Shown one piece after another: positions 1 through 15,780 of a stretch of DNA of 15,780 bases. The stretch comes from a bacterium (lineage in GTDB: Bacteria > Zhuqueibacterota > Zhuqueibacteria > Oceanimicrobiales > Oceanimicrobiaceae). The position numbers and the translations under genes are program-made. The DNA lies in contig JBBIIG010000084.1 of NCBI GenBank assembly GCA_037446635.1, positions 1-15,780 on the forward strand, read 5' to 3'. The number at the start of each line of letters is the position of its first letter. The first letter of the stretch is position 1. Under the pieces are notes generated by a model that was not told the DNA's origin, searched no databases, and saw nothing but the letters and a program-made list of their open reading frames with translations.

Positions 1-827
1 ACCCACTCGAAATTGGCCTTCTGGAAATCGTACAGCAGCTCGTCATCGTGGGCGAGGTTGAGGCTGGCTTCGGTGCCGAAGTGGAAACGATAATCGTGGC
101 GCTGCTGGTAGTCTTTTAAAAAAACCATCAGCTCTTTGGCGAGGCGCTTGTTGCCGATCAAATTGTCGTCCACAAAAAAGGCGCTTTTCACATTCAGCCG
201 GCGCAGCACGTCCAACTCCGCGCCGATTTGTGTCATCGATTTCGTGCGCGGCTTGCGGCCAAACATCACGATGATGTCGCAGAACTCGCATTGAAACGGA
301 CAGCCGCGGGAAAACTGCAAGCTCACGGACTGGTACTTGTCCAACTTCAGCAGGTCAAAACGCGGCGCCGGCGAGTCGGTGAGCGCCACGGTGCCGGTTT
401 CGGAGTACAAGCGTTTCGGCCTCCCCATTTCGAAATCGCGGCAGAACTCCGGCCAGATGTATTCCGCTTCGCCGGCCACCACCACGTCGGCCAGGGTTTC
501 ATAGACTTCGGGACACAACGAGGCGTAGCTGCCGCCCGCCGCCACAAAATATCCTTGCTGGCGATAAAAATTCAACAATTCCCGCTGGCGATGGAATTGT
601 ACCCCCATGCCGCAAACGCCAATGAGATCCGCGCGCGGCTGCAGCGGAACGGTCTCGATGTTTTCATCGATGATTTCCACCTCCCACTCCGGCGGACAGA
701 GGGCGGCCAGCGTCGCCAGACCCAGCGGCGGATTGACGGTGCGTTTATTGGGCAGCACGGTTTCGACAGCCCATTTGAAGCTCCAGAAGCTTTCCGGAAA
801 CTTAGGGTTGATCAAAAGTAATCTCAT
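1..827 (-). CDS. B12-binding domain radical SAM protein (DUF4070/HpnP-like class B family), 3' end runs off the window
   Basis: Hand translation from the ATG at 827 (RBS GAGGAAA at 834-840): MRLLLINPKFPESFWSFKWAVETVLPNKRTVNPPLGLATLAAL...AAGGSYASLCPE...VAGEAE...QFSRGCPFQCEFCDIIVMFGRKPR...FFVDDNLIGN...FGTEASLNLA. It has a cobalamin-binding N-terminal domain and a CxxxCxxC motif. Absent from the ORF track because there is no stop codon in the window. Confidence 0.93.
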   Translation of the reverse strand, partial: MRLLLINPKFPESFWSFKWAVETVLPNKRTVNPPLGLATLAALCPPEWEVEIIDENIETVPLQPRADLIGVCGMGVQFHRQRELLNFYRQQGYFVAAGGSYASLCPEVYETLADVVVAGEAEYIWPEFCRDFEMGRPKRLYSETGTVALTDSPAPRFDLLKLDKYQSVSLQFSRGCPFQCEFCDIIVMFGRKPRTKSMTQIGAELDVLRRLNVKSAFFVDDNLIGNKRLAKELMVFLKDYQQRHDYRFHFGTEASLNLAHDDELLYDFQKANFEW

Positions 828-871
828 TGTTGATTTCCTCTCTTATAAAAAATGAAGTTGAAAATTGCAGG

Positions 872-1240
872 CTATAATTGATGCTGAACGATCACAAATT
901 CTCGCACCGGCTGCCCGCCGATCAAATGCTCCTGAATGATGCGCTCCAAAACTTCCGGGGTGCACGAGTGATACCAGATGCCCTCGGGATACACCACGGC
1001 CGTCGGGCCGTTCTGGCAAATGCGCAAACAGTTGGCTTTGGTGCGATAGACGCCGCCCTCGCCGCTCAGTCCCAATTCATCCAACCGCCGTTTGAGATAC
1101 TCCCACGATTCGAGACTCGCTTCCTTTTCCGAGCACTTGGGCTTGGTTTGATCGCAGCACAAAAAAATGTGGCGCTTGATTTTTTTGATGGCCAGTTTTT
1201 CGGCCTTTGCTTGCAGCGCATCCGGCATCGATGGGATCAT
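872..1240 (-). CDS. Thioredoxin-like [2Fe-2S] ferredoxin
   Basis: [14 protein letters not shown]...[44 protein letters not shown] is the typical TRX-fold ferredoxin pattern. The start could instead be the ATG at 1228. Confidence 0.92.
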
Positions 1241-1420
1241 TGAAATGGAAATAGGTTATGATAAACAAAATAGAACAAAATGCAAAGGGAAATTTCCACA
1301 CCTGTGGTTTTTCTTCACAGGAGATTTTGGTTTGAAAGGCTTGTTTTGTAGCTGTTGAGCTCGCATATTTTGTTGGTACGGGGTTTGTTTGAGTGATAAC
1401 AAACTAACCGAGGTGCGAAC

Positions 1421-2032
1421 ATGCGAAAGAATCTACTGAGGGTTTTGGTGATATCGAACGTGATTTTACTTTTGTGTTTTGAATTATGGGCGCAGGGGCA
1501 GCCATCGCAACCACCGCCATCGCGCTTTTCTCACAAGGGCATCAAAGGGGCGATCGGCGTGGGCGCGTTTGAAAATTACTTTGGCCAAAAATTTGACGAC
1601 GGCGGCGCCGGTCTGCTGAGCCTCGGCTTCGGCTTCGACGATCACTTCACGTTGTGGCTGACGGCGCTTGGCGCCGAGCATCCCCGCACCGAGACGCACG
1701 AGAAATCGAATTTCGGCGGGCTGGAGCTAAACCTGCAATACCGCTTTTTGCCGCAATCTCGAATTCAACCCTTCGGCAAAGTCGGCGTTGGTGTTTATGG
1801 ATTCGAAGAAGACGAAAGCAACACCACCTTCACGGGCTCGGGCTTTGCGTTGGGATTGGGGGTGGACTGGTTTTTCTCCCGCCATTTCGGACTCGGCGCG
1901 GAAGTGATGTTCAAAGAACTCGATTACTCAAAAATGACCGAGCAAGTTAGCGGCCGCGATATCACCACAGACTTAAAACCGCAGCGCGATGGCGACGTCG
2001 TGGGGGTGATCATCTCGCTGACGATTCAGTGA
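1421..2032 (+). CDS. Outer-membrane beta-barrel protein (OmpA-like transmembrane/porin family)
   Basis: RBS GAGGT, N-terminal signal peptide, alternating Gly/aromatic beta-strands (LQYRF, PFGKVGVGVY, FALGLGVDWFF, FGLGAEVMF). Confidence 0.85.
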   Translation: MRKNLLRVLVISNVILLLCFELWAQGQPSQPPPSRFSHKGIKGAIGVGAFENYFGQKFDDGGAGLLSLGFGFDDHFTLWLTALGAEHPRTETHEKSNFGGLELNLQYRFLPQSRIQPFGKVGVGVYGFEEDESNTTFTGSGFALGLGVDWFFSRHFGLGAEVMFKELDYSKMTEQVSGRDITTDLKPQRDGDVVGVIISLTIQ

Positions 2033-2042
2033 TCTTCAAACT

Positions 2043-2085
2043 CTCACACAAAGACGCAAAGTCGCGAAGCGCAGACAGGTCTGCG
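2043..2085. repeat. Degenerate half-copy of a CGCAAAG-type palindromic repeat plus a small hairpin between convergent genes
   Basis: CACACAAAGACGCAAAGTCGCGAAG resembles the left arm of the 8766-8857 element. CGCAGA-CAGG-TCTGCG forms a hairpin at 2070-2085. Confidence 0.5.
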
Positions 2086-2102
2086 TTAAGAGTTACGACC
2101 AA

Positions 2103-2483
2103 CTATTTGAACCGCTGTCGCACCGGCCAAATAAATATCATGAGCAAGCCATACGACAGCGGAATGCGCAGCGTCTTGAAAGTGGGGCCGAGAAAATAGA
2201 TCTCTAAAACCAAAACCACGATCACGAGAATCGAAATCAGCGCGATCCCCCATTTTTTCCACTGCCAAATGGCTGCACAAGCGAGGATGCCGGCGCCGGC
2301 GCAGCCCGCCAGCGCCGCCAAAGCCGGCGGGGTGAGACGCGGGAACTGCGCTAAAAAATCTTGCCAGCGCAGCACCACGGTCGCAGCGCCAAACGCGTTG
2401 AGGATCATGAGCAAAGCGAGAATGATAGCCAACCCCAGCGGCCGGCCGGGGTTGCTTGAATTCGTTGAAGTGCTTGCAGTCAT
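2103..2483 (-). CDS. Hypothetical membrane protein (about 4 TM helices)
   Basis: The ATG at 2483 overlaps the upstream stop (ATGA). 126 aa with four hydrophobic segments. Confidence 0.75.
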   Translation of the reverse strand: MTASTSTNSSNPGRPLGLAIILALLMILNAFGAATVVLRWQDFLAQFPRLTPPALAALAGCAGAGILACAAIWQWKKWGIALISILVIVVLVLEIYFLGPTFKTLRIPLSYGLLMIFIWPVRQRFK

Positions 2484-3856
2484 CGGTTGATTTCCAATGT
2501 TTCTGCATCCGTCAACCCAAAATATTTGATCTTCTTGTGCAGATTGGTGCGGTCGATGTCCAACTCCTTCGCCGCCTGACTGATGTTCCACTTCGTGCGT
2601 TTTAAAACCGCGAGAATGTACTCCCGCTCCACGCTGTTTTTCATTTCTCTCAACGTCATCCCCACTTCGATTTTGAGGGCTGTCTGCGCCGTTGGGTGCT
2701 GAATGTTCGCGGGTAGATCATCGGCGTCAATGGTATCGCCGCTGGCCATGATCATCAGCCGCTCGATCACATTTTTCAATTCGCGAATGTTGCCGGGCCA
2801 ATCGTAGGCGCGCAGGGCCTCCAGCGCCGCGGGCGTCAATTGCTTACGGCGGTAGCCGTTTTCGCGGCTGAAGCTGTCAATGAAATGCTCGATGAGCAGA
2901 GGAAGATCGTCTTTGCGCCGGCGCAGCGGCGGCGCCGTGATGGGCACCACGTTCAAACGAAACAGCAGGTCTTCGCGGAAGCGGCCTTCCTTCACTTCCC
3001 TTTCGAGGTCTTTGTTGGTGGCGGCCAGCACCCGCACATCGACTTTCTCGGTTTTATGTCCACCGACTTTTTCGAATTCACCCTCCTGCAGCACTCGCAG
3101 CACTTTGGCCTGCACTTTCAAACTCATGTCGCCCACTTCGTCTAAAAACAACGTGCCGCCGTCGGCGAGGGTGAACTTGCCGTCGCGGGTTTGATGCGCG
3201 CCGGTGTAGGCGCCCTTTTCGCTGCCAAACAGCTCGCTCTCGATCAGCTCCTCCGGAATCGCCGCGCAGTTGACTTTGATGAACGGCCCGTTTTTGCGCG
3301 GGCTGTTTTCGTGAATAGCGCGCGCGATCAATTCTTTGCCGGCGCCACTTTCGCCAAAAATCAGCACCCGGCCGTTGGTGGGCGCCACTTTAGCGATTTG
3401 CTCCCGCACCTCTTTCATCGCGCGGCTGGCGCCGATCATTTCGTACTTGCCGGCGACCTGCTGCCGCAGCTCTAAATTTTCCCGCTGCAGCCGGCGATTC
3501 TTCAACGCATTCTCGATGGCGATCAGCAGCTTCTCTTTGGAGATGGGCTTTTCGATGAAATCGTACGCGCCCTCTTTGACCGCGGCCACGGCGTTTTGCA
3601 CGGTGGCCTGGCCGGAGATCATAATCACGGTCACATCCGGATAATCCGCATGAATTTTTTTGAGAAGCTGCAGGCCGTCGGTTTTGGGCATGATGATGTC
3701 CAGCAGCGCCAGATCGATCATGCCGGCCTCGAGATGTTTCAGCGCTTCGTCGCTCTCCGCTGCGGTTTTGACGGCGTACCCTTCGCCGCTGCAAATCATC
3801 TCCAGCGAGCGGCGGATGTTTTTTTCGTCGTCAACGATCAGGATGGTAACGGCCAT
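2480..3856 (-). CDS. Sigma-54-dependent response regulator (NtrC/NtrX/AtoC family: REC-AAA+-Fis HTH)
   Basis: REC domain (IVDDE, LLDIIMP, ISG, EKP), Walker A GESGAGKE, ESELFGSEKGAYTGA, Walker B LFLDEVG, FREDLLFRLNV, WPGNIREL, HTH NISQAAKELDIDRTNLHKKIK. Confidence 0.96.
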   Translation of the reverse strand: MAVTILIVDDEKNIRRSLEMICSGEGYAVKTAAESDEALKHLEAGMIDLALLDIIMPKTDGLQLLKKIHADYPDVTVIMISGQATVQNAVAAVKEGAYDFIEKPISKEKLLIAIENALKNRRLQRENLELRQQVAGKYEMIGASRAMKEVREQIAKVAPTNGRVLIFGESGAGKELIARAIHENSPRKNGPFIKVNCAAIPEELIESELFGSEKGAYTGAHQTRDGKFTLADGGTLFLDEVGDMSLKVQAKVLRVLQEGEFEKVGGHKTEKVDVRVLAATNKDLEREVKEGRFREDLLFRLNVVPITAPPLRRRKDDLPLLIEHFIDSFSRENGYRRKQLTPAALEALRAYDWPGNIRELKNVIERLMIMASGDTIDADDLPANIQHPTAQTALKIEVGMTLREMKNSVEREYILAVLKRTKWNISQAAKELDIDRTNLHKKIKYFGLTDAETLEINR

Positions 3857-3862
3857 TTTGGG

Positions 3863-4750
3863 TCAGGATTTTCGGTCCGAGTCAGCAGCAAAAGCGGCGC
3901 GGAGGTTTTCGGTAAAATCATCGTCCCAGCGCGCTTTGACTTTGCCGTCATTCAGCCAGTAAATGCGCGGCGGGCTGTCGCCGATGAGATCGAAAAACTC
4001 GGCCTCTGATATCAAATGATAAGGATAGCTGACGCCGGTGATTTCCCAAAAAATAGAAATCATCGCTTCGTTTTCGCTGAAAAGCAGCACATAGATTTCC
4101 GGCAGCAAGACGTGTTGTTCCGCCAGCGCGCGCAGCTCCTTTGCGGTTTGCTGACAATGCTCGCACTCCGCGTTGAACACGGCAAGCAGTTTTTCGCCGC
4201 TGGTGAGATCGACGCGGCCGGCGCCCTCAAATTGGGTGTAGTTTACGAAGACGCCGTCGTAGTTGCGGCGAACCGGCGCCAGCAGCATCACCGCCGCCAG
4301 CGAGCCCACGGCCAAAATCGCCGGCGCAGCGAAATGGCGTTTTTCCTCGCGCGTCGTTTTTAAAAGCCAAAGGCTCAAGCCCAGTAGGAAAATATTTTTT
4401 GCCAATGATTCGGCGGATGACATGGGCAATAATTCGCCAAAGCAGCCGCAGTCGGGGGTCGACTCGCCAAAGAGCAATTGATAGCCCTGCAAAATGCTGA
4501 ACGCCGCCAACGTCGCGATGGCCAGCGGCAGCACCAGGCGCTTGAGGAAAAACGGCAGGAACAAAGCCGCGCCCAAAAACAGCTCGAAGGCGATGAGCAG
4601 CCGCGCCGGATACGCCGCTTGTTCGCGCGTGGCAGCCAGGCCTTGCTCGACGATGGCGATTTCAAACAGTCCCACCCCTAACAACTTCGAGACGGCGGAG
4701 AAGACGAACACGCCGCCCAATAGAAATCGTAACAGCAGCGATATTTTCAT
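3863..4750 (-). CDS. MauE/DoxX-family membrane protein fused to a C-terminal thioredoxin-like (CxxC) domain
   Basis: LRFLLGGVFVFSAVSKL, ELFLGAAL and DCGCFG are MauE signatures, followed by FNAECEHCQ and SPPRIYWLNDGKV. The start was placed at ATG 4750 (the ORF track start is 4786). Confidence 0.85.
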   Translation of the reverse strand: MKISLLLRFLLGGVFVFSAVSKLLGVGLFEIAIVEQGLAATREQAAYPARLLIAFELFLGAALFLPFFLKRLVLPLAIATLAAFSILQGYQLLFGESTPDCGCFGELLPMSSAESLAKNIFLLGLSLWLLKTTREEKRHFAAPAILAVGSLAAVMLLAPVRRNYDGVFVNYTQFEGAGRVDLTSGEKLLAVFNAECEHCQQTAKELRALAEQHVLLPEIYVLLFSENEAMISIFWEITGVSYPYHLISEAEFFDLIGDSPPRIYWLNDGKVKARWDDDFTENLRAAFAADSDRKS

Positions 4751-4983
4751 AACAGCAGAAATGGCTCCCACATTTATTGCGGCCACGAGGATATTTTATC
4801 CTTTGCTAAATCCCCCGCCGACGACCCAACGATTTGACTTTCTGCCCAAAATTCTTCCCTTTTGCTCCAACCGGTTGGATTGAATGGAGACGATTGTGTT
4901 GCAGCAAAGATAATCGGCTGAAAGGTAAAAATCAACTGGCAATATTTTTGGAGGAAAGCGGAGAACTCTTTTAAATCACAGCC

Positions 4984-5080
4984 AATTCGATATTCGACAT
5001 TCATTATTCCTTTGTTCTAAAATTTATTATGCAACCCCTTTTTAAGGAATGTCGAATATCTAACTAACAAGGAATTTCGA
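4984..5080. repeat. Heptamer-based inverted repeat element (ATTCGA-type)
   Basis: Tandem heptamers AATTCGA-TATTCGA-CATTCAT-TATTCCT. Perfect 14-bp inverted repeat GATATTCGACATTC (4989-5002) / GAATGTCGAATATC (5047-5060). Confidence 0.7.
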
Positions 5081-5090
5081 ATCATGAAGT

Positions 5091-5128
5091 TTTAAATAAA
5101 CAAGGCCCGAGTCGGACGACTCGGGCCT
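5091..5128 (-). terminator. Rho-independent terminator of the beta-barrel operon
   Basis: AGGCCCGAGTCG (5103-5114) / CGACTCGGGCCT (5117-5128) is a perfect GC-rich stem, followed on the minus strand by TGTTTATTT. Confidence 0.75.
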
Positions 5129-5185
5129 CTGGCTCAATTAAAAGGAGGGAAGATAAGAGGGAAGCTCTCTCGGAATTTCGATCAG

Positions 5186-5213
5186 GTAGGGGCGTATAGC
5201 AATACGCCCCTAC
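5186..5213. repeat. GTAG-type REP-like palindrome
   Basis: GTAGGGGCGTAT-AGCA-ATACGCCCCTAC is a 12-bp perfect stem with GTAG/CTAC ends, 2 nt after a stop codon. Confidence 0.8.
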
Positions 5214-5215
5214 GT

Positions 5216-5755
5216 TCATTGCAAAAAGAACGAGATGCCGGCGGCGAATTCGATGTTGTTATTCGTCCACGAGGTCCTGCCGCGACCGCTGGTGAAAATG
5301 TGATCGTTGATTTCGAGTCGAACGGACGTGCGCGCGCCGATGGGAAACTTGAAGCCCATCCCCGGACTGATAGTGATATTCGATTCCGAGTGCTGGCGGG
5401 TGACGCCGAGCCCCAACGTCCCGTACGGCGCGACGCCGCGATACGGGAACGTACGCGTCACGCGGCCGCTGTAAAAAATCACGGTGGAGCTGCCCGGCTC
5501 CGGCGCCGCGCCCAGCGCTTTCTGAAAAAAATTCTGCCCCGCTTTGGCAAAGCCGAGGGTCGCGCCCAGCGACAGCCGCCCATCAACGTGGTGTTCGTAG
5601 CGCACGCCAATGACGATGGAATTTTGAAAGCGATCGGCGGCGTACAAACCCACGAACGGAAACAATTCATGCACCCGCGAAACGGGCTGCGCGGCCAATG
5701 GCAACGCAATCAAAAACGCGTTTATCAAAATTGCGGACAAAATTGTCTTATCCAA
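5216..5755 (-). CDS. Small outer-membrane beta-barrel protein
   Basis: TTG start with GGAGG RBS (5762-5766), signal peptide ending LAA-Q, strands HELFPFVGLY, PYGTLGLGVT, SPGMGFKF, VRLEINDHIF and C-terminal NNIEFAAGISFF. Confidence 0.85.
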   Translation of the reverse strand: MDKTILSAILINAFLIALPLAAQPVSRVHELFPFVGLYAADRFQNSIVIGVRYEHHVDGRLSLGATLGFAKAGQNFFQKALGAAPEPGSSTVIFYSGRVTRTFPYRGVAPYGTLGLGVTRQHSESNITISPGMGFKFPIGARTSVRLEINDHIFTSGRGRTSWTNNNIEFAAGISFFLQ

Positions 5756-5831
5756 CTGACGCCTCCAACACGATCAATTATGAATTTTTCGACAGGTATT
5801 ATTTGCGGCTGTCCCAAAAGCCAACCTCTCC

Positions 5832-5888
5832 TGCCATGCCCGAATGCTTTTGTCGGGCATCCAGTGAAGATCCCCGCTAAAGGCATTA
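5832..5888. repeat. Degenerate GTCAT..CCCG-type palindromic repeat (RPE/dRS3-like layout)
   Basis: TGCCATGCCCGA-ATGCTTTTG-TCGGGCATCCAG (8-bp stem 5836-5843/5853-5860), then a truncated second arm GATCCCCGCTAAAGGCAT. Confidence 0.55.
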
Positions 5889-5911
5889 CCTTTAGATGGG
5901 TGGAAACTTGC

Positions 5912-6769
5912 TTACTTCCAAAACCGGCCCACCAAAATGCCGGCGCTGAACTCACGATAATTCGCCACGCCGTTGCCGACAAACGCGGTATAGTGGTTGA
6001 CGTTGACGACCAGCGACAAATTTTCTTTTAACAACCGGCGCGCGCCGACGCCAACGTTCACGGCTATATTGGAGGCGCCATCCGACCCCACGCTGCGCGC
6101 CGGCGCCGTTTTGATCGCGCCCGCGCCGCCGGTGAGGTACGGCCGCAATTTTCCTTTCTCTTTAAGCAGATATGAAACATTTGCCGCGATGAAATACGAG
6201 TCAGCGGCGTCGCCCAGCGCGTGTCGAAACGACCCCTCCAGCGCCAGCCGCTGCGAGGAGTGAAAAACAAATTTCCAGTTGTAGGTGAACTCCAGCTCAA
6301 TGACGCCCAATCCGAATGAGTAGCCAAAACGGCTGTGCGTTTTATTTCTGCTCCGCGGTTGCTCCGGCGGTTTTCGCAGGCTGTCTGGCTGCTCTTCGCT
6401 GTGGCCATTGGTTAGCTTTTTATGAAAACCGTTGCTGGCTTCCGGGGCGCTGCTTTTGGAATTTGATGATGTTTGCGAGTTGCCATTTGCCGCTGCAGAT
6501 TTTTCAACGTGCAATTTCATCCACCCTTTCTGGCCATCGTGAAAAGCGATTTTCACCCACTCTCCCCGTTGGCCGATCACCCGCACGGTGTCGCCTTTTG
6601 CCAGCGTGTCGCTCGGCTGGATATCTTCCATCGGCAGCGCATAAACTTTGACGCCATCGACCGCGATGAGCGCCCGCTGCGCCAGGGCGTCGGCGGCGCC
6701 GCCAGCCTGTATGCCGGTCAGAGCGGCGATCGCCATCATCCACTTAAGGGAGAGTAATCTGCATTTCAT
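5912..6769 (-). CDS. Exported protein: SH3b-like domain, low-complexity linker, C-terminal outer-membrane beta-barrel
   Basis: Signal peptide from MKCRLLS (ATG 6769) to ADALA-Q. LAKGDTVRVIGQRGEWVKIAFHDGQKGWM is SH3_3-like. Ser/Asn-rich linker. Barrel strands include PYLTGGAGAI, AVNVGVGAR and EFSAGILVGRF. Confidence 0.85.
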   Translation of the reverse strand: MKCRLLSLKWMMAIAALTGIQAGGAADALAQRALIAVDGVKVYALPMEDIQPSDTLAKGDTVRVIGQRGEWVKIAFHDGQKGWMKLHVEKSAAANGNSQTSSNSKSSAPEASNGFHKKLTNGHSEEQPDSLRKPPEQPRSRNKTHSRFGYSFGLGVIELEFTYNWKFVFHSSQRLALEGSFRHALGDAADSYFIAANVSYLLKEKGKLRPYLTGGAGAIKTAPARSVGSDGASNIAVNVGVGARRLLKENLSLVVNVNHYTAFVGNGVANYREFSAGILVGRFWK

Positions 6770-7085
6770 TCTAAAGCAGCCAGCGCTGGGGATGAATTTA
6801 AAGTTGACAAAATGTTTGATAACATAGACGCGCGTCTCCAATTTCGAAACCGCCGTTGTGATCTGTTGAGCAGGGCTGAATGCGAAGGCCAGGTTAAGCT
6901 GAAGAAAGTTCGTGGCGCCGTGTCCTACGCCTAACCCAATAGAGGGGCATGTTTCAAATGCGGCCGCCAAATTTCCAGATGCGTCCGGCGGCGAGTCCCC
7001 AAATAGCTTGTCTTTTTGTTTGTAATTTTCCCTTCTATTGCAGATATTAATTTTCAATTTTTGGATTGATTTCGGTGCGACATCA

Positions 7086-7101
7086 AGCAAGGCGTATGCC
7101 A
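7086..7101 (-). promoter_or_regulatory. Putative sigma-54 (-24/-12) promoter
   Basis: The minus strand reads TGGCATACGCCTTGCT, matching TGGCAYR-N4-TTGCW with exact GG-N10-GC spacing. It lies in a divergent intergenic region facing the SH3/beta-barrel genes. Confidence 0.65.
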
Positions 7102-7194
7102 TTCACCTGGCAAGTTCATTTTCCTCAAACCGCGAAGGCGGAAGAAGCTGATTCATGACAACCTGTGGATAATTTTTGAGCAATTGATTGAATA

Positions 7195-8751
7195 ATGTGC
7201 AATTTAAAATTCATTTTGATTTCATTGATCTGGCTGGCCGCTGAGCAGACTTCCGCCGCAGCGGGGGATTTATTTCGCGTTTTCGATCTCAAGTTTGAGG
7301 GCGAGATGCTGTTCTATCACGTGGAGGATATCAATCGCGATGGTTATAAAGATGTGATCATCGCGCTCAAACCGGCCGCCAACTCCACCAGCGTGCTGAG
7401 CTTGAGTTTATACCTGCAAAGCCGCGAGGGTTTTCGCGCCACGCCCCACCAGCAGTTGCATTTGGATGAAACGATCATTCTTTTCGACTTTGGCGACGTG
7501 ATCGGCGACGCGCAGAAAGAATTGGTCTGTCTGAAAAAACAGGGCGTCTTTTATCATTCTTTCAACGACAGCGGCTTCGTTTTGACGCCACGCAAATTGT
7601 TCGACGCGGAATCCGCGTTCATGCTACCCACCTACGCGCCCACGAAATGGGAGCTGGTGGCCGACCTCAACGGCGACCATCGCGATGAGCTGCTGCTGCC
7701 CAAGCTCAGCCGCCTAAACATCTATTTCCGCGCGCCCGGCGGCAACTGGCTCATCAACGAGCTGCCGAGCGCCATGGAGTCGCGGGTTTCCGGTATGTAC
7801 GACCCGCGGTTTTCCGTTGGCAATTACGCCGAAGCAGTTTATACCACCCCCTTTCTGCTGACGGAAGATTTCGACGCCGATGGCCGAAGAGATTTACTGG
7901 CGATTTATAAAGACAGCTTACTGGTTTTTTTGCAGGAAGAAACCGGCTACTTTGCCCAGCGGCCGCGGCAAACCCTGCCGCTGCATTTCGGAGAAATCTG
8001 GCGGGGGGCGAAAATTCAGCGCGTCCGAATCGCCGACGAAAGCGAGCGCTTTCGTTTAATGCGCATCAAAGATTTGAACGGCGACGGCGTTTTGGATGCG
8101 GCCACAGTTCGCGTCTCCACCAAAGAGAGCATGGTGAATCCGGCCACCGACGTGCGCATTTATTTCGGCCGCCGCGATTCTGCCAATTCCAAGCAGTCGG
8201 TGTATTTTTCCACGACCCCCGACCAAATTATCCAGCCCGACGGCACGCAGTTAGTGCTGGATATCGTCGATATCAATCGCGACGGCAAACTCGATCTGGT
8301 GATTCCAGCGATAAAAGTGGGATTGCAAAACATCGTGAAAATGTTGATCTCGCGCACGGTGGAACTCCGCGCCGATATTTTTTTGATGACTGAGGAGGGC
8401 CGCTATCCCAAAAAGCCGGACCTGGATATTCGCATGGTGGTGGGGTTTTCCTTTCGCGGCGGGGCGACGTCGCCGGTTTATGAAATCGCCGATTTCAATG
8501 GCGACGGCTACCTCGATATTCTCAGCAGCATCTCCGAAAAAACGCTGGCGATTTTTTTAGGCAACGACAAAAAGGGACTGGATACGAAGATCGGCGCGAA
8601 ATTCAATGTCCTGCTTCCGCAAAATGGCGAAATGGTCAGAGCGCTGGATTTGAATTCAGATAACAAGTGCGACCTGGTGATTACGTACAATGAAGACAAC
8701 CCGCTCCATCAAAACCTCGTCAACGTCCTGCGGGTGTTGCTGGCAAATTAA
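7195..8751 (+). CDS. Secreted FG-GAP/VCBS repeat (Ca-binding beta-propeller) protein
   Basis: Signal peptide and eight D-x-[DN]-x-D-G-x-x-D-like motifs: EDINRDGYKD, GDVIGDAQKE, ADLNGDHRDE, EDFDADGRRD, KDLNGDGVLD, VDINRDGKLD, ADFNGDGYLD, LDLNSDNKCD. Confidence 0.92.
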   Translation: MCNLKFILISLIWLAAEQTSAAAGDLFRVFDLKFEGEMLFYHVEDINRDGYKDVIIALKPAANSTSVLSLSLYLQSREGFRATPHQQLHLDETIILFDFGDVIGDAQKELVCLKKQGVFYHSFNDSGFVLTPRKLFDAESAFMLPTYAPTKWELVADLNGDHRDELLLPKLSRLNIYFRAPGGNWLINELPSAMESRVSGMYDPRFSVGNYAEAVYTTPFLLTEDFDADGRRDLLAIYKDSLLVFLQEETGYFAQRPRQTLPLHFGEIWRGAKIQRVRIADESERFRLMRIKDLNGDGVLDAATVRVSTKESMVNPATDVRIYFGRRDSANSKQSVYFSTTPDQIIQPDGTQLVLDIVDINRDGKLDLVIPAIKVGLQNIVKMLISRTVELRADIFLMTEEGRYPKKPDLDIRMVVGFSFRGGATSPVYEIADFNGDGYLDILSSISEKTLAIFLGNDKKGLDTKIGAKFNVLLPQNGEMVRALDLNSDNKCDLVITYNEDNPLHQNLVNVLRVLLAN

Positions 8752-8765
8752 TCAAACCTATTTTT

Positions 8766-8857
8766 ACCGCAAAGAACGCAAAGCTGGCGCAAAGGCGCTA
8801 AGAAAATTTAAGCTCTTTCATTGCGTTCTTTTGCGTTTCCTTCGCGAACTTTGCGGT
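8766..8857. repeat. CGCAAAG-type palindromic repeat element between convergent genes (possible bidirectional terminator)
   Basis: The left arm ACCGCAAAG-AACGCAAAG-CTGGCGCAAAG-GCGCTAAG mirrors the right arm TTGCGTT-CTTTTGCGTT-TCCTTCGCGAA-CTTTGCGGT. Terminal 9-bp perfect inverted repeat. Confidence 0.75.
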
Positions 8858-9951
8858 TAAGTTTCAGTATTCAGGCGCTTTTCGGTGAGTTCAGTGTTTT
8901 TAAAACCAACTCCGTGAATCTCTACCTTCCCTTCTTCGCCCAATTTTCCATCAATAGAAATTTTCGCGCCTAAAAATTTTTGGATCACGTCGGCGTTGGT
9001 GAGCAGATGCTGAGTGATTTTTGGAGTCACAAATTGCGAGACGCCCGCGGCCAGGCTCAGCGGCAGCAGCAACTGATCGGCTAAAAATTCATCAAAGACG
9101 CCGCCCGTGGCCAGAAATCTCGTGAAGGACTCGGCCGCTTCCGCAGCAACTTTTTCCGCCGGCTTGCCTGTCTGCACAGGCTGGCCGCGCGCACCCAAAG
9201 CAAAATAGCAGCACAAAGAGCGCTCGAACACCCCTAACAGCAGCATCATGGTGTTGACCCCGCGCGACCGCAATTCTTTGATTTCGATATTGGGCGCGAT
9301 GCCGCGGCTCTTCAACATCCGCAGCGCCTGGTTCATCTGGCGCTCCGCCACCTCGCGTCGGAGATTGGCGTACGCCGAGATGCCCAATGTTTTTTTAAGC
9401 TCGCCGCGATGAGTGAGCTGCAGCGGCGCAACCGTTTTGACCGGTTGAATTTTCGCCACGATTTTCCCACCGCCCTTGGGATAGAAGCCGGCTTCGACGA
9501 GCTGCAACTCCGCATCGAAGCCCAGGCGCTTCATGAACGGCAGCCATTGCAGTTCCAGGTAATCGTAGCACGGCGACCACGGTACATGGGTGCCGCCAGT
9601 GATGGTGATTTGCGATGGGGACGCGGCAAAGCTCAAGGGCAGGAAGACCGTTTGCAGCACCAGGGTCGCGGCGCCGGCGGTGCCAATGTCAAACTGGTAG
9701 TCGCCAGCGGCAACCGCGCCGGGCTCAAACGTCAATTGGGTGGAATGCAGTTGAATGTCAGAGACGCGCGCGCGGCAGATAGCGCCCGCGGCCTCCACGC
9801 TTTTGAGATGCTGCGGCTGCAATCCGGGCTTGGGGCGATTTTGCCGGATATTTTTGATCTTGAACGCTTGAGCGGTCAAAGCAGACAGAGCGAGAGCCGA
9901 TCGCAGAATCTGGCCGCCACCCTCCCCGGCGGAGCCGTCGATTTCGATCAT
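8857..9951 (-). CDS. rtcA: RNA 3'-terminal phosphate cyclase
   Basis: MIEIDGSAGEGGGQILRSAL, RPKPGLQPQHL, GGTHVPWSP, GFYPKGGG, DEFLADQLL and the catalytic-His region TQHLLTNADVI. ATG at 9951. Confidence 0.96.
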   Translation of the reverse strand: MIEIDGSAGEGGGQILRSALALSALTAQAFKIKNIRQNRPKPGLQPQHLKSVEAAGAICRARVSDIQLHSTQLTFEPGAVAAGDYQFDIGTAGAATLVLQTVFLPLSFAASPSQITITGGTHVPWSPCYDYLELQWLPFMKRLGFDAELQLVEAGFYPKGGGKIVAKIQPVKTVAPLQLTHRGELKKTLGISAYANLRREVAERQMNQALRMLKSRGIAPNIEIKELRSRGVNTMMLLLGVFERSLCCYFALGARGQPVQTGKPAEKVAAEAAESFTRFLATGGVFDEFLADQLLLPLSLAAGVSQFVTPKITQHLLTNADVIQKFLGAKISIDGKLGEEGKVEIHGVGFKNTELTEKRLNTET

Positions 9952-9952
9952 A

Positions 9953-11083
9953 TCACCTGGAAAGCTCACTGAAATGGTTCAGCGCCTCACTTCTCCATTC
10001 GGATTTGTCTTCCACTTCCAAGTCGAGATACGTTTCCCACGCCGCTTTCGCTAAGTCGGTTTTCCCCATGGCTTCCAAAACGATGGCTTTGTTGAAATGA
10101 GCCTCCGGAAGTTGGGGGTTGAGAGCTAAAGCTCGTTCTAAACAGTCGAGCGCTTTGAGCAAGTCTTTGCGATGGAAGTGAATCAAAGAGAGGTCGTTAT
10201 GAATTTCGGCGTTGTTGCTATCCAAAGCCAGCGCCCGCTGGTAATAGGTTTCAGCAAGATCAATCTCGCCATTAAAATAATAGACGGTTCCCAGCATGTG
10301 ATTGAGATGGAAATGGTTGGGTTGAATTTCCAGCGCGTTAAGGAAGGGGGCGGGATCGGCGTTGGAGGTAAGCGCTTCACCGCTTTTGGTGCTGAAACTT
10401 TTTAAGCTGTACCCACCCGAAGGTCGCAGTTCGCCGGCTTTGACATAAAGTCTTTTTGGAAGTTCATTTGTAAAAAAGTCGATGGGTTTTTGAATTAAAA
10501 AGTGCACCTCCAGCTTGCGGTAGCCAAAAAAAGCGAGTAGAATCAGGCCGACCGCAAAGCCCAACTTGAAGGTGAGAGAGAGTTGCTGCCAGGAAAGTCG
10601 GGCGGCGGCGAGAACTTCGACGAAATAATTTTTAACCGGCCGGGTCTCAAAGCGGCGGCGGTATTTGGCCAAGCGGCCTTCCACTTTTTCCGCATCGAGT
10701 TGCTTGAGAAAATCCTGCCCGGCGTCGCTTAGCATGTCGAGCGAGGCTCTGGCGGCGCTGCTGAATTCGTGGAAGCAATCGTTGCAAGCTGCTAAATGCC
10801 GATGCATCCACTCGCGCTGGGTGTGATTAATCGTGCCCTGATAGTATTGTTCTAACAATGGCGCGGAGATGTGTTGGAGGTCACGCTTGGGCTGCTGACC
10901 CGGCGGGGTGGGTTCCTGCCTGATTTTTATTACTTCCTGAATTTTCCGAATGAACGTGAGTTTCTCGCGGCAGCGCTCGCAGGATTGTAGATGCTGCTCC
11001 ATCCAGAGGGTCTGCTCTTGCGTCAGCCGAGCGTTTATCAAGCCGAAAAGCTGGTGAAATGTCAAACAATCGTATGATTTCAT
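9953..11083 (-). CDS. Putative anti-sigma factor: two zf-HC2 (ZAS) zinc fingers, one TM helix, C-terminal TPR domain
   Basis: HLQSCERC and HLAACNDC (HxxxCxxC) motifs, TM segment LGFAVGLILLAFFGY, TPR repeats (LGTVYYFNGEIDLAETYYQRALALD..., AHFNKAIVLEAMGK). Directly downstream of a sigma factor, with RBS AGGGG. Confidence 0.85.
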   Translation of the reverse strand: MKSYDCLTFHQLFGLINARLTQEQTLWMEQHLQSCERCREKLTFIRKIQEVIKIRQEPTPPGQQPKRDLQHISAPLLEQYYQGTINHTQREWMHRHLAACNDCFHEFSSAARASLDMLSDAGQDFLKQLDAEKVEGRLAKYRRRFETRPVKNYFVEVLAAARLSWQQLSLTFKLGFAVGLILLAFFGYRKLEVHFLIQKPIDFFTNELPKRLYVKAGELRPSGGYSLKSFSTKSGEALTSNADPAPFLNALEIQPNHFHLNHMLGTVYYFNGEIDLAETYYQRALALDSNNAEIHNDLSLIHFHRKDLLKALDCLERALALNPQLPEAHFNKAIVLEAMGKTDLAKAAWETYLDLEVEDKSEWRSEALNHFSELSR

Positions 11084-11187
11084 CACTCTACCCCTTTAGG
11101 TTTATCCCACAATTTTGAAATGGCTATTCCATCTACCAGTCTTAATAGACAAACCTAACACTAAAAAACTCTCAGATGACTCAAAAA

Positions 11188-11853
11188 TCAATTTTCGAAG
11201 TATATTTTTTCCAGCGTCTTCTTCATGCGGCTAACGGTGCTCTCAACTCCACTTGCCGAGAGTTCACCATTAATAATGTTGTGAATCTGTTTAGGGGATA
11301 AGCCTTCAAAGAAATAGAGCTTAAATATCAAGATATCACGATCGAGATTGCGGCTGGGATAGTTGGCGCGCAGCATTCTGATAATATGTTCCTTTACAAA
11401 CGCTTCGTCCAAATGTTCTTCGGTTTCGTTGGTCACGGAGTTGATCCTGAAAAGCTCCGGGGCGCTGGATTCGCCAATGACGTCATTCATGCGCCTCTGC
11501 TGCAATTTTTCTCTTTTGGAAAAATTTTTGGTCAGGTTGATGGTGATGCTTCGCAGGTAAGCTCGAAAGGACTCGGTGTGTTCGCCGCGGAACTCCTTCA
11601 GGGCTTTGCCGTCGTCTTTCAAAAGCTTTTCATACACATCCTGCCGCAGGTCTTGAATCGATTCCTTGAGATCGTAAATAACTGAAGAGCTCAACTGCCG
11701 TCTTAGTTCATAAAGAATCATAAAGAAGATGTATTCATCAAATCTTCTCTCGAATTCTTTCCAGAATCTATTCCAATCCGGGGAGTGCTCACGGCATTTT
11801 TTGATCAAGTCATTATCGGATAGATCCTCGATAAGCTGTGCAACCACAAGCAC
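11188..11853 (-). CDS. ECF-type sigma-70 family RNA polymerase sigma factor
   Basis: LSDNDLIKKC...WKEFERRF; region 2 IQDLRQDVYEKL...SFRAYLRSITINLTKN; region 4 RDILIFKLYFFEGLSPKQI...GVESTVSRMKKTL. The start is uncertain (GTG at 11853 or 11847); the ORF-track extension to 11988 does not look like sigma-factor sequence. Confidence 0.88.
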   Translation of the reverse strand: MLVVAQLIEDLSDNDLIKKCREHSPDWNRFWKEFERRFDEYIFFMILYELRRQLSSSVIYDLKESIQDLRQDVYEKLLKDDGKALKEFRGEHTESFRAYLRSITINLTKNFSKREKLQQRRMNDVIGESSAPELFRINSVTNETEEHLDEAFVKEHIIRMLRANYPSRNLDRDILIFKLYFFEGLSPKQIHNIINGELSASGVESTVSRMKKTLEKIYFEN

Positions 11854-12170
11854 AGAAGATAAGAAAAGCAAAAAATGGTTGAGCAAAGTTGGGAGGAGCG
11901 AGGACGCGGCTCGCATGACGGCATCGTATTGAAGCTGCCACCCCCAAAAACCGATTGCAGCCTCTACACAGACATTCCACGTTGGCATAACGGGAGACCT
12001 GGCTTTGCCGGTTAATAATTGCTACTAAATTTCAAAACTGAGCCAAGAAAGCTGGGGCTGCCCCCAAGGCAACATCTTAAAGCAAGACGTCCAATATTAG
12101 TTGCTTATGTAGCAATTAGCAGATTAAAAATCAAGGAATTCTAAGAATTTTTTGGGAATTTTTTTAGCGT

Positions 12171-12962
12171 TTAGAGCTTTCCACGCCGCCGTTCTTTGGC
12201 CGGCAAAATTTCTAAACAGGTTGTCCACCAGCCGCTGAGAATGGTTTCGATAAACTCCGGCGGCAGATTTTCTTCACGCATCTCCTGCGCCAGGCGTTGG
12301 TGGTCGTATGCCAGCGGAATGAATTCGATTGCCGCTTCGCCATTCGCCGTGACGAGGGCGTACCAGACGTTGGTTTGGCCATCGTTCTCCGGCCGGCCAA
12401 TCACGCCGACGTTGGCAAACAACTTGTGGCCCACTCGCCGCTGCCAGTGAATACCGGTGTGGGTGGCGAGGATGACGTCGGCGGCAAAATCGCGAAACAG
12501 TTTTTCCAAAAAGTGATCGGGCGTCGTCGATTCCCAGAGAAACTCGTTGGTTTTACGGGGCGAGCCGTGGCAGAGCAAAAAGTGTTTGCCGCCGAACTCA
12601 AAGCGGATTTCCTTTGGAAGGTGTTTTTGATACTTTTTGAAATCGTCGCTGGTGTGGGCGAAGGTGTAATCGTAGCTGAGCTGCGCAAAGTAATTGTCGC
12701 GGGGATCGGTGTAGCCGCACTGGCAGTCTTTCAAACCGTTGCCCACCGAGTGATCGTAATTGCCCTGTACGACGGAAATATGATTCTCTAACAAAAGTGG
12801 GAAAACCCGATCGGGATGCGGCCCGAATGCGCCCAGATCGCCCAGGCAAAAGAGCTTCTCCGCCCCGCGTTGTTTTGCATCTTTGATGAAGGCATCCAAT
12901 GCGAGATAGTTGTTGTACACGCCGCCGCAGACAGCGATTTTTTTAAAGGGGAGGTTGGTCAT
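12171..12962 (-). CDS. Calcineurin-like metallophosphoesterase family protein with degenerate metal motifs
   Basis: KIAVCGGVYNNYLAL, CLGDLGAFGPHP, QGNYD, LCHGSP, LATHTG and NVGVIGRP follow the YfcE/MJ0936-like layout. The start is placed at ATG 12962. Confidence 0.88.
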   Translation of the reverse strand: MTNLPFKKIAVCGGVYNNYLALDAFIKDAKQRGAEKLFCLGDLGAFGPHPDRVFPLLLENHISVVQGNYDHSVGNGLKDCQCGYTDPRDNYFAQLSYDYTFAHTSDDFKKYQKHLPKEIRFEFGGKHFLLCHGSPRKTNEFLWESTTPDHFLEKLFRDFAADVILATHTGIHWQRRVGHKLFANVGVIGRPENDGQTNVWYALVTANGEAAIEFIPLAYDHQRLAQEMREENLPPEFIETILSGWWTTCLEILPAKERRRGKL

Positions 12963-12982
12963 TACAATTATGATGGCGTAAT

Positions 12983-13015
12983 AGATGACTGGCACTTTGA
13001 AAGTGCCAGTCATCT
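12983..13015. repeat. Perfect intragenic-spacer palindrome (REP-like)
   Basis: AGATGACTGGCACTT-TGA-AAGTGCCAGTCATCT is a 15-bp perfect stem between two co-oriented genes, with no U-tract. Confidence 0.8.
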
Positions 13016-13032
13016 CAGTTATTTACAGCTTA

Positions 13033-14202
13033 TCAGCAGCACCCATCCACGCCGCAGTAGGGCGCATCGGTAATTTCGGTTCTCTTGTACTCCAAACCCT
13101 TGGTTTCGCGCGGGTGGCGGCGGGCGTTTTTGCTGCAATTGAATGGCTGCGCCGCCTCCAGTGAAATGGTTTCGTACGGCTCGACGGCGATGATATCCTG
13201 GCGGTAGGGCGCCTTCGTATAAATTTGAAACGTCTTATCGCACACCGCCATCCGTTCGCCGCGGTAGAGGGTGTGGCCGTCATCGTCAATCACCGCCTTC
13301 CAGGGGCCGCGGTAGATCACCGCCTGGTTGCGCTCGCGGCACGGCCCCTCTTTGCCTTTGTACGCCGTCACCGTGACCGCGCGAAACTCGATGCCCTCCA
13401 CCGTTTGCCACGGGCGTTCATCGCGCTTTTCTATTTCGATGCCATAAAAGCCGGCGTCAGCAAAGGCTTGCAGGAATTCATCTTCCCGCAGGGCGCCGGA
13501 GATGCAGCCGCTCCACAGGTCGGGGTCGTTTTTCAAACGGTCGGGCACATCTTCATCCGAGACGATATCGGAGATGGCGATACGGCCGCCGGCTTTCAAC
13601 ACGCGATAAATTTCTGCAAACAGCCGTCGCTTGTCTTCGTCTTTCACCAGGTTCAACACGCAATTGGAGACCACCAGATCCACCGAGTCATCCGGGATCA
13701 ACGGATAATTTTGGCGCTGCGCCGCCACGAACTCTTCGTAGCGCACCAAATCATTGGCGTTTTGCACCGGATTTTCGCGCAGATAAAAATCGATCTTGTC
13801 CAGGTCCAGCCGCAAGTCCTGAATTTTGCCGCGCCGAAAATCTACATTGTGATAGCCCAGGCGATCGCCGATCTCTCTTTGATATTTTCGCGCCAGCTCT
13901 AACATCTCCGCATTCATGTCCACGCCGATGACCCGCCCTTGGGCGCCCACCTTCTGCGCCAGGATGTAGCAAATTTTGCCGGCGCCGCTGCCGAGGTCTA
14001 AAACCGTTTCGCCGGGTTGCGCATATTTTGAAGGATCGCCGCAGCCGTAGTCGCGCTCTAAAATTTCCGCCGGCAGAATTTTTAAAAATTCCGGATCGTA
14101 TTCCACCGGACAGCAGAGCGCGGCTTCCCGCTGCTGCGCCGCCTGCGAATAGCGCTGGCGCACCGCCCGTTCCACCACCATCGTTTCTTCTGAAAATGAC
14201 AT
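13033..14202 (-). CDS. arsM: ArsM/AS3MT-like SAM-dependent arsenite methyltransferase
   Basis: GGAGG RBS. SAM motif VLDLGSGAG, GVDMN. Cys pattern of As(III) methyltransferases: LCCP (C30/C31), YGCGDP (C54), SNCVLNL (C181), LWSGCISGA (C233). AS3MT-like C-terminal domain and terminal GCC. Confidence 0.82.
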   Translation of the reverse strand: MSFSEETMVVERAVRQRYSQAAQQREAALCCPVEYDPEFLKILPAEILERDYGCGDPSKYAQPGETVLDLGSGAGKICYILAQKVGAQGRVIGVDMNAEMLELARKYQREIGDRLGYHNVDFRRGKIQDLRLDLDKIDFYLRENPVQNANDLVRYEEFVAAQRQNYPLIPDDSVDLVVSNCVLNLVKDEDKRRLFAEIYRVLKAGGRIAISDIVSDEDVPDRLKNDPDLWSGCISGALREDEFLQAFADAGFYGIEIEKRDERPWQTVEGIEFRAVTVTAYKGKEGPCRERNQAVIYRGPWKAVIDDDGHTLYRGERMAVCDKTFQIYTKAPYRQDIIAVEPYETISLEAAQPFNCSKNARRHPRETKGLEYKRTEITDAPYCGVDGCC

Positions 14203-14226
14203 AGTTCGCCTCCGTTGAAATTTTCA

Positions 14227-15351
14227 TCAAAATGCAATTTGCTGAAACATCAAATTAAAATAGTAAGCTAAAACGCCGGCGGTGGGCAAGGTCACCGCCC
14301 AGGCCAGAATAATTTCGCGCACCACCCGCCAGTCGATGCCTCGTCGCGCTTCCAAGCCGATGCCCACAATGGCGCTGGTGGTGACGTGGGTGGTGGAGAG
14401 CGGCATCCCGAAAAAGGTCGCCGTGCTCACTAAAATAGACGAGCAGGCGTTGGCGGAGAGTGCTTCAATGCTGTCCATCGCGGTGATTTTTTCTGAAAGC
14501 GTGTGCAGCACCCGCCGCCCCCAGAGCAAACTGCCGAGGCACATTCCCAGCGCCGCCAATCCCAAAGCGGGCGCCGCGGATGCGCCGTCAACCCAGGCGA
14601 CGCTCAGCAGCAGCGCCGCGATCTTGGGGGCATCGTTCATGCCGCGGGCAAAGCTGGTGAGGCCGCTGGTGAAAATGTGCAGGGCGTCGGCTGCTTGAAC
14701 TTTGACGCCAACCACCGTATTCTTCGGCTCGCAGGCCTCGGCTTGGCCGGCGATCAGATGAAGCTTTGGCGCGTCGGCGGCCGCCAGTAAGGTTGGCCCC
14801 GCGGCGGTTGGCGCCGGCGCGAGCCCGTTGTGTTGAACTTCAAGGCACAAGCAATACGCTTGCGTTCGAGAAAGCATGCGCCGGAAAATTGGCATACTCA
14901 ACCGGGTCAGAGCGGCGGCCATCACTGGACTCAGAGCCAGCGGCAGGGCCGCTTTCTGCAGCAGCGCTTCCCAGACGATTGCACTCGATCCGGTTTGCGC
15001 CCAGGCCGCGCCGATGAGTCCGCCCACCAATGCGTGCGTGGTGGAAATCGGCATCCCGAGGCGAGTAGCGATGAACAGCCAAACGATTGCCGACAACGCC
15101 ATCGCCAGTGGCAGCAGCGGAGAAGAAATTGGCTGGGAGAGCAGCGCCGAAGAAAACGTGCGCAAGAGGCTGGCGCCGACGACTCCACCTACCAGCGCGC
15201 CGGCGCCGGTCAGGAACGTTCCCCACAAAATAGCTGTCTGCGGGCGCAGCGCTCTCCCGCCCACCAGCGTGGCGACGCCCTTTGAAATATCGTTGGCGCC
15301 ATTGGCGGCCGCTAAAATAAACACGAAAATCGGAATCAATAACTCCGTCAA
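14227..15351 (-). CDS. PiT (inorganic phosphate/oxyanion transporter, PHO4) family permease
   Basis: TTG start with GAAGGA RBS. Duplicated PiT signatures ANGANDISKG and RGMNDAPK, GMPISTTH and GMPLSTTH, and AWAVTLP. Confidence 0.92.
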   Translation of the reverse strand: MTELLIPIFVFILAAANGANDISKGVATLVGGRALRPQTAILWGTFLTGAGALVGGVVGASLLRTFSSALLSQPISSPLLPLAMALSAIVWLFIATRLGMPISTTHALVGGLIGAAWAQTGSSAIVWEALLQKAALPLALSPVMAAALTRLSMPIFRRMLSRTQAYCLCLEVQHNGLAPAPTAAGPTLLAAADAPKLHLIAGQAEACEPKNTVVGVKVQAADALHIFTSGLTSFARGMNDAPKIAALLLSVAWVDGASAAPALGLAALGMCLGSLLWGRRVLHTLSEKITAMDSIEALSANACSSILVSTATFFGMPLSTTHVTTSAIVGIGLEARRGIDWRVVREIILAWAVTLPTAGVLAYYFNLMFQQIAF

Positions 15352-15378
15352 AGTTTTTCCTTCGTTTGATTGAGTGAG

Positions 15379-15780
15379 TTATTTTTCCGAAGCCGAGAAA
15401 TTGTGGCAGATGGCGCCGGCAAGATAACAGGTGTAGCACGCTTGATGTTTGAGCGGATAGGGCATAAACGAATCCGCCAGCGTGTCGCTCACTTTGGCTT
15501 CGGGATAATCAATCAAGATTGGGCAGACGTACACCCCTTTGTCGGTGGCCATCCGGCTGTGAGTACATTGCAGCAAATTTTCGTCGTAGTCGGCCATCAT
15601 CTCTTTGGCGACGTATTCGTAGCGATCGTAGCCGCGGCCGCGGATTTTCTCGCGCCCAATTCGTAACGGAGGAATCAGCTTGATGCGCGGGCGCGTGTAA
15701 CCCATTTCAAAAAGCATCTTGCGAAAGCCCTGGAAGATCGCTTCCGTTTCCGAATCCTCCCAGGTTTGCGCCGCGGTGAT
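15379..15780 (-). CDS. Probable radical SAM protein, C-terminal Cys-rich part only (5' end outside the window)
   Basis: The frame stays open to the window edge (ITAAQTWEDSETEAIFQGFRKMLFEMG...). LQCTHSRM...GVYVCPIL...HQACYTCYLAGAICHN resembles a twitch/SPASM-like auxiliary domain. The CxxxCxxC motif itself is not visible. Confidence 0.7.
   Translation of the reverse strand: MTAAQTWEDSETEAIFQGFRKMLFEMGYTRPRIKLIPPLRIGREKIRGRGYDRYEYVAKEMMADYDENLLQCTHSRMATDKGVYVCPILIDYPEAKVSDTLADSFMPYPLKHQACYTCYLAGAICHNFSASEK

Follow-up and report, generated by a model that had tools for sequence, protein, structure and literature searches.

A five-gene operon with an unnamed radical SAM family in place of ArsS, a candidate route to arsenosugar-type compounds

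The operon described here consists of five genes, the first gene and a half of which lie on a neighbouring contig (C59) and the rest at one end of the window, the whole 15,780-nt stretch of DNA that was analysed. On balance, we read it as an ArsS-independent route to arsenosugar-type compounds or a precursor of them, in which arsenic would be imported, reduced, methylated, adenosylated, and oxidised; every step predicted between arsenate and the product would then be encoded by these five genes. Its radical SAM enzyme, named rSAM-X, belongs to a large unnamed family that takes the place of ArsS across several phyla. Carbon-arsenic bond formation is known for only two radical SAM enzymes (PMC12159101), and our literature search found no published description of the operon or of rSAM-X. 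Surveys that count arsS genes would miss producers relying on rSAM-X. The original prediction is borne out in linking the genes to arsenic and in reading them as biosynthetic, in that every gene has relatives in arsenic pathways, the families co-occur across phyla, and the radical SAM enzyme is neither ArsS nor ArsL.

Four co-oriented open reading frames were confirmed on the minus strand of the window, and the recomputed spacers agree with the predicted 27, 24, and 70 nt, the last of these if the gene of the metallophosphoesterase-fold protein (MPE) starts at ATG 12962. In most of the nearest MPE homologues, the match begins near this codon, and the alternative longer start, ATG 13013, falls within a genomic palindrome. 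The first gene in the window (15379..15780, minus strand) is open at its 5' end and encodes the 133 C-terminal residues of rSAM-X; the 191 N-terminal residues are encoded at C59:1-575 (minus strand). In the comparison with the full-length protein of a same-genus relative (L031), residues 1-192 match C59 and residues 194-325 match the window, and relative to L031 approximately one base is missing between the two contigs. Upstream of rSAM-X, a fifth gene that is not part of the original prediction, for an ArsV-like flavoprotein, occupies C59:624-1862 on the minus strand. The clustered cysteines pointed out in each gene are real and are conserved beyond chance in the family alignments.

The 133-residue tail alone matched no family in profile searches, and the predicted assignment of the first gene to the radical SAM enzymes stands because the N-terminal half, with a CxxxCxxC motif, was found at the start of C59. 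Full-length relatives of rSAM-X are about 325-326 residues long and contain the CxxxCxxC motif at residues 57-64 and five C-terminal cysteines in a twitch/SPASM-like tail, all of these cysteines being conserved in 71 of 71 aligned rows. The tail motif given earlier as CYTC-x5-C is in fact C-x2-C-x6-C in 71/71 rows, the x5 spacing occurring in 0/71. Structure searches retrieved general twitch/SPASM radical SAM enzymes only, and an Atlas search with rSAM-X retrieved generic radical SAM clusters only. The family holds at least 7,237 sequence clusters, and only generic names occur among the 120 listed.

Scored against the ArsS model TIGR04167, as had been proposed, six full-length rSAM-X relatives reach 37-62 bits and the N-terminal half from this genome 53 bits, compared with a curated cut-off of 300 bits. 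The DUF3641 domain (PF12345), which scores 186 bits in a true ArsS, was not found in the L031 rSAM-X. Both observations rule out that rSAM-X is ArsS. ArsL is ruled out by the missing RCCLKC tail, the C-terminal arsenite-binding motif of ArsL (10.1101/2024.02.01.577332), which occurs in 0/71 rSAM-X rows, just as the original prediction had noted for the tail in the window; moreover, ArsL has 428 residues with its CxxxCxxC at 194-201, compared with about 326 residues and positions 57-64 in rSAM-X. ArsS, a radical SAM enzyme of ~300-330 residues, shows the same order of an N-terminal CxxxCxxC and five C-terminal cysteines, but the identity between the two is about 20% and DUF3641 is present only in ArsS. 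The profiles of rSAM-X and ArsS align over 207 columns at 98.1%, and when the two are aligned globally, each of the five tail cysteines of one has its counterpart in the other, but the C-terminal halves alone give no significant alignment (2.5%). The rSAM-X sequences score higher, at 84-109 bits, against an unrelated Rv1681-type family. In the reverse direction, the rSAM-X profile scores ArsS at 32-51 bits, barely above the 15-39 bits of the other radical SAM enzymes of this genome, and a sister status of rSAM-X and ArsS is therefore weak.

The MPE (263 residues, 12171..12962, minus strand) has a metallophosphoesterase fold backed by fold searches, in which the matches are YfcE-like phosphoesterases, yet it lacks the binuclear metallophosphoesterase ligand set of motifs I and V. 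In motif I, D-x-H is replaced by G-x-Y, and the last histidine of the motif V GHxH is replaced by glycine; the metal-1 ligands are accordingly lost (G14, Y16, and G170 in 81/81 rows) and the ligands Asp42, Asn68, His132, and His168 are retained. Cys39, Cys80, and Cys82 are conserved in 81/81 rows and Cys249 in 80/81. The closest plasmid homologues are located in ars operons with the orders arsR-MPE-arsM and arsR-arsN2-arsM-MPE-acr3, and three such proteins, at 32-35% identity, contain a CxC at 74/76 that aligns with Cys80/Cys82. In Car1, the As(V) reductase of Rufibacter tibetensis, Cys74 and Cys76 are reported to be essential (PMC12124457). Car1 appears to share the fold of the MPE, with the CxC numbering matched through the same-family ars-operon proteins as stand-ins. 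Compared with Car1, the MPE lacks the metal-1 ligands, bears an extra cysteine in a C-terminal WWTTCLE motif, and partners a radical SAM enzyme instead of Acr3. The predicted processing of a phospho- or arseno-ester is thus disfavoured: the lost ligands speak against an ordinary hydrolase and, together with the retained CxC that is essential in Car1, make reduction likelier than hydrolysis, so that the "phosphoesterase" is probably an As(V) reductase. If this predicted activity is true, the MPE is a natural case of a phosphoesterase fold turned into a reductase by metal-site loss.

The methyltransferase gene (13033..14202, minus strand) encodes a predicted long ArsM-type As(III) methyltransferase of 389 residues with a class I SAM fold. 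Its four conserved cysteines, Cys30, Cys54, Cys181, and Cys233, have residue numbers identical to the catalytic ones of BgArsM (PMC8552651), and these four and Cys31 are conserved in 16/16 rows. The best family is NF040538, the arsinothricin ArsM (383.9 bits, under the cut-off of 500); the scores against PRK11873 (213.8 bits, under 263) and AsSugarArsM (145.1 bits, under 400) also fall short. BgArsM of the arsinothricin cluster arsQML thus represents the nearest family, its cut-off not being reached, but the transporter of that cluster is the GntP-type ArsQ and here it is a PiT protein; a pitA gene is located near the Burkholderia arsinothricin cluster (PMC8552651). In a tree of the methyltransferases, sequences linked to rSAM-X and to ArsS interleave. 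The long ArsM was rejected as a marker of an arsinothricin-like product, the same ArsM type partnering ArsS too.

The PiT/PHO4 transporter (14227..15351, minus strand) scores 231.8 bits against PF01384, whose gathering score is 33.7, and is predicted to import arsenate. Cysteines in its central loop, C167-x-C169 and C207, are conserved in 82, 83, and 78 of 87 rows, and by these it would belong to a Cys-loop subfamily common to ArsS clusters. Among 80 metagenome loci fetched by PiT, ArsM-type neighbours were found in 26, ArsS in 16, and rSAM-X in five, and a PiT-ArsM-AhpD cassette occurs with rSAM-X and the MPE in four loci (L130-L133) and with ArsS in another (L134). These loci overturned the idea, raised by the single PiT gene among 80 MPE loci, that PiT is a local insertion.

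The ArsV-like flavoprotein shares 40% identity over nearly its full length with the product of the middle gene of an Ensifer arsR-flavoprotein-arsK operon, a gene that we take to be arsV. Both proteins contain a common cysteine and a KSYGR motif, but the Ensifer protein has a cysteine-rich tail that is missing here, where an extra HECYA cysteine is found instead. A second, family-specific cysteine, Cys330, is conserved in 44/47 rows. Homologues occur in 154 plasmid records (35-39% identity for the best 20 of 154), and the two neighbourhoods that were opened are both ars loci; the search of curated models at E 1e-25 gave no ArsV match. In one locus (L026), the flavoprotein and rSAM-X share one reading frame.

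The four genes of the window as a conserved unit did not hold up in the neighbourhoods: 80 loci picked by the MPE contain rSAM-X in 73, the flavoprotein in 48, a methyltransferase in 17, and PiT in one. PiT and the methyltransferase are interchangeable components that also occur in ArsS clusters; in related rSAM-X clusters, the accessory genes are likewise common to both, along with the Cys-loop PiT and the long ArsM. Arsenosugar accessory types (TIGR04282, TIGR04283, and TIGR04169) are present in 15/80 MPE loci, several above their cut-offs, but the genome studied here has its glycosyltransferase-type genes dispersed over C14 and C32, a TIGR04169 homologue was not found, and of ArsM and these accessory types only ArsM is adjacent. 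In another genome (G159), two copies of rSAM-X carry a fused ArsM domain, one of them lying directly behind TIGR04283-like and TIGR04282-like genes.

A single sample of 91 Planctomycetota genomes comprised eight with rSAM-X, 30 with ArsS above cut-off, and none with both, an exclusion with p 0.049 among kin that are not independent. The long ArsM occurs in 25 of the 91, comprising seven with rSAM-X, 17 with ArsS, and one of the 53 with neither. The MPE is present in 6/8 rSAM-X genomes of this sample, always adjacent, and in 0/30 ArsS genomes; neither the Car1-like protein nor the ArsV-like flavoprotein lies beside ArsS in 16 ArsS loci. Among 61 relatives, 25 contain the module, nine ArsS, and two both, and ArsS was found in 1/50 further module genomes, from 22 of which the long ArsM was missing with the query used. 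Hence rSAM-X behaves as an ArsS replacement, with an exclusion that is statistically thin alone and has exceptions (G013, G058, and G086).

In the route we prefer, arsenate would enter through PiT and the Car1-like MPE would act as the As(V) reductase. ArsM would then methylate the As(III), rSAM-X would transfer a 5'-deoxyadenosyl group onto the arsenic so methylated, and the flavoprotein would convert the trivalent product, or methylarsenite that has strayed, to a pentavalent form by oxidation; the direction of transport and the order of the steps are part of the prediction. ArsS adenosylates DMAs(III), and As(V) must be reduced before ArsL can act on it (PMC13598754), so that a dedicated reductase would have a role. 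That rSAM-X forms a carbon-arsenic bond is probable, and the transferred group is slightly more likely than not to be adenosyl, as with ArsS. However, ArsS clusters run without the MPE, and rSAM-X may therefore need something extra or make something else. A different carbon-arsenic product of the same arsenic pathway, which we consider rather doubtful, might arise from another SAM fragment, from un- or singly methylated arsenic modified before ArsM acts (as in arsinothricin), or from activation of an As-methyl group, with the one-metal MPE and the flavoprotein as dedicated tailoring steps. It is in line with the MPE being a near-constant partner of rSAM-X (6/8) absent from ArsS genomes (0/30), with the metal site remodelled in 81/81 rows, with Cys330 (44/47) and the shared frame of the flavoprotein, and with the best score of the methyltransferase against the arsinothricin ArsM, which methylates already substituted arsenic. 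Yet methyltransferases of this clade are found next to ArsS too and are therefore no marker of a different product, and the ArsS layout, cysteine pattern, and accessory genes of rSAM-X and its exclusion of ArsS fit one job done by two enzymes. It may be that rSAM-X makes nothing other than the known product of ArsS. Our boldest proposal, held tentatively, is that rSAM-X is a third radical SAM family forming carbon-arsenic bonds, besides ArsS and ArsL, and that it works with an ArsV derivative and a one-metal Car1 derivative adapted to organic arsenates to make an undescribed organoarsenical in thousands of mostly uncultured bacteria of KSB1, Calditrichota, Planctomycetota, Ignavibacteria, Verrucomicrobia, and Gemmatimonadota.

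Salvage or breakdown, in which pentavalent organoarsenicals (methylarsenates, arsenosugars) are imported, reduced by the MPE, and remodelled or cleaved by rSAM-X and the flavoprotein, is unlikely. Importer genes are repeatedly found next to the module (a phosphate-selective porin in 5/80 loci, a putative permease in 8/80, and phosphonate-type ABC systems), and the loss of one metal could make room in the MPE pocket for an arsenate of larger size; but ArsM is still found in 7/10 importer-type genomes tested (five above cut-off), which rejects a bypass of ArsM, and the ArsM fusion and the displacement of ArsS point to synthesis. The 450-residue permease had no Pfam match in the one copy tested, and its assignment as a sodium-solute symporter was dropped. 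Arsenic itself is very likely the substrate. The arsenic labels might have been inherited from homologues while the true substrate is a phosphorus compound or another metalloid (antimony, selenium, tellurium): Sb(III) is a further substrate of ArsV-type proteins (10.1101/2021.08.12.456183), selenoproteins make up several of the ArsM-like families, and PiT, porin, and ABC systems belong to families that carry phosphate or phosphonate. Such a substrate is nevertheless improbable, given four independent families whose nearest characterised or annotated relatives belong to arsenic pathways, and given that the cysteine columns of rSAM-X and Cys39, Cys80, and Cys82 of the MPE are cysteine in every aligned row of alignments built from full-length open frames, from which UGA-bearing forms would drop out. 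Least credible of all is a plain detoxification operon that reduces, methylates, and oxidises arsenic with the radical SAM enzyme as a non-arsenic helper. Although resistance operons are known to include Car1-like, ArsM, and ArsV-like genes, this genome has separate ones, with arsR/arsC/acr3-like genes on C23 and a canonical arsM on C77, and the operon contains no repressor or efflux gene; the reported lack of arsR, acr3, and arsC thus holds for the window but not for the genome. Furthermore, rSAM-X is the most constant neighbour of the MPE (73/80) and fuses to ArsM.

A scan for promoters and terminators gave chance-level results only. The spacer between the methyltransferase and MPE genes contains a perfect 15-bp inverted repeat (12983..13015, assigned to neither strand; z -5.07). 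A system-specific regulatory role of this hairpin was ruled out by its 17-base core, which is present in 21 copies across the genome.

Open reading frames on the minus strand confirmed the predicted four co-oriented genes, with intergenic gaps of 27, 24 and 70 nt in order along the operon. The first (15379-15780) encodes the C-terminal part of a radical SAM enzyme of a large unnamed family, here rSAM-X, which is truncated at the contig end and has no Pfam or NCBIfam match by itself. It is followed, as expected, by a PiT transporter (14227-15351; PHO4 by Pfam and NCBIfam) and an ArsM-type methyltransferase of 389 aa, the long ArsM (13033-14202), which best matches NF040538 at 383.9 bits, below the cut-off of 500; the last gene (12171-12962) encodes MPE, with a weak metallophosphoesterase match in Pfam/NCBIfam. 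The window is contig C84 in full, from a genome that is 97% complete, and its proteins have their closest named relatives in entries labeled KSB1 or Calditrichaceae. The upstream sequence was found on another contig of the same genome, C59, which starts with the CxxxCxxC half of rSAM-X, bearing out the radical SAM identity of the first gene, and carries upstream a co-oriented gene for a 412-aa flavoprotein. A full-length rSAM-X from the same genus (L031) matches C59 over residues 1-192 and the window over residues 194-325; therefore, the operon reads flavoprotein, radical SAM, PiT, ArsM and MPE. The three in-window junctions are bridged, with few differences, by contigs from two public DNA runs labeled hot-spring metagenome, which are not independent support because they are possibly one data set or the source itself.

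An MPE-based scan confirmed 165 loci, many cut by contig ends, and the best 80 were used. The neighborhood that had been predicted as a four-gene unit is not the unit that is conserved: rSAM-X is present in 73 of these 80 loci and the flavoprotein in 48, but a methyltransferase is found in 17 (two of a more distant ArsM type, 34-35%, and four on the opposite strand) and the PiT type of the operon in one. Genes resembling the arsenosugar accessory families TIGR04282, TIGR04283 or TIGR04169 occur in 15 of the 80, and among 95 chosen neighbors scanned the cut-offs were passed in six, four and three loci, respectively. Among 61 related genomes, MPE and the methyltransferase each occur in 25 and together in 23, always within about 3 kb. 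At L026:6313-8517, a single 734-aa open frame spans the flavoprotein and rSAM-X, either as a fusion or as a read-through.

A protein search with rSAM-X gave at least 7,237 clusters with E values of 1e-40 or below (8,000 scored), with generic names or none among the 120 matches listed. For six full-length relatives, none of the 25 top NCBIfam families listed per protein reached its cut-off; their top family is an unrelated one (84-109 bits), and the model of ArsS (TIGR04167), a known C-As radical SAM, gives 37-62 bits against a cut-off of 300, placing rSAM-X outside that family. DUF3641 was not found in rSAM-X, and the RCCLKC tail, already noted as missing, occurs in none of 71 rows. Yet the two enzymes share the same build. 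The profile of six true ArsS proteins matches rSAM-X at 98.1% over 207 columns; in global mode all five invariant C-terminal cysteines of rSAM-X, those besides CxxxCxxC, pair with ArsS, the tails alone giving no significant alignment. ArsS scores only slightly above the other radical SAMs of the genome against the rSAM-X profile, and the predicted rSAM-X structure (pLDDT 84.7) resembles twitch/SPASM enzymes such as SkfB, BlsE and anSME. A sister relationship with ArsS is suggested rather than shown. Another kind of radical SAM, 830-880 aa long and distinct in its core motif, scores 98-128 bits with the rSAM-X profile; it occurs in loci with an ArsM match and a Cys-loop PiT (L137:1805-4306, L143 and L201), with an ArsM fusion shown for L137.

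Our Planctomycetota sample comprised 91 genomes, 90 drawn at >=90% completeness and a center genome chosen as a carrier. rSAM-X is encoded in 8, ArsS in 30 and both in none, and the long ArsM is present in 25: it accompanies rSAM-X in 7 genomes and ArsS in 17, and occurs in 1 of the 53 that lack both; the Fisher values for the exclusion (0.049) and for the long ArsM with rSAM-X among non-ArsS genomes (1e-7) are overstated because kin are not independent. The close-type MPE, found in 6 of the 91, always adjoins rSAM-X and occurs in no ArsS genome. ArsS is present in 1 of 50 other genomes with the rSAM-X/MPE module, in 9 of the 61 relatives (two of the nine also module carriers) and not in the genome of the operon itself, and the long ArsM is present in 28 of those 50, mostly unlinked to the module. 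In a tree of 34 methyltransferases, rSAM-X-linked and ArsS-linked members interleave, which fits repeated swapping of the radical SAM partner; hence, this ArsM type alone is no marker of an arsinothricin-like product, and we rejected it as such a sign. In genome G159, an ArsM domain is fused to rSAM-X at two loci. These genes lie at L125:7361-9184 and L126:6797-8374, the latter appearing to run on in another frame near its end, and the genome has no close-type MPE.

The PiT occurs with both cluster types. A search of metagenomes gave at least 538 loci with it, many of them short; in the best 80, its neighbors include ArsM-type genes at 26, ArsS at 16 and rSAM-X at 5. Loci L130-L133 have the order rSAM-X, MPE, PiT, ArsM, AhpD and flavoprotein, with a DUF2064 gene in L133, and L134 carries ArsS in place of rSAM-X with PiT, ArsM and AhpD. 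Of the 14 relatives (among 61) with this PiT, 13 carry the module, with the PiT inside the cluster in 4, so it is best regarded as an accessory common to both. Among 87 aligned rows, cysteine is conserved at its positions C167 (82 rows), C169 (83) and C207 (78).

The original prediction had the phosphoesterase process a phospho/arseno-ester; the MPE sequences argue against this. All 81 rows have G-x-Y for D-x-H and Gly for the last His of GHxH, residues that in this fold coordinate one of its two metals, and all retain D42, N68, H132 and H168. The best plasmid homologs (64 records) include proteins of Paraclostridium, Adhaeribacter and Hymenobacter, and the three neighborhoods inspected are all ars operons; these homologs, unlike the MPE family, have not replaced D-x-H and GHxH, and each has a CxC at 74/76 aligned with C80/C82 of MPE. 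PMC12124457 reports that Car1, which has the same fold and reduces As(V), depends on Cys74 and Cys76. MPE is therefore likelier to be a redox protein holding one metal than a hydrolase, and it may suit methylated arsenates. A distant MPE on a Roseomonas plasmid shows the identical ligand loss; the region (L122:4980-11940) also holds TIGR04282, DUF547, a second radical SAM, a distant rSAM-X and a phosphonate-type ABC transporter. Another distant MPE (L226:958-3045), with FGGxY, CxC and an extra C-terminal domain, comes from a genome bearing ArsS.

The long ArsM has Cys 30, 54, 181 and 233, kept in 16 of 16 rows and numbered identically to the catalytic cysteines given for the arsinothricin-cluster BgArsM in PMC8552651, which also describes oxidation of ArsM products in air. 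The flavoprotein matches 154 plasmid records. In one of two neighborhoods inspected (40% identity), it corresponds to X of arsR-X-arsK next to an arsenite oxidase locus, X being an Ensifer gene that is presumably arsV; in the other, marR-X lies near arsR, arsB, arsC, arsD and arsA. According to 10.1101/2021.08.12.456183, ArsV oxidizes MAs(III) as a flavin monooxygenase. For ArsS, PMC13598754 describes the addition of a 5'-deoxyadenosyl radical to DMAs(III), and it states that As(V) must be reduced before ArsL can use it. The simplest reading, which we hold to be somewhat better than an even bet, is that arsenate would be imported, reduced by MPE, methylated by ArsM, adenosylated by rSAM-X and finally oxidized by the flavoprotein, all five activities being ones that we infer.

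A C-As product other than that of ArsS is the foremost rival, though a distinctly less probable one, because MPE is linked to rSAM-X and absent from ArsS genomes. Salvage or breakdown by the same proteins seems unlikely, and action on another metalloid more so. Plain detoxification is the least credible: a second, canonical arsM above the cut-off sits in a marR-arsN2-arsM operon (L102:4469-6310, contig C77) and arsR-permease-arsC-acr3 with a second MarR at C23:8395-14108, so resistance is handled away from the five-gene operon. We found no literature on the rSAM-X family or the operon in titles and abstract openings, a coverage outside which most subscription journals fall.

Directly downstream of the operon, in lower-GC DNA, an ECF sigma factor precedes a zinc-finger/TPR anti-sigma-like gene (9953-11988), with no link to the operon seen. 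The RNA 3'-phosphate cyclase (8857-9969), sigma-54 response regulator (2480-3856), 2Fe-2S ferredoxin (872-1240) and cut B12-binding radical SAM (3-827) are ordinary genes without conservation beside the module. Between the methyltransferase and MPE genes lies a perfect 15-bp inverted repeat (12983-13015); with a 17-base core found at 21 places in the genome, it looks like a REP-type palindrome.
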